DNA of 64,000 nt from positions 44,518 to 108,517 of IMG/VR virus record IMGVR_UViG_3300013383_000020. The stretch is one strand, 5' to 3'. The notes beneath the pieces were generated by a model. That model searched no databases, was not told the DNA's origin, and saw only the letters and a list, made by a program, of their open reading frames with translations. Positions within the stretch are counted from its first letter, which is position 1. Each line of letters opens with the position of its first letter. This DNA comes from a virus (lineage: Duplodnaviria; Caudoviricetes). This document shows positions 1 through 64,000 of this stretch, piece by piece. The position numbers were made by a program, and so were the translations under genes.

Positions 1-20
1 TTCATAAAGCAATTTCAGAA

Positions 21-335
21 GTGTCTGAGCCATATGGAGATACATGGAAACATCCTGTACTAGAACAGAAATCAAGAGATTGGCATATAGGAAGAATTAT
101 TTATTTTATCAATCATCCAAAGGAGATTAGAGATATTGAGATTGATAATGAATGCGACAATGGGTTTATTCTTCCACAGCCTTTCATTGTAGATGGCTGG
201 CACAGATACGCAGCGGCAAGATGGTTATATGACCAAGGTAAACTGACAGAAATTCATTGTAGATATGGTGGCAGAATGGACATACTTGAATATTTACAGG
301 GAAAGACAGATAGTTTTGACAGTGAACCTGTATGA
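21..335 (+). CDS. ParB/Srx-like domain protein (probably 5'-partial)
   Basis: IVDGWHRYAAA motif. Confidence 0.55.
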   Translation: MSEPYGDTWKHPVLEQKSRDWHIGRIIYFINHPKEIRDIEIDNECDNGFILPQPFIVDGWHRYAAARWLYDQGKLTEIHCRYGGRMDILEYLQGKTDSFDSEPV

Positions 336-339
336 CATA

Positions 340-367
340 ATATAAAGAAACGGAAAATTCAAAGAAA
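340..367. repeat. dif-like dyad site (aagaaa-cggaaa-attcaa)
   Basis: Near-consensus copy just after a stop codon. Confidence 0.5.
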
Positions 368-404
368 TATTCGCAAAAGTCAACTTTGCGAATATTTCTT
401 TGAA
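358..404. repeat. Perfect 20-bp inverted repeat, 7-bp spacer
   Basis: ttcaaagaaatattcgcaaa-agtcaac-tttgcgaatatttctttgaa. Confidence 0.95.
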
Positions 405-485
405 ATAATATTACACGTGTCAAGAGAATAAATAAGAGGTTGATTAATTCGATCTCTTATTTTGATGGAAAGGAGATTGATAAAA

Positions 486-686
486 ATGCGATATGTAATA
501 AGGAATAGACATGCTGGGAATTTCATTGATGAATATGATGATAAAAATAAGGCAATTTATACGTTGGATTTATTTGAAGCACAGGATTTAATTGATGGAA
601 TTTATGAACCACACTTTTATGAAGTATATGACACTGTAAATGAAGAATCAATTTACGAAGGGAGATATCCTAATGCCAATATTTGA
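486..686 (+). CDS. hypothetical protein
   Basis: ORF with aaggag RBS. Confidence 0.65.
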   Translation: MRYVIRNRHAGNFIDEYDDKNKAIYTLDLFEAQDLIDGIYEPHFYEVYDTVNEESIYEGRYPNANI

Positions 687-879
687 TTTGTCCGGTTGGA
701 ATGTGAAAACATGGAAATATAATTCACGGAATGTTGAAGAACAGCTACATAAAAAGAATGCTTGGATTGCAAAGAATTACAAACGGTATCAAATTGAGGA
801 AATATATGTAGATGGAGCATGGGCAATACAGTACAGAAGGAGGGAAAAAAATGGAATATGTGAGTTGTGTTGTGGATGA
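673..879 (+). CDS. hypothetical protein
   Basis: ORF with gggag RBS. Confidence 0.6.
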   Translation: MPIFDLSGWNVKTWKYNSRNVEEQLHKKNAWIAKNYKRYQIEEIYVDGAWAIQYRRREKNGICELCCG

Positions 880-994
880 ACTTGGAACACCAATGTATCG
901 AGTGTCGTACTTGGAACAACGAGGATGTTTAGATGAAGTATTAGATAACCATCCTGAATGGAGAGTTATATGTTTGCTGTTTGGAGAGGAGTGA
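851..994 (+). CDS. hypothetical protein
   Basis: ORF with aaggagg RBS. Confidence 0.55.
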   Translation: MEYVSCVVDELGTPMYRVSYLEQRGCLDEVLDNHPEWRVICLLFGEE

Positions 995-1089
995 TTGTAT
1001 GTATATAGCTCAAATGCCAAAAGTTATAACAAAGAAATAGTAGAGAATATATAAATATGGTATAATTAAACTGAAGGAGGTTGATTTAG

Positions 1090-1305
1090 ATGGGAGTTTT
1101 AATTTTAATAATTATTGTAATTGTTCTTATAAGTTTAATTTTGAGTGATCCAGGAACAAGTAGTTCAACAACTACAACAAAATATACACCACAACGTAAG
1201 TTCGGTGATGGAGCAAGTATGTATGATTTTAAGGATTATGTAAATACAAAAGCAGACAAACACTTGAAAGAAATGGAAGCGAAGAGAGAAAATAAATTTA
1301 GATAG
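1090..1305 (+). CDS. small membrane-anchored protein
   Basis: Hydrophobic N-terminus, aaggagg RBS. Confidence 0.7.
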   Translation: MGVLILIIIVIVLISLILSDPGTSSSTTTTKYTPQRKFGDGASMYDFKDYVNTKADKHLKEMEAKRENKFR

Positions 1306-1313
1306 AATAGAAA

Positions 1314-1979
1314 GTGAGGTCGATGATTATGTTAGGAGCATTATTATATGGAGCAATGTCAGCAGTGTGTGGACTTGGTAGAGCTGTTGATAACGAAAAA
1401 ACTAAAATAAATACTACACATGTGAACGAAAAGGGACAAACAGTGTATTATGATAGAAACTGTTGTTGCTATATAAATAACGAAAAGGTGTACAACTGGA
1501 CAGAAATTGATAAATATGGTCGTACACATCGACTAACAATCGGTATGAATAGTGGTCGTGTTTATAATGATACGTGGGATAAAATAACCACAGAAGATGA
1601 TTGTAAAACAAAAGAGTCATACGAGGATGCAGTTAGAAGAGGTTGGTTAGCTTATACAGATTATAGCGACTACAGATTTGCTTGCAATTCTGGTGTAACA
1701 AAAGAAATTAGTACAGGAAAAGTGATAAATTGTCTCGATGAAGTGTATAATCTTACAACAAGAAAAAAAGAGTATAGAAAATGGTATGTTACAGAAGCTG
1801 CATTAAAGGAACATGGGAAATATGCATATAAGAATACTGCAAAAGGTGATTACGGAATTGTAATTACGAAAGAAGAATATTGGAAACTTGGGGGTAAATG
1901 TGCATTTAATATGGCTCATACTCCAACAGATCGGATTGTATGGGAAAAATTATATGGAATAGGAGGCACACATGAATAA
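1314..1979 (+). CDS. hypothetical exported/membrane protein
   Basis: 221-aa ORF, hydrophobic N-terminus. Confidence 0.7.
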   Translation: MRSMIMLGALLYGAMSAVCGLGRAVDNEKTKINTTHVNEKGQTVYYDRNCCCYINNEKVYNWTEIDKYGRTHRLTIGMNSGRVYNDTWDKITTEDDCKTKESYEDAVRRGWLAYTDYSDYRFACNSGVTKEISTGKVINCLDEVYNLTTRKKEYRKWYVTEAALKEHGKYAYKNTAKGDYGIVITKEEYWKLGGKCAFNMAHTPTDRIVWEKLYGIGGTHE

Positions 1980-2219
1980 AGAACGCAGACGTAGTATTAA
2001 TAACATCAAGGCAAACATAGCAAGATTAAAGAAGGAATTGCAGATTTATCATCAGAATTATCTATTGTATTAGACCAGGAGCAGGACACATTTGATAATA
2101 TGCCAGAAGGATTACAAAGCAGCTACAGAGGAATGTGTTCTGAAGATGCTATTGATTCTATGGAAGAGGCAAGCGAAAAACTTGACGAAGTGATTGAGTT
2201 GTTAAATGATATTGTGTAG
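1972..2219 (+). pseudogene. frameshifted hypothetical gene
   Basis: MNKERRRS... continues in another frame as SSELSIVLDQEQDTFDNMPEGLQ...; span 248 nt. Confidence 0.65.
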
Positions 2220-2225
2220 AATGGA

Positions 2226-2253
2226 AACATAAGAAGTAATAGTTTCTTTGGAA
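2226..2253. repeat. dif-like dyad site (aagaag-taatag-tttctt)
   Basis: Near-consensus, tggaa outer arm. Confidence 0.7.
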
Positions 2254-2260
2254 GATTCAA

Positions 2261-2304
2261 TCAATATATTGTGGTTGTGAGATGCATAAAACACAATATA
2301 TAGT
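2261..2304. promoter_or_regulatory. Tandem NrdR-box-like pair
   Basis: tcaatatattgt and acaatatatagt, 32 bp apart. Confidence 0.65.
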
Positions 2305-2376
2305 ATAAGGCAAACGCAAACCGCTAGTAGTAAAACACTGGCGGTTATTTTTTAACTAATAAGTGTTGAAAATGTG

Positions 2377-2405
2377 TTGACATATTCAATAATAAGTGAT
2401 ACGAT
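2377..2405 (+). promoter_or_regulatory. sigma-A promoter
   Basis: ttgaca-17-tacgat with TG extension. Confidence 0.65.
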
Positions 2406-2432
2406 ATAGGAAATCAAAGGAGGTGCATTTGG

Positions 2433-2603
2433 TTGAGAACAAAATTTAACACTTCCATTGATTCAGAGATCCTACAGAAATTCAAAAACAAATGCAAAGA
2501 AGATAAATTGCCAGTAAGTGTTGTACTTGAGCGATTTATGAAAGGTTATATTGAAGACAAATTTGTTCTTGGAATGATGTGGTCTGATAATAATGGAAAA
2601 TAA
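2433..2603 (+). CDS. ribbon-helix-helix DNA-binding protein
   Basis: MRTKFNTSIDSEILQKFKNKCKEDKLPVSVVLERFM pattern; aaggagg RBS. Confidence 0.65.
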   Translation: MRTKFNTSIDSEILQKFKNKCKEDKLPVSVVLERFMKGYIEDKFVLGMMWSDNNGK

Positions 2604-2708
2604 AAAGAGCAGGTTCTCCACCGTCCAAAGCGAAAACCTACTCTTAGAACAACTTGAACCTAAGTCCTAGTCATTACATATTATATCGTATTTTCTGGAC
2701 TTATTCAA
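2598..2708 (-). ncRNA. Putative antisense sRNA (promoter plus terminator) upstream of antirepressor
   Basis: Minus-strand ttgaat-17-tataat at 2708-2680; hairpin 2606-2644 followed by T tract. Confidence 0.5.
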
Positions 2709-2876
2709 GTCACATTTTCCAAACAAAAATTGCGTACCTTGAAAACTGAATAACAGATTGGCTATCTGTAAAAGCCGTCGTGATGGAGTTGGAATACTCT
2801 CGATAGTCTGCGAGCAAAATGGAGAATAAACATTAGAAGGCTATCAACAAATTTATATAAGAAAGGAAGATACGAT

Positions 2877-3587
2877 ATGAAAGAAGTATTAGAAACAAGA
2901 AATGAGATTGAAATTTTTAACAATGAGAATTTCGGACAGATTAGAACTATTGTAATTGATGGAAATCCTTGGTTCGTAGCAAAAGATGTTTGCGACATTC
3001 TTGGAACAACAAATCCAACAATGGCAATGGATGGGTTAGAGGATTTTGAACGGGCTAAGTTTAACTTAGGTCGTCAGGGTGAAGCAAATATCATAAGTGA
3101 AAGTGGATTTTATACACTTGTACTTAGAAGTAGAAAGCCAATTGCAAAGCCATTTAGAATTTGGGTAACGTCAGAGGTTCTTCCATCAATCAGAAAGACG
3201 GGCAGTTATGTTGCAACTCAATCTAATAAAGTAGAAACAATGCTTGAAGATATGGGCTGCAATATGAAAGTTGTGTATGCTCAGATTAACAATATGGAAA
3301 ATATGTTGGGCGAGCAGACAGAAAAATTAAATCAGGTAGTAGATAATATGACTCTTACTACAAGACAGCAACAGAGAATTTACAAAGCAGCGAAAGATAG
3401 AATCAATCAGTTGCTTGGTGGTGCTCATTCAAAAGAATACAAGGCAAATTCAAAAAGCTATTTTATAAATCTTTGGAATGGATTGAAGAGTGAGTTCGGG
3501 TGTGGCAGTTCTTATAAGGATCTGAATCCTATTTACTTTGATGACGCAATGAATTTCATTCAGAATTGGATTTACATAGAAGATTAA
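2877..3587 (+). CDS. BRO-N / ORF6C-type phage antirepressor
   Basis: FNNENFGQIRTIVIDGNPWFVAKDVC...WVTSEVLPSIRKTGSY. Confidence 0.9.
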   Translation: MKEVLETRNEIEIFNNENFGQIRTIVIDGNPWFVAKDVCDILGTTNPTMAMDGLEDFERAKFNLGRQGEANIISESGFYTLVLRSRKPIAKPFRIWVTSEVLPSIRKTGSYVATQSNKVETMLEDMGCNMKVVYAQINNMENMLGEQTEKLNQVVDNMTLTTRQQQRIYKAAKDRINQLLGGAHSKEYKANSKSYFINLWNGLKSEFGCGSSYKDLNPIYFDDAMNFIQNWIYIED

Positions 3588-3607
3588 AATATAGAAAGGA
3601 TTAATAA

Positions 3608-4453
3608 ATGGATTATATAGATATAAACAAACTTACAGAAGAAGAAAAAGTGAAGGCATTAAGAAATTTTTCGGAGCTAATGACACAATATGAAACAATG
3701 AGAAAGAATATTTCGGATATTGTATATGAATTAAAAAATAGATATGAGACTGAAGGAGAAACTGAAAAATTATGTACAGACATTCTTAGTCAATATATTA
3801 AAAATTATGGGAAGAAACATAACTATGTGTACTTCTTTAGGAATAAATACAATAATTTAGTAAAAATAGGCTGTACGACAGATATTGTAAAACGCTATGG
3901 AGATATTAAATCAATATGTAAAAATTATATTGGAATGGAAGATGCATTGCGAATAGAAGGAGCAATAGATACTTCTTTTATCAAGCCGGAAAAGGTGGAA
4001 AAATATTTACATGAAAAATATAAGAAGTATCGTAAATTTGGTGAATGGTTTGAGTTTCCAGATGATGTATGGAAAGAACTTTACTATCTTTTTATAGAAG
4101 GTGATAATTTTGCAGAAATGATAAATGATAAAGATGTCGAGAAATTGGATATCCCAAATAAAATACATAACATTATGTATGTTGGCTCTCCTGCGGACAA
4201 TGAATTTATCAAGCTATTATCAAATAATACAAAGACAAAAGAAATTGAAAGAGAATTAGTGGAAATGTATATTGATAAACTTACTAATATGTTATCTGGA
4301 ATTCATTTCAAGGTAAAATTCTTTAATGAGGATGAGCCATTTTATAGATTATTGTACATGGATTTTATGGATAAATTCGTAGAAGAAAAATTTGATTTGT
4401 CAATTTATACGTTTGAGCATATGAAAAATTATTATATGAATCAAACTGAATAA
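3608..4453 (+). CDS. T5orf172/GIY-YIG-like domain protein
   Basis: YVYFF...VKIGCT...EKYLH...GEWF. Confidence 0.75.
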   Translation: MDYIDINKLTEEEKVKALRNFSELMTQYETMRKNISDIVYELKNRYETEGETEKLCTDILSQYIKNYGKKHNYVYFFRNKYNNLVKIGCTTDIVKRYGDIKSICKNYIGMEDALRIEGAIDTSFIKPEKVEKYLHEKYKKYRKFGEWFEFPDDVWKELYYLFIEGDNFAEMINDKDVEKLDIPNKIHNIMYVGSPADNEFIKLLSNNTKTKEIERELVEMYIDKLTNMLSGIHFKVKFFNEDEPFYRLLYMDFMDKFVEEKFDLSIYTFEHMKNYYMNQTE

Positions 4454-4612
4454 ATAATAATCTGAGTGCTGATATGAAGCATTCGACTTGTTCTATACTT
4501 CTCAAGTCAAAAGAAGTAGTGTATAATAATAAAGGTAATCCAAAATCGAAAGAGATTGGATAGAGGTTGGGGGTTTACAGCCAGTTACTTATGGTAGCAA
4601 ATGGAAAATAAT

Positions 4613-4640
4613 TTCCAATGAATCCAAGTTTTCTTATTAA
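4613..4640. repeat. dif-like dyad site (atgaat-ccaagt-tttctt)
   Basis: Strict consensus, ttcca outer arm; upstream of recombinase operon. Confidence 0.8.
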
Positions 4641-4668
4641 AGCAGAGAAAATATAGAAATAAGTATTA

Positions 4669-4696
4669 GAAGCAGAAATCAACTGCTTCTTTTTTA
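4669..4696 (+). terminator. Rho-independent terminator
   Basis: gaagcag...ctgcttc plus T tract. Confidence 0.6.
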
Positions 4697-4710
4697 TTAC
4701 AGAAAATGAG

Positions 4711-5010
4711 GTGATGAATATGTGCAGATATAAAAATGGAAATCCAAAAAGAACTTCTCAGTTTTTGTGCTTACATTGTATGAAAATAAACCAATTATCA
4801 GGAATACAGAGAGGAGGACACCAAAGGGAGAAATATCATATAAAAGATCTTTTATGTATTAATAAGGAATGCAAGAATCTTCCTTATACAAAAAATTTAG
4901 AGATCAGATGGTGTGATACATACGAAGAAGTGTATGAAAAGGCAATACAAATAAGAAGGCATTATTATTCAGACAAAATAGAGAATAATACAAATAGAAA
5001 GGTGTGTTGA
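4711..5010 (+). CDS. small Zn-ribbon-like protein
   Basis: CLHC...HIKDLLC. Confidence 0.65.
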   Translation: MMNMCRYKNGNPKRTSQFLCLHCMKINQLSGIQRGGHQREKYHIKDLLCINKECKNLPYTKNLEIRWCDTYEEVYEKAIQIRRHYYSDKIENNTNRKVC

Positions 5011-5015
5011 TAGAT

Positions 5016-5288
5016 ATGGAATATGAAATAACTAATATTGGAAGCTCAGAAATTAAAGATATTCACCATATTGGAATTAATTATGATGGCAACTATTACA
5101 GTGTAATTTTTGGCAAATATATTAATGGTGGATTCTTTAGTATTCCAAACTGGAATTGTGGTGGTGAACTGGCGAACTTTAGCGATGTGTTTTGGAATAC
5201 CGAATCTATTTATAGAGCGTTAAAGAGAAAGAAAACAGCAAGAGTAATAGCACAAGCTATAGCTGACTATATGAAGGAGTGTGATTGA
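5016..5288 (+). CDS. hypothetical protein
   Basis: ORF coupled to recombinase. Confidence 0.7.
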   Translation: MEYEITNIGSSEIKDIHHIGINYDGNYYSVIFGKYINGGFFSIPNWNCGGELANFSDVFWNTESIYRALKRKKTARVIAQAIADYMKECD

Positions 5289-5289
5289 T

Positions 5290-6321
5290 ATGGCACAGAC
5301 AAGAGACTACGCAACAAAGAAAAAGGGTAAAACTAAGGGTTATCCATTTTGGAATATGGAAGATATTAAGGGAATGATTGATTATTTTCGGAACAATCAA
5401 TTATGGAATGATTATTTGAAATTTATGTTGTTATTTTTATTTGGGAGAAGAGTAGGAGACACATTAGATATGGTGTGGTCTGATATTTTTTATCCAAATG
5501 GAACAATAAAGGATGAGATTAGAACAATTGAGGAACAAAAGACTGGGAAATACAATATCATATATATTTCACCATATGCAAAGCAGGTTATTAAAGAATA
5601 TCTACAGATAACAGGCATCAATCCATTATATGATTTAAATGACTATATTTTTCCATATGAGTTGAAGTATGAATGGAGAAAAATGGAGAACGATGATTTT
5701 TTTCATGAAACAGAATCTACAAATTATTCTGATAATGAAGCATTAGAAATGATTAACAGGTTTGTAGAGTTATACAACAAAGATTATAGCGAAGATAGAA
5801 TTAAAAAGATTTTAAATGAGTGGAGAAAGCATCAAAAAGAATTTAAAACTTTAGGAGAATATATATATAAAGAAGTAATTTTTAAAGATATTTCAAAATG
5901 GCAAATTGGAGCATTTGATAAAATTTTTAAAAAAGCAGTGGAATTTAACAAAATTCAATACAAGGTGACGATTCACAGTATAAGGCGTTCCTTTGGATAT
6001 TATAGTAAAGTAATTCATCCACATGATATGTTATGTTTGGAAACTTTACAGAATATTTTTGGACACAGTGACACACAAACAACTATGCATTATATTGGTT
6101 TATCTGAAGAAAGAGAAAGAATGTATTATACCGATATTGGAGATTTTTTAAATGGTGTATCAAATGGGAATTATGATCTAAAGAAGAATAGCCCCGTAAT
6201 AACAATAAAAGAACAAGACTTAAGAAAGATTTTATTAAAAGCCATTAAACTAAACTCTAATGATGCAGCGATATCTTTAAATCAAATATTAGACGAAATT
6301 GATGAGGTGAAATTAGAATGA
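5290..6321 (+). CDS. tyrosine recombinase (Xer/resolvase-like, no obvious arm-binding domain)
   Basis: GRRVGD, KTGK, HSIRRSF, GHSDTQTTMHY give the R-K-H-R-H-Y catalytic set. Confidence 0.92.
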   Translation: MAQTRDYATKKKGKTKGYPFWNMEDIKGMIDYFRNNQLWNDYLKFMLLFLFGRRVGDTLDMVWSDIFYPNGTIKDEIRTIEEQKTGKYNIIYISPYAKQVIKEYLQITGINPLYDLNDYIFPYELKYEWRKMENDDFFHETESTNYSDNEALEMINRFVELYNKDYSEDRIKKILNEWRKHQKEFKTLGEYIYKEVIFKDISKWQIGAFDKIFKKAVEFNKIQYKVTIHSIRRSFGYYSKVIHPHDMLCLETLQNIFGHSDTQTTMHYIGLSEERERMYYTDIGDFLNGVSNGNYDLKKNSPVITIKEQDLRKILLKAIKLNSNDAAISLNQILDEIDEVKLE

Positions 6322-6353
6322 AACAAATGAGATGAGAGTAATATAAATATGTA

Positions 6354-6383
6354 AGGACGACACAGATTATTTCGTGTCGTCCT
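6354..6383. terminator. hairpin between convergent genes
   Basis: aggacgacac...gtgtcgtcct. Confidence 0.65.
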
Positions 6384-6579
6384 TGGTATCAAAAATGAGT
6401 ATATCATTAGGGGTGCAATTTAAAACATGACATAGACTTTCTAGGGTGTCAAAATAAATTCGTTCAACATTGCCCGTATATAAATTACAAGCTGCTTGAT
6501 AACCGATTTTTAATTCCTTCGACAATTGATTTCGATTCATACCTTTTGAATCAACCAAAGGTTTGATATTTAATTTCAT
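6367..6579 (-). CDS. Cro/CI (XRE) HTH regulator
   Basis: GMNRNQLSKEL...TLESLCHVLNCTPNDIL. Confidence 0.9.
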   Translation of the reverse strand: MKLNIKPLVDSKGMNRNQLSKELKIGYQAACNLYTGNVERIYFDTLESLCHVLNCTPNDILIFDTKDDTK

Positions 6580-6641
6580 GCGTATACCTCCTTAACAATA
6601 TGTAGTTTAGCATATAATCTTAACAAAATAAATATGTTTTC

Positions 6642-6683
6642 AACATTATATGCTTGACAATATAATGTTAATAGTGTATAGTA
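6642..6683 (+). promoter_or_regulatory. sigma-A promoter with operator-like inverted repeat
   Basis: ttgaca-17-tatagt; aacattata/tataatgtt flank the -35. Confidence 0.65.
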
Positions 6684-6741
6684 TGAAATATCAAAGGTAA
6701 TCCACGAGTACATAAATACAAAAGAGAGGAGGAACGTACAT

Positions 6742-7125
6742 ATGGATTTACAGAGATACGATGTTATAAAAGCAAAAATCAAATATCAAGGCGAAGGATC
6801 AGTCCAGACTAAAGAACGTCCATATGTTATTGTGTCAAATCCGATAGGAATTAAACATGCAACTATAATCACAGTGATGCCTTTGACTTCTAAAATAAAG
6901 AAAATGAATATGCCTGTTCATGGTTGCATTAATGCAGACGATGATAATGGTTTAACAGAGTATTCTATGGTGCTCGGAGAACAAATTATAACAATATCCA
7001 AGGACGAAGTTATTGAAAGACTTGGAAATGTTACTGATCGCAATGAACGAAAACTTATAGATAAGGTTTGTTTCAATGGTTTGTTTTTTGGAACTGAATA
7101 TAGATTAGAGGGGGCGAGAGTGTAA
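6742..7125 (+). CDS. PemK/MazF-family endoribonuclease
   Basis: GSVQTKERPYVIVSN...PLTS...EQIITISK. Confidence 0.85.
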   Translation: MDLQRYDVIKAKIKYQGEGSVQTKERPYVIVSNPIGIKHATIITVMPLTSKIKKMNMPVHGCINADDDNGLTEYSMVLGEQIITISKDEVIERLGNVTDRNERKLIDKVCFNGLFFGTEYRLEGARV

Positions 7126-7379
7126 TGTATGTGAGTAAAGAAAAGGCGAAACAAATAATTGATGAAACTCCTGGTATGATATGGGTTGATTCTTTTAATG
7201 GAATAACTTTTATTCATACAAGACCAAGACAAATAACTGTTGATGAGGGAAAGAGAATAATTAATAAGGCAAGCACAGTTGATTATTTCGATAATGATTT
7301 TTTTGGCTTGCTTTCATTAGAGGGAGTACAGGAATATATGATTCATAACATAAAGTTCCCTCACCATATGTCCGAATAA
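7125..7379 (+). CDS. hypothetical protein
   Basis: Coupled to PemK (TAATG). Confidence 0.65.
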   Translation: MYVSKEKAKQIIDETPGMIWVDSFNGITFIHTRPRQITVDEGKRIINKASTVDYFDNDFFGLLSLEGVQEYMIHNIKFPHHMSE

Positions 7380-7420
7380 TTGGACATATCGTGAGGTATA
7401 ATAAAAGAAACTAGCAAAAC

Positions 7421-7472
7421 AGAACGGGTGTTCGGTGTTTCTGTTGACAAATACAACCATATGTTCTATTAT
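7421..7472 (+). promoter_or_regulatory. LexA box(es) and sigma-A promoter
   Basis: agaac-gggt-gttcg; ttgaca-17-tattat with aacc-atat-gttc in the spacer. Confidence 0.6.
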
Positions 7473-7487
7473 AATTATTGTCAGCAA

Positions 7488-7631
7488 CAAAATAGAGCCA
7501 AGCGATTCAAACGCTGCGCCAACAGCTTTCTACTTGACTCTACTAAAACCAAACAATACAACGAATAATCGTTGTAAAGAAGCAGAAAATCCGCTTGGTA
7601 CTATTTTACATAGATTTTCTTTAAAAGTCAA
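7488..7631 (-). ncRNA. Putative antisense sRNA (promoter plus terminator)
   Basis: Minus-strand ttgact-17-taaaat at 7631-7603; hairpin 7493-7542 plus T tract. Confidence 0.45.
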
Positions 7632-7691
7632 GTTTCTGAGCATTTCTGCTATTAAGTCCATTTTTGCAATTAAATATGGAGAATAAAGTAT

Positions 7692-7763
7692 TGGGCATTT
7701 GCCAAGTGGTAAGGCGCTGAATTTTGATTTCAGTATTCGTAGGTTCGAATCCTACATGCTCAG
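7692..7763 (+). tRNA. tRNA-Gln(TTG), variant anticodon loop
   Basis: Cloverleaf; ctgaa-ttttgat-ttcag; ggttcgaatcc. Confidence 0.9.
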
Positions 7764-8031
7764 TTTGTTTTGGCAAAACTTCATAAGGTGGAATCTTATG
7801 AATGAGCAATAAGGAGATGTAAAACAACTTTTATGAATATTCCCATCGCCTTATTTCATTGATAATTGCGCGCAAATCAATGACAGAACATAATTTGTGA
7901 TAGGTATCTTTAGCATAAGACTTAAAAGCGGAGTGTAACAGCACACAAATAAACAAAACAGGGAGTCGCGCCATCACATTTTTTACATTTTACATTTTAC
8001 TTTTACGTCTTCGAGGCTTACTCGGAGACCC

Positions 8032-8105
8032 GGATCATTAGTTCAGTTGGTTAGAACGCTCGGCTCATAACCGAGAAGTCACAGGTTCGAGTCCTGTATG
8101 ATCCA
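8032..8105 (+). tRNA. tRNA-CAT (likely Ile2; possibly Met)
   Basis: ctcgg-ctcataa-ccgag; resembles Firmicute Ile2. Confidence 0.9.
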
Positions 8106-8127
8106 TTACAAAACAATAAGGAAGGAG

Positions 8128-8745
8128 ATGTTTTTATTGGCAGAGTATGTCATAACAGACGGAACTCGTTGGATTATGAGAGATCGGAACAAGAAATATG
8201 TTCCAACTTCTTGTGAAGCATTAGCTGATAAGTTTTCAAATAAATCAGCAAATAGTGTTTACAACAATCAATTACCAAAGGCATTGAAATCGGTCTTTCA
8301 TATCGAGAAAGTAGATGACACACCAGATGGTATAAAGCAGATCACACAGAAGGGAGTGGAAGAGAATACAGAAAAAGTTATGATTTCTGAGAATATTCAG
8401 AAATGGCTTAATAAAATTTCTGATCTGAATGGATTGGTAGCAGATGCCCTACATAGAAAGAGTGAGCTTACAAATCAGCTTAGTTCGGTGGACAAAGAGA
8501 TATGCGATATCTTGCATTATATTGAGTTCTGCAATTTAAATGCAGCACAAGGATATAAAGCGTACAAAATGTTAAAGGAGAGGAGAATAAAAAGAAGAAG
8601 CATTAAAAATGAATTACAGGTTTTGGACATTATCTTAAGCAAAAAGATTTCCGAAACGGTGACAGATGAGATCCAAAAAGCTATTGCTGGAATGGATCGA
8701 CGTACATATGAACCACGAGTTTTGAATGAGTTATTCGATTTTTAA
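8128..8745 (+). CDS. hypothetical coiled-coil phage protein
   Basis: ORF; start 8128 or 8137. Confidence 0.75.
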   Translation: MFLLAEYVITDGTRWIMRDRNKKYVPTSCEALADKFSNKSANSVYNNQLPKALKSVFHIEKVDDTPDGIKQITQKGVEENTEKVMISENIQKWLNKISDLNGLVADALHRKSELTNQLSSVDKEICDILHYIEFCNLNAAQGYKAYKMLKERRIKRRSIKNELQVLDIILSKKISETVTDEIQKAIAGMDRRTYEPRVLNELFDF

Positions 8746-8761
8746 TGGAGGTATTTGAATT

Positions 8762-8938
8762 ATGGTGTTATGCAATAATTGTCGTATTGTTATGATTCCT
8801 ATAATGTCATTTTCACAAGATGGAAATAAGAAATATTGTAGATGTCCTCGTTGTTATGCTGAGACAAAGAAGCAGCGTTTGGATAAGAATGAATTATCTT
8901 TCGGAGAATATTTACATAAGGCAGTTAAACGCAAATAA
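8762..8938 (+). CDS. small Zn-ribbon protein
   Basis: CNNC...CPRC; ggaggt RBS. Confidence 0.6.
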   Translation: MVLCNNCRIVMIPIMSFSQDGNKKYCRCPRCYAETKKQRLDKNELSFGEYLHKAVKRK

Positions 8939-8959
8939 AAGATGAGGCAGGTGTATTGA

Positions 8960-11158
8960 ATGAAAAAAGAGATATTACGTGAAAAATTGCAAAATCTTTC
9001 ATCTGAGCAATTAGGATTGATCAATACATATTGTGAAAACGATATGTCAAAGTTAAAAAAGATCAGTTATAACGCATTTTTTAGGTACGGCATTCCATCA
9101 TATGAACATGATGAACTGTACGATGATGCGATGAACGTTTTGATGGAGAGTGTCGTGACATTTGATTCATCTCAAGGTGCAAATTTTAATACCTATCTGA
9201 CTAACAATATTAAAAAGTCAACTATAGATTGGTATAGGGACAATTATCAACGAGGTAAAAGAAGAAATTTATTAACTGATAAAAAGGGAAGAATATTAAA
9301 ATTTGATGATGACGGAAATATAACAGATGAAAAAAATGGAAAACCAGTTATTATTCCAAATAGCTCATTTGATGCACCTGCTGACGATGATAATAGTTTG
9401 GCTGACAAACTTGCGTCAGATTTTGACATTGAACACGAAAGTGAATTTGATTTTGAAATAGATCAAAAAGTGGAAGACTTTTTGAATACATTACCTAAAG
9501 TACAAAAAAATATTTTACTTTTATTAATGCAGCATGAAAGTAAAACAGATATTAAACGGCAGTTAGGTATCTCTGATAGAGAATATAATAGTGCGATTAA
9601 GTCAATTAATATGAATAAAGGACTTTCCGCATTCTCAAAGAACAAAAATGATGGAAATTATGAAGTGGAGGTAAAGGATATGGCAGACAGAATTATTGAA
9701 ATTGGTGAATCAGAAAACTACAGAATGGACAAGTATAGCATGTATGCATTATTACAGGATAAGAAAAACGGAGATATGAACTGTAATTACATTTTGCAGC
9801 GTGAACCTTTTCAGTGGAGCACAGAAGAGGCTAATAGATATTTTTGCCGTATTCTTAGTAATCTTCCAATTCCTGAGATTATCATTTGTGAGCAGAAGAA
9901 GAAAGGATTGACAATTTCTCATTTGATTGATGGATTACAAAGACTTTCCTATGCTGAAGCTTTCAAAGAAAATCGTATCAAAATTGGTTCAGCAGGAGCA
10001 GAAAGACATTTAATCCAGTATAGAGATTATGTTTTAGACGAAAATGGTAATCGTATATTGGATGAAGACGGACTTCCTGAATATGAAATGAAAGTGTTCG
10101 ATGTGATTGGAAAGTATTATAAGGATTTACCAGATGAACTGAAAAAGAGATTCAATAATTTTAATATTAATGTAACCAAGTTCTTTGATTGTACAGACGA
10201 ACAGATTGCAGATCATATTCGTGATTATAATAATCACGCAAGTATGAATAAGGAACAGAGTGGCTTGCTTAATGTATCTGCTGACATTGCCGTACAGATT
10301 AAGAAGATTTCACAGAAAAATTCTTTCTTCAAGAATTGTGGTAAGTTTACAGGTAATAATTCAATCAAGGGAAAATGTGAAAGAGTTGTTGTTGAATCAC
10401 TTATGTTGTTGTTTTTCCGTGAATCATGGAGAGCAAACCTGGATTCAATTTATAAGTTTGTTAATGAGAATGCATCAGAACAGCAGTTTATGAAGCTTAA
10501 TTCACAGTTCAACAGACTGGAATTAGCATTAGGCGATAATAATAAAAAATTATCAGAGGTATTATTTACTCCAACTACGATGCCAATGTGGATTACAGTG
10601 TTTGATAAATTTACTACATATAATATGGAAGATTCTCGTTTTGTTGACTTTTTAAATGCTTACAATACAGAACTCAAGGATAAAGATATCAATGGTGTAT
10701 CAATGGCAGACTTTAAAGATCAGCAAACAAAGAAAAAGACAACTATTACAGGTAAGATTGATTTACTTGTACAACTTATGAACGAATTTTTACATATCGA
10801 ACAGACAACGGAGAATAAGGAAGTAGAAGATAGCACCACAGTAGCTTCTGAAAAGGATTTCGTACATAGTGTAATTGAGGCAGATATCACAGACGAAGAT
10901 ATGGAGGATTATAAGGATTATATTGAAGATACAGTAAGAATGTCGTCACCATTATATCATCAGGCATATCCAGCTTTGTTAGCAATGGCTGCATATGTGT
11001 ATAGCTGTGATAAAGATGATGAATTTAATCAGTTTATTGATGGATATGCTAATAATACATATGAGTTTACAACAGATCAGAATGTTAATTACAATCAGAT
11101 GAAACATGCCTTTCAGGAGTGGCTCGACAAAAATAAATCAAAGGAGGTAGCTGCATAA
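8960..11158 (+). CDS. sigma-70-like factor fused to DUF262 (ParB-like) domain
   Basis: Region 2-like DELYDDAMNVLMESVVTFDSSQGANFNTY; region 4-like HTH; QREPFQW...PIPEII...IDGLQRL. Confidence 0.8.
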   Translation: MKKEILREKLQNLSSEQLGLINTYCENDMSKLKKISYNAFFRYGIPSYEHDELYDDAMNVLMESVVTFDSSQGANFNTYLTNNIKKSTIDWYRDNYQRGKRRNLLTDKKGRILKFDDDGNITDEKNGKPVIIPNSSFDAPADDDNSLADKLASDFDIEHESEFDFEIDQKVEDFLNTLPKVQKNILLLLMQHESKTDIKRQLGISDREYNSAIKSINMNKGLSAFSKNKNDGNYEVEVKDMADRIIEIGESENYRMDKYSMYALLQDKKNGDMNCNYILQREPFQWSTEEANRYFCRILSNLPIPEIIICEQKKKGLTISHLIDGLQRLSYAEAFKENRIKIGSAGAERHLIQYRDYVLDENGNRILDEDGLPEYEMKVFDVIGKYYKDLPDELKKRFNNFNINVTKFFDCTDEQIADHIRDYNNHASMNKEQSGLLNVSADIAVQIKKISQKNSFFKNCGKFTGNNSIKGKCERVVVESLMLLFFRESWRANLDSIYKFVNENASEQQFMKLNSQFNRLELALGDNNKKLSEVLFTPTTMPMWITVFDKFTTYNMEDSRFVDFLNAYNTELKDKDINGVSMADFKDQQTKKKTTITGKIDLLVQLMNEFLHIEQTTENKEVEDSTTVASEKDFVHSVIEADITDEDMEDYKDYIEDTVRMSSPLYHQAYPALLAMAAYVYSCDKDDEFNQFIDGYANNTYEFTTDQNVNYNQMKHAFQEWLDKNKSKEVAA

Positions 11159-11360
11159 TGCCGGATATCAGCATGTGCTTTGGCAAGGATTGTGACAGAA
11201 GGGAGCATTGTTATCGATACAAGGCGAAACCCAATCAGGTTCAAACATATAGTGATTTGGAACAGGATTGTAAGATGCACCATTATCGTAACCAATGATT
11301 GAAGAAAATCGAGTCCATGTAGATAATATAAGTAATATGTTGGCGAGGTGTTGAACATAG

Positions 11361-11555
11361 ATGACAAGATTAATTCCATATCAAGGTTATGTTGTTCCAC
11401 AGGAATTCGTCATGACATGTAATAAGTGTTACGAACGTAATATATATCTAGTTCAAGATACAATTATGGATACAGAAACAAGCAAAAGATATATAAAATG
11501 TAACAATTGCAATTCTAAGATATATGTAAATTTACGAAGTATATGTATTTGTTAA
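11361..11555 (+). CDS. small Zn-ribbon protein
   Basis: CNKC...CNNC. Confidence 0.6.
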   Translation: MTRLIPYQGYVVPQEFVMTCNKCYERNIYLVQDTIMDTETSKRYIKCNNCNSKIYVNLRSICIC

Positions 11556-12021
11556 TAAAAATAACAGGAATTATATTTCGTGAAATTATCTATCTTCTAT
11601 ACATAGTCAGTTCTGACATTCTAATATCTTGTATCTTATAACTCGATATATAATTCCTGATTATATAGATAGCGTATAAATGAAAGGCGGTGAGAATATG
11701 GGTATTGGATGTAGACCAATTGGTAAGTTTAAAAGTGAGATGGTCAAGATCGAAAATCAGATTTCCAAGGAAAAGGCAGCACATGTTGTAAAGAAGAACA
11801 ATAAGAATAAGAAGGGAGAATAATATTTATGGAGAAGAAAACAGTTACATATCAGTTGCACACAAGAAAGTTGGATCGTGAGGTCGCACATAACAAGATG
11901 AAGAAGGCTGGTGTGATTCAGCTAAATAAGGACAAAGGAAAGGGTAGTTTCTTCGCTAATCATTGGCGTGAGTATGTGTAAGAATTGTGATGAACTTATT
12001 GTATTGTAAGTTCATCTGTAA

Positions 12022-12093
12022 TGGGCTATCGCCAAGCGGTAAGGCACAGGACTTTGACTCCTGCATTCGTTGGTTCGAATCCAACTAGCCCAG
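12022..12093 (+). tRNA. tRNA-Gln(TTG)
   Basis: cagga-ctttgac-tcctg; canonical cloverleaf. Confidence 0.95.
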
Positions 12094-12097
12094 TTAT

Positions 12098-12170
12098 GTG
12101 CCATTAGCTCAGTTGGTAGAGCACTCGACTTTTAATCGAGTTGTCACGAGTTCGAGTCTCGTATGGCACA
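12098..12170 (+). tRNA. tRNA-Lys(TTT)
   Basis: ctcga-cttttaa-tcgag; canonical cloverleaf. Confidence 0.95.
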
Positions 12171-12198
12171 TTAAAAAATTAAAAAGGAGTATAAAGCT

Positions 12199-12576
12199 AT
12201 GAGAACAATAGACAACAAATTTGAAATTGGAGAAGAATGTTATACCTATGCAAGAGAGAATTTAGCCATTATTTGTCCTGTATGTAAAGGAACTAAGAAG
12301 ATTCTCTACAACAGATACGAAATTCCATGCAAACAGTGTAATGTATCTGGAAAGATTATAGGTAAACAGACTGTAGTTGCACCACATAAGGTTAAGATTA
12401 GAAGAATTATTGCTAGTATTTGGAACGATGTGACGACAATTAAATACAAAGTTGATTCTGTTGGAGAATATATCAATGTGAGAAACAGAGGAGAAACTTC
12501 TTTATTTAAGACATTAGAAGAGTGTGAACAAAAATGTAAAGAAATTAATCAGGGCGAGAGTAGTGCTGCATTTTAG
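12199..12576 (+). CDS. hypothetical protein with CxxCxG Zn motif
   Basis: CPVCKG...CKQC. Confidence 0.75.
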   Translation: MRTIDNKFEIGEECYTYARENLAIICPVCKGTKKILYNRYEIPCKQCNVSGKIIGKQTVVAPHKVKIRRIIASIWNDVTTIKYKVDSVGEYINVRNRGETSLFKTLEECEQKCKEINQGESSAAF

Positions 12577-12600
12577 TAGGAAAATTCTCTTTCTTTAGAT
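12573..12600. repeat. dif-like dyad site (aggaaa-attctc-tttctt)
   Basis: Strict consensus at stop codon. Confidence 0.85.
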
Positions 12601-12614
12601 TGTGAGGTGAAAAT

Positions 12615-12890
12615 ATGACACAAGAAGAATTAGTAAATAGATTGAGAAAAGTTGGTATAAACGGACAATGGGTTAATCCAGACAAATATGGTTTCAGTAG
12701 AACTTATGAGTTTGTAATAAATGAGCAAATCATTCAAATTGAATGGTACACTAATTATTCTACTATTATGATTGGCAATGCACATTTTTGGTTCGATAGT
12801 ATAGTATTACATAGTGGTTATCCTATGCAGGGAGAATGGATTGAATTTTCTTTTAGAGGGGAACATCCATTACATATAAAAGTTAAGTAA
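12615..12890 (+). CDS. hypothetical protein (single-gene cassette)
   Basis: Flanked by two dyad sites. Confidence 0.75.
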   Translation: MTQEELVNRLRKVGINGQWVNPDKYGFSRTYEFVINEQIIQIEWYTNYSTIMIGNAHFWFDSIVLHSGYPMQGEWIEFSFRGEHPLHIKVK

Positions 12891-12914
12891 CAAGAATGTT
12901 CGATTTCTTGGGAA
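12887..12914. repeat. dif-like dyad site (aagaat-gttcga-tttctt)
   Basis: Strict consensus at stop codon. Confidence 0.85.
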
Positions 12915-12931
12915 AATGAAAGGAGAAAATT

Positions 12932-13699
12932 ATGAGACACGCAAACGATGCGGAAGTAATGAAAATTGATGACAAGTTGGTTGGGTTCGATTTAGGTGCA
13001 GATTACTGTGCAGAACACGAATGGGGAATTAATGGTATCATAAGAGAATTCCAAGTGAACACAGATAAAATTGGAATTGAAAAAAGAATGGTTACAGTTG
13101 TCCCTAAGTTATTGATATATAAGGATATTACATACAGAAAGATGAAATGTCATCTACTTGCTTTAGTACCATGTTGGTATTTTGATGAAGATATTAAAAT
13201 TACGAAAGATAACTTAGATAGTTGGGAGCTTTATGATTATTATCTCGAAAAAAATGGAATTACAACTGCGTGGGATGAAAAAAGTTTTGCCATTCTTGTA
13301 ACTGACAAATACGAAAATGAATTAAAAGAATTGTATAATGCATTCTTAAATCTCGATGTTGCTGTTGGAATTGCACCATCAGAAGTATTCAAGAATGGTG
13401 GATTAAAATTCTATATCAAATCAAGACTTCCAAAAGAAACAATTGAAAAAATAAAAGCCGATGACTTAGACTATATTGCATTACAGAAAGCAGCAGAGAA
13501 AACCAAAATTAAGAAAATTTTAGAGAAAGCTGGGAAGAAATATTTTGCACTATCTCCTCGTTGGAAAGACGAAAATAAAAAAGAAGTAATCTTTTGGCTA
13601 AATCCTTATTATCAGGCTATTGATAATTGTGGTTGGTTTACAGTTGATGATTTGAAAGACTGGGCAAAAGGCAAGGGTAAAATACCGATGAAAAAGTAG
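12932..13699 (+). CDS. hypothetical protein
   Basis: 255-aa ORF, aaggag RBS. Confidence 0.8.
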   Translation: MRHANDAEVMKIDDKLVGFDLGADYCAEHEWGINGIIREFQVNTDKIGIEKRMVTVVPKLLIYKDITYRKMKCHLLALVPCWYFDEDIKITKDNLDSWELYDYYLEKNGITTAWDEKSFAILVTDKYENELKELYNAFLNLDVAVGIAPSEVFKNGGLKFYIKSRLPKETIEKIKADDLDYIALQKAAEKTKIKKILEKAGKKYFALSPRWKDENKKEVIFWLNPYYQAIDNCGWFTVDDLKDWAKGKGKIPMKK

Positions 13700-13770
13700 C
13701 AAGATTATGATATCACATTAAAGAAAGATGAGCTGCTGTTTTTGGACATGATAACGAATGGAGAATAACT

Positions 13771-14022
13771 ATGTATAAAACAGGAGATATTTACAGAATT
13801 ATTCAAGATGCATTAGATGCAAATCAGATATATTGCGCAGATTCTAAACTTGGTGATGGATCTGAAGACACTTATGAGACAGATACGGAATTTGTTTCTG
13901 GCAATGATGCTCATTTGATTGCAACCGTTCATCACCAACATTTTGATTATAACCGTCCTTGTCGAGAAAATGAATATATAGAAACAACAAAATTTAGAAT
14001 TAAAGTTGAAATGATAGAGTGA
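13771..14022 (+). CDS. hypothetical protein
   Basis: ORF with RBS. Confidence 0.7.
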   Translation: MYKTGDIYRIIQDALDANQIYCADSKLGDGSEDTYETDTEFVSGNDAHLIATVHHQHFDYNRPCRENEYIETTKFRIKVEMIE

Positions 14023-14031
14023 GGTGAAACT

Positions 14032-14772
14032 ATGTACGAAAAATTAAGAGAATATATAGAAGAGTCAAACAATATTGTATTCTTCGGTGGAGCAGGTGTG
14101 TCAACTGAAAGTGGTATTCCTGATTTTCGTTCCAAGGATGGATTGTATAATCAGCACGATGTTCAGTTTGATAAATATAAGCCTGAATATCTTTTGAGTA
14201 GAGAATGTTTATACAATAACCCGAAAGTATTCTATGAGTTCTATCGTCAGAAGATGGATACAAGAAATATTGAACCAAATATTACTCATAAGGTGCTTGC
14301 TAAAATGGAAGAAATGGGTAAGCTGAAGGCTATCGTCACACAAAATATTGATGGACTTCATCAGAAAGCTGGCAGTAAGAATGTGTTTGAAATTCACGGA
14401 ACTACCCAGAGGAATTATTGTAGTAAATGCAAAATGGAATATCATTCAGATTTCTTATTTAACACTAAAGATGCAATTCCAAAGTGTAAATGTGGTGGAC
14501 TGATTAGACCTGATGTGACTTTATATGGAGAAAATCTTCCTAATGATGCAGTGAATGGTGCTGTTGAAGCGATCAGTAATGCTGATATGTTGATTATTGG
14601 CGGTACTTCGTTACAGGTTTATCCAGCAGCGAATTATATTTCATATTTTAGTGGTAGGCATTTGGTTGTTATCAACAGAGAGAAAATTCAAGTGTTGATG
14701 AATGAAGATACGGATATGATGATTGTTGATTCGTTGGGTAATGTGTTTAGTGAAATTGATAAGTGGATGTGA
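14032..14772 (+). CDS. cobB: Sir2/CobB-family NAD-dependent deacylase
   Basis: GGAGVSTESGIPDFRS, TQNIDGLH, HG, Zn cysteines, GTSLQVYPA. Confidence 0.92.
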   Translation: MYEKLREYIEESNNIVFFGGAGVSTESGIPDFRSKDGLYNQHDVQFDKYKPEYLLSRECLYNNPKVFYEFYRQKMDTRNIEPNITHKVLAKMEEMGKLKAIVTQNIDGLHQKAGSKNVFEIHGTTQRNYCSKCKMEYHSDFLFNTKDAIPKCKCGGLIRPDVTLYGENLPNDAVNGAVEAISNADMLIIGGTSLQVYPAANYISYFSGRHLVVINREKIQVLMNEDTDMMIVDSLGNVFSEIDKWM

Positions 14773-14992
14773 GGTGAAAAAGTGAAAATATTTTTAGCAA
14801 TTTTGATCCTAATTTCAGCATTGAATATAAATCTGACTTTAGAAAAGTTAAATGGTACAAAAAAGAGATATGATTTGCATTGTATCGTGTCATTATTAGC
14901 ATTTATTTTGTTTTTAATTTTCTTTTAAGTAGAGAATAATCTAATATAGAAGTATTTCTATTCAAGGCTGATCAGCCAAATTTTCCAAAAAA

Positions 14993-15020
14993 GTAACAAG
15001 AAATATTTTTTTCATTCGAT
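14993..15020. repeat. dif-like dyad site (aagaaa-tatttt-tttcat)
   Basis: Strict consensus. Confidence 0.75.
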
Positions 15021-15134
15021 TAGGCAGACGTGTTTATTTTCGAGTGATTTTATAACAAAAATTATTAAAATGAAAGGATTAAACAGTAACTCCTAGGTAA
15101 AAATGATTGCGCAATCTCTGTAGATTAAAGGATT

Positions 15135-16235
15135 TTGACAGAGAATAAAGAAAAAAATAATTATTGTGAGCTTAATGGAAGACCATTACGTTTACTAATA
15201 GGTGGTTCACCTTGTACATATTGGTCGATTGCTCAGAAGAACAATAGAGAAACAGAAGCAGAAGGGTTAGGATGGGAGCTATTTAAAAACTATTTAATAG
15301 CAAAGGATAAATTCAAACCTGATTTATTTCTATATGAGAATAATAAATCAGCTTCATCGGCTATAAAAGAACAGATTGTACATGAGCTTGGATATCCATT
15401 ACAAATTATTGACAGTGCATTAGTATCAGCTCAAAAGAGATTAAGATTCTATGTAAAGAACTGGACGTGTCCATTGCCAGAAGATAGAGAAATTTTATTG
15501 AAAGATATTCTTGAATTATCGGAAAGTGTAGTTGAAAGAGAAAAGGCTTATTGTTTATGTACAGATCACGTTGGAACAACGAGAGATTATTTTAAGAAAC
15601 ATCAGAGTCAGATTGTATTTGAACCAGTAAGAATCGGAGATATTGGAAGTAATTCACAAGCTCATAGAGTTTATAGTTGTTATGGGAAGTCTGTTAATTT
15701 AGTTGCTAATGGCGGTGGTCAAGGTGCAAAAACTGGCTTATATTTTGTACCACTTCCAGAAGAATTAGAGAAATTAGTGTGTGATAAGGGGAAAATTTAT
15801 AAGGTTACAAATAAAACTATCCCTACAAAATTTGGTGAATTCCAAGTAAATTTACCAGATGGATTATACATAATTAGAAAACTCACTGTGACAGAAGCAG
15901 CAAGATTACAAACTATGCCAGATAATTATATGAAGTCTGTATCTGCACAACAAGGATATAAAGGGCTTGGGAATGGTTGGACAGCAGAAGTAATTATTCA
16001 TCAGTTAAAATATGGACTCAAAGATATCCCTAAAGATTATCCAATTGAAGTTTTATCTATGTACGATGGAATTGGAACTGGAAGATATTGTTTGGATAAA
16101 ATGGGATTTACAAATATTACATATAAAGCATATGAGATTGATAAGTATGCTATGACAGTTGCCAATGATAATTATCCAGATATTATTCAGTGTGGTGACG
16201 CATTCCAAGTCAGAAACGATGATTGGGAATATTAA
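15135..16235 (+). CDS. circularly permuted C5-cytosine DNA methyltransferase
   Basis: GGSPC near N-terminus; motif I (SMYDGIG) and II-III at C-terminus. Confidence 0.88.
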   Translation: MTENKEKNNYCELNGRPLRLLIGGSPCTYWSIAQKNNRETEAEGLGWELFKNYLIAKDKFKPDLFLYENNKSASSAIKEQIVHELGYPLQIIDSALVSAQKRLRFYVKNWTCPLPEDREILLKDILELSESVVEREKAYCLCTDHVGTTRDYFKKHQSQIVFEPVRIGDIGSNSQAHRVYSCYGKSVNLVANGGGQGAKTGLYFVPLPEELEKLVCDKGKIYKVTNKTIPTKFGEFQVNLPDGLYIIRKLTVTEAARLQTMPDNYMKSVSAQQGYKGLGNGWTAEVIIHQLKYGLKDIPKDYPIEVLSMYDGIGTGRYCLDKMGFTNITYKAYEIDKYAMTVANDNYPDIIQCGDAFQVRNDDWEY

Positions 16236-16278
16236 ACAGAGAATAATACAATAGGCAATTAAAAATAAAGCGACATAT

Positions 16279-16322
16279 ACAATATATAGTATCTGATAAT
16301 TACAACAAATACTATATATTGT
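16279..16322. promoter_or_regulatory. Tandem NrdR-box-like pair
   Basis: acaatatatagt and actatatattgt, 32 bp apart. Confidence 0.7.
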
Positions 16323-16334
16323 ATAAAAATCAAG

Positions 16335-16362
16335 TCCGAAGGAAAGCGGAATTTCTTGTGGC
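16335..16362. repeat. dif-like dyad site (aggaaa-gcggaa-tttctt)
   Basis: Strict consensus. Confidence 0.85.
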
Positions 16363-16375
16363 GAAAGGAGAGAAT

Positions 16376-17098
16376 ATGTATCCAGAATACGATGATTTTT
16401 ATGAGCCAAGTGAAGGCGAAATGTTTTTTGATGAAATGAAAGAAAAGTTCAGAGAGATTTTACGTGAAGATGTAAACTCTGAAATCAGCAAATTAACAAA
16501 AGAAAATGCAGAATTAAGACAGAAAGTTAAAGAGTACAATGATAAAAATTGGGATCTGTCTCGTAGAGAAAGAGATTTACAGTATAAGATGGACAATTAC
16601 AAACGAGAAGTAGAGAACGATTTTTACAATAAAACAATGGAAGAAGTTTTTGAGAATCTTTTAGAGGATTCAGAAGTTTGGTACGCAGAACATGTTCCTC
16701 ATGAGAAACCAAAATGTAATTTATGTAATGAAGAAAGAAAACTTGTTGCAGTATATCCAGATGGTGAAACTGTAACCAAAGAGTGCAAATGTTCTCGTCC
16801 AACATATATTTACGAGCCAGTAATTTCATTGAATAAAGAGGTTAACTTCCATAAGACGTATAAGCCAAGATACAGTGATAAAAAGAAAGTCTATTTTACT
16901 AAAAATCACAAGCCAAACAAGGATTATGCAGATGCATATGATTATTATAGTGAATTCAGAATAGAAAATATCTTTGATGATTTTAATGATGATGTAATCG
17001 CATATCACAATGATAAAAGATATGGAGAAAAAATTGCATTTAGGAATAAAGAAGCTTGTCAGAAATATTGTGATTGGCTTAATAAGGAGAATAAGTAA
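16376..17098 (+). CDS. hypothetical protein (coiled coil, Cys motif)
   Basis: ORF with aaggag RBS. Confidence 0.8.
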   Translation: MYPEYDDFYEPSEGEMFFDEMKEKFREILREDVNSEISKLTKENAELRQKVKEYNDKNWDLSRRERDLQYKMDNYKREVENDFYNKTMEEVFENLLEDSEVWYAEHVPHEKPKCNLCNEERKLVAVYPDGETVTKECKCSRPTYIYEPVISLNKEVNFHKTYKPRYSDKKKVYFTKNHKPNKDYADAYDYYSEFRIENIFDDFNDDVIAYHNDKRYGEKIAFRNKEACQKYCDWLNKENK

Positions 17099-17446
17099 AT
17101 GACAATAGGCGTAAAAATTTGCGAAGCAAAGGATACAGTTAAGAAATATGAAGACCTTGGATATAGATTTGTTGGTGAAGAAAATATAGGTGAAGGATAT
17201 CTAAAACTTATATTCAGAGATCCAGTTGTTTCAGAAGAAAATTTGATTAAAATACCGAATGTTCCATCTACTGTTACAGGTACAATTCCAAGAGTGTTTC
17301 TTTTTAAAACTGATTTATCATTTGATGATGCTGAAAATATAAGTGACTGGATTTATAAAAACATTAAGAAGGGTGTGCTTGTTATCCCAGAATGTGTTGA
17401 ATTCATAGGTGTAGAAGATTTGTTTAAGACAGAAAGGGTGAAATAA
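17099..17446 (+). CDS. hypothetical protein
   Basis: Abutting ORF. Confidence 0.7.
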   Translation: MTIGVKICEAKDTVKKYEDLGYRFVGEENIGEGYLKLIFRDPVVSEENLIKIPNVPSTVTGTIPRVFLFKTDLSFDDAENISDWIYKNIKKGVLVIPECVEFIGVEDLFKTERVK

Positions 17447-17653
17447 ATGAATAAAGAAAAACAAATTGAGGTATTAGAAGATCTGAAATCTTATGTAAAT
17501 GAGGAATGGGATGCTTATGAATATGCAGACGATATAAAGGATGCTAATACAGCATTAGATGCAGCAATTGCTTTGATCAAATCATCTAATGTTGCAGGTA
17601 CATTAACTATAAATGATGAAAGTTATATAGTCCTCAAAGCACAAGAATCATAG
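17447..17653 (+). CDS. hypothetical protein
   Basis: Abutting ORF. Confidence 0.7.
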   Translation: MNKEKQIEVLEDLKSYVNEEWDAYEYADDIKDANTALDAAIALIKSSNVAGTLTINDESYIVLKAQES

Positions 17654-17665
17654 ATTTCTTCCGCT
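17638..17665. repeat. dif-like dyad site (aagaat-cataga-tttctt)
   Basis: Strict consensus overlapping stop codon. Confidence 0.85.
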
Positions 17666-17903
17666 TTAACGGAGAATATATAAATGAGGTAAAACTAACT
17701 GAAAGCCTGAGATGGTGAAAAGGTAAAGGTGAAGGCTGGAAGTAACAAATCAGTCAACCGATGAGCGTATAGGCTGAAATTCATTAGAGAATATAACGCC
17801 TTGGAACAAACCTCAGTCATGGCATGTAATGATGAGGGATAAGGATGCTCTCATAGAGTACAGAAATGAATGTACTCTTAATTTAAACAAGGAGGTAAAC
17901 AAC

Positions 17904-18440
17904 ATGGAATATAAAGAGATTGATTTTCTTTGCGGTTGGACTATTGAACGAGCTGTAAGGGAATTACACGAAAGAGCAAAGGATGGTAGTAAATATTGTG
18001 GTGAATTCAATGGAAATAAACTGACATCTGATATGTCGCTAGATGAAGCTTATATGCTTTGCATCGGAAAAACTTTTGAACAATTTAACAAGGAACAGGA
18101 AGAAAGTCGTCAAAGACTGATTCATGAAGAGGAAGAACATAAAAAGAAAATTCCAGAATTATCAAAATATTGGATAGAAGAAGGTCATAAGGTTTTATCT
18201 AAAGATAAATGGGAAATGTGGGATAAATGCGTTCCTATTCGACTTGGAGATCTATACAGAGGGATGGAACTTGGTCAGTGTTTAGATATTATCAAAACTG
18301 TTAAAGAAAAATCTATCCAAGATGGAATTGAGGTTATGAAGAATCAGGGACATTCTGGTATGTCATGGGGATTAATGAAGTCTATGGTTAGAGAATTTTG
18401 TGATTGTGGAAATGAGTTTTTGGAGCAGTTAGGAGAATAA
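17904..18440 (+). CDS. hypothetical phage protein
   Basis: aaggagg RBS; QGHSGMS motif. Confidence 0.8.
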   Translation: MEYKEIDFLCGWTIERAVRELHERAKDGSKYCGEFNGNKLTSDMSLDEAYMLCIGKTFEQFNKEQEESRQRLIHEEEEHKKKIPELSKYWIEEGHKVLSKDKWEMWDKCVPIRLGDLYRGMELGQCLDIIKTVKEKSIQDGIEVMKNQGHSGMSWGLMKSMVREFCDCGNEFLEQLGE

Positions 18441-18445
18441 ATCAT

Positions 18446-18727
18446 ATGAAGAAGAAAATTTTAGCAGTTGTATTAGGATTAACATTATGTTTTGGAATGA
18501 CTGGATGTGCATCATGGGACAGAATGGTAACAGACGTAAAAAGTGATGTAAGCGGCGGTATGCAGAGAACAATTACTGTATACACGGCAGACGGTAAAGA
18601 GCTTGCAACATACGAAGGCAAGATTGATATTGAAACAAATGATGGTAGATATGTCAAGTTTGACTACAACGGCAAGAGATATATTTATTACAACTGCTTT
18701 GTAGAAAGCATTGCAGACATTGATTAA
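18446..18727 (+). CDS. putative lipoprotein
   Basis: Signal peptide with MTGC lipobox. Confidence 0.75.
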   Translation: MKKKILAVVLGLTLCFGMTGCASWDRMVTDVKSDVSGGMQRTITVYTADGKELATYEGKIDIETNDGRYVKFDYNGKRYIYYNCFVESIADID

Positions 18728-18986
18728 AAATTTCATTATTGTAGGGCTGTTCAATTCAGATTGACAACGGCATAAACGTGGATACTAGTTGGTGATTTAT
18801 GTGTCAGTGGGGCTGTACTAGGTTCGAACCCTTTATATGGTGTAAGTGGGCATAACAATAATGAATTAAGTTGAAAATTTTGATAATTGAAAATAAAAGG
18901 TAGTCCTAAAGGTCATTGACAATAGGATAGAGGTTACGGTTCTTAACCATCTGGCTTAAAAATAAGGCAGTAAACGGTTTTATAAA

Positions 18987-19014
18987 AGCCGAAGAATCCG
19001 AAGTTTCCTTCGGA
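18987..19014. repeat. dif-like dyad site (aagaat-ccgaag-tttcct)
   Basis: Strict consensus. Confidence 0.85.
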
Positions 19015-19121
19015 ATTTTCAAGAGCAAGTCGCTCAAAAATTATAATAAATAAGAGAATATCTAAAAGAAAGGATAATTAGTAGCTGGCTTTAAAGGTTG
19101 CAACCGCTTTGGTACTAATTA

Positions 19122-19928
19122 TTGAAATTACAAAATGACAAGTATTACACACCAATAGAATTAGCAAACTACTGTTGGGATAAGGTTTTTGAAGTTGTTG
19201 GTGAAGAGAACATATCGGAGATTATTGAGCCTAGTGTGGGGAATGGCAGTTTTCTTCATCATACAGAGCAACTACCACATTTTGCGTATGATATTGAACC
19301 TGAGTGTGAATCTAATTTTACTCATATCTTTAAGCAGGATTATTTAAGTGCTGACATGAAGTATCTTTGGGGAAGGCTGATAATAGGAAATCCACCATAC
19401 GGAAGATGTTTAAGCATGGCACAGAAATTTTTCAAAAAGTCTGTTGCAATTGCAGATACAATCGCTTTTATTCTCCCTATAAGTCAATTAAATAATACAA
19501 GGTCAATGTATGAGTTTGACTTAGTATATAGTGAGGATTTAGGCATTCAACATTACACAGATAGAGATTTACATTGCTGTTTTAATATTTATCGCAGACC
19601 TGATAGTGGAGAATTGAATAGTAAACCAGTTACAAAATTAAAGGATATTGCTATCTATCGTCAGGATAGCAAGGGATATGACGAGAAAGATTTTGATATT
19701 CGTATGTGTTATTGGGGAGATGGAACTGCTGGAAAAATATTGAAGGATGGTGAACATTATTCAGCAGAATATAAAATTAAGATAAATAATGAAGAATTAA
19801 GAAAAGATATTATTGAAGTACTTACTACATTTGATTGGAAAGAATATCTAAATTGTATTGCAATGCGAAAAATACAGCAATTTCATATTATAGAGATACT
19901 TAAACAGAATGTAAAAGGAATTAAGTAA
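19122..19928 (+). CDS. N6-adenine DNA methyltransferase
   Basis: YYTP, EPSVGNGSF, GNPPY. Confidence 0.88.
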   Translation: MKLQNDKYYTPIELANYCWDKVFEVVGEENISEIIEPSVGNGSFLHHTEQLPHFAYDIEPECESNFTHIFKQDYLSADMKYLWGRLIIGNPPYGRCLSMAQKFFKKSVAIADTIAFILPISQLNNTRSMYEFDLVYSEDLGIQHYTDRDLHCCFNIYRRPDSGELNSKPVTKLKDIAIYRQDSKGYDEKDFDIRMCYWGDGTAGKILKDGEHYSAEYKIKINNEELRKDIIEVLTTFDWKEYLNCIAMRKIQQFHIIEILKQNVKGIK

Positions 19929-19996
19929 GAGAATAATAAAATGAAAGGAGACGAGGTTCGTGTACACAAGAAGGAATTCCTTACTCCAAGTAATTT

Positions 19997-20737
19997 ATGA
20001 AATATATGGGTTCAAAGTCTCGTATAGCAAAATATATATTACCAATTATTCAGGAAAGATTAAAAGATTATAATATTAAAACATATATCGAACCATTTTC
20101 AGGTGGAATGAATATGATTGATAAGGTTGAGTGCGAGAATAAAATTGCATCTGACAACAATAAATATCTTATGGAAATTTTTAATCATTTGAAAGAAATA
20201 GAAACAATGTTACCAGAAATGGTATCAAAGTCACATTATGATGAATGCCGAAAAATGTATTATTCAAATGATTTCTCAAAATATCCACAATGGTATATTG
20301 GAGCAATCGGCTTTTTGGCGAGCTATAATGGTAGATGTTATGAAGCTGGTTACGCAGGTATTGTGCATACAAAAGCTGGAACTGAGAGAAATTATTATGA
20401 TGAAGCCAAGAGAAATTTGTTAGAGCAGATTCCAAAGTTGGAAGATATTCAGTTCCAATGCGGAGATTATGAAGAGTTATATTCTGATAAAATCGACTGC
20501 TTATTTTATTGTGACATTCCGTATAAAGGCACAAAACAGTATGGATCAAGTAAGAATTTTGATTATGACAGATTCTGGAATTGGGCTGAGAAGATGAGTG
20601 AGAAAAATATTGTCTTAGTCAGTGAACATGAAGCTCCTTCAGAATGGGAATGTATTTGGCAACAGGAAGTCAAGAGAACGATTGACAATACAAAGCGAGT
20701 TAAAGCAGTAGAAAAATTATTTGAAATAAGAGAATAA
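19997..20737 (+). CDS. Dam/D12-class DNA adenine methyltransferase
   Basis: KYMGSK, EPFSGG, DIPY. Confidence 0.88.
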   Translation: MKYMGSKSRIAKYILPIIQERLKDYNIKTYIEPFSGGMNMIDKVECENKIASDNNKYLMEIFNHLKEIETMLPEMVSKSHYDECRKMYYSNDFSKYPQWYIGAIGFLASYNGRCYEAGYAGIVHTKAGTERNYYDEAKRNLLEQIPKLEDIQFQCGDYEELYSDKIDCLFYCDIPYKGTKQYGSSKNFDYDRFWNWAEKMSEKNIVLVSEHEAPSEWECIWQQEVKRTIDNTKRVKAVEKLFEIRE

Positions 20738-20769
20738 ATACATAGAAAATAGAAAGAGAGGTACTGAAA

Positions 20770-21855
20770 ATGCCAAGAGCATTAGCACATATTGAAGAAA
20801 TTAATTCTATTGTCCCAATTGAGGGTAAGGATAGAATTGTATTAGCAACAGTATTAGGTTGGACAGTAATTGTTCAGAAGGACTTTAAAGTAGGAGATAA
20901 GGTTGTATTTGCAGAAATTGATTCTGTATTTCCTGAAAAGCCTGAGTTTGAATTTTTAAGAAGTAAGAAGTTCCGCATTAAGACAATGAAGATGGCTGGT
21001 GTGATCAGTCAGGGTATTGTATTTCCATTATCCATTCTTCCAGAAGGAGAATATAACATTGGTGATGATGTAACAGATATTCTTGGTATCACACAGTATG
21101 AGCCAACAATGGACAAGGAAGAAGCCGATATAGAAAATACAAAAACATCTGTAAAGAAATATCCTGAATTTTTAATGAGAATGGCGTGGTTTAGAAAACT
21201 TGTGTTGCCAAAGAAACAGGCTAAAGGTTTCCCAAGTTTTATTAGTAAGACTGACGAAAGCAGGGTGCAGAATTGTCCTTTTTATCTCAATATGGATTGT
21301 AAGTGGATTGCAACCGAAAAGGTTGATGGACAAAGTGGTTCGTTTACATTACAGCGAGTAAAGGGTAAACATTTTTGGAATAAAGATACATATGACTTTG
21401 CAGTTTGTTCAAGAAATCTCAGAAAGTGGAAGAAGGATACATCTTCATTTTGGAGTGTTGCTGAAAAATACAACATCGAAGATGTTCTTCATAAACTGAT
21501 TGGAGATAATGAGTGGGTAGCAATTCAGGGAGAATGTGTCGCATCTAATGTACAAGGTAATAAATATCATGTTACAAAACCCGATTTATATGTTTTCAAT
21601 TTGATTTATCCAAGTGGAAGAGTCGGATCTATAGAAGCAAAGAAGATTGTAAATGATTTAGGATTAAAGTTTGTTCCTATTTTATCTGAAGATGCACAGA
21701 TTAAGGGTATGACAGTACCAGAAGTTCTTGAATATGCAACAGGTAAGAGTCAGTTATATGATACTCTCAGAGAAGGAATTGTATTCAGAAGTGAAGATGG
21801 AAAGCAATCATTTAAGGCAGTTAGTCCCGATTTCTTATTGAAGAATAATGAGTAG
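20770..21855 (+). CDS. RNA ligase (Rnl2/DRB0094-like)
   Basis: N-terminal OB-like domain; TEKVDG, QGE, REGIV, SFK. Confidence 0.85.
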   Translation: MPRALAHIEEINSIVPIEGKDRIVLATVLGWTVIVQKDFKVGDKVVFAEIDSVFPEKPEFEFLRSKKFRIKTMKMAGVISQGIVFPLSILPEGEYNIGDDVTDILGITQYEPTMDKEEADIENTKTSVKKYPEFLMRMAWFRKLVLPKKQAKGFPSFISKTDESRVQNCPFYLNMDCKWIATEKVDGQSGSFTLQRVKGKHFWNKDTYDFAVCSRNLRKWKKDTSSFWSVAEKYNIEDVLHKLIGDNEWVAIQGECVASNVQGNKYHVTKPDLYVFNLIYPSGRVGSIEAKKIVNDLGLKFVPILSEDAQIKGMTVPEVLEYATGKSQLYDTLREGIVFRSEDGKQSFKAVSPDFLLKNNE

Positions 21856-21863
21856 GTGAATTT

Positions 21864-22925
21864 ATGAATTATTACATCAGCGATTTGCATTTGAATTGCA
21901 AGAATAAATACGAAGGCAGAACATTAGAGCACGATAAAATTTTAAAAGAAAATTGGAATAAAACAGTTACAAATGGCGACACAGTGTATATTCTTGGCGA
22001 TATCGGCAGAGAGGGTGGAAATAAAGAGATGGAATATCTCTGTGAAATTATTTCTACTCTTAAAGGTAAGAAAGTATTGGTGCAAGGAAATCATGAGAAA
22101 TTAAAGGATATAAGAGTTAAGCAGTTATTCGTAGAGATAATACCATATAAAGAGATTAGTGATAATTTTAATGGTATAAATCAAAATGTAGTTTTGTGTC
22201 ATTATCCAATATTATTTTGGAATGGGCAACATAAAAACTGGATTCATTTATATGGGCATTTGCATAATACTAACGAAGAAGCTTTATATAGGAACTGTCT
22301 TAAAGAAGTCAATAAGTATTTTGCTATTCAAGGCACAAAAGGTCATACAGATTGTCCACCTGCTAGAGCATATAATGTTGGTGCAATGATGCCATATATG
22401 AACTATACACCAAGAACACTGGAAGAATCATTAAGAGTGGAGAATAAAGATATGAAGATAGAACTAATCAAATTGAAATTCAATGACACTTGTTCATATA
22501 AATACAAACCATTTAAGCATTGCTGTGAAGCAATTCAGAATGACAAAGCTATTGTTTTTACAGACGAAGATATAAATGATATCGGTGGAGAATATAAAGA
22601 TGACGGTATTTCTACTCCACAGTTTTGCACTTCACATACAGAAGTTATCACTTCTTATGAAGATGAGTGGGAACAGACAGACAATTATCCGATTCGATTC
22701 TGCCCTCATTGTGGAGAAGAGATTGAGATTTCAGTTGTAGAAGAAATTGATGTATCTGATAAATACAATGAACTATCTAAGCAGCGTAATGAAGTGTGGA
22801 AGAAGTGTCAGAGAACGGATAGCAAGAAGAAGGAATCTGAGCTGAGAGAACAGGTTAGCAAGTTGGATAAACAGATTGATAGCTTTTACTGGTTGGATGA
22901 GTGGAAGGAGAATAATTATGTATAA
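21864..22925 (+). CDS. calcineurin-like metallophosphoesterase fused to a second ORF (internal start 22452)
   Basis: SDLH, LGD, GNHE, HYP, GHLH; internal RBS and ATG. Confidence 0.8.
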   Translation: MNYYISDLHLNCKNKYEGRTLEHDKILKENWNKTVTNGDTVYILGDIGREGGNKEMEYLCEIISTLKGKKVLVQGNHEKLKDIRVKQLFVEIIPYKEISDNFNGINQNVVLCHYPILFWNGQHKNWIHLYGHLHNTNEEALYRNCLKEVNKYFAIQGTKGHTDCPPARAYNVGAMMPYMNYTPRTLEESLRVENKDMKIELIKLKFNDTCSYKYKPFKHCCEAIQNDKAIVFTDEDINDIGGEYKDDGISTPQFCTSHTEVITSYEDEWEQTDNYPIRFCPHCGEEIEISVVEEIDVSDKYNELSKQRNEVWKKCQRTDSKKKESELREQVSKLDKQIDSFYWLDEWKENNYV

Positions 22926-23517
22926 GCAGATTATTATTGCCAGAAAAGATTTGGGGATGAGTTCTGGGAAGCTCGCAGCCCAAGTCAGTCACGGCTCTAT
23001 GGCGTTTTTAACATGGATGATTAGAAATAATGCAACAGCAATTATTAATGAAAAAAGTGGTAGAGCATGGGAATATCCAGATAAACCACAATACTATAGG
23101 CATCCAGATTTAAATGAATTTGCAGAAATTACAAGGCAAAATGGTAAAAGGTTATTTTACTATAAGCCTTCGAATCCAAATAATCCATATGGAACACAAG
23201 TGATGTGCGACCATCCAACTATCAAAGAATATTCTACAAAATTCACTATTGACAAGGATTTATATGAACAGTGGATTAATGGTGAATTTACAAAGTGTGT
23301 TCTTCAAGCAAAGAATAAGAATCAGTTATTAAAAGCTAAGACTATGGCAGAAGAGTTAGGAATGGTTGAAGGTAAAGATTTCTGGCTAATAAAGGATAAT
23401 TGTCACACCGAATTAGAACCTGAAGAAGATGGTAGAACACTTACTGTAATCGGCTTTAGACCAATGGATAGTGAGATTATTGACCAGATTGGAAGAAAAT
23501 ATCATTTATATATGTAG
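22918..23517 (+). CDS. peptidyl-tRNA hydrolase Pth2 family
   Basis: RKDLGMSSGKLAAQVSH, KCVL, DNCHTE, TVIGFRP. Confidence 0.85.
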   Translation: MYKQIIIARKDLGMSSGKLAAQVSHGSMAFLTWMIRNNATAIINEKSGRAWEYPDKPQYYRHPDLNEFAEITRQNGKRLFYYKPSNPNNPYGTQVMCDHPTIKEYSTKFTIDKDLYEQWINGEFTKCVLQAKNKNQLLKAKTMAEELGMVEGKDFWLIKDNCHTELEPEEDGRTLTVIGFRPMDSEIIDQIGRKYHLYM

Positions 23518-23534
23518 AAATGGAGAATATTAAA

Positions 23535-23873
23535 ATGGCAAATAGATTATTACTTGAGAGTGAAGTGATTAAAGTAGTAGATAAGAATACAAATGATGAG
23601 AGTCAGTTAGATAATGATATTAGCTGCATTCTTGAAGAGGTAAATCCTGTTGTATTAGTTGGTTCAAAAGAAGCGTTGGATAGTTTAAAAGTAGAGTGTA
23701 AACCAGCACAGAAACAAAAGCGAATTGAGTTATTCGAGAATGAAGATGTTGTATTAGAACAGCGTGGCAACAGATATTACTTGTCTCTATATGATAAGGA
23801 AGGAAAGTTCCAGAGGGAAGTTACTATTGATGTCAAGGATGATTACAAGGTTGGACTTGGAAATTGTAAGTAG
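23535..23873 (+). CDS. hypothetical protein
   Basis: ORF with RBS. Confidence 0.7.
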   Translation: MANRLLLESEVIKVVDKNTNDESQLDNDISCILEEVNPVVLVGSKEALDSLKVECKPAQKQKRIELFENEDVVLEQRGNRYYLSLYDKEGKFQREVTIDVKDDYKVGLGNCK

Positions 23874-23882
23874 GAATAGCTT

Positions 23883-24074
23883 ATGAGATCAGAGATAAAA
23901 AGACGACAGTTTTCTGAAAATCATCAATCTTGGTTCTCCCATGATTATGCTTGCTGGGCAAATAATCACAATGGTTGGAGAAAGATGAAAAAGAAGAATC
24001 GTAGATTATTTAAAAAGAAGTATCGAAGAGAAGTTGAGAAGGATATTAATAATGAATTGAATGATATGCAATAA
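23883..24074 (+). CDS. small basic hypothetical protein
   Basis: ORF. Confidence 0.65.
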   Translation: MRSEIKRRQFSENHQSWFSHDYACWANNHNGWRKMKKKNRRLFKKKYRREVEKDINNELNDMQ

Positions 24075-24098
24075 TAGTAAATTCAGGATTCATTGGCT
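24071..24098. repeat. dif-like dyad site (agtaaa-ttcagg-attcat)
   Basis: One mismatch, at stop codon. Confidence 0.7.
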
Positions 24099-24115
24099 TT
24101 AAGAAAGGAGAACAT

Positions 24116-24406
24116 ATGAGAGAAGATAGGCTTAATTATATTGAGAAAGAGATTAGTAAAACACCACTTTATTCGCTGCTTGGCGCAGATGGTATTAGTG
24201 AATTGAAGAGTAGAATTATTGACATTATCTGTAATCAAGTACAGAAAGATTTGAGAGAAAGTCCGTATTATCTTATTAGTCCAGATGATGTAAATGAGAC
24301 TCTAGGAGAGAATATTGTTAAGGAAGCAATTGATGAATTAAAAGAAGAGTGGAAGGACAAGCTCAAAGAATATATGTCTCAGAAACTTGAAGCAATGATG
24401 AAGTAA
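24116..24406 (+). CDS. hypothetical protein (single-gene cassette)
   Basis: Flanked by dyad sites. Confidence 0.75.
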   Translation: MREDRLNYIEKEISKTPLYSLLGADGISELKSRIIDIICNQVQKDLRESPYYLISPDDVNETLGENIVKEAIDELKEEWKDKLKEYMSQKLEAMMK

Positions 24407-24407
24407 C

Positions 24408-24435
24408 TTCACAGGAAAGCAACATATCTTTGGAT
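24408..24435. repeat. dif-like dyad site (aggaaa-gcaaca-tatctt)
   Basis: One mismatch, just after stop codon. Confidence 0.75.
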
Positions 24436-24466
24436 TTTGAGAGAATAATACATTGGAGGTGAAAAC

Positions 24467-24694
24467 GTGAAGTTAATTGGTGACGAAGCATTTGAAGAAT
24501 ATCAGAAATTAAAAGATAAGAATACTCCAAAGAAAGTAAAAACGCAAAAATATGAACTATTAGTTAAATCAGGATGGGAGTATGCATGTCCTGCTTGTGG
24601 ATGTGCTGTTGGTGCAAATAAATATGACACAGAATATACTGACGAATATCCATATTGTGACAATTGCGGTCAGGCATTAGATTGGAAAAAATAA
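24467..24694 (+). CDS. Zn-ribbon protein (single-gene cassette)
   Basis: CPACG...YCDNCGQALDW. Confidence 0.75.
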   Translation: MKLIGDEAFEEYQKLKDKNTPKKVKTQKYELLVKSGWEYACPACGCAVGANKYDTEYTDEYPYCDNCGQALDWKK

Positions 24695-24698
24695 CAAG

Positions 24699-25009
24699 AA
24701 TCCAATCTTTCAAGCGAATTTTCAATCTTTACTCGATAGAATTTATGTTCATTTCCTTGCTTATCAAATCCCTTAATAATGGATTTATCCAGCCAAAAGT
24801 AGCCCTCTTTCAGATCTTCTAATGGCTGTTTGGTTGTATCTCTCAAGAATGTAAGATACTCATTGTAAATTGGGTTCACTCATATACCTGAGTGTTATGT
24901 ACATAACCTTTTACCTAGGATTATCCTTACCTTTCTTTGATTTTATGGCATTTGCAACTACCATTTATGTTGTTATTTGTTCAAAAATTTTCCAATGAAA
25001 GATTGGATT
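24699..25009. other. Inverted segment bounded by 14-bp inverted repeats
   Basis: aatccaatctttca (24699-24712) / tgaaagattggatt (24996-25009). Confidence 0.88.
24700..24879 (-). CDS. Inverted 5' end of the PAPS-reductase-family gene
   Basis: MNPIY...SLERLD joins ERLDCTKLK... in frame on re-inversion. Confidence 0.85.
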
Positions 25010-25654
25010 GCACCAAATTGAAATCCTATGACAATATATCAGATGTAGATTTAGCAAGTTGGCAAGACTTAATCGAATTACAGAAAGAACATCTAACGCA
25101 GCTTGAAGCTGATTCATTAGAACTAATCAAAGAAAAGACAGAGAAGTTTAATACATATACTTCAATAATTCCTGTCTCTATGGGTAAGGATTCAATGCTT
25201 ACCTGTCATCTAGTCAGAAAATTATATCCAGAAACCAAAGCAATATTTAATAACACATCGCTTGACTGTGCTGATACATACAAAATGGTTAAGACTTTTC
25301 CTAACTGTGAGATTATGAATCCTAAGAAGGGATTTTACCAGTATGTAGAATCAGATCACATGATCCCTACGAGATTTGCAAGATTTTGCTGTAGGATTTT
25401 CAAGGTTGGTGTTATGGTATCCCAGCTTGACCACGACCATCCGTATCTTATGTGGATGGGAATGCGAAACGAAGAGTCAAATACTCGTAGTGGTTATCAG
25501 GATGAATGGGTGAATGAGCAGGAATGGGGCAAGACCCGTTGGCAAGGTATTCTTCCTATTAGAAAATGGTCAGAGATGGATGTATGGCTTTATACAATTT
25601 GGAAGAATATTGAGATAAATTCCAAGTATAAGAAGGGTTATTCTCGTTGTGGGT
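24997..25654 (+). CDS. PAPS-reductase family (PP-loop) protein, exon 1 remainder
   Basis: SMGKDS, RFCCRIFK, GMRNEESNTR, PIRKWSEMDVW, GYSRCG. Confidence 0.88.
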
Positions 25655-26789
25655 GGACTTTGTTACGCCCCTTTATATAGAAATATATATCGAAAATGCA
25701 GTGAACACGTTTATCAGCGTGGTGTCAGATTAACGATGTTAGGAATTGTAGGAAATGACAATTAGTAATCTGGCTAACAGGGAAGCCTAAATCAAAGATG
25801 ATATGGTAATCCTGTGCTAAGTCTTTTGGTTGAGACGAAAGGAAAGATAAAAATAAGTAGATTAGGAACAATTTATATTATAAGAAATAAATGTAATGAT
25901 AAAGTTTATATTGGACAGACAACACAATCTGTTGAGGAAAGATTTAAACAACATCTAAAACCATCTGCACATAAAAAATTTGGTAATTATAAAATTTATA
26001 GAGCAATGAATAAATATGGTTCTGATAACTTCTATTGTGAAGTATTAGAAGAGAATATACCATATGAAAAACTCGATGAAAAAGAAGTATATTACATAGA
26101 AAAATTTGATGGTTTTCATAATGGATATAATTCTACTCCTGGTGGTGACGAAAAAACTATTTATAAAATTGATGATGTAAATGATATTATCAATAGATTA
26201 CAGACTGGTGAAATGATAAAAAACATTGCAAATGATTATGATGTTTGTCCTCATACAATAAGAAGAACTTTGCAAGCATATGGAATTAATACTCCAAGTG
26301 ATATACAAGGCAAACATATTCGAGAAGATTTACGAACAATTCCAAGAGAAGAAATAAGGGAATTATACACAAAAGGACTATCGCATTCAGAAATTGCAAA
26401 GGAACTTGGTATAGATCAGAGAAGTGTTTCGAGAGTGGTAAAAGAACTTGGGATAGGGAAAAGAAACGTAATTGATTATAATTCGTTAGATTTAGACGCA
26501 ATTTTGATTGATTTTGAAAAAGCCGAATCTGGCGAATTAAAGAAAAAAGATGTTTTGAAAAAATATGGCTTAAATCAACATTCATTAAAAGTAATTAAGA
26601 AATTAAAAAATATATCATAAACGACCAAAAGAAAAGTCAATCGACTATTATGTAGGGCTGAGATTGATACAGCTCGAAGTGCTGCACACGAGTAATTATA
26701 GATTATTCTGAGTGATGTTCTGTCACAAACCTAACGTTAAACGAGGGTGATGATATAGTCAGTACTATATGAAAATATAGAATTATATG
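25655..26789 (+). mobile_element. Group I intron
   Basis: Exon U/terminal G; IGS ttacgccc pairs with gggt (P1) and gtaa (P10); gacta/gatatagtc P7 motifs; splicing restores GYSRCGCNIACPF. Confidence 0.88.
25814..26620 (+). CDS. intron-encoded GIY-YIG homing endonuclease with C-terminal HTH
   Basis: GTIYII...VYIGQT...GYN. Confidence 0.88.
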   Translation: MLSLLVETKGKIKISRLGTIYIIRNKCNDKVYIGQTTQSVEERFKQHLKPSAHKKFGNYKIYRAMNKYGSDNFYCEVLEENIPYEKLDEKEVYYIEKFDGFHNGYNSTPGGDEKTIYKIDDVNDIINRLQTGEMIKNIANDYDVCPHTIRRTLQAYGINTPSDIQGKHIREDLRTIPREEIRELYTKGLSHSEIAKELGIDQRSVSRVVKELGIGKRNVIDYNSLDLDAILIDFEKAESGELKKKDVLKKYGLNQHSLKVIKKLKNIS

Positions 26790-27253
26790 GTAATATTGCG
26801 TGTCCGTTTTATACGAAGTCAACATGGATTTTGGACAAGTATTGGTATCCACAGGCTTATGAGAGATGGAGAAACATTTTAAAACAAGACTTCATCGCAA
26901 ATAAGAAATGGATAATCATGAACTGTACTATTGACGAATATCTTACACAGGCTTGGAATGGTGGAACATTCAGAGATGAACCAACTGATGAAGTCATTAA
27001 AGAATTTGCTGAGTATAACGGATTGAATGTTGGCGACACAAAAGTAGCAAGGCAGTATTTTAATAAATATTGTGATGAGTGCGAAAAGAGAATAAAAGAC
27101 AAGACAACGCTGGCTATGAACATGAAGTTCCACGGAAGAGATGTATCGAAGTTTTTGTGTAAGAAATGTTTTAAGAAATTGTACGAGATGGATGATGATA
27201 AGTGGAATAAGTATGTTGAATCGTTTAAAAGAGATGGTTGTGCGTTGTTTTAA
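26790..27253 (+). CDS. PAPS-reductase family protein, exon 2 (C-terminal Zn finger)
   Basis: NIACPFY...CDEC...LCKKC. Confidence 0.85.
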
Positions 27254-27315
27254 TAGAGAATAAGTAATTAGAGGTCACGAAAGCCTTGAAAAACAAGGCT
27301 TTTAGAATCTCAAAA

Positions 27316-27343
27316 GTCGAAGGAAATTTTTCTTTCTTGTGAA
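27316..27343. repeat. dif-like dyad site (aggaaa-tttttc-tttctt)
   Basis: Strict consensus. Confidence 0.8.
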
Positions 27344-27358
27344 GATTGGAGGTGTGTT

Positions 27359-27682
27359 ATGAGAACAGAGAATATAAAAGTGACATTTAAAATTCCAATT
27401 CCAGTTGATAAGCCTGACTTAAATGGTCATATATATTCAAAAGAAGCAATCAGAAATGCTTATAAAAATGTAAAGAATATTCCGATTGAGATGCCAAACA
27501 ATGACGGTCAATTCTTTCCTATTGGAGTAGCACAGGAAGTTGAATTGATTGAAGATGACAATGGTGTGTATGTCACAGGAGTTGGTCTTGTCTGGCATGG
27601 TGGCACAGAAGAAAGTGTTGAGATGGTTGATGGCAAAGTAACGAGCTTTCATGTACGTGGCGTTGGGATCTCTAAAGATTAG
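27359..27682 (+). CDS. hypothetical protein
   Basis: ggaggt RBS. Confidence 0.75.
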   Translation: MRTENIKVTFKIPIPVDKPDLNGHIYSKEAIRNAYKNVKNIPIEMPNNDGQFFPIGVAQEVELIEDDNGVYVTGVGLVWHGGTEESVEMVDGKVTSFHVRGVGISKD

Positions 27683-27694
27683 GAGAATAATATT

Positions 27695-28012
27695 ATGAAG
27701 TTGATTAACAAATATGCGAACACAAAATACTCAAAAATGAGTGAATATTATTGTGAAATCACATCAGAGTTGGACAAACTTGTTGGACTTGATCTTAATG
27801 GACATTGGAAACATTATGTGCTTTGTGATTATGAAGATGGATGTTTTCCTATTAGAATTCCAGGTGGAACACTTGGAAGTATAGAGTACGATGAAAATAA
27901 AGTGATTACGAAAATTCATGTTTGTACTGATTATGTTGTGAAAACTTATCCTAATAATGTAAACGAACAGCTTCAGAAATTCATTGGTCAGAAGATAGAG
28001 ATAGGAGAATAA
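27695..28012 (+). CDS. hypothetical protein
   Basis: ORF with RBS. Confidence 0.75.
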   Translation: MKLINKYANTKYSKMSEYYCEITSELDKLVGLDLNGHWKHYVLCDYEDGCFPIRIPGGTLGSIEYDENKVITKIHVCTDYVVKTYPNNVNEQLQKFIGQKIEIGE

Positions 28013-28016
28013 CCAT

Positions 28017-28364
28017 ATGGCAGATAGACAGACCAAAACTATACAGTGGACAATAAATCTACCCATGAATTTTCCTTCAGATTGGGATAATGACATGATA
28101 GAATTCCATCTAAACGAATCAAGTTGGTGTTGTAGCAATCTCATTAGTGAACTTGAAAAATATGATGAGGAAAATGGTTGTATTTGTGGTATATGCGAAG
28201 CAAAAGTGACTGATAAGATAGAGAACTTAATAAGTAAAGAAAGAAATAAAACACTTGATGAAGTTCTAAAAGCTTGTGACATTGAATGTGGATTATATAG
28301 TGGCGATGTTAAGAATCTTACAAGACATGTTTTGATGAGAGTACTTGATGGATTGAGAGAATAA
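28017..28364 (+). CDS. Cys-rich hypothetical protein
   Basis: WCCSN...CICGIC. Confidence 0.7.
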   Translation: MADRQTKTIQWTINLPMNFPSDWDNDMIEFHLNESSWCCSNLISELEKYDEENGCICGICEAKVTDKIENLISKERNKTLDEVLKACDIECGLYSGDVKNLTRHVLMRVLDGLRE

Positions 28365-28387
28365 ATATCTGTGAGGTGGTGAAATAG

Positions 28388-29077
28388 ATGAATGAAATAA
28401 AAAATGGTACAAGATTATATATAAACCTGACTAACAAATGTAATACAAACTGTCCATTTTGTTGTATGTATAGTGGAGTTGACAAAGATAGGTTTCTTAC
28501 ATTTGAACAATTTGAGGACATAATTGATAATTGTACAACGGATTTTGAGCTTCAGTTAGAAGGTGGTGAACCACTTTTACATAAAGATATTTTTCTCTTT
28601 ATAGAATACGCAATTCACACTAATAAATGTACTAAGGTAATCGTATTGACTAACGGAATTTTACTTCCAGCTTATATGAATAGATTTATAGGCATTGCTA
28701 ACTGGTACAATACTAAATTTGAATTTAAGATAAGTATTAATTACTTCTTGCTAAATCAAGCAAAGAAATCAGGCATAGATCAGTTAAAAGTATTTAGCAA
28801 TATTGCATTTGCGACAGATTATATTCCAAATATAGATGTTATATTCAATGTAAGAAAAAGGCATAGTATTGATGAGTGGATCGAAAATGAGTTAGAAAAA
28901 TATGATTTAAAGAAAAAATCTAATATTTTTTATTTACAATCATATGGAAAACTTACAGATAGCGATGAATATGATAAGCCAATAATAGTTCAAAATATAG
29001 ACGATTGGAAAATTTATGCCAGCGATGGAACATGTTTTGGACAAGATTTAATTGCCAGAAGCGAATATGAAAAATAG
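28388..29077 (+). CDS. radical SAM protein
   Basis: CNTNCPFC, GGEP, TNG. Confidence 0.9.
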   Translation: MNEIKNGTRLYINLTNKCNTNCPFCCMYSGVDKDRFLTFEQFEDIIDNCTTDFELQLEGGEPLLHKDIFLFIEYAIHTNKCTKVIVLTNGILLPAYMNRFIGIANWYNTKFEFKISINYFLLNQAKKSGIDQLKVFSNIAFATDYIPNIDVIFNVRKRHSIDEWIENELEKYDLKKKSNIFYLQSYGKLTDSDEYDKPIIVQNIDDWKIYASDGTCFGQDLIARSEYEK

Positions 29078-29089
29078 GAGCGAAATAGA

Positions 29090-30025
29090 ATGAACACAAT
29101 TAAGTTTAGCAAAAGAGAGAATAAAACTACGGAGCAGCATAATTTGCAAATTACAAATATTGTAGATTCTAATATATTTGGTTCTCATCTAAAAATGTAC
29201 ACACCTTGTAATTTAAATATTTTTGTCACAGAGTCGTGTCAAAATAAATGTTTTTTCTGTATCAATGATAAGACGAATAAAAATATACACATGCGTCCCT
29301 TATCAGATGAAGAATATATTATTGGGCTTAAAAAATTATTGAACGAACTTAATTGTGAGAATTTTGAAACAACCATTACTGGTGGAGAACCTACTTTAGA
29401 CATTCATAGGTTTGTAGAAACTATGCGAATTTGTCATGAACATAATTTAAAGTGCAGGACAGTAAGCACAACAGGATTAAATCTCATGAGTTTGTATGAT
29501 GGGAAACCACTGTGCCAGCATATGATTGAAAACAATTTTGTACATAACATCAACATAAGTAGAATGCATTATGATGAATCAAAAAATAACGAAATCTCTG
29601 GTGGAAGAAATATAACAGATAAGGATATCGAAAGATTGGCATTATTCTTCAAATTAAATAATGCCGAAATGAGAGTAAGTTGTAATCTGATAAAAGGTTA
29701 TATTGATAATCCTGATGACATTTTAAAATTTATAAAACATTATATGAATCTTGGTGTTGAAACGGTTATGTTCAGAGAATTAGAAATGTGTGAGAATGTT
29801 AGATTAAATAATATTGTAGAAAGTATACTTGGATTATTTGAATATATAGAAACTTTACATGGAATGGTTTATGACGTAGACGTATATAGTTACAAAGATT
29901 TAATCGTGAAACATTACAAAACTTTGGAGAATATAAATAAAGAGATAACATATTCACTTTCTTATAAAAATGGTATTGTGAAAGATGGTTTTATAGGAAA
30001 TAAACTAAATGTCAAATTGACATAG
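29090..30025 (+). CDS. radical SAM protein
   Basis: CQNKCFFC, TGGEPT, NISR, FREL. Confidence 0.9.
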   Translation: MNTIKFSKRENKTTEQHNLQITNIVDSNIFGSHLKMYTPCNLNIFVTESCQNKCFFCINDKTNKNIHMRPLSDEEYIIGLKKLLNELNCENFETTITGGEPTLDIHRFVETMRICHEHNLKCRTVSTTGLNLMSLYDGKPLCQHMIENNFVHNINISRMHYDESKNNEISGGRNITDKDIERLALFFKLNNAEMRVSCNLIKGYIDNPDDILKFIKHYMNLGVETVMFRELEMCENVRLNNIVESILGLFEYIETLHGMVYDVDVYSYKDLIVKHYKTLENINKEITYSLSYKNGIVKDGFIGNKLNVKLT

Positions 30026-30034
30026 GAGGTTAAG

Positions 30035-31114
30035 ATGATAAAGGTAGGTTCTGAACGAGAAATCAAATTTGATAAAGAATTAAGAAACAAAAGACATATG
30101 GCTAAAACATGTGGAACAAAAGATTACAATATTAATAATTACGATTTAAAAGAGTTTGAGTTTGCAACTGGCAATAAAAAAGTATATGGGAATGTAAATT
30201 TCAATATTTTCATTGATGATTATTGCAACGCTGACTGTAAATTTTGTGTGGCTCAGTTAAGATATGAACATAAAAATGCTATGTATAACAAAGGTCATAT
30301 AAAAGATGTAGATAAATATTTGAGTAGGCTTGATGAAGTTTTAAGAATCGCAAAAGCTTTAGATACATCGGTTAGTATTACAGGTGGAGAACCAACAATG
30401 AGTCCAATCTTAACAGAAGTATTAAAAATGGTTGATTCATATGGTTTTAGAAAACGAACCATTACAACTAATGGAAGTGGTTTATTTCAAATCCAAGACA
30501 ATGATACGATTCTGAATAATCTCATTAAATACAATTGGGATTATTTGAATATTAGTAGAGCAAGTTATGATGATGAACTTAATCGTAAAATTATGAGATA
30601 TGTATCAGATAAAGAATATTGTACTATGGATATGTTAAATGAAATTCTAAATATTTCTAATAAAACTAATCTAAAACATCGTATCAGTTGTCTCTTACTC
30701 AAAGAGAGTGTAAATTCCGTTGAAGAAATGAAAAAGTATATTGATTTTTATAGTAAACTCGGTGTTAATAATTTCATTTTTAGAGAATTAATGGATTACG
30801 ATAAAAGTGCGGTCAACACAGAAAAAATGAAATACTGCGATGAGAATAAGATTAAGTTATATGATATTTGGAATGATTTTGATAAATATCCTGAGTTTGA
30901 ACCATACTTAAATATTCTTGGATATTACTATTATGTGGAGATTTATAAATATTTAGGAATGACAGTAGCAAGTGAAACAGCAGACTTGAATATCCAGAAT
31001 CGTGAGGTTGCAGCACATGATGATGTTGTTTATGAGATGGTATTTCATAATAATGGTAACTTATGTGCAAGTTGGATTGATAACGAAAGAATTTTAGACA
31101 AGTACATAGACTAG
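30035..31114 (+). CDS. radical SAM protein
   Basis: CNADCKFC, TGGEPT, TTNG, NISR, FREL. Confidence 0.9.
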   Translation: MIKVGSEREIKFDKELRNKRHMAKTCGTKDYNINNYDLKEFEFATGNKKVYGNVNFNIFIDDYCNADCKFCVAQLRYEHKNAMYNKGHIKDVDKYLSRLDEVLRIAKALDTSVSITGGEPTMSPILTEVLKMVDSYGFRKRTITTNGSGLFQIQDNDTILNNLIKYNWDYLNISRASYDDELNRKIMRYVSDKEYCTMDMLNEILNISNKTNLKHRISCLLLKESVNSVEEMKKYIDFYSKLGVNNFIFRELMDYDKSAVNTEKMKYCDENKIKLYDIWNDFDKYPEFEPYLNILGYYYYVEIYKYLGMTVASETADLNIQNREVAAHDDVVYEMVFHNNGNLCASWIDNERILDKYID

Positions 31115-31135
31115 AAAAGATTCGTTTCTTGTGAA
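31108..31135. repeat. dif-like dyad site (agaaaa-gattcg-tttctt)
   Basis: One mismatch, overlaps stop codon. Confidence 0.75.
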
Positions 31136-31160
31136 AATTTGAAAGGAGATAAAAAGAATA

Positions 31161-31490
31161 ATGAAAGCGTTTGACAAAATTTTTGATGCAATTAACAGTC
31201 TTAATAGCAATATTACACATTTAATTGATTGTTATAAAAGAGAACATGATGATGTGATTAGAACCTATAACCACTATAGGGATATTATTCAGGAACAGGA
31301 TAGAATTATTCAGTCATTGTTGAAATCACAAACAAACAACAAAGATATGGAGTGTATGGTATTTGTTCCATATAGAGGCAAGCCAGTCGTGATTAAAAAT
31401 GGTGAGGTGGTCAGTACAGATAGCATGACTTCATTTGATGTTGATTGGTCTTATGATAGACGAATTGATGTGACCGTGAGAGGAGAATAA
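31161..31490 (+). CDS. hypothetical protein
   Basis: ORF with RBS. Confidence 0.7.
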   Translation: MKAFDKIFDAINSLNSNITHLIDCYKREHDDVIRTYNHYRDIIQEQDRIIQSLLKSQTNNKDMECMVFVPYRGKPVVIKNGEVVSTDSMTSFDVDWSYDRRIDVTVRGE

Positions 31491-31494
31491 ATAT

Positions 31495-31677
31495 ATGACG
31501 GTCAAGGAGTTAAAAGAATTATTAGAAAACTTACCAGAAGATATACTTGTCTGCTGCAATGGCATAGGTGGCAAATACCTTATAACAAACAATGGTATTG
31601 TTAGTGTTGATTCAGAAGATGAAGACTTCTTTGTAAGTGATGATGTTCTTGTGTTGTATACGGAAGGACAGCAATAA
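31495..31677 (+). CDS. hypothetical protein
   Basis: MTVKELKELLENLP phage-type ORF. Confidence 0.7.
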   Translation: MTVKELKELLENLPEDILVCCNGIGGKYLITNNGIVSVDSEDEDFFVSDDVLVLYTEGQQ

Positions 31678-31695
31678 ATATCGGTTTCCTTGGGA
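31668..31695. repeat. dif-like dyad site (aataaa-tatcgg-tttcct)
   Basis: One mismatch, overlaps stop codon. Confidence 0.7.
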
Positions 31696-31707
31696 GGTGA
31701 AAATAAT

Positions 31708-31944
31708 ATGATAACACCACCAGTAATACAAAGCTTAACAAACGAAAACACAATGTTGGCAAGTGCTTCTATAGAAGATTTAGAAGAGTATAAGAAAAAT
31801 GCTTGTAAAATTCTTAGAAGTCAAACGCAGTGTGCTACTGCAAAAATCGTAGAAGAATTGATTGATCAGGAAATTATGAATAGGAAGATTATTGAAGAGT
31901 GGAATAAATTGTATGAGCAATTTCCTGAATACGTAGGAGTGTGA
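31708..31944 (+). CDS. hypothetical protein
   Basis: ggaggt RBS. Confidence 0.7.
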   Translation: MITPPVIQSLTNENTMLASASIEDLEEYKKNACKILRSQTQCATAKIVEELIDQEIMNRKIIEEWNKLYEQFPEYVGV

Positions 31945-31947
31945 ATT

Positions 31948-32136
31948 ATGGCGGTAAAACATGTTAAAACGATAGATGCAATTGAGATAGAGGAAATTCT
32001 TACAAAATATCTTCATGTTTTTGATTGTGCATTAAAAATCATAGATACCAAAGATGGACAATCTGTTGTAGCAGAGGTTTATGAACGAGTAGAGAATAGT
32101 CTACCAGGAGGTGATACCAATAGAATTAGAGAATAA
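31948..32136 (+). CDS. hypothetical protein
   Basis: ORF. Confidence 0.6.
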   Translation: MAVKHVKTIDAIEIEEILTKYLHVFDCALKIIDTKDGQSVVAEVYERVENSLPGGDTNRIRE

Positions 32137-32545
32137 TCCAAAACAGATTGAAGAAAATCTTAAAACTGTACTCACATTAGAATATATGGGAATTCATATT
32201 GAAGACACAAAAGAACAAGGGTTTAAACAGTTGTATTATTTCTCAGTACCAGAAAAAACAACACTAAAAGTTGAATCTGCAAAAGAACAGGCTGAGACGG
32301 CAGAAGACTTAATTGATGTTGCAAAAGCTGTTTTAACAGAAATGATTCTTGATTCGTGTAAATCTGAATTTAATGATGGAGAGGAAGACGAAGAATTTTA
32401 CAAAGATGTAGAGAATAATATTTCAGACTACGCTTTATTCTTTGCAAAAGTCAGAAAAGGGGAAGTGTGGAATAAGGAAATGGGTAAAGCTGCTGTTAAT
32501 AAGGCGGTTGAGCAGTTTAAAAATCCATCATACAAGCAGGTTTAG
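32111..32545 (+). CDS. hypothetical protein
   Basis: ORF. Confidence 0.7.
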   Translation: MIPIELENNPKQIEENLKTVLTLEYMGIHIEDTKEQGFKQLYYFSVPEKTTLKVESAKEQAETAEDLIDVAKAVLTEMILDSCKSEFNDGEEDEEFYKDVENNISDYALFFAKVRKGEVWNKEMGKAAVNKAVEQFKNPSYKQV

Positions 32546-32736
32546 AAGGAGAATAACTATATGGACATTAAATATATAGGTGGAGCATATCAAATTGTAA
32601 TATCAGACTTGCAGTATACAATTGGTTGCGACAATGTAATGAAATGTAAACAGAGATTTTTAGATATGATGTCAAAAGAATTTGATAAAGTCGTGAATGA
32701 AAAACTTGGCGATTATGGTTTCTATAAGGAGAATAA

Positions 32737-33102
32737 ATGAGTTGTAAATATCCAGTAGATAGTAGAAGTTATAAATTTTGTATAGGATGTAGCGATGTAG
32801 ATTGTTGCGAAGATGCAGTTACTTCTAACATACCTATGCCAGAAGTTCAGTCACCAAAGAATGTTATTCCGTCTGCATCAGAAGCAAATAAGATGACAAA
32901 TCATGTGATTTTTGGTGATCAATTAGAAGATATAGGTGAGGAAATTAGAAAAACTATTAAAGAAGGTAAATTTTTTATTAGCAACATTGGTTATCTTGAA
33001 TCTGAAACACGAAAGAAGTTGAATGAGCTTGGTTATAAGGTTGAGACTGGAAGCAAGTACAATGAATCGTATTATATTATCAGTTGGGAAGAAACAGAGT
33101 AA
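32737..33102 (+). CDS. hypothetical protein
   Basis: ORF with RBS. Confidence 0.7.
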   Translation: MSCKYPVDSRSYKFCIGCSDVDCCEDAVTSNIPMPEVQSPKNVIPSASEANKMTNHVIFGDQLEDIGEEIRKTIKEGKFFISNIGYLESETRKKLNELGYKVETGSKYNESYYIISWEETE

Positions 33103-33132
33103 ATTTCTTTTGGAGAATAAACATAAGGAGGA

Positions 33133-34038
33133 TTGATACATACGAATTTAGTACAAGCATTAGAAAAACAGATTAAATTCTGTGAAGCAAATGAAAATTA
33201 TAAATGTGGTGTATTTGTAAGGACACAAGCTCAACGAGAGATTGCAACAAAATGTATTTCCAATCTATTATCATCTTCTGTACAAGTTCAACATAGGGCT
33301 AGTAATCACGAGACAAGATTTTGGTGGAAAAATGGAAGCATTATTACAGTTCTTCAGGTTAATGACTATATACGAGGTCATAAATTTAATGGTGCAATAA
33401 TTGAAAATGAGATTGATAGAGATGTTGTTATTACTTTAATTATGCCATTTTTAATGGCAAGGATTGATTCTACAGGTCATAGAATGGAAGAATTTGGCAG
33501 TGTAACAAGTAGGGTATTTACGGTAGATATTAATAATAATGATGTTATTGAAAGTCAAAATCATCCAATTTATATTTCAACCGAATGGCAGAGAAATTTA
33601 ATAAATAATTTAGTACCTTGGCAAAGAAACATGTTAAGCAGAGGACTAAGAAATTCAAATATATTTATTGATGATTTATGTGAAGAAAGTTTTAAGAAGG
33701 AGTATATGTGTATGTTTAATAATCACACAGCAGCTTATAGAGTTGCACAGGTAGGAACAGATAAGATTTATATTTACAATGCGACTGGTATTCCAAAAGA
33801 GAATATTAAATATGAGACAGAGTTCGTCAATAGAAATAAGGAAACTTATCTGAATATTAATGGCGAATATAAAAATGAGGATATTGGATTTGAGAATGAA
33901 ATTGATGTTCATTTACTTATTGATACTGATGTCTATGACAAATATGAAGTTGAGTTCCATGATGGTCTTGTTCTTGTAGTCTTACATGAAATTATCAATA
34001 AGAAGCCTGTTTTAGAGGACGTTTCAAAGAATAATTAA
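33133..34038 (+). CDS. hypothetical protein
   Basis: 301-aa ORF. Confidence 0.75.
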   Translation: MIHTNLVQALEKQIKFCEANENYKCGVFVRTQAQREIATKCISNLLSSSVQVQHRASNHETRFWWKNGSIITVLQVNDYIRGHKFNGAIIENEIDRDVVITLIMPFLMARIDSTGHRMEEFGSVTSRVFTVDINNNDVIESQNHPIYISTEWQRNLINNLVPWQRNMLSRGLRNSNIFIDDLCEESFKKEYMCMFNNHTAAYRVAQVGTDKIYIYNATGIPKENIKYETEFVNRNKETYLNINGEYKNEDIGFENEIDVHLLIDTDVYDKYEVEFHDGLVLVVLHEIINKKPVLEDVSKNN

Positions 34039-34072
34039 AAGGAGAATAATATAATAAAAGAGAGGTACATAT

Positions 34073-34930
34073 ATGCCAGTACATGATGATTTAGGCTGCC
34101 GTATGAAAACATTTTATGAGCAGATTCCAAAGACAAAATTAATGAAAAGGTGTCCAGTTGCTATCCGCATTGATGGAAAAGCGTTCCATACATTCACAAG
34201 AGGATTCCATAAGCCATTTGATAAAGTGCTAATTAAGTCAATGCAGGAAACAATGAAATATTTATGTGAGAATATTCAGGGCTGTGTTCTTGGTTATACA
34301 CAGTCAGATGAGATTACATTGATCCTCGTTGATTATAAGAAACTTACATCTTCAGCATGGTTTGATTATGAAGTACAGAAGCTTTGTAGTATTGCTGCAA
34401 GTATGGCAACAATGGCATTTAATAGAGCTTTTGTAAAAGAAGTTAAAAAATATTCTTTTGAACTTAGTATGGGAATTCATACAGATGAAGAAAGAAGATT
34501 ATTAGATATTTATGATAAAGCAATGGACAAGGGTGCAATGTTCGATGCTCGTTGTTTCAATATTCCAAAGGAAGAAGTAACTAATCTCGTATATTGGAGA
34601 CAATTAGACGCTTCTCGCAATTCAATTCAGATGATTGGTCAAGCCAATTTCTCACACAAGGAATTACAGAATAAGTCATGCAATGACATTCAGGATATGC
34701 TTATGATTCAGAGAGGCATTAACTGGAATGATTTACCGACTTATCAGAAGAGAGGAAGCTGTTGTGTAAGAAATAAGATTGTTATTGAATCTGATGGTGT
34801 TACAGCAACTGCACAGTTAAGAGACACTTCTAAATCAGAAAATGAGTGGATTATTGATACAGAAATTCCTATTTTCAAGGGTGAAGGCAGAGAATATATT
34901 GATAAGCTGGTATTTATCGGTGAAGAATAA
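34073..34930 (+). CDS. tRNA(His) guanylyltransferase Thg1-like protein
   Basis: RIDGKAFHTFT, QSDEI, FDAR, WRQLDASRNS. Confidence 0.92.
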   Translation: MPVHDDLGCRMKTFYEQIPKTKLMKRCPVAIRIDGKAFHTFTRGFHKPFDKVLIKSMQETMKYLCENIQGCVLGYTQSDEITLILVDYKKLTSSAWFDYEVQKLCSIAASMATMAFNRAFVKEVKKYSFELSMGIHTDEERRLLDIYDKAMDKGAMFDARCFNIPKEEVTNLVYWRQLDASRNSIQMIGQANFSHKELQNKSCNDIQDMLMIQRGINWNDLPTYQKRGSCCVRNKIVIESDGVTATAQLRDTSKSENEWIIDTEIPIFKGEGREYIDKLVFIGEE

Positions 34931-34937
34931 ATAATAT

Positions 34938-34981
34938 ACTATATATAGTGATTACAAAATACTATAAGCACTATATATAGT
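34938..34981. promoter_or_regulatory. Tandem NrdR-box-like pair
   Basis: actatatatagt twice, 32 bp apart. Confidence 0.7.
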
Positions 34982-34993
34982 ATGAAAATTAAG

Positions 34994-35021
34994 ACCGAAG
35001 GAAACTGACATTTCTTGGTGC
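34994..35021. repeat. dif-like dyad site (aggaaa-ctgaca-tttctt)
   Basis: Strict consensus. Confidence 0.85.
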
Positions 35022-35043
35022 GATTTTAAAGGAGAATTGTAGA

Positions 35044-35214
35044 ATGAGTGATATTTGTAAAGACAGAGAAGCTTTAAGACCTAAATATGAACAGTTTATT
35101 CAGACTGAGAGAGGTAAAGAGTGGAAACATTTTTGGCAGAGTCAAACAGGTTCAGAGAGAAGTGGAGATTTTGGAGATTATCTTTATGACTTTTATCCAG
35201 AAATGTTGCAGTAA
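35044..35214 (+). CDS. small hypothetical protein
   Basis: aaggag RBS, 56 aa. Confidence 0.6.
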   Translation: MSDICKDREALRPKYEQFIQTERGKEWKHFWQSQTGSERSGDFGDYLYDFYPEMLQ

Positions 35215-35227
35215 GGAGAAAAAATAA

Positions 35228-35476
35228 ATGGCGAAAAAGAAAGGCTTTGGTGTAAGTCCAATAACAAATACAATCTATTATGGAACACAGGATACAGGGA
35301 AACATATGTGGGTTGGACAGAAAACGGATGTTACAGATGAGGTAATAGCTGCTGTATATGAATGGTTTATGGGCAATATGGAAGATTCAGAAGGCAAGAA
35401 GGAGGAATACCAGATTACATATCCTAATACAGAGTTTGAATTAGTGATGAGAAGAAAGAAAACAGAGAATATATAG
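35228..35476 (+). CDS. hypothetical protein
   Basis: ORF with RBS. Confidence 0.75.
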   Translation: MAKKKGFGVSPITNTIYYGTQDTGKHMWVGQKTDVTDEVIAAVYEWFMGNMEDSEGKKEEYQITYPNTEFELVMRRKKTENI

Positions 35477-35815
35477 TTGGAGGTGATAATTATAGAATAC
35501 AATTTTGAAGGAAAAGAAAATGCTATCACGGCAGAACATTTAAGAAATGGTGAAACTTGTAAAGTGGTTGGATTTGGTCAGTCTATGACACCAATACTTA
35601 AATCTGGTCAGCCAGTAATTTGTAAACCTGTAACAGAAGATACAGAGTTAAAGAAGAATGATATTGTACTCTGCAAGGTTAAGGGTAATTATTATTTACA
35701 TAAAATTTCAGCAATTAAAAATGGTGTGAGTTACCAGATTTCAAACAATCATGGTCATGTCAATGGCACTATTACAAGAAGTAATATCTTTGGTATTGTT
35801 GTTGAAATTCTTTAA
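35477..35815 (+). CDS. S24/S26 peptidase-like protein
   Basis: GQSMTP...DIV...LHKI. Confidence 0.7.
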   Translation: MEVIIIEYNFEGKENAITAEHLRNGETCKVVGFGQSMTPILKSGQPVICKPVTEDTELKKNDIVLCKVKGNYYLHKISAIKNGVSYQISNNHGHVNGTITRSNIFGIVVEIL

Positions 35816-35888
35816 GATTCATTCGAGTCACAATTTCCAATAAAAATGAAAATCGAATAGAGAATAAGTAAATGAAAGGAAAAATTAT

Positions 35889-36170
35889 ATGAAATTATTT
35901 AAAACAGTAGACGACAAATTAGCAGAAATTGGATTTATTAATGTTAGAGAAGACAAGTATGGTGTAGTATACGAAAGAAAAGATAACGAACACAATTTTA
36001 CGCAATCTGTAACTATTTTACATAAAGCTTCTGGCAGACACCTTCTACAGTCTTATGATGCTGAACTGACAGATCAGAAAATGATTGGCAATACTTGTGT
36101 TGGACTTACAGGATACGAGATGAAATTATTTCTTAAAAAGATGAAACAGATTGGTCTGTACAGTAAATAG
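35889..36170 (+). CDS. hypothetical protein
   Basis: ORF with RBS. Confidence 0.75.
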   Translation: MKLFKTVDDKLAEIGFINVREDKYGVVYERKDNEHNFTQSVTILHKASGRHLLQSYDAELTDQKMIGNTCVGLTGYEMKLFLKKMKQIGLYSK

Positions 36171-36171
36171 T

Positions 36172-36199
36172 GAGTGAGGAATTCACTGTTTCATGCGAA
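36172..36199. repeat. dif-like dyad site (aggaat-tcactg-tttcat)
   Basis: Strict consensus; left edge of replication module. Confidence 0.85.
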
Positions 36200-36416
36200 A
36201 TTCGTAAATCTAATCTTGAACAATTCGTTCAAAAATCCCTAACAAATAAGAGAATAAATAAATGGTGGAAGAACAGCATACCATTGAGCTTGTGCGCTCA
36301 TAAACCACTGTTGAAGATAGATTTTTACATAAATTTATTTTCTGTGTTCCAGTCGCAAGACTGTTCAAATATAGTTATCAAAAAATTTTACATATTATAA
36401 GGAGGACATTTTTTAA

Positions 36417-37496
36417 ATGGCAGAGACAAAGAAAAAAGGAAGATTATTTGATTTACCTGAGACAAAGGGTGCGTTCCAGTTAAAGGGAGTTGTATCTGGT
36501 ATGGAGAAGGATACAGCATTTAAGGAGATTAAGACCAAGAGTGGCAAGCCTATGAGAATGCTTAATTTTGGTACAAGTTATCTTGATGGTGAGACATTAT
36601 ATGTCAATCTTCAGGGAATGGAACAGGAGAATGTTTATTTCTCTAAGAGAGCTGAGAAGAAAGGCGAAAAGGCAGAAACTGTAAAAGTTCCTTGGGCTGA
36701 CAGATTCTCTTATAATCGTGAAGGCTTCCGTATGATTGGTAAGAACATTGGAGTAAAAAAGAAGGTTGATTCTGAGGGTAAGACAGTTAATGACAAGAAG
36801 ATTCTTACAGACTTTGATGCTTGTAAGGAAGTTAAGGAGAATCTAAAAGATGGTGCAAGCGTATTTATTCGTGGAAACCTTGATTATAGCAGTTTTACAG
36901 ATGACAAGGGCAATAAGAGAACATCCACAAAACTTGTTCCAAATCAGATTTCACTTTGTTCAGAAGTGGATTTCAATGATGAGAAGTTTGAGAAGCAGAA
37001 CGATTTCAACCAGGTAATTATTTTCATGGGCATCGAACAGGAAAAGGATGATAATGACAAACCAACAGGCAGATTCATTGTCCTTGCAAAGATTATTACA
37101 TACAGCAATATTGAGGACGTTCAGTTTATCATTGAGGATAAGGCTCTCGCTAATAAGTTTAAGAAGTCGCTTAATCCTTACAACGCAATTAAGGTAAGTG
37201 GACATATGGTTTCTTCTACTCAGACAGAGACAGTTACAACAGATGATGATGACAATTGGGGCGAAGAGGACAGCATGGAGAAAGTGTCTGCACCTACAAA
37301 GAGAGAATTCATCATTACAGGAGCAAAGGGTTCTTCAATCGACAAGGAGCTTTACACAGAAGAGAATGTGACAGAAGCTATTGCAAAGATTAAGAATGCA
37401 AATAAGGCAGAGGAGAGTTTCGGTTCTGACTCCAATGATGATTGGGGAAGTGCTGATGGTCTTGATGGATCAGACGAGGACGAGGCTTGGGATTAA
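36417..37496 (+). CDS. putative phage single-stranded DNA-binding protein
   Basis: Beta-rich, very acidic C-tail ending EAWD; heads replication operon. Confidence 0.6.
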   Translation: MAETKKKGRLFDLPETKGAFQLKGVVSGMEKDTAFKEIKTKSGKPMRMLNFGTSYLDGETLYVNLQGMEQENVYFSKRAEKKGEKAETVKVPWADRFSYNREGFRMIGKNIGVKKKVDSEGKTVNDKKILTDFDACKEVKENLKDGASVFIRGNLDYSSFTDDKGNKRTSTKLVPNQISLCSEVDFNDEKFEKQNDFNQVIIFMGIEQEKDDNDKPTGRFIVLAKIITYSNIEDVQFIIEDKALANKFKKSLNPYNAIKVSGHMVSSTQTETVTTDDDDNWGEEDSMEKVSAPTKREFIITGAKGSSIDKELYTEENVTEAIAKIKNANKAEESFGSDSNDDWGSADGLDGSDEDEAWD

Positions 37497-37575
37497 TCCT
37501 TTAGCAACTAGAGAATAACTAAGTGGAACGTCAGAAATGGCGTTCCAATAAATCAGATATTAGGAGGAATTAAAT

Positions 37576-38739
37576 TTGAAGACAAGAGCAGCAAACAAAA
37601 TTCAGACAAAATTGGTTACATTATTATACGGTGCAACATTTAGTGGAAAAACAACACTTGGTTTACAGCTTGCAGATTTTAAGAGAAATGATGGAAAGCC
37701 ATTTAGAGTTGCAGTTGTAGATGCAGAGGGTGGCGGCGTAGATGATGCAGTAGATGAGTTAGAAGATAGAGGTATTGATACAAGAAATATTCATATCTTC
37801 TATACACAGAGTCTTCAGGAACTTACTACAATTCTTGATAAAATTAAGAATCACGACACATTCTATGAGTTCGATGAGGATGGAAATGAGACAGATGAAC
37901 CTATTGTAGATGCTGATGGAGAAGAGTTCTTCCCAGATGCAATTCTTATTGATGGTACAACAATTTTCCGTTTAACAAGTGAACAGGGATTATTAGAGTT
38001 ATCTAAAAAGAGAAATACAATCAAGGCAGATAAGGATGGTTTAGTTGGTGCTGAGAGATTTGTAAAGATTCAGGGTGCAGACCTTGAGTTTAAGGATTAT
38101 AAGAAACTGAATTATTCTGGACAGAATCTTGTACTTGATTTAATGGCTATTGGTATTAATGTAGTTCTTACTGCAAGAGAGAAAGATGAAACAGTACAGA
38201 AGATGGACAAGAATGGTCAGCAGGTATCGGTTTCTACAGGAAGAAAGGTACATGATAGTTTCAAAGGACTTGATTATAATGTAAAGACTATTCTTCACAT
38301 GTATCAAGATTCAGAGACAGGTCAGATTTGTGCAGAAGTTGTAAAGGATAGAACTAGAGTACATAAAGCTGGTGATATTCTTGAAGATCCAACTCTTCTC
38401 GATTGGCAGACAGTTATTGATAAGAATGTTGATAAGAAGGAGTTTGTATTAAAGAATGACTTAGATAAGGCTGTGGAAACAGAGCAGGAAATGTATGAGA
38501 AGGAAGCAATGGAACTTCATAAGTCATTAAAGGATGGTTCAACAACTACAAGTGAAACTACTTCAGACGATACAGACATTGAAGCAATCAAGAAAGAGAT
38601 TATTGCCAAGAGAAATGCACTTCCACCTACAGAGAAGAAAGCTATGAAGGAAAAACTTGAAGCAGCAGGACTTCCTACAGCATACAAGAATGTAACTGAT
38701 GTTGAGATTCTTAATAAAGTATTAGCAATGTTTGAGTAA
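37576..38739 (+). CDS. AAA_24/Sak4-like ATPase
   Basis: YGATFSGKTT, VVDAEGG, ILIDG. Confidence 0.75.
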   Translation: MKTRAANKIQTKLVTLLYGATFSGKTTLGLQLADFKRNDGKPFRVAVVDAEGGGVDDAVDELEDRGIDTRNIHIFYTQSLQELTTILDKIKNHDTFYEFDEDGNETDEPIVDADGEEFFPDAILIDGTTIFRLTSEQGLLELSKKRNTIKADKDGLVGAERFVKIQGADLEFKDYKKLNYSGQNLVLDLMAIGINVVLTAREKDETVQKMDKNGQQVSVSTGRKVHDSFKGLDYNVKTILHMYQDSETGQICAEVVKDRTRVHKAGDILEDPTLLDWQTVIDKNVDKKEFVLKNDLDKAVETEQEMYEKEAMELHKSLKDGSTTTSETTSDDTDIEAIKKEIIAKRNALPPTEKKAMKEKLEAAGLPTAYKNVTDVEILNKVLAMFE

Positions 38740-38764
38740 ATTCTAGTTATGTAAAGGTAGGATT

Positions 38765-39457
38765 ATGGCAAGATACACAAGTAATAACAAAAATGGTGTT
38801 AAAAGAAAATGTGGTTGTTGCGGAGAAAACCTTTATATAAACAAGAATAATATTGACGATGCAATCTACTATGATAAAAAAACATATCATAGTAGTTGCT
38901 TTATCAATATATGTCGGAAGCGTATTGCTAACAAAAGGGCAGACGTATCAGCAAAATGGACTTGGGTATATGACCACATTGATTCTATAAAAAAAGATAC
39001 ATATTCGCATCTCGCAGTAGCAATAGAGCAAGATGAGATATTTGAGTTTATTAAAGAAGCATATGATTTGACGATTATCCCTACTACTGTGTGGCAAAAG
39101 TTAGGTAACATTTACAATGGAACTTTTAAGGGAATGTCAGTAGGTATTCCACCTTCAGACTTACTTGATATGTGGCAAAGAAAAATAGATATGCTTAATG
39201 GTATTGCGAAAAAGAATGAAGTCAAAGGTATTCATATGCAGCCAGAACAACGACTTTCGTATGATTTATCCATTCTGGTTAATAAATACGACAGTTATTT
39301 AAGGTGGAAAGAAAAACAAAAAATACTTGAAGCTGAGAAAGAAATAGAAAAATCACAGAATATTGTCAGTCAATCAATTGGTTATACAAGTGTGTCCAAA
39401 GATAATAAGGCTGATACAGATGATATTTCAGACTTGGTGGATGATATTTTTGGATAG
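38765..39457 (+). CDS. replication-associated hypothetical protein (Zn-binding)
   Basis: CGCC...HSSC; position before helicase. Confidence 0.65.
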   Translation: MARYTSNNKNGVKRKCGCCGENLYINKNNIDDAIYYDKKTYHSSCFINICRKRIANKRADVSAKWTWVYDHIDSIKKDTYSHLAVAIEQDEIFEFIKEAYDLTIIPTTVWQKLGNIYNGTFKGMSVGIPPSDLLDMWQRKIDMLNGIAKKNEVKGIHMQPEQRLSYDLSILVNKYDSYLRWKEKQKILEAEKEIEKSQNIVSQSIGYTSVSKDNKADTDDISDLVDDIFG

Positions 39458-39466
39458 GAGATAATA

Positions 39467-40231
39467 TTGGATAATTACACAGTTTACAAACATATAAGCC
39501 CATCTGGAAAACAATATATTGGAATTACAAAACAAGATGTGAAAAAAAGATGGGCAAATGGCGAAGGATATAGGAATTGTACATATTTTTATAATGCCAT
39601 TCAAAAATATGGATGGGATAATTTTGAACATATTATCTTATATACTCAATTATCCCGTGAGAGAGCTTGTGAAATTGAGAAAAAGCTTATAGAAGAGTTA
39701 GATTTGTTAAATCCAGAAAAAGGTTATAATTTGAAAACTGGTGGCAGATATGGAATTTTAACAGAGAAAAGTAAGAATAAAATTAGCCAATCATTAATTG
39801 GCAATAGTCGTAGGGCAGGAATTCCGCACACACAAGAAACTATTGAACATTTCAAAGCAATAAGAACTGGTAAAAAAACTCATGATTGGACAGATGAATC
39901 AAGAGAAAAAATGAGACAAAATAGGCTTGGAAAGAAAGCCTCAAAAGAAACAAAAAATTTATTGAGCGAAATGCGAAAGGGTGAAAGCAATTCATTTTAT
40001 GGAAAGCATCACACCGATGAGAATAAGAAAAAATTTAGAGAAAATGGTATTAAAGATAAAGTTGTTCAATTAACAATGGATCATGAATTTGTAAAAGAGT
40101 GGGATTGTGCAATTGACGCACAAAGAGAATTACATATTTACAATATAGGTAATGTATGCAATGGAAAACAAAAATCAGCAGGACATTTTTTATGGATGTA
40201 TAAGGGGGATTACGATGGAAGAAGAGCGTAG
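39467..40231 (+). CDS. free-standing GIY-YIG homing endonuclease (NUMOD3 repeats)
   Basis: VYKH...YIGIT, GYN, NSFYGKHHT. Confidence 0.88.
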   Translation: MDNYTVYKHISPSGKQYIGITKQDVKKRWANGEGYRNCTYFYNAIQKYGWDNFEHIILYTQLSRERACEIEKKLIEELDLLNPEKGYNLKTGGRYGILTEKSKNKISQSLIGNSRRAGIPHTQETIEHFKAIRTGKKTHDWTDESREKMRQNRLGKKASKETKNLLSEMRKGESNSFYGKHHTDENKKKFRENGIKDKVVQLTMDHEFVKEWDCAIDAQRELHIYNIGNVCNGKQKSAGHFLWMYKGDYDGRRA

Positions 40232-41768
40232 AATATCAGATACCAATGTGTCCGCAGAAATATGTTTTGTGGGAGCACTCGTGAAACAGCCTGATTTGAT
40301 TGTTAATTATAGCAACTTTATGAGAAGTAAATATGACTTCTCTGATCCTGCAACAAAGTTCTTCTATGATAGTTTTGAAACATATTACTTAACATTTTCT
40401 CAAACAGTAGATGAAACAAAAATGAATGTGTTTATGAGTCAGAATGAAGAACGACTCAAGCTATATAAACAATATAAGGGTTGGAAAACACTTCAAAGAT
40501 ATATGACCTTGGCAGATGAAAATGATGTGAAAAATTATTTTGATACTGTTAAGAAGTATTCATTAGTTAGAGAGTATGGAAGAAATGGATTTCCAGTTGA
40601 GAGAATATTATCTCATAGGAACTTTGATAAAATGTCACCGAATGACATTTATAGGATTATTCGTACAAAAGCGGATAAGATAAACACAGTAATTAATGCT
40701 GGTGAAGAAGCAGTTGAGCTTACTGATAAAAACTCATCTCAAATCGACAAATATCTTGAAAAGCCAAATTTCGGCTTACCTTTCCCCTGGTATATGTATA
40801 ACGAATTTTTTCTTGGTCTTAGAGAGACAAAGGTTCTCTTTGAAGGATTCCTTTCTAATGAGGGCAAAACAAGAAAACTTGTACTTTTAGCAGCTTATGT
40901 AGCACTTGTGCAAAATGAGAATTTTTTTCTTATGAGTAATGAGATGGATGAAGAAGACCTTCGTAGCTGTCTTATTACAACTGTTATTAATAATAAAGAG
41001 TTTCAAGAGTTGCATGGCGTACATATTACAAAGCCTGAGAAAGAGATTGTATTAGGTGTTTACCATGATAAAAATGGTGACATTATCAGAAGAAAAATTG
41101 ATGATAATGGTGTTTATCTTGAAAGTAATGAAGATTACATAAAGAGAATAAAAGATACGTCAGAGGAATATTGGAACGTAAAAAAAGTTACAGATTGGAT
41201 TGATAATAGTGATCGTAAGGGCAAAGTTATGTTCAAAGATGTTGGAGATGATTATAGCCCTGAAAGAATTGAATTTGAATTGCGTAAAGCAAAGATGGTT
41301 CAGAATATTAAATATTATGGTTATGACACGTTAAAAGGTTATAACACTGATGATTGGTCACAGATTAAACAGTTTGCAACTAAATTGAAAGAATTGACAA
41401 AAGAACTTCGTATGAGTGGATATGCAGTATTCCAGTTAAGTGATGATACGGTATTTACGGATATTTTTAGTTTGAGCAGTAATAACATTGCCAATGCAAA
41501 ACAGATAAAGCATGTAGCCGATATCTTGAACATTGGTAAAAAGTTAAATAAGGAAGAATACCATAAATATCAAGTTGTTTTAGAATGTGATTCTTGGGGC
41601 GAGCCAGTGACGGAAGATTTGGATTTAAGTAAACAATATTTTTGTATTAAGCCAGATAAAAACAGAGCAGGTAGTAAGGACAAGATTATGTTATTTGAGA
41701 TTGATTTGAACTTAAATATTTGGAGAAATATAGGTTATATCATTAAAAAACCAAAAAATAGTGACTAA
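40215..41768 (+). CDS. dnaB: replicative DNA helicase, DnaB-like
   Basis: SNEGKT, SNEM, FQL, DKNRAG. Confidence 0.8.
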   Translation: MEEERRISDTNVSAEICFVGALVKQPDLIVNYSNFMRSKYDFSDPATKFFYDSFETYYLTFSQTVDETKMNVFMSQNEERLKLYKQYKGWKTLQRYMTLADENDVKNYFDTVKKYSLVREYGRNGFPVERILSHRNFDKMSPNDIYRIIRTKADKINTVINAGEEAVELTDKNSSQIDKYLEKPNFGLPFPWYMYNEFFLGLRETKVLFEGFLSNEGKTRKLVLLAAYVALVQNENFFLMSNEMDEEDLRSCLITTVINNKEFQELHGVHITKPEKEIVLGVYHDKNGDIIRRKIDDNGVYLESNEDYIKRIKDTSEEYWNVKKVTDWIDNSDRKGKVMFKDVGDDYSPERIEFELRKAKMVQNIKYYGYDTLKGYNTDDWSQIKQFATKLKELTKELRMSGYAVFQLSDDTVFTDIFSLSSNNIANAKQIKHVADILNIGKKLNKEEYHKYQVVLECDSWGEPVTEDLDLSKQYFCIKPDKNRAGSKDKIMLFEIDLNLNIWRNIGYIIKKPKNSD

Positions 41769-41783
41769 TTGGAGGGTGGCAGC

Positions 41784-42809
41784 TTGGATGTAAAAGAGTT
41801 GAAGAATTATATATATGAAAATAATTATTGTGAACAGATATTAGAATCCGTTGGTTGCCACCATATCAAATATCATTCAGTTGGATCATATTGGACTGCT
41901 GGTAATCCTGATGGAGATAATAAGGGAGCAATTATTCTATATAATAATGAGTCCCTTATCTGCTTAAATAAAACTCGACAAATGATAAAAGGAAATAGAC
42001 AAACAGATATTATTGATCTTGTATGTTATGTCAAAGACCTTACATTTCCAGAAGGATTAAAAGAAATATGCTCAGAGATAGGAATGTCTTATTATCACGA
42101 CTTTGAAGAGGATATTCCAGATAGTTTTAAAATACTGAAAATGTTAGAAGATATGGATTCTAATATATCAGAAGAAAAAGAAAAGCCATTACAACCTATT
42201 TCGGAGAAAATACTTTCGTATTACAAACCTTATGTAAATGATTTATTCTACGAAGACCATATAAATTATGAAACACAAAGAGAGTTTGAGATAGGTTTTG
42301 ATGAAGAAACAAACCGATACACAATTCCTATTCGTTCTGAATTAGGAGATTTAGTCGGTGTAAAAGCAAGATATTTTGATAGAAAAGTACCTGATGGAAT
42401 GAATAAATATATTTACTTAGAACCATGTGCAAAATCAAAAATCATATATGGATTGTATAAAACTCTTCCTTATATAAAGAGAACAGGAAGAATATATGTT
42501 GCAGAATCTGAAAAAGCAGTACAACAAGCATGGAATTATGGTTATCAAAATGTTGGTGGTACAGGTGGGAAGGAACTTTCACAATATCAAATTGATATGT
42601 TAGTTAGACTTGGTACAGATATAATCTTATGTTTAGACAAAGATGTAAAAAAAGAAGAATTAGAGGAACTAGCAGAAAGATTTCCTGATGGTGTTCCACT
42701 CTATTATATGTTTGACGAAGATAATATTCTTGATGAAAAAGAATCCCCAACAGACGATCCTATTAAATGGAAACACTTGGTAGAGAATAATATATATAGA
42801 TTAAGATAG
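41784..42809 (+). CDS. dnaG: DNA primase (TOPRIM)
   Basis: IPIR...VGVKAR, KY, ESEK, LDKD. Confidence 0.8.
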   Translation: MDVKELKNYIYENNYCEQILESVGCHHIKYHSVGSYWTAGNPDGDNKGAIILYNNESLICLNKTRQMIKGNRQTDIIDLVCYVKDLTFPEGLKEICSEIGMSYYHDFEEDIPDSFKILKMLEDMDSNISEEKEKPLQPISEKILSYYKPYVNDLFYEDHINYETQREFEIGFDEETNRYTIPIRSELGDLVGVKARYFDRKVPDGMNKYIYLEPCAKSKIIYGLYKTLPYIKRTGRIYVAESEKAVQQAWNYGYQNVGGTGGKELSQYQIDMLVRLGTDIILCLDKDVKKEELEELAERFPDGVPLYYMFDEDNILDEKESPTDDPIKWKHLVENNIYRLR

Positions 42810-42815
42810 GAAGGT

Positions 42816-44591
42816 GTGTATTTGAAGTACAGATTATATGAAAATAGCGACAATAACACTTCCAATGTATTAGAGGAAGTTTTAAGAAATAGAGGAGTTG
42901 ATGATTATGAAAAATATCTCAACTTAGATGAGAGTGTTTTGATTCCATACGAAAATTTGGATAACATACATGAAGCAGTAGAGTTATTTATGAAACACTT
43001 TAATAATAAGGATAAAATAGAAATATTAGTAGATTCTGATCCAGATGGTTTTTGTTCAGCAGCTATGATGTATTCTTATATTAAGAAAATGGATAGTGAT
43101 TATCCAGTTAATTACATATTACATGCAAGAGCAAAAGCACATGGATTAGATGATGATATTGTAATATCTGATGATACAAAATTATTGGTTATTCCTGATG
43201 CTGGCACAAACGACACAGAACAGTGTGAGGAACTTTCGGGAAAGGGCATTGATATACTTATTCTTGATCACCATGAGTCAGAAGAAGAAAATCCATATGC
43301 ACTAATTGTAAATAATCAAATGAGTGACAATTATCCTAACAAAGATTTCTGTGGTGCAGGTGTTGTGTATAAGTTTTTACAAGCGTTAGATACAGAAACA
43401 TGGAATGAGTTTGCAGATGACTATTTAGATTTATGTGCATTAGCAAATATTAGTGATGTTATGGATATGCGTTCATTTGAGACAAGATATATTACAAACC
43501 TTGGATTACTCAATATTACAAATAAATGTTTTCAGGCTTTTATTAAAGCGCAAGATTATAGTATGAATGGTAAAGTTAATATACATAATATCCAATGGTA
43601 TGTAACACCCGTGATTAATGCGTGTATCCGTATCGGCTCAAGTGATGAAAAGGAGTTATTATTCAGAGCTTTTATTGAAAAAGATGAGTTCTTTGAATAT
43701 AAAAAAAGAGCCACAAAGGATAAACCAGCAGAAATAATTCAGGAAAGCATTTATGATAGAGCTGCTAGACTTTGTAAAAATGCAAAATCACGACAAGATA
43801 AAATGAAAGAAAAAGGTGTAAAAGCCATTTCAGAAGTCGTAGATGAACTTCCAATTGATGACAAGGTTATTATGGTTGATGTATCTGAATTACTTGATAG
43901 TGGATTAACTGGTGTTGTAGCGATTAAAATTGCAGAGCAATATAATAAACCTTGTATTCTGCTAAAGAAACACTTTGATAAAAAGACAAAAACAACTGTA
44001 TTTGGCGGTAGTGCAAGAAATATTGATAATAGTCCAATTGATAGTTTTAAAGATATTGTTAATTCAACAGGATTTGTTAATGGTAAAGGTCATGCAAATG
44101 CCTTTGGTATTGTAGATTTACCAGTTGATAATAAAGAAAAAGCAATCAATATGATGAACAGTATTCTTAGAGATACTGAATATGATTCTACATATCGTGT
44201 GGATTTTATCTTAGACATTAATCATGTCACAATCCCTTTAATTATTAAGTTATCACAGTTTGAAGATATTATTTGTCAAGGAATTGATGAACCTATGCTT
44301 GCAATAGAGAATATATCATTGACAAGAGATTGCTTTGAAGTATTTGGAAAAAATGAAGATACTATCAGTTTTATGGTGAATGATATTAAATACATTCAGT
44401 TCAAATGTAAAGAAGGTAATCAATTATATGATTTTCTTCAAAACGCATGGGATGATAACGATAGTATTACATTTAATATTGTCGGAAAACCTTCAATAAA
44501 CGAATATAACGGCATTAGAACACCACAGATTATTATCGAAGATGTAGCTGTTATCAGTACAAATAGTAACGATGAGGACGATGATTGGTAG
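42816..44591 (+). CDS. recJ: RecJ-like DHH exonuclease
   Basis: DSDPDG, ILDHH, GSAR, GHANAFG. Confidence 0.9.
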   Translation: MYLKYRLYENSDNNTSNVLEEVLRNRGVDDYEKYLNLDESVLIPYENLDNIHEAVELFMKHFNNKDKIEILVDSDPDGFCSAAMMYSYIKKMDSDYPVNYILHARAKAHGLDDDIVISDDTKLLVIPDAGTNDTEQCEELSGKGIDILILDHHESEEENPYALIVNNQMSDNYPNKDFCGAGVVYKFLQALDTETWNEFADDYLDLCALANISDVMDMRSFETRYITNLGLLNITNKCFQAFIKAQDYSMNGKVNIHNIQWYVTPVINACIRIGSSDEKELLFRAFIEKDEFFEYKKRATKDKPAEIIQESIYDRAARLCKNAKSRQDKMKEKGVKAISEVVDELPIDDKVIMVDVSELLDSGLTGVVAIKIAEQYNKPCILLKKHFDKKTKTTVFGGSARNIDNSPIDSFKDIVNSTGFVNGKGHANAFGIVDLPVDNKEKAINMMNSILRDTEYDSTYRVDFILDINHVTIPLIIKLSQFEDIICQGIDEPMLAIENISLTRDCFEVFGKNEDTISFMVNDIKYIQFKCKEGNQLYDFLQNAWDDNDSITFNIVGKPSINEYNGIRTPQIIIEDVAVISTNSNDEDDDW

Positions 44592-44594
44592 GAG

Positions 44595-45314
44595 GTGATA
44601 CTAATCGGCAGATTAATTGACCTAACTGGAAAACGATTTGGCAGACTTTTAGTATTGAGAAGAAATGGCACAGCAAAAGATGGAACACCATTATGGGAAT
44701 GCCAATGTGAATGTGGAAATATAAGAGATATAAGAGGTACTTCATTACGAAGTGGTTCTACATTATCTTGTGGTTGTTTGCATAGTGAAATTATATCTAA
44801 AAGAGTTAAAAAATACAATGAGTATAATTTGTTAGGAGAATATGGTATTGGGTGGACTTCAAATACGAATAAAGAATTTTATTTTGATTTAGAAGATTAT
44901 GATCAGATAAAAAATCATTGTTGGTTTGAAAATGATCAAGGTTATATTTGTACTCGACTATACGGTGAAGATAAAAGGGGTAAAAATATTAGATTACATC
45001 AACTGATTACGGGATTTAATTATGAACTTATCGACCATATAAATACTAATAAAAAAGATAATAGAAAATTTAATTTAAGACCAAGTGACAAACAGACAAA
45101 TAATATTAATCGTGATGCTAACTGCAATAATAAGCTTGGTATTAAAGGAGTATTAAAAAAGAAAAACGGTTCATATATGGCTAGAATTGAACGCAATGGA
45201 AAAATATATTCTAAAACGAACAAGAGCCTAGATGTTGTTGTTAATTGGAGACATGAAAAAGAAAAAGAGTTATATGGAGAATTTGCATACAAATATTATA
45301 AGGAGGTTCGGTAA
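44595..45314 (+). CDS. HNH (AP2-like) homing endonuclease
   Basis: WECQCECG, SCGC, DHINTNKKDNRKFNLR. Confidence 0.88.
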   Translation: MILIGRLIDLTGKRFGRLLVLRRNGTAKDGTPLWECQCECGNIRDIRGTSLRSGSTLSCGCLHSEIISKRVKKYNEYNLLGEYGIGWTSNTNKEFYFDLEDYDQIKNHCWFENDQGYICTRLYGEDKRGKNIRLHQLITGFNYELIDHINTNKKDNRKFNLRPSDKQTNNINRDANCNNKLGIKGVLKKKNGSYMARIERNGKIYSKTNKSLDVVVNWRHEKEKELYGEFAYKYYKEVR

Positions 45315-48300
45315 TGGCATATTCCAGTTTACATAATCATGATTTCTATTCACTATTAGATGGTTATGGAAGTCCAAAAGAAATGTTGGATAGAGCTAAA
45401 GAAATAGGTTTAAAGGCGTATGCCACAACAAATCATGGAAATGCATATGCCCATATTTACTTTGATCTTATTAAAAAAGACTATCCAGATATTAAAATGA
45501 TATATGGATGTGAGTTATATGAATGTGAAGATATTACTGTTAAGGACAAAGACAATAAATATTTCCATTTGATTTGTTTGGTAAGAAATGAACAGGGCAG
45601 AAAAGACTTAAATAAGGTTATTACAAAAAGTAATTTTGAAGGGTTTTATTTTAAGCCACGATGCACAGTGGAAGATATTAAGCCTTATGCTGAGAATTTT
45701 GTTATTTCTTCTGCTTGTTTAGCAAGTAAGTTAGCAAGAGAATCAGACTTTGAGAAGTGTATTGAATATATCAATGAGTATAAAGAAGCCTTTCCACATT
45801 TCTTTCTTGAGATGCAGTCACATTCTCATCAAGATCAGTGCTTATATAATCAGAAAATTTTAGAGCTTTCAAAAAGAACAAATACCCCATTTATCATTAC
45901 TACAGATAGTCATGCACCTAAGAAAGAAGATTTATATTATCAGGACAAGCTTATTCAGATTGGTAGAAAAAGTAGCAACAACGACAAAAATGCTATCGAA
46001 AATAGTGAGGTGTACGAAGGTTGCTATATGCAATCTGAAGATGAAATTCATGAAATCATGGATAGCCAGATTGGATATGAAAATGTATGTCTTGGATTGG
46101 AGAATACTAATAAGGTAGCAGATTTAATTGAAAATGTAGATATGCCATTCCAAAAACCACAATTGCCTACATTTCCACTACCTGATGGATATAGAGATAA
46201 TAACGAGTTTCTATGGCATTTAGTTAGACAAGGTTGGAAAGATAGAGGTTATGACAAGCTTAGCGAAGATGAACAGCAAGTAAGACGAACTAGGTTGAAT
46301 TATGAGATGGGTATTATTCATTCAATGGGGTTTGATGGTTATTTCTTGTTTGTATGGGACTTTATCAAGGCTGCTGAGAAACTTGGAATTGAAGTTGGTA
46401 AAGGAAGAGGAAGTGCAGCAGGTTCTTTAGTTTGCTATTGTTGCCATATTACAGATATTGATCCGATTAAATATGGACTCATTTTTGAAAGATTCTTAAA
46501 TCCTGAAAGAGTAGGACTTCCTGATATTGACACAGATGTTGGAAATAGAGATGCAATTATTGATTATCTGGTAGAGAAATATGGAGAAGAAAGAGTATGT
46601 CAGATTATTAACTACTCTTATATTACTCCAACAGTTGCGATCACTGATGTTGGTAAAATACTCGGATTCCCATATAACCAAATGCAAAAACTTTCACAGA
46701 AGTTCACATTTGATAAATGGGATGATTGTATGAAAGCAAACCCTAATCTACTTACAGACAATCCACAATATGCTGATTTATTTGATATTGCAAAGCATTT
46801 AAGCGGTCGTGTTAAAACAGTTTCTATTCATGCTGGTGGTGTTGGAATTGTTGATACAACAATTAATGATTATATGCCAATGAAAATAGGAACTAAGGGC
46901 GAGCATGTAATTCAGGTTGATAAACATTACGTAGAAGATATTGGAATTGTAAAATTTGACCTTCTTGGTGTGGCAACACTTAATCTTGTAAAAGAGATTA
47001 AAGATGATTTACATCTGAATCCTTGGGATTATGATATTAACAATCCAGCATTTGAGAATGATAGACCTACATATGAATTACTTGCAAGTGGCAAGACTAA
47101 TGGTGTATTCCAGGTTGAATCAGCAGGTATGAAAGATTTACTTATTCGATTAAAACCAAAGCTTGAGCAACTGGATTTTGAGGTTATATCTGTTATTTTG
47201 GCATTGTATAGACCTGATAGTATGGGAGCACTTGATGAGTATGTAGAAATGGCAACAGGTGGAAGTAGACCACCATCAATTCATCCAGATATGGACGAAA
47301 TCTTAAAAGATACAAATTACTGTATGATTTATCAGGAACAGCTTCTTGATATTGTTAAGAAGTTTGGTGGAAGAACATATGGACAAGCTGACCTGTTTCG
47401 TAAAGCCATAGGAAAAAAACTTCCAGAATTAGTAAAACAGGAATCGGAAAAACTTCGTGGAGAAATTTCAGCGAATGGATACTCTAAAGAACTTGCTGAT
47501 AAAATTGCAAATGAACTTTCTTCTAAGGGCGGGTATTTGTTTAACAAATCGCATTCTTTTAGTTACGCAGTCCTTTGTTTCGAGACAGCTTGGTTCAAAG
47601 CTCATTATCCAACTTATTTTTTCAAAGCATTGTTCAATCAGAATAAGGATAAAGCAGGTGCGATTAATAAATATATTCTTGATGCAAGATATTTCAATGT
47701 GGATATTATGCCACCGAACATCAATCATTCTGGAATGAATTTCACAGTCGATAAGGATAAGGTTCTTTTTGGATTATCTGCTATTGGTGGAATTGGTGAA
47801 TCACTTTCTAAGCAAATTATCGAAGAAAGAGAGAATAATGGTATATACAAATCGTTTGATGATTTGATTCAGAGACTTTCTTTAGGTAAGGCATCTGTTA
47901 TTGCACTGATAAAATCTGGTGCAATTCCTTGTAAAAATAAGCGTGAAAAACTTATATCATATCTTAAATCAGAGTATCAACCATTAAAATTCTCAGAAGT
48001 TCAATCATTGCCTACCTATAAGAAACTCGAAGAAGATTGGAACATTGACTTAAAGAAGTACGTGATTCCTTCATCTGGAAAACGAATTGTATATGACAAA
48101 GAAGCATTACTTGCCGAATATAACAGGTTGAAAAAGATACAATTTGAAGAAAATCAGAGGGTAAGATTCCAAAAGTACATAAATGATAACAAAAAATATC
48201 TTGAAGATGAACAGTTTTGGGAATTCCAAACATTACAGGTATTTATTAACGATAATCCATTTGATGCAGCTTATACATTCTTGACACCATTTGAGGATGT

Positions 48301-48586
48301 GCCTGATGGTGAGAAGTGTACTTTAGTTGGAATTATAGCAAAGGTTCAAAAGAAGAAAGATAAGAATGGTAAGCAATTCGCATATATAAACATCTATTCA
48401 AGTTTTGGACTTGTTGAAGGAATTGTATGGCATAGTCAATTAAAGGAATATGAAGATTTAGTTAAAAAAGGGCAGCAAGTAGCAATTCTTTGTAAGAAAG
48501 ATAGCGAAGAAAAAGTAATTGTAGAAAAATTAAAGCCATATAGCAAATGGCTTGAATATGTGAGAAAGAAAGGAGTGTCAGTCTAA
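45314..48586 (+). CDS. dnaE: DNA polymerase III alpha subunit
   Basis: LHNH..YSLLDG, GRGSAAGS, PDIDTD, KFDLLG, FNKSH. Confidence 0.97.
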   Translation: MAYSSLHNHDFYSLLDGYGSPKEMLDRAKEIGLKAYATTNHGNAYAHIYFDLIKKDYPDIKMIYGCELYECEDITVKDKDNKYFHLICLVRNEQGRKDLNKVITKSNFEGFYFKPRCTVEDIKPYAENFVISSACLASKLARESDFEKCIEYINEYKEAFPHFFLEMQSHSHQDQCLYNQKILELSKRTNTPFIITTDSHAPKKEDLYYQDKLIQIGRKSSNNDKNAIENSEVYEGCYMQSEDEIHEIMDSQIGYENVCLGLENTNKVADLIENVDMPFQKPQLPTFPLPDGYRDNNEFLWHLVRQGWKDRGYDKLSEDEQQVRRTRLNYEMGIIHSMGFDGYFLFVWDFIKAAEKLGIEVGKGRGSAAGSLVCYCCHITDIDPIKYGLIFERFLNPERVGLPDIDTDVGNRDAIIDYLVEKYGEERVCQIINYSYITPTVAITDVGKILGFPYNQMQKLSQKFTFDKWDDCMKANPNLLTDNPQYADLFDIAKHLSGRVKTVSIHAGGVGIVDTTINDYMPMKIGTKGEHVIQVDKHYVEDIGIVKFDLLGVATLNLVKEIKDDLHLNPWDYDINNPAFENDRPTYELLASGKTNGVFQVESAGMKDLLIRLKPKLEQLDFEVISVILALYRPDSMGALDEYVEMATGGSRPPSIHPDMDEILKDTNYCMIYQEQLLDIVKKFGGRTYGQADLFRKAIGKKLPELVKQESEKLRGEISANGYSKELADKIANELSSKGGYLFNKSHSFSYAVLCFETAWFKAHYPTYFFKALFNQNKDKAGAINKYILDARYFNVDIMPPNINHSGMNFTVDKDKVLFGLSAIGGIGESLSKQIIEERENNGIYKSFDDLIQRLSLGKASVIALIKSGAIPCKNKREKLISYLKSEYQPLKFSEVQSLPTYKKLEEDWNIDLKKYVIPSSGKRIVYDKEALLAEYNRLKKIQFEENQRVRFQKYINDNKKYLEDEQFWEFQTLQVFINDNPFDAAYTFLTPFEDVPDGEKCTLVGIIAKVQKKKDKNGKQFAYINIYSSFGLVEGIVWHSQLKEYEDLVKKGQQVAILCKKDSEEKVIVEKLKPYSKWLEYVRKKGVSV

Positions 48587-48587
48587 A

Positions 48588-50870
48588 TTGGATGAAGATG
48601 AGATTTATAAATTTACAGCAACTATAACCTTTGAACAATGGTACAACGAGGATTCAACGTGGGGCGTATTTGGATTTTCAACAAAAGATGATATTCCGTT
48701 CTTTACAAAACCTACAAAAACATTCGATCCGTTTGGCGATAATAATTCTGCAAATGATATTGATGATAAAAAGATGAGTAAGTTGGCAGGAAAGATGCAA
48801 CATTTAGTTGTGGGTGGAGAATATGTAGTTAAGGCGAAATACAAAAAGGATAAAAAATATGGCGATCAATATGCACCGATTGCCATATACGCCATTATTC
48901 CACAAAGCAGAGAGACACAGTTATTATTTTTGAAGTCAATGATTCCTGAATGGATGGCTGATAATTTAATAAATGCATACCCAAATGTGGTAAATGATGT
49001 AGCGAATGGAACACTAAAAACTATTGATTACAGTCTTGTAAAGGGTGTTAGAGAAATTACTTGGAATAAAATCAAGGAAAAAATCATCAATAACTATCTC
49101 ATTTCTGACATTATTATGATGTTAAAACCACTTGGTGTTACTTATGCGATGATTAAAAAACTTCTATCCGATGAACCAAATCCAGTTTTATTAAAACAAG
49201 AAATTGAAAAAAATCCCTGGGTTTTAACTCGTGTGGAAGGTTTGGGATTCAGACGTGTCGATGACCTTGCCTTAAAATTAAAACCTGAATTGATTGACTC
49301 TACACAAAGACTTGTGGCTTTTATCCAATACTATTTCAAAGACTTAGGAGAAAGTAAGGGTCATACATGGTGTTCTGAGAAGATTTTAAGGGCAGCAATA
49401 AGCAATAATATATACGAGTGTTGCAATAAGGTTGATTGGCTATTAGAAAATAATGACTTTCTTCATATTGATAATGGTCGAATTGGTCTGAAATATTATT
49501 ACGATATTGAGATGCAGATTTATCATTTAATTCTGAATAAATCTAAAATTGAAACAACAATCAATATTTCTGATGAAGCGATTGATAAAGCAATTAAACA
49601 TGCGGAAGAAGAACAAGGATTTGATTATGTGGTAGAACAGTTAGACACGATTCATAAGAGTTTACATAGAACTGTTAGTCTAATAACTGGAAAAGCAGGA
49701 ACTGGTAAAACGTCAATAATGCGAGCAATTGTTAAGGCTTATATGGAGAATAATTATATGATGACAGCTTCAGCACTTTCAGCAATGGCAGCTCAAAGAA
49801 TTACAGAAGCAACAGAATTTCCTGCAATGACTATTCATAGAACACTTGGATGCCAAGGATTAAACGATTTTACATACAACAAGGACAACCATCTAATTAC
49901 AGATGTTGCATTTCTCGATGAGGGAAGTATGGTTAATGCCAGTTTGTTTTTACATTGGCTTGAAGCAATCGGAGATAATACAAGAATTATCATTTCAGGC
50001 GATCATAAGCAGTTACCACCTATCGGATTTGGTAATGTGTTCTCAGATTTGATTGAAATATTTGATGACTCAGTTGTGAGCAAGTTAGTAAAACCTATGA
50101 GACAAGCAGAAAAATCAGGAATTCTTGTTGATGCAAATAAGATTCGTGAGAATATAAATCCTATATCTGAAAAGTTACAGCCACGAATTATTCATGGTGA
50201 GTTACAAGATATGTATTATATGTTCCGCACAAATCGACAGTCGTTATTCAATATTGCTGTTAAGACATTTATTAAATCTGTTGAATCAGATGGAATCGAC
50301 AATGTGGTTATTGCAGTACCTCGTAGAAAAGATTGTTTAAATAGCACCAATGAAATTAACAAGGTTATTCAGAATGAGTTACTTGGTGATGTTTTAGAAA
50401 GCATTGAAGGTTTTGATACCATTTTTAAACTTGGTGCGAAAGTCATGCAAACAGTTAATGATTATGACAAAAATGTATTTAATGGTGAGATTGGCTATGT
50501 GACAAAAATCAGTGAAAGATATGATGGTAAGAAAAAAGAAGAATATTGTGAAGTTACTTACACTGATATTTTTGGCAAAGACAAAATTATTGAATACACA
50601 AAGAAAGAATTAGCTGCTTTGGATCTTGCTTATGCCATGACGGTACATAAATTACAGGGTGCTGGTCGAAAGACTGTAATCGGCATTATTGACAATACAC
50701 ATCATCAGCTTCTTGATAACTGTATGCTTTATACATTACTTACGAGAGCAAAGAAGAGATGTTTGCTATTAGCTGAACCAGAAGCATTTTTACAGTGTAT
50801 TAGGACAAGTCATAACAATAGAAACACTTGGATGATGTTAGAAACAGAGAATAATACAGTAGAAGAGTAA
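48588..50870 (+). CDS. recD2: RecD2-like SF1 helicase
   Basis: GKAGTGKT, DEGSM, GDHKQLP, AYAMTVHKLQG. Confidence 0.92.
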   Translation: MDEDEIYKFTATITFEQWYNEDSTWGVFGFSTKDDIPFFTKPTKTFDPFGDNNSANDIDDKKMSKLAGKMQHLVVGGEYVVKAKYKKDKKYGDQYAPIAIYAIIPQSRETQLLFLKSMIPEWMADNLINAYPNVVNDVANGTLKTIDYSLVKGVREITWNKIKEKIINNYLISDIIMMLKPLGVTYAMIKKLLSDEPNPVLLKQEIEKNPWVLTRVEGLGFRRVDDLALKLKPELIDSTQRLVAFIQYYFKDLGESKGHTWCSEKILRAAISNNIYECCNKVDWLLENNDFLHIDNGRIGLKYYYDIEMQIYHLILNKSKIETTINISDEAIDKAIKHAEEEQGFDYVVEQLDTIHKSLHRTVSLITGKAGTGKTSIMRAIVKAYMENNYMMTASALSAMAAQRITEATEFPAMTIHRTLGCQGLNDFTYNKDNHLITDVAFLDEGSMVNASLFLHWLEAIGDNTRIIISGDHKQLPPIGFGNVFSDLIEIFDDSVVSKLVKPMRQAEKSGILVDANKIRENINPISEKLQPRIIHGELQDMYYMFRTNRQSLFNIAVKTFIKSVESDGIDNVVIAVPRRKDCLNSTNEINKVIQNELLGDVLESIEGFDTIFKLGAKVMQTVNDYDKNVFNGEIGYVTKISERYDGKKKEEYCEVTYTDIFGKDKIIEYTKKELAALDLAYAMTVHKLQGAGRKTVIGIIDNTHHQLLDNCMLYTLLTRAKKRCLLLAEPEAFLQCIRTSHNNRNTWMMLETENNTVEE

Positions 50871-50918
50871 TTTGGATTTCTGGAATGCCCATAAATAGGG
50901 TGTTTCAGAGACTTAAAA

Positions 50919-50946
50919 AGCCAATGAATGACGGATTTCATGCGGA
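50919..50946. repeat. dif-like dyad site (atgaat-gacgga-tttcat)
   Basis: Strict consensus; right edge of replication module; degenerate copy at 50860-50887. Confidence 0.85.
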
Positions 50947-50953
50947 GGATTTT

Positions 50954-51274
50954 ATGAGTGAATTAAAAGAGATTATTAAAAATTCAGACAGATATAATAA
51001 ATTTACATTATTAGACGAACCTATATCATTTGAAGAATTATTTAAAGATGAAAATTTTGATTGTGTACAACTACATTCAACACATATATTTTCCTATAAA
51101 AATGGAGTTCAAGATATTGTAGGATTTTGTGGAGTATTTAGTTGGATAAATAATGATATAAAATCATTAGATGGCGATTCTTATAGTGACAACTTTAAGG
51201 TCATTGGATATGAAAGATTTACAACGCAAGACAAGGATAAATGCATTGATATCCTTGTAGACGATGATTGGTAA
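50954..51274 (+). CDS. hypothetical protein
   Basis: ggagg RBS. Confidence 0.7.
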   Translation: MSELKEIIKNSDRYNKFTLLDEPISFEELFKDENFDCVQLHSTHIFSYKNGVQDIVGFCGVFSWINNDIKSLDGDSYSDNFKVIGYERFTTQDKDKCIDILVDDDW

Positions 51275-51425
51275 TAATTTGTCACAATTTCTATATAATA
51301 TTCGAGACATTTCTTAGAGCAAATCGCTCATCATTTCACAAATAAAAAGAGAATAAATAATCAGGAGGTGATTCTTATAGAATGGTACGTTTATTATCAT
51401 GATTTTAATTATAAGGAGGTAATTT

Positions 51426-52184
51426 ATGGCTAAGATATCCATAGGAGATAAGTTTGGTATGTTGACAGTAGTTGAACAAGGCGAAGATTATATTAGTCCT
51501 AATGGATCGAAAGATAAAAGATGGTATTGTCTATGTGACTGTGGAAATCCAAATAAAAAGTTGGTGAGAGACACAAATTTAAAATATAATCGTGTTAAAA
51601 GTTGTGGATGTTTAAAAGGAAAATTTCTAAAAGAATATTATAAAAATAAAAACGAATATATATTTAATAAAGATTATTGCGAATGTGTTTTGTCAAATAA
51701 CAAACATGTAAAGATTGATATAGAGGATTATGATTTATTAAAAAATTTTGGTTGGTATGATAATGGAATTGGTTATGTAAGAACTGGAATTACATTAAAT
51801 GGCAATTTTAAAAGATTTTATATGCATGATTTTATCATGGGGTGTATAAATGAAAAATATGATTTTGTTAATGAAAAATATGTAGTAGATCATATAAATC
51901 ATGATACATATGATAATAGAAAAAAGAATTTAAGAGTAATTACACAAAGTCAAAATATAATGAATTCTAAATTACAAAAGAATAATAAATCGGGAATATC
52001 TGGTGTTTATTTTGATGATGATTATAAAAGGTGGATGGCTCGTATTACAAAAAATAGAGAAGTTATCCTTTTAGGAAGTTTTGCGAATTATAATGATGCC
52101 GTTGAAGCCAGAAGAAGTGCTGAAGAAAAATATTTTGGTGAATATTCTTATGATAACAGTATGAAAATATCAAAAGATATGTAA
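51426..52184 (+). CDS. HNH (AP2-like) homing endonuclease
   Basis: CLCDCG, SCGC, DHINHDTYDNRKKNLR. Confidence 0.88.
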   Translation: MAKISIGDKFGMLTVVEQGEDYISPNGSKDKRWYCLCDCGNPNKKLVRDTNLKYNRVKSCGCLKGKFLKEYYKNKNEYIFNKDYCECVLSNNKHVKIDIEDYDLLKNFGWYDNGIGYVRTGITLNGNFKRFYMHDFIMGCINEKYDFVNEKYVVDHINHDTYDNRKKNLRVITQSQNIMNSKLQKNNKSGISGVYFDDDYKRWMARITKNREVILLGSFANYNDAVEARRSAEEKYFGEYSYDNSMKISKDM

Positions 52185-52450
52185 TCATTGCTTCTTGGGT
52201 AGGAGATGCTAAAGAAGTGAAGATTGATATTTATGACCAAATAATGATGAATTTTGACAAATTCGTTGATTATGTTTGGTCATTCAAGGAGGAAAATAAT
52301 GAATAAATACATATTTGTAACAAACGGTATGGCTCGTTCAGGTAAAGATACATTTGCAGCCTTAATGAATGAGTTTATACCAACAAAAAAGTATTCATCT
52401 ATTGATTACATTAAGGAAATTGCTAAGTTATGTGGTTGGGATGGTCAAAA

Positions 52451-54123
52451 GTTTGAAACAAAGAAGTAGAGGTTATCCGAGAAAATAGAGCATAACAAAT
52501 AAACCATCCCAGGGGGTGGCTTGAAAAATTAAATATTAACGCAACACCTAATCAGGAAACTGCTAAAGGCTTATCCTTTATGATGTAGCCCCGTTGTTTC
52601 AAAAGATTAAGTGCCTGTGAAGTGGAAAGAACTTTTTCCTCTTTTACAGGACGGGATTCAAGAAAACCTTCTGGAGTATATGGCTTTAAATCTGAAAGTA
52701 TGTGCCAGATAGCGGTCAGGATCATACGACAGACAGCAATGATGGCTTTCTTGTGACCACGGCGTGCTTTGATACGCTTGTAGCGGTTAGTAAATTCGGA
52801 ATGCTTTTTCGATTTGATTAAAGCATTTGCAACTTGCACCAGAACTGGTTTAAAATAAGAACCGGCACGGGAAATCCGAGTGGATTTGATTTTTTGATTG
52901 CTTTGATCGTTACGAGGACAGCATCCTGCCCATGAGACGAGGTGTTTCGCTGTGGGGAAGACAGACATATCACCACCAATCTCTGAAAGCACTTGAACAG
53001 CAGTCATCGGATTTTTATCGAATCCGGGAACAGTCCTTATTAAGTTTAAAGCAGCCTCATATTTATCACTGAGACGAAGGATTTCCTGTTCTATTTCTGA
53101 AATGTGCCTGTTCAGTTCATCGATGTGATCAAGACACTGTCTGAGTTTAACCGCTTGTTCTTTTGAAATGGCACCATCAACAGCAGCTTGTATTTCTTCG
53201 ATAGGAGTTTTACATCTGCCATCCACAAAAGGTGACACATCAAATGTTTCCCCGGGGTGTTGCAAAATCTGTTCTGTAATAGAACGGGAAGATTTACCAA
53301 ATACATCAGAAAAGACATCGTCAAGTTTTAGATTGGATACGGTAAGACAATTCTGAGCACGATTTTTTTCACCAGTGATCATGCAGGTGAGTTTATATCG
53401 GTATCTTACAAGATCTCGAAGCTCTCTGATGTCAGCAGGTGGAATGAAAGAAGGTTTCACCATTCCACACATGTAAAGGTCACAAATCCATTTCGCATCC
53501 TTGCGGTCGGTCTTGTTCCCTTTCATTGGTTTTGTGTATTTGGGATGAGAAAGAGTAACCCATAGATTGTGTTGCTCTAAAATGTTAAAAACAGGGATCC
53601 AGTACTTACCGGTAGATTCCATACAGACATCTGTACAGTTATATTTTGCAAGCCAATCACACAGCTCATTCAATCCTTTAGTAAAGGAAGAAAAGCGAGC
53701 TTGCTTATATTCAGTACGATTATTGGAATCTGTGATACCGATGCAGGCATAGATCCATGTTTTGTGGACGTCAAGTCCACAGCAGTTAAATTTTAAGATT
53801 TTAAAAGACAAAAAAATAACCTCCTGAAATTTATAGTTATAAAACTGACAGTGACTGGTCATCCGGCGAGATCGAGTCGACTTCGGAAGAGATAAGTTTA
53901 CGGGCTATTGTTATGCGCCACTCATTGATGCCTTAACGGATGACCGACAACATATACATATACGAGGTCGCCGCTATACAGCCCCGCCACTCACCTCCAC
54001 GTGTTCTGTAGTATGCCAGTCTTATAACATAATAATATCAGAAGAAATATAAATTAGATAGCGAAAGCTAATGCACATGTTTCATGACGCATTGGTGTCT
54101 TTCGCAGAAAGACGGGTAATACA
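52451..54123 (-). mobile_element. IS110-family element (ends approximate)
   Basis: Interrupts kinase ORF; no terminal inverted repeats. Confidence 0.85.
52552..53811 (-). CDS. IS110 transposase/recombinase
   Basis: GLDVHK, MESTG, KTDRKDA, SWAGCCP..DQS. Confidence 0.93.
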   Translation of the reverse strand: MSFKILKFNCCGLDVHKTWIYACIGITDSNNRTEYKQARFSSFTKGLNELCDWLAKYNCTDVCMESTGKYWIPVFNILEQHNLWVTLSHPKYTKPMKGNKTDRKDAKWICDLYMCGMVKPSFIPPADIRELRDLVRYRYKLTCMITGEKNRAQNCLTVSNLKLDDVFSDVFGKSSRSITEQILQHPGETFDVSPFVDGRCKTPIEEIQAAVDGAISKEQAVKLRQCLDHIDELNRHISEIEQEILRLSDKYEAALNLIRTVPGFDKNPMTAVQVLSEIGGDMSVFPTAKHLVSWAGCCPRNDQSNQKIKSTRISRAGSYFKPVLVQVANALIKSKKHSEFTNRYKRIKARRGHKKAIIAVCRMILTAIWHILSDLKPYTPEGFLESRPVKEEKVLSTSQALNLLKQRGYIIKDKPLAVS

Positions 54124-54468
54124 TATGAAAAATCAAGAAAATTCTTATCAGATCTAAAAGTTCTAACAAGTCAGTATAACGATCTTCCATTTAAAAGAAT
54201 TCAGAATCAAATTGATGAATTTAATAAAGATGAAAAATATAACGTTTTGCTTATTGATATTCGTGAACCAGAAGAGATAAGAAAATTATGTAATAATTAT
54301 AATTATGTAAAAACTATTTTAATAAGAAGAAATTCTGTTAAAAATATCACATCTAATATGGCTGATGCAGGCGTATTTGATTATGATTACGATTTTGTTA
54401 TTGAGAACAATGGAACAATAGATGAACTTAAAAACACCGTTAAAAATTTTATAAAAGAGAATATTAAT

Positions 54469-54496
54469 GTGTGAAGAAATTGGACTTGCATTGGGA
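54469..54496. repeat. dif-like dyad site (aagaaa-ttggac-ttgcat)
   Basis: One mismatch, at stop codon, tggga outer arm. Confidence 0.7.
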
Positions 54497-54516
54497 TTTG
54501 AAAATAGGAGGATTAA

Positions 54517-55203
54517 ATGGGAACAATCACAATTTTACCAGAAACAACTAAGAATCCAATTACATTAATGGGACAGAGAGCCGGTGTATGCTGGGGAGCA
54601 AATGTTTCTGACAATGAAAAAAATTATAAACGTGGTCTTGACTGCATTAAGTCGGGACATGGTAGGGTTATGGAATACGTCAATGTAGAAATGATTATTG
54701 ATGGATATTCTGCAAAAGTTCTGAGAGAGTATTATACACATATTGGTGGATCACCTACAAGGCTTCAAGCAAGTACAAGATATATTGATTATTCTAAAGG
54801 CGATGGATTCAAATACACTACTCCACATACTATTGAAGAAGATTCAACTTTATACGAAGAATGGGTACAATTAATGGTTAATATCAATCAGAGTATAGAA
54901 TATTTTATAGCAAATGGAATACCTGTGGAAGATGCAACGATGTTACTCCCATTGGCATATACTTCAAAAATGGTAGACAAGCGTAATCTTAGAAATCTCG
55001 TAGATATGAGCAGACAGCGCATGTGCAGTCGTGCATACTGGGAATATAGAGAATTATTTAGAGATATTTGTAATGCTTTAAAAGAATATTCAGATGAGTG
55101 GAAACGGATTATAGATAATCTTTTTCATGCGAAGTGTGATGAAGTTGGTTATTGTACAGAGACCAAATCATGCGGTAGAAAACCTAAAAAGGAGAATAAA
55201 TAA
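54517..55203 (+). CDS. thyX: FAD-dependent thymidylate synthase
   Basis: SGHGRVMEY, QASTRY, RNL...QRMCSRAYWEYR. Confidence 0.88.
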   Translation: MGTITILPETTKNPITLMGQRAGVCWGANVSDNEKNYKRGLDCIKSGHGRVMEYVNVEMIIDGYSAKVLREYYTHIGGSPTRLQASTRYIDYSKGDGFKYTTPHTIEEDSTLYEEWVQLMVNINQSIEYFIANGIPVEDATMLLPLAYTSKMVDKRNLRNLVDMSRQRMCSRAYWEYRELFRDICNALKEYSDEWKRIIDNLFHAKCDEVGYCTETKSCGRKPKKENK

Positions 55204-55515
55204 ATGACGAAGGTATCACAACATTCAGAAATGCGCCTGAAAGAACGTTGTGGTTTTAATAAAAAGAGTATGAATCGCATGTCCGATAAGGCGTATAAAT
55301 ATGGTGTAACCCATTCTGAGGTTACGGGAAGTCTAAAAAGATGGATGGATAAATTATATCTGTCCTATGGCAAATCTAATAATACACGTCTATATGGTGA
55401 TAAGGCATATTTGTTCAATGATAATTGCCTTATCACTGTCATACAAATTCCAAATAATTTGTTACCGACAGCATTAAAAATACAAAGAAGGAAAGGAGAA
55501 GAATTGAATGAATAA
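55204..55515 (+). CDS. hypothetical protein
   Basis: ORF. Confidence 0.7.
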   Translation: MTKVSQHSEMRLKERCGFNKKSMNRMSDKAYKYGVTHSEVTGSLKRWMDKLYLSYGKSNNTRLYGDKAYLFNDNCLITVIQIPNNLLPTALKIQRRKGEELNE

Positions 55516-55711
55516 TGAATTTGACAAATTAGATGACTCTATTTCTAAAGAATTTTATTGCAATTTGGTATCTTCATTAGAAGATTTTTACAATAAAAGT
55601 AAAACTTTTGGAGAAAGAGCATTAATGGGAGATATTATTCTTCTTGTAAATAATAAGTGTGATTTAAAGGATAATAAAATTGAAAGGAAGTTTGAAGATG
55701 AGAAATCCTAA
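55508..55711 (+). CDS. hypothetical protein
   Basis: ORF. Confidence 0.6.
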   Translation: MNNEFDKLDDSISKEFYCNLVSSLEDFYNKSKTFGERALMGDIILLVNNKCDLKDNKIERKFEDEKS

Positions 55712-55904
55712 TAGAATTGATACTTTTACCTCGGAATTGAATAGGATATGGAAAACATATTATAGTGATTGGCGTTTTGGACAATTTATGTCAAATTTTC
55801 TTGGATTTGTGGTGAGTCAGAAGGAAAGAGACATTTTCTTCCCGGAGGAACCAGAAATGCTTACATATTTAAAAGAATACTGCGGAGAGAAGAAAAATGG
55901 ATAA
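55698..55904 (+). CDS. hypothetical phage protein
   Basis: MRNPNRID...DWRFGQ. Confidence 0.7.
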   Translation: MRNPNRIDTFTSELNRIWKTYYSDWRFGQFMSNFLGFVVSQKERDIFFPEEPEMLTYLKEYCGEKKNG

Positions 55905-57855
55905 ACTAGAAAGAATAAAACAGCTTATTAAAGATTTAAATAATGCGTCAGATGCTTATTATAATCAAATTCCAATTATGCCTGATTATGAATGGGATAA
56001 ATTATATGACGAATTAGCAACACTAGAATATGTTACAGGTATTGTATTAGCAAACAGTCCAACATATAATGTTGGTTATTCAGTTGCAGATAAATTAAAA
56101 GAGGTCGAACATAATCATCCGATGCTCTCTCTTGACAAAACAAAATCTGTTGATGAATTGATTGAATTTGCTAGAAACAAAAATTGTTTTTTATCTGTAA
56201 AAGCCGATGGATTAACTACTTCACTTCATTATATTGATGGTAAGTTAATTGGTGCAGAAACTAGAGGTGACGGAGTAAGAGGTACTGAATGTTTTCAGAA
56301 TGTTTTGACAATGAATAATGTACCTAAAGAAATTCCATATAAAGATGAATTGATTATTGATGGTGAAACAATTATTGGATGGGACACTTTCAGAGAGATT
56401 AATGGTAAATTACCAGAAGATAAGAAATATAAACACCCAAGAAATCTTGTATCTGGCTCACTACAATTGCTTGATAGTAAAGAAGCTGCAAGCAGAAATA
56501 TGAGATTTATTGCATGGAGAGTTATCAAAGGATTCGAACATAAATCTCCAAGCTATGATTTGTTTTTAGCTGAACAAAATGGATTTGAAATTGTTCCGTT
56601 TGTAAAATTTTCTAAGGGACATACAAAAGATGATTTGGTTAGTGTTCTCGATGATATTAGAACTCTTGCTGAAAAATCCAATATTCCATATGACGGTGCG
56701 GTTATGGCGGTAGACAATTATGAATTGGCCGACTCTATGGGACGCACTGATAAATTTTTTAGACATTCTATGGCTTATAAGTATGAGGATGAATTATTTG
56801 AAACCGTACTTACGGATATTAAATGGAATACCTCTAAGACAGGTTTAATTAATCCTGTGGCAATCTTCAAGCCTGTTGACTTAAATGGAGCAATTACCAC
56901 AAGAGCAACGCTACATAATATCACATATATTAAAGATATGATGCTTGGAATTGGAGATAGAATTAGAGTTTATCGTTCAAACATGGTTATTCCAAAAGTG
57001 CATGATAGCATTGATAAGAGTGGTAATTTTAATATTCCTAATAAATGCCCTATATGTGGTCAGTCTACAAGAATTATTAAAGAGAACGATTCAGAAGTTC
57101 TTATGTGTGAGAATCCAGATTGCAAGGGTAAGCTTTTAGGTAGATTAGTTCACGCAGCAAGTCGAAACGCATTGGATATCGAAAATCTCTCGGAATCCAC
57201 AATTGAAAAATTCATCAATCTTGGTTGGCTAAACTCAATTAAGGACATTTATCATCTATCAAGTCATAAAAATGAAATGAAAACATTAGAAGGTTTCGGT
57301 AAAAAGTCCGTTGAAAAACTTCTTTCATCTATCGAAAAATCTCGAACTGTTGATCTTGAAGATTTCTTAAATTCATTATCAGTTCCATTATTAGGTAAGT
57401 CAGCAAGTCGAATGATTGCAGAATCAGTTGATTATGAATTTGGCATTTGGATGAAGCAGATGACAGTAGGCGGAGCAAAGCATTTTAGATATTTGCCTGG
57501 TGTTGGCGACGTTTTAATTAATTCATTAGATGATTATTTTGGAAAACATTGTTCTGATATTTGGGAGCTATCTAAAGAATTTACATTCACATCAAAAGAA
57601 AAGACAAATTTATCAAATACATCATTGAATGGTAAAACATTCGTTATTACAGGTTCATTGCATAAATTCGAGAATCGAGATAAAGCAAAGAAAGCGATTG
57701 AAGATTGTGGTGGTAAGGTCACAGGTAGCGTATCTAAGAATACTTCTTTTCTTGTATGCAATGAAGACGCTGGATCATCTAAATCTAAAAAAGCAAAAAA
57801 ATTGGGTGTTCCTGTAATCACAGAAGAAGAACTTATCACAATGTTGTCTTGTTAA
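55897..57855 (+). CDS. ligA: NAD-dependent DNA ligase
   Basis: PMLSL, KADG, TRGDG, Zn finger, BRCT. Confidence 0.95.
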   Translation: MDKLERIKQLIKDLNNASDAYYNQIPIMPDYEWDKLYDELATLEYVTGIVLANSPTYNVGYSVADKLKEVEHNHPMLSLDKTKSVDELIEFARNKNCFLSVKADGLTTSLHYIDGKLIGAETRGDGVRGTECFQNVLTMNNVPKEIPYKDELIIDGETIIGWDTFREINGKLPEDKKYKHPRNLVSGSLQLLDSKEAASRNMRFIAWRVIKGFEHKSPSYDLFLAEQNGFEIVPFVKFSKGHTKDDLVSVLDDIRTLAEKSNIPYDGAVMAVDNYELADSMGRTDKFFRHSMAYKYEDELFETVLTDIKWNTSKTGLINPVAIFKPVDLNGAITTRATLHNITYIKDMMLGIGDRIRVYRSNMVIPKVHDSIDKSGNFNIPNKCPICGQSTRIIKENDSEVLMCENPDCKGKLLGRLVHAASRNALDIENLSESTIEKFINLGWLNSIKDIYHLSSHKNEMKTLEGFGKKSVEKLLSSIEKSRTVDLEDFLNSLSVPLLGKSASRMIAESVDYEFGIWMKQMTVGGAKHFRYLPGVGDVLINSLDDYFGKHCSDIWELSKEFTFTSKEKTNLSNTSLNGKTFVITGSLHKFENRDKAKKAIEDCGGKVTGSVSKNTSFLVCNEDAGSSKSKKAKKLGVPVITEEELITMLSC

Positions 57856-57897
57856 TTTCAATTATTTTTTTCATTTTTTCGGAGAATATATCTATAG

Positions 57898-58620
57898 ATG
57901 GATTCCCATCAAATATTTAATACAAAGGAGTTGGTTATTATTTCAACGAAGCACGTCAATTTATTAACTTATGCATACGAATTTATTGTAATGATTATCA
58001 TGGTGATCATTCTCGTTTGCTTTGTACAACAAAACAAAGAAATTATTGAACTGCGTCAGAAATGTGGTGAATATGAATACGAATTAAGTTTATATAAACC
58101 AGAATTTAATCCAGTTGCAACAGTAAGCGATGCTACTGAATTAGATGCAACCGAGACAGATTCTGTTCCCGCTGCACCAGTTGACCTACATAATGATAGA
58201 GAATTAATGAAGGAGAACGGTGTGGTAATGATTGTGCCTGATAAGGTTGAGATTGAAGAAGTACAGGAAGAGTATGTTGGTTCATCTGCTCCAACAACAC
58301 AATCTAAACAGTATTATAGCACATCTGGGTTAACTGCATCTAGTGGAGTCAATTATTATGGCGACCAAAAAGAAACATATTATAACCTAAATATGAATCA
58401 AGTTGTAGCAAATGCTCAAGCAGCAGGAATTCAAGGTGAGTATTGGGTTCGTGAGGATGGCGTAAAGATGTATGGCGACTATGTTATTATAGCCGCAAAT
58501 TTAGATGTACATCCAAGAGGTTCAACAGTGGAAACTTCTCTAGGTACAGGAATTGTACTTGATACAGGTAGCTTTGCCAATGACAACCCAACACAAGTTG
58601 ATATTGCAACAGATTGGTAG
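57898..58620 (+). CDS. membrane-anchored 3D-domain-like cell-wall protein
   Basis: TM helix; IAAN...RGSTVETSLG.GIVLDTG...VDI. Confidence 0.6.
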   Translation: MDSHQIFNTKELVIISTKHVNLLTYAYEFIVMIIMVIILVCFVQQNKEIIELRQKCGEYEYELSLYKPEFNPVATVSDATELDATETDSVPAAPVDLHNDRELMKENGVVMIVPDKVEIEEVQEEYVGSSAPTTQSKQYYSTSGLTASSGVNYYGDQKETYYNLNMNQVVANAQAAGIQGEYWVREDGVKMYGDYVIIAANLDVHPRGSTVETSLGTGIVLDTGSFANDNPTQVDIATDW

Positions 58621-58633
58621 GAAGGAGAAGAAG

Positions 58634-59191
58634 ATGACTCATAAGGTTTATTGTGTAATCGGTAGAACAGCATCTGGCAAAACAACTATTGTCGATGCCG
58701 TAGCAAAGAATCTTAATATGAATATATTGCAGTCATATACAACTCGTTCTCGCAGAAGTAATGAAGTAGGAGATAATTGTGGACATACTTTTATCTCCAC
58801 TTCAGAAGTTGATCAGTATAGAGATGATATGGTAGCTTACACAGAACGAGTTGGATATTGCAGCTTTGCGACAAAACAGCAACTAATGAATAATGATTTT
58901 TATGTAATCAATCCAAGCGGATTTTCTGAACTCGTGGAGAAAACAAAAGACATTCCTAACCTTAGATTAGTGGATATTTGGATTCGATGCGATAATGATA
59001 CATTAATGCAAAGAGCTAAGAAGCGTGACAATTACGATGATTGGTTTGCAAACTTTAAGAAAGAAGAACAGGAATTTATGAAGTTCTATCCAGGAGTGAG
59101 CTATTCTTATATTGTAAATAATGCAGGAAAGTTATCAGATGCAATAGAAGAAGTTCAAAGAATCATTCAATTAGAAAAATATAAAGACTAG
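58634..59191 (+). CDS. guanylate kinase-like protein
   Basis: GRTASGKTT, SYTTR.RR..E, HTF. Confidence 0.8.
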   Translation: MTHKVYCVIGRTASGKTTIVDAVAKNLNMNILQSYTTRSRRSNEVGDNCGHTFISTSEVDQYRDDMVAYTERVGYCSFATKQQLMNNDFYVINPSGFSELVEKTKDIPNLRLVDIWIRCDNDTLMQRAKKRDNYDDWFANFKKEEQEFMKFYPGVSYSYIVNNAGKLSDAIEEVQRIIQLEKYKD

Positions 59192-59368
59192 GGGAGATGT
59201 GTAGTTATGTTTGAGAAATTATGCAAACACAAAAAGTATAAAATTATTAAATGTGATACTAATTCCCGTGTATATTATTGCGAATGTATTAAATGTGGTA
59301 AGCAATTTGATATGCCTAAAGCATTAGGAGAAGAATATATATGTGGATTAGTACAAGAAAGGAGATAG

Positions 59369-64000: not shown

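Follow-up and report, generated by a model that had tools for sequence, protein, structure and literature searches.

A tyrosine recombinase slot with an interchangeable catalytic gene as a candidate module for an array of numbered dyad sites in large gut phages

The locus lies in a 64,000-nucleotide stretch of phage DNA, hereafter called the window, which corresponds to bases 44518-108517 of a 108.5-kb IMG/VR phage record rated 65% complete. The window has a G+C content of 33% and carries early, accessory and replication genes, with a content that includes a Bro/Ant-like protein, a T5orf172 protein, MazF, a sigma-like protein, an RNA ligase, DnaB, RecJ and a DNA ligase. Three co-directional and nearly abutting ORFs in it encode a zinc-ribbon protein, a DUF6618 protein and a tyrosine recombinase designated Rec1 (Table 1), and the likely starts of these genes were set by the position of Shine-Dalgarno sequences and by the N-termini of homologues. 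The original prediction for this DNA had described a three-gene operon headed by a strict dyad, and both elements are present: the ORFs are real, tightly packed and in the same direction, the recombinase is intact, and the dyad is found 85 nt before the genes, beginning 5 nt to the right of the start first given for it. In the literature, we found no description of the recombinase module or of DUF6618.

Table 1. Positions of the operon genes, the features around them and a second tyrosine recombinase of the same phage (window coordinates unless a contig is named)
Feature	Position	Strand	Description
Sigma-70-like promoter candidate	4499..4527	+	TTCTCA-17-TATAAT, upstream of leader; consensus scan, 10/12 matches
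Structured three-hairpin element	4530..4606	+	77 nt, directly 5' of dyad site
Numbered dyad site	4618..4635		ATGAAT-ccaagt-TTTCTT; one T-type arm and one purine-type arm; strict pattern match
Conserved 8-7-8 hairpin with T run	4668..4696	+	AGAAGCAG-N7-CTGCTTCT (4668-4690) plus T run; terminator- or attenuator-like operon leader; terminator scan
Zinc-ribbon protein	4720..5010	+	96 aa; ORF listed from 4711; CxxC...Cx4C, then C-terminal helix
DUF6618 protein	5017..5288	+	90 aa; ORF listed from 5004; Pfam PF20323
Rec1 tyrosine recombinase	5290..6321	+	343 aa; ORF listed from 5281; catalytic domain only
12-bp-stem hairpin	6353..6384		Between convergent recombinase and HTH genes; terminator scan match on minus strand
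Rec2 tyrosine recombinase	G000:C1:22032-23066	minus	Outside the window; Xer-like

The phage family with the recombinase slot considered here is one of temperate gut phages of approximately 150 kb. The relatives used for comparison are contigs of approximately 150-165 kb, with terminal repeats in some and a provirus flag on others. More than 90 contigs gave a match, and recombinase classes were tallied across 40 genomes including this phage, which has the handle G000. Among sequencing runs, no RNA data set was listed and none contained more than 22% of the sampled words, and this comparison rests on contigs; at NCBI, a single contig with a Rec1 homologue was found, which came from a metagenome assembly.

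The promoter candidate ahead of the leader is weak, because promoter-like matches in this region are no commoner than in shuffled sequences. Similar copies of the three-hairpin element occur approximately 190-260 nt before the start of the window and at 18894-18977, and a dyad site follows each copy; the three copies were compared side by side, and two of them were aligned. Folding of the RNA of 4530-4715 gave z = -3.9, and a search of the leader against Rfam returned nothing at or near a gathering score. The 8-7-8 hairpin, which had escaped the earlier reading of this DNA, sits between the dyad site and the first gene of the operon, and its stem is kept ahead of modules with every type of recombinase described below (M1a, M1b, M1c and M2), whether the zinc-ribbon gene is present or not. 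Neither the dyad TGGAAA-N4-TTTCCA (4602-4617) nor that of the hairpin stem has repeats elsewhere in the window, and a blind search for perfect short-spacer dyads and k-mers yielded only words resembling ribosome-binding sites. At the other end, the hairpin just past the stop codon of the recombinase at 6321 is likely to mark the end of the operon.

Rec1 belongs to the tyrosine recombinase superfamily, scoring 48.5 bits against PF00589 (cut-off 27.1) in two stretches that are split by an insert. All of its 316 homologues are 325-364 aa long. An alignment of 36 homologues has no variation at R57, K87/K90, H232, R235 and Y271 (346-aa numbering), and conservation of H262 reaches at least 90%, which bears out the earlier statement that the catalytic residues are intact; a basic N-terminal tail (YATKKKGKT..YPFW), the insert of approximately 95 aa and a tail of approximately 65 aa are conserved in the same alignment. 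The insert is helical and occupies approximately residues 126-222, between the K hairpin and HxxR, just where a long insertion had been noticed, and in structural comparison by VIA it matches generic helical bundles only, with Z of approximately 5. An AF2 model of Rec1 (pLDDT 87) has the catalytic fold, with VIA Z values of 13-15 to XerA and to the HP1, lambda, VchIntIA, P2 and Tn1549 integrases over 142-193 aligned residues, and the scores to these catalytic domains are effectively tied. In these alignments, the first model residue is 16-19 and its partner in the target is residue 100-175, and Rec1 therefore has no core-binding domain; a SAM-like Pfam match was not obtained in Rec1, and the catalytic Arg comes already at residue 57. 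The lack of an arm-binding domain, which had been anticipated, is thus confirmed, and structural alignment adds that the core-binding domain is absent too.

These features place Rec1 apart from several well-known classes. It is not a two-domain enzyme of the Xer/Cre type, as the N-terminal core-binding (SAM-like) domain is absent. Among Xer proteins, XerA is both the top structural match of its catalytic domain (Z 15.1) and its best NCBIfam match, and the scores against the XerA, XerC and XerD equivalog models are 38.5 against a cut-off of 220, 28.6 against 335 and 25.6 against 330, respectively, with only the C-terminal third aligning. Nor does it correspond to a lysogeny integrase of the lambda/Tn916 type, because it has neither an N-terminal arm-binding domain nor a position at a prophage end. 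In relatives, a separate integrase of 383-446 aa with a Tn916 Integrase_DNA domain is found at the contig end, in accordance with the earlier remark that the recombinase is internal to the phage region, and the idea that Rec1 is a secondary lysogeny integrase was rejected on these three grounds. The original prediction had also pointed out that integron integrases carry an insertion in the same interval, and IntI/attC does resemble the present system both in the idea of a cassette array and in the extra element of the catalytic domain between the K hairpin and HxxR. Foldseek ranks VchIntIA first for Rec1, and its VIA Z of 14.3 over the catalytic core is tied with those of the XerA, HP1 and lambda enzymes. 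The integron integrase models give 22.5 against a cut-off of 265 (TIGR02249) and 21.6 against 435 (PRK15417), only residues 211-273, downstream of the insert, being aligned. With scores far below the cut-offs and a structural tie with non-integron enzymes, kinship with integron integrases is not supported.

The dyad ahead of the operon is one of many. The pattern ADGAAW-N6-WTTCHT has 13 matches in the window where 1.25 would be expected, none of 100 shuffles reached 13, and a weight matrix finds 20-25 sites in the genome of this phage at thresholds where shuffles yield 0.2-1.2. The sites are double-strand dyads of 18-28 bp with a 6-bp spacer and a conserved arm of approximately 6-9 bp, and their information is held by the 6 bp next to the spacer and one outer C/G. 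They are mostly intergenic, many standing just 5' of a ribosome-binding site, and approximately 30-50 numbered sites per genome, with approximately 30 in this phage, are spread, mostly in direct orientation, over more than 100 kb. The spacers are unique within a genome and colinear between genomes, 10-25 being common to a pair of genomes against 0.4-1.2 by chance. Sites of the same number have arms that are 86% identical between genomes against 42-45% for the 60-nt flanks, and 19 of 99 such pairs keep one flank and lose the other; a single right half at the spacer aattgc is found behind many different left halves. In comparison with the relative G010, a 300-bp segment between the sites at 24696 and 24995 is inverted in this phage, and at the junctions the half-sites are swapped exactly around the common spacer ccaatc/gattgg. 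The inverted segment holds the N-terminal 59 codons of a gene, which are contiguous with the rest of that gene in G010. From this one inversion, the numbered spacers and the breaks of homology at sites, sequence comparison shows that the array sites recombine at their spacers. Two other dyads enriched in phages of the G037 type, CTGW-N4-WCAG and TTGC-N10-GCAA, were considered as an alternative array and rejected, as their flanks are not common.

The site at 4618 has the arm consensus and the intergenic place of an array member, and its spacer ccaagt recurs at syntenic positions in the relatives G008 and G024. A metagenome contig follows this phage as far as 4633, then has 1201 nt of other sequence and joins the phage again at 4665. 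The relatives have the ccaagt site 2.0-2.9 kb ahead of the recombinase gene, separated from it by as many as four other numbered sites, and in them the site nearest to the operon has the spacer aattgc. The 4618 site is therefore one member of the array and not the operon's own site, as it had been taken to be.

Three classes of tyrosine recombinase were recognized across the 40 genomes: a terminal Tn916-like integrase in most, an Xer-like recombinase in a position called the X slot in all, and a recombinase in a mid-genome position called the M slot. The present phage has two tyrosine recombinases, Rec1 and Rec2, and zero serine recombinases. The X slot is filled by the allelic types Rec2, X2, X3 and X4; in G011, the Xer-like gene is truncated to a 271-aa frame. 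The Rec1 family, consisting of M1a, M1b and M1c (mutually 36-56% identical), fills the M slot in 17 of the 40 genomes, this one included. The other occupant, M2, is an unrelated two-domain recombinase that takes the identical position, preceded by the same zinc-ribbon gene and hairpin, and no sequence similarity between M1 and M2 was detected at E <= 1e-3. A zinc-ribbon gene adjoins the slot recombinase in 28 of the 40 genomes, with the hairpin together with both, and the same zinc-ribbon gene is translationally coupled to either M1 or M2. Gene orientation around the slot is constant among 29 loci.

This survey bears directly on the proposal that the recombinase is the best candidate enzyme for the array. 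Twelve near-complete relatives without a gene of the Rec1 family keep 14-27 strict sites against 0-3 in controls, and the observation that had been named as speaking against the proposal, namely that phages lacking the recombinase retain the sites, is therefore literally what was found. All twelve have M2 in the slot. The suggested correlation of recombinase presence with site counts across phages likewise reveals no difference, the mean number of strict sites being 20.7 with M1 and 23.4 with M2, and phages of both kinds agree in arm consensus and in site numbers. Accordingly, the Rec1 family as such is no longer the candidate, and what stands of the proposal is the slot, which persists with M2 in place of Rec1 and survives as one of two candidates.

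The zinc-ribbon protein has 38 homologues, none with a Pfam family. Its model consists of four strands and a helix, and the best structural matches, ribosomal bL33-type zinc ribbons with Z of approximately 3 (at most 3.3), are uninformative; a protein atlas gave unnamed viral clusters only (0.82-0.83), and PHROGs gave one weak match (E = 0.006). Prediction of a complex between this protein and Rec1 scored 0.00 in a run without controls. The second small protein is a full-length member of DUF6618, with 139.4 bits against a cut-off of 27 for PF20323, and nine of the 40 genomes have its gene, in each case as the immediate upstream neighbour of the slot recombinase gene, be it M1a, M1b, M1c or M2. 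Both small genes had been thought possible accessory factors. Of the two, the zinc-ribbon gene is closely tied to the slot, and where it is present or absent the arm type changes with it; DUF6618 is optional.

Two types of arm were distinguished by the base next to GAA: purine arms of the R type (RGAAW..WTTCY) and arms of the T type (TGAAW..WTTCA), which were summarized by the index TT/(TT+RR). This index is 0.08-0.44 in the 28 genomes with the zinc-ribbon gene, whose arms are predominantly of the R type, and 0.61-0.89 in six array-bearing genomes without it (G016, G019, G029, G030, G032 and G041, approximately three lineages), whose arms are mostly of the T type. The two ranges do not overlap (Mann-Whitney p = 1.6e-4 for 34 genomes, a value that is uncorrected, ignores kinship and comes from approximately three independent lineages). 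The pair of G008 and G016 illustrates the difference: their M1b recombinases are 77% identical, the hairpin is the same and 12 site numbers are common, the zinc-ribbon gene is cleanly absent in G016, and 9 of the 24 common arms have A next to GAA in G008 and T or C at that place in G016. There are exceptions, as G029 lacks the zinc-ribbon gene and yet has 21 R-type sites against 5 in the control, and G035 and G036 have some excess of R-type sites. Neither the M type nor the X type predicts the site sequence; X3 is common to G010 with R-type arms and G041 with T-type arms (68% identity), and X4 occurs in G011 and G026 with R-type arms and in G016 and G019 with T-type arms. Approximately a dozen genes set three R-type genomes apart from three of the T type, four of these genes being matched also in G000. 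Among these, only the zinc-ribbon gene is coupled to a recombinase, and the others with a Pfam match are RNA-repair enzymes. It is possible that the association between the zinc-ribbon gene and arm type reflects linkage within a mosaic block.

On these correlations, we give an about even chance to the reading that the M slot is the recombination module of the array and that the zinc-ribbon protein serves as its cofactor for arm recognition. In this phage family, a terminator-like hairpin, an optional zinc-ribbon gene, an optional DUF6618 gene and a tyrosine recombinase gene form a conserved slot in which the catalytic gene is interchangeable between M1 and M2, and the operon of the window is its local version. 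The slot enzyme would make crossovers of the Cre/lox kind at GAAW-N6-WTTC dyads, and the zinc-ribbon protein, which presumably contacts DNA or Rec1, would help to read the arm base next to GAA. Since each position has a unique 6-bp spacer, sites would pair only with those of the same number: pairing with a co-infecting or resident phage genome would lead to exact cassette exchange, and pairing with an inverted copy of the same number within one genome would work as an on/off inversion switch. We infer that the slot enzyme, rather than the Xer-like recombinase, acts on the array, because an operon gene is the only factor found to track site type; the concentration of site information close to the spacer also fits recognition mainly by a catalytic domain. 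Two observations count against the slot: the unrelated M1 and M2 go with the same arm consensus and the same numbers, which would be odd if the slot enzyme reads the arms, and the X slot is also filled in every genome, by an enzyme with the two domains that textbooks would lead one to expect at an 11-6-11 site. The full account, namely a two-part recombinase in which the zinc-ribbon protein decides whether half-sites with a purine or with T next to GAA are preferred and M1 or M2 serves interchangeably as the catalytic partner, so that approximately 30-50 lox-like sites swap cassettes between 150-kb gut phages and flip gene starts, is offered tentatively, and we consider it rather unlikely to be right in all its parts.

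The other candidate is the Xer-like class, in which Rec2 and its allelic types X2-X4 would act on the numbered dyads and Rec1 would have a separate job. Rec2 aligns along its whole length with the XerC, XerA and XerD models and has both a core-binding and a catalytic domain, such a recombinase is present in every relative, and the short arms with a 6-bp spacer are of Xer-like geometry, as in the arm-6 bp-arm sites of Xer/dif systems (XerC/D, XerA, XerH and XerS). These systems differ from the present one in that they have one site rather than many; they differ from Rec1 by its lack of a core-binding domain, and Rec2 is the truly Xer-like protein. The class is, however, as polymorphic as the M slot and therefore also fails the simple covariation test: R-type and T-type arrays are both found with X3, and likewise with X4, and a relative of X2 (48% identity) is kept in G037, a genome without a clear array. 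There is, moreover, no dyad or dif-like site within 1.5 kb of the Rec2 gene. We think it improbable, to about the same degree as the full two-part account, that the Xer-like class works the array, but Rec2 is a rival to be taken seriously.

Less probable still, and in our judgement doubtful, is that Rec1 acts on one dedicated target nearby, either the hairpin dyad at 4668-4690 or a resolution site, in multimer resolution or a local switch like Cre/loxP or FimB/fimS, the upstream dyad being coincidental. FimB and FimE are tyrosine recombinases without an N-terminal core-binding domain, a feature that Rec1 shares, and they act on one adjacent switch; inversion switches are also included in the present array, and all genomes examined keep the hairpin dyad in front of the module. 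Rec1 exceeds FimB/FimE by 150 aa, has the insert and the tail, and does not match the NCBIfam invertase models NF007370 and NF007371 at E <= 0.01 (Rec2 matches them weakly), a result still compatible with distant kinship. A single adjacent switch was not found; no inverted-repeat pair frames a nearby segment, and the orientation around the slot is fixed in the 29 loci. The hairpin with its T run reads as a terminator, and it stays the same when M1 is replaced by M2 and therefore belongs to the leader, not to a particular enzyme. Finally, it is very unlikely that a host recombinase (Xer or other) works the array, leaving the phage recombinases to act solely in lysogeny and resolution. In favour of this reading, the genomes with the same array have no phage recombinase type that all of them share, and a common host enzyme would explain the common site consensus; against it, the arm type shifts among close phages (RecJ-like protein 89-94% identical to that of the window) in step with a phage gene.

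The array can be compared with several known systems of site-specific recombination. In Cre/loxP and in heterospecific lox/FRT sites, as here, the site is a simple dyad with an asymmetric spacer whose identity decides pairing; in Cre/loxP, too, inverted pairs invert, matched pairs exchange and the tyrosine recombinase is phage-borne. Cre/loxP differs in having a spacer of 8 bp instead of 6 bp, and the present system has a conserved arm of only approximately 6-9 bp and approximately 30-50 natural sites with a spacer of their own; compared with Cre, Rec1 lacks the core-binding domain and is matched by VIA at the fold level only (Z 12.3, 11% identity). The Rci/R64 shufflon (sfx) also combines one tyrosine recombinase with many short sites, its C-terminal extension matters for the use of sites and its rearrangement diversifies genes, but its sites are inverted, are confined to one locus and have a common spacer, whereas the array covers more than 100 kb with mostly direct sites and unique spacers. 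The attC sites of integrons are folded single strands, with an attI site beside the integrase gene, in contrast to the plain double-strand dyads found here, where the inversion junctions fall at the spacer. In the Mycoplasma systems Xer1/vpma and HvsR/vrs, every gene of a set has a site in its 5' leader, there is one adjacent tyrosine recombinase, and one promoter is shuffled among paralogous surface genes. The position of sites ahead of genes is alike, but in the phages the sites stand between unrelated accessory genes across the genome.

We found no description in the literature of a zinc-ribbon cofactor that retunes the half-site choice of a tyrosine recombinase lacking a core-binding domain, and such a cofactor might be of use in recombinase engineering. 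The slot module and the Xer-like Rec2 are a directly testable pair of candidates for the array. If the slot encodes the array enzyme, the system would be a natural, phage-borne equivalent of recombinase-mediated cassette exchange, and it would provide a mechanism by which large gut phages reshuffle their mosaic accessory regions precisely at the borders of genes and by which their genes are phase-switched.

In most of the related phages, the recombinase slot, which holds either a gene of the family of Rec1 (the tyrosine recombinase of the window, which has no core-binding domain) or one of the two-domain M2 family, is followed by the block of HTH and MazF/PemK-like toxin genes found at 6367-7379 of the window. 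The coordinates of this block and of the other features are listed in the following table.

Features in and near the window (positions in nt of the window)
Feature	Position	Strand	Remarks
Paired ACWATATATWGT boxes	2264-2306; 16275-16364; 34934-35023		repeat families D1 and D3
Three-hairpin element (AAGGTAR-TCC..GGA-TAGAGGTT..)	4530-4606		two further copies
Other copies of this element	about 190-260 nt before window start; 18894-18977		
Cro/C1-type HTH gene	6367-6579	-	divergent
Imperfect palindrome	6583-6680		48-nt arms; promoter region common to the divergent genes
MazF/PemK-like toxin gene	6742-7125		
84-aa ORF	7125-7379		overlaps the toxin gene
tRNA-like repeats (two, 78-nt)	7688-7765; 12018-12095		77% alike
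732-aa protein gene	8960-11158		N-terminus sigma-factor-like
IS110-family transposase gene (436 aa)	52552-53862	-	DEDD_Tnp_IS110 and Transposase_20 domains

Past the end of every copy of the three-hairpin element (n = 3), a dyad site follows at a distance of about 10-15 nt, and the stem changes in the third copy are compensatory. Rfam holds no family for this element, which may be a leader RNA or may flag certain sites as a special, "complex" class. The paired ACWATATATWGT boxes are followed by a conserved linker and then a dyad site at two of their three places. The sharp peak of metagenome contig depth at about 11900-12275 is as expected for a conserved tRNA, and the repeat located there is a tRNA-like candidate.

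Because L159 (an NCBI metagenome contig) and the related phage G008 carry two separate proteins, one Sigma70_r2-like and the other GmrSD_N (DUF262), the 732-aa protein appears to be a fusion of these two parts in the phage of the window. The IS110-family transposase gene is probably an insertion sequence within the phage; L159 has a similar gene too, some 8 kb upstream of its Rec1 homologue.

G041, reached via locus L114, is a close relative whose RecJ-like protein is 89% identical to that of the window. Its array has arms of TTGAAA-N6-TTTCAA, with purine-type sites and the zinc-ribbon gene both absent from the whole record; its recombinase is M2-like (406-aa), and some of its spacers look like one-base shifts of the standard numbers. 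In G030 (L164:3367-4389), a more distant array-bearing relative, a 277-aa Rec1-like recombinase is encoded directly behind a different 61-aa Cys-rich ORF, and on the basis of this pair, a small metal-binding protein plus a short recombinase may be a wider design.

The richest minimal-core array (80, against 16 for the control) belongs to G029, found via locus L080, despite one in-frame TAA in each of its matches to the Rec1-like and Xer-like recombinases. If these two genes are truly broken, G029 could serve as a natural test case.

Follow-up and report, generated by a model that had tools for sequence, protein, structure and literature searches.

Recurrent inversion at a PAPS-reductase-family gene of large temperate gut phages, a probable ON/OFF switch of phage DNA-modification genes

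Why is a phage gene divided between the two strands of its own genome, and does this reflect an assembly error, a single past event or a switch? We considered this question for a gene of the PAPS-reductase family in a 108.5-kb virus record (65% complete), the right part of which is the 64-kb stretch of DNA analysed here (the window). Small accessory genes, methyltransferases and replication genes follow one another in a long array on the plus strand of the window. The initial annotation had placed the leader and the first ~60 codons of the PAPS gene on the minus strand between 14-bp inverted repeats and the rest on the plus strand, and our repeats and coordinates agreed with it (Table 1). The relatives are phages and proviruses of 100-220 kb, with Lachnospiraceae, Eubacterium segne and Lactonifactor among the named hosts; the switch is carried by large temperate phages whose hosts are gut Clostridia (Lachnospiraceae and kin).

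Table 1. Coordinates of the two switches and associated features in the window
Feature	Position	Strand	Description
Invertible segment	24699..25009	.	311 bp including the 14-bp inverted repeats; OFF orientation in the window
Left recombination site, OFF hybrid	24696..24713	+	Upstream left arm, spacer CCAATC, intragenic right arm
Codons 1-60, PAPS-reductase-family gene	24701..24879	-	GTG start (24879); small N-terminal helix/beta domain
Leader	24880..24994	-	Conserved and shared by every invertible allele; hairpin with GCAA loop, palindromes CTAG and TGTACA
Right recombination site, OFF hybrid	24995..25012	-	Intragenic left arm TGCAAT, CCAATC, TTTCAT
Rest of exon 1	24997..25654	+	PP-loop (SMGKDS) and CC motif of the PAPS-reductase domain
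Intron	25655..26789	+	1135 nt; GIY-YIG endonuclease ORF at ~25814-26620; absent from most relatives
Exon 2	26790..27253	+	CxxxC motif, helical region, C-terminal CxxC...CxxC region
Next cassette site, closing the PAPS slot	27321..27338	+	Address TTTTTC
Second switch, same design	14998..15165	+	ON in the window; site 14998-15015 (address TATTTT), leader, inverted copy
C5 cytosine DNA methyltransferase under the second switch	15135..16235	+	
Tyrosine recombinase (candidate only)	5290..6321	+	Intact R-K-HxxR-H-Y residues

The inverted repeats (24699-24712 and 24996-25009) are perfect over 14 bp and cannot be extended, and those of the relatives are 10-15 bp long. The left site begins 2 nt past the stop codon of the upstream gene, and its spacer CCAATC is also the slot address of the PAPS cassette boundary. 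When the segment is OFF, codons 1-60 are antisense and run on into a junk tail, and the remainder of exon 1 has neither start codon nor leader; when it is ON, the right site becomes codons 56-62, in the interdomain linker. Re-inversion produced one open frame composed of the GTG start, ~56-60 codons and the plus-strand exon, and removal of the intron gave 429 aa, as had been predicted. This protein was identical at 421 of 428 residues to that of an intronless relative (L004). The homologues have the MNPIY N-terminus, the absence of which would have counted against the reconstruction. The 5' exon ends in T and the intron ends in G; by these boundaries we assign the intron to group I, a putative class that the endonuclease ORF and the intronless relatives fit. 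An Rfam scan returned tRNAs only, matching neither the leaders nor the intron, for which no covariance model reached the gathering level. The intron sits in the RCG/CxxxC motif, and two relatives (L117 and L055) are mosaic around the insertion site, with several RxGC variants.

We classified 138 loci, each holding both halves of the PAPS gene. A spacer-matched inverted site pair was found at 69 loci, of which 39 were ON and 30 were OFF (22 OFF and 39 ON when the eight loci fetched because they were OFF are excluded); they comprise 55 distinct segments, 33 ON and 22 OFF. The remaining 69 loci, without a matched pair, were all ON, and 0 of 65 were OFF after the truncated ones had been dropped. 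Both orientations, with identical breakpoints, are present in nature: OFF alleles occurred in isolate genomes, metagenome assemblies and Logan contigs, and the breakpoint was always at the site. The lysogens with an OFF allele include Eubacterium segne BX4 and Lactonifactor sp. BIOML-A5. The tree of re-oriented alleles contained at least 14 state changes, 12 of which were forced by strongly supported branches, a count that is approximate because the alleles recombine and L167 is a long branch. One OFF allele (L073) is identical to two ON alleles (L062 and L075) across 945 nt, and another (L074) differs from an ON allele (L087) by 1 nt. Complete OFF alleles regained frames of 426-441 aa on re-inversion, with the exception of L152, which has a frame shift near the contig end. 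The initial annotation had left the choice between a one-off event and a phase-variable switch; the repeated state changes and the identical alleles in both states refute the former and favour the latter. The misassembly that it had named as a danger was answered by both orientations in independent assemblies, including the flipped isolate genomes L048 and L050. The Logan contigs of X1, X2 and X4 had ON junctions, with an exact 14-base overlap at two joints, and assembled contigs from four sequencing runs had ON junctions only. Two contigs (L002 and L160) stop at most 1 base from the branch point, which is suggestive of mixed samples and anecdotal.

The sites at which the segment inverts belong to a family with the dyad GAAW-N6-TTTC, weaker outer symmetry and a commonest spacing of 6. 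As at core sites of the lox/dif type, where the spacer is 6-8 bp long, inverted arms surround a spacer (here of 6 bp) that the partners share. About 20-40 such dyads split the accessory arm of these phages, and the 6-bp spacers act as slot addresses. The record of the window has ~21 dyads, many of them at or just past stop codons, and a site matrix seeded on these same sites gave 21 matches in the arm and 0.75 in shuffles. Among the relatives, the spacer was kept when one neighbour was replaced (97% and 85% identity, background 2%), and the spacer order was conserved in 110 of 112 pairs. Re-inversion had been expected to restore a consensus site upstream and to leave a weak pseudo-site in the gene. 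The restored site, AAGAAT-ccaatc-TTTCAT, was found naturally in the ON relatives L022, L069 and L138; on a site matrix from other phages it scored 14.5 bits and the intragenic copy -2.3, with a family median of 15.5.

Spacer-dependent recombination at this site family, also proposed earlier, was borne out by the position of the crossover and by the OFF loci. Arm polymorphisms confined the crossover to the 6-bp spacer and the invariant TTT: the final base of the left arm remains attached to the outer flank, and the base at position 4 of the right arm travels with the inverting segment. All 30 OFF loci had matched spacers, 29 of them at 6/6 and the other at 5/6. The address that the intragenic copy mirrors is always that of its own slot, with 15 matched spacer types that are a mean of 4.3 mismatches apart, and the linker residues vary in step with the intragenic spacer. 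The intragenic site occurs at codon 50 and, in two registers, at codon 56, and OFF alleles were found at each of these three placements. Four chimeric alleles with badly mismatched spacers (L071, L128, L148 and L163) were all ON, and are presumably locked in this state. An inversion between unequal spacers by a tyrosine recombinase, followed by replication, would itself equalise the spacers, and for this reason spacer matching proves recombination and not selection. The intragenic spacer TATTTT of L163 and the upstream TATTTT of L071 suggest a matched allele at the methyltransferase address.

The design is repeated, unremarked in the initial annotation, at the C5 methyltransferase slot of the window, where the inverted spacer-matched copy (15148-15165) lies in codons 5-10 of the methyltransferase. 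This switch was flipped in six relatives (L190, L200, L218, L078, G001 and G010), and the invertible head, which is ~nine codons long and contains the inverted copy, is kept before several different methyltransferase bodies. The states of the PAPS and methyltransferase switches vary separately, being OFF and ON in the window phage and G009, ON and OFF in G001 and G010, and both ON in G003, respectively. The leaders of the two genes (24880-24994 on the minus strand and 15016-15134 on the plus strand) share AAAGG...CCTAGGTAAAA, followed by a perfect palindrome. The palindrome is TGTACA at the PAPS gene and TGCGCA or TACGTA at methyltransferases; these are possibly operators or the enzymes' own targets.

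An inverted address-matched copy followed 13 of the 277 sites in nine records (null mean 0.24), and all 13 were at two of the 38 addresses, both of which head DNA-modification-type genes. When 4,482 inverted-repeat pairs were screened, flips in relatives were found at the PAPS and C5 methyltransferase loci only, in a database that was enriched for these two loci but also held nine accessory arms. One-sided flipped-junction matches at other loci were alignment artefacts. Within the intragenic arms, 45 of 46 synonymously free codons were arm-compatible, a count that is partly circular, as the sites were partly picked by the same pattern and the lineages are related. Because of the restriction to two addresses, the reuse of the methyltransferase head, the two-locus screen and the retention of arm codons, we believe that the switch is not accidental and that it is probably a programmed, reversible phase variation that turns phage DNA-modification genes ON and OFF by means of the spacer-addressed cassette sites.

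Other explanations have to be weighed against this reading. We give almost no credence to a misassembly, an amplification chimera or a single historical inversion, since isolates, metagenome assemblies and Logan contigs share the same breakpoints, the 10-15 bp repeat is shorter than assembly k-mers, the OFF state is scattered over the tree, and thousands of other short inverted repeats had no flips. It is confirmed that the inversion is recurrent, and neither a misassembly nor a single event. Recurrence could also arise without adaptation, if the cassette-exchange recombinase captured a latent half-site, homogenised its spacer and flipped the segment rarely as a tolerated by-product. This would agree with the weak PAPS intragenic site, of which one arm (half of the GAAA arm) already exists in non-invertible alleles, with the lack of a switch at about half of the homologous loci, with the low complexity of the methyltransferase address TATTTT, and with the few alleles whose mismatched spacers should lock them ON. 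The N6-methyltransferase slot (18992) has no switch, which likewise counts against a programmed one. However, a by-product would hardly be expected at just two of 38 addresses, both with modification-type genes, or to have its site re-established at three placements, its arm-compatible synonymous codons kept, its OFF alleles undecayed and its head retained on different methyltransferases, and we consider it unlikely.

The inversion could instead be developmental and not bet-hedging, with OFF shielding the lysogen from a toxic modifier until it is reversed or reselected in lytic growth. Three isolate-derived records (L048, L050 and L116) are OFF, and the conserved, elaborate leaders of all alleles suggest a tightly restrained product; but many provirus-classed records (G001, G003, G004, G005 and G010) and three loci from bacterial genome assemblies (L045, L046 and L047) are ON, and the same four half-sites serve both directions. 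We regard such directional silencing as quite improbable. Even less probable, to the point of being very hard to maintain, is an isoform switch in which the protein made from OFF has a changed or shortened N-terminus and another activity. None of the catalytic domain (residues ~85-291) is encoded in the segment, and gene callers annotate OFF products of 366-406 aa, yet leader indels vary the OFF upstream frame, at least three unrelated heads occur among the alleles, and no ribosome-binding site was seen ahead of that frame. A shufflon- or hsdS-type domain swap was also rejected, as there is no second head and the OFF upstream frames are unrelated between alleles.

Returning to programmed phase variation, we propose that a weak inverted copy of the slot address, in the linker after the N-terminal domain, would act as the intragenic partner. 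Recombination between the upstream and intragenic copies turns round the leader together with the start codon and the first ~57 codons; each of the two products occurs commonly and is intact. The segment would be flipped slowly, in both directions, by a tyrosine recombinase that works in trans, so that ON would give the 429-aa enzyme, which would modify DNA, and OFF would give none. With the C5 methyltransferase slot under the same design, phage lineages could hedge between modified and unmodified DNA, and might escape one class of host restriction without becoming a permanent target of another. In the OFF orientation the gene is cut off from its conserved leader, start codon and N-terminal domain. 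A scan for sigma-70-type promoters gave 2 matches in the segment, below the 5.2 expected by chance. With no sigma-70 promoter standing out there, the most likely point of action of the switch is the translation of a read-through transcript. Whether a single recombination system does two jobs, namely slot-wise gene swapping between genomes and switching of modification genes within a genome, giving a phase-variable epigenome that includes an undescribed PAPS-reductase-fold DNA modification, is a tentative idea to which we give slightly less than an even chance. If it is true, each phage lineage would have a combinatorial, phase-variable epigenome. Non-invertible PAPS alleles (L070:9800-10000, L089, L049 and L052, together with L077 and L097) carry conserved leaders of two further kinds. 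A CCCTG..CAGGG hairpin and an anti-Shine-Dalgarno stretch mark the first kind, and CCTAGTGAAACTAGG marks the second; both are candidate structured regulatory RNAs.

Which enzyme might flip the segment? Besides the tyrosine recombinase of the window, a second catalytically intact one lies outside it (G000:22032-23066), and both slots, in the early and late regions, are usually filled in relatives. Neither slot is conserved, as the occupants are often <30% identical and non-orthologous among phages with the same addresses. There was no serine recombinase in five records, and no well-conserved phage gene stood out as a recombinase candidate. The recombinase fold alone does not assign function, because MrpR of SPbeta has the same fold and is a repressor (PMC10516654). 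The enzyme that flips the segment may be a host one of the Xer type, or a phage recombinase that is not strict in recognising the arms.

The PAPS-reductase-family protein matched PF01507 (E 7.8e-21), and its structure model (pLDDT 90) resembled APS/PAPS reductases, CysD and FAD synthase with Z of 15-18. Besides the PP-loop it has a CC and a CxxxC motif, both invariant, and a C-terminal region with four cysteines; we found no solved close homologue. The best PADLOC match was BrxP (E 1.6e-31), covering only the PAPS part of BrxP. DndC/SspD/BrxP (PMC12914056) and the Vibrio PAPS-Dam protein (10.1101/2021.05.05.442762) likewise combine a PP-loop PAPS-reductase fold with cysteine motifs, but unlike DndC/SspD/BrxP the phage protein has no partner ATPase and has its own N- and C-terminal domains. 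No DndC model matched it, and the partner ATPase DndD or SspC/BrxC was found in 0 of 5 records, 4 of which are >90% complete. Because it lacks a DndC match and a phage-encoded DndD or SspC/BrxC, the enzyme is not filed as a phosphorothioation system; the host may supply a partner.

One study has shown that a Vibrio phage PAPS-Dam fusion counters Dnd, and that a recombinant in which PAPS-Dam replaced the resident methylases lost the ancestral host (10.1101/2021.05.05.442762). PMC13551039 likewise reads phage PAPS reductases as anti-defence. At about 9 of 33 loci with distant homologues of our protein, a DNA methyltransferase lies next to the homologue (7 Pfam-confirmed), and the PAPS gene and the C5 methyltransferase have slot architecture, leader style and switch in common. 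From these neighbours, the common design and the two published cases, we predict that the enzyme is likely to modify DNA for anti-restriction. A small gene whose product starts with MKxYYAH follows distant PAPS homologues (L057:11348-11746, L060, L131, L132 and L134) and belongs to no clear Pfam family.

Several known inversions are comparable. E. coli fimS (FimB/FimE) and C. difficile flg (RecV) are ON/OFF switches with tyrosine-recombinase-type sites, and the enzyme can act in trans. The G segment of Mu and the C segment of P1 alter tail fibres by means of adjacent serine invertases (Gin and Cin), which hedges host range. To our knowledge, the phage inversions described so far act on tail fibres, and the epigenetic invertons described so far belong to host restriction systems. 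The present switch is phage-borne like those of Mu and P1, though the five records held no invertase of the serine type. It resembles fimS and flg in its segment of about 150-310 bp, its ON/OFF action and its tyrosine-recombinase-type sites; these flip a promoter or non-coding leader, whereas the phage switch flips the translation start and the first protein domain. An invertible promoter of the fimS type was rejected, as the segment holds 60 codons and its sigma-70 matches are below chance. The fimS segment is 314 bp long (10.1101/2022.09.20.508701).

The switch works like a fimS-type ON/OFF inversion and fits the 'partial intergenic inverton' class of PMC10028968. Like the PhaVa invertons there and the gene-altering inversions of PMC9881135, it has short inverted repeats, one of them intragenic, and both orientations are natural. 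In PMC9881135, DNA methyltransferases and PglX are enriched among inversion targets. Those published cases mostly swap homologous domains between paired coding sequences, whereas the phage switch has no silent partner and its sites double as cassette boundaries. The search in PMC9881135 demanded repeats of at least 22 bp and would miss the 10-15 bp phage repeats, and neither main text mentions a PAPS-reductase gene. The hsdS invertons of type I R-M systems (S. pneumoniae ivr/PsrA; PMC7672463) likewise vary the DNA-modification state within a population, but they belong to the host and alter specificity by means of an adjacent invertase, and the phage switch turns a putative orphan modifier ON and OFF.

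Repeated sites between accessory genes, with neighbours swapped, are also known from lox/FRT exchange, pdif modules and T4-type PeSLs (PMC2839356). Spacer identity decides the partners at the phage cassette sites, as in heterospecific lox/FRT; lox/FRT exchange is engineered, and PeSLs are promoter-terminator repeats (PMC2839356). In the literature searched, we found no report that lox/FRT or PeSLs supply an inverted intragenic copy as a switch, no description of this site family or of either switch (nor any match in the supplements of PMC11892184), and no phage in which DNA-modification genes of its own are turned ON and OFF by inversion. Two aspects are new: a phage phase-varies putative DNA-modification genes of its own, and sites that serve as cassette addresses are used again for switching. 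The switch is a direct footprint of recombination at the spacer-addressed cassette sites of these phages. As a natural substrate of 170-310 bp that can be read out by PCR, it would serve to hunt for the recombinase and to test the address rule. The orphan PAPS-reductase-family gene, regulated exactly like a methyltransferase, is a candidate new DNA modifier whose natural ON/OFF pairs are built-in controls.

Elsewhere in the window, three radical SAM genes stand in tandem at 28388-31114, with a cassette site at the end of the run. At 52552-53862 and 59834-60993 there are an IS110-family transposase, recognised by Pfam, and a pair of minus-strand ORFs that resemble an IS3-type element by eye. 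The C-terminus of protein P0062 is a fold-back of its own gene, which has the appearance of an assembly or amplification chimera and is unrelated to the switch.
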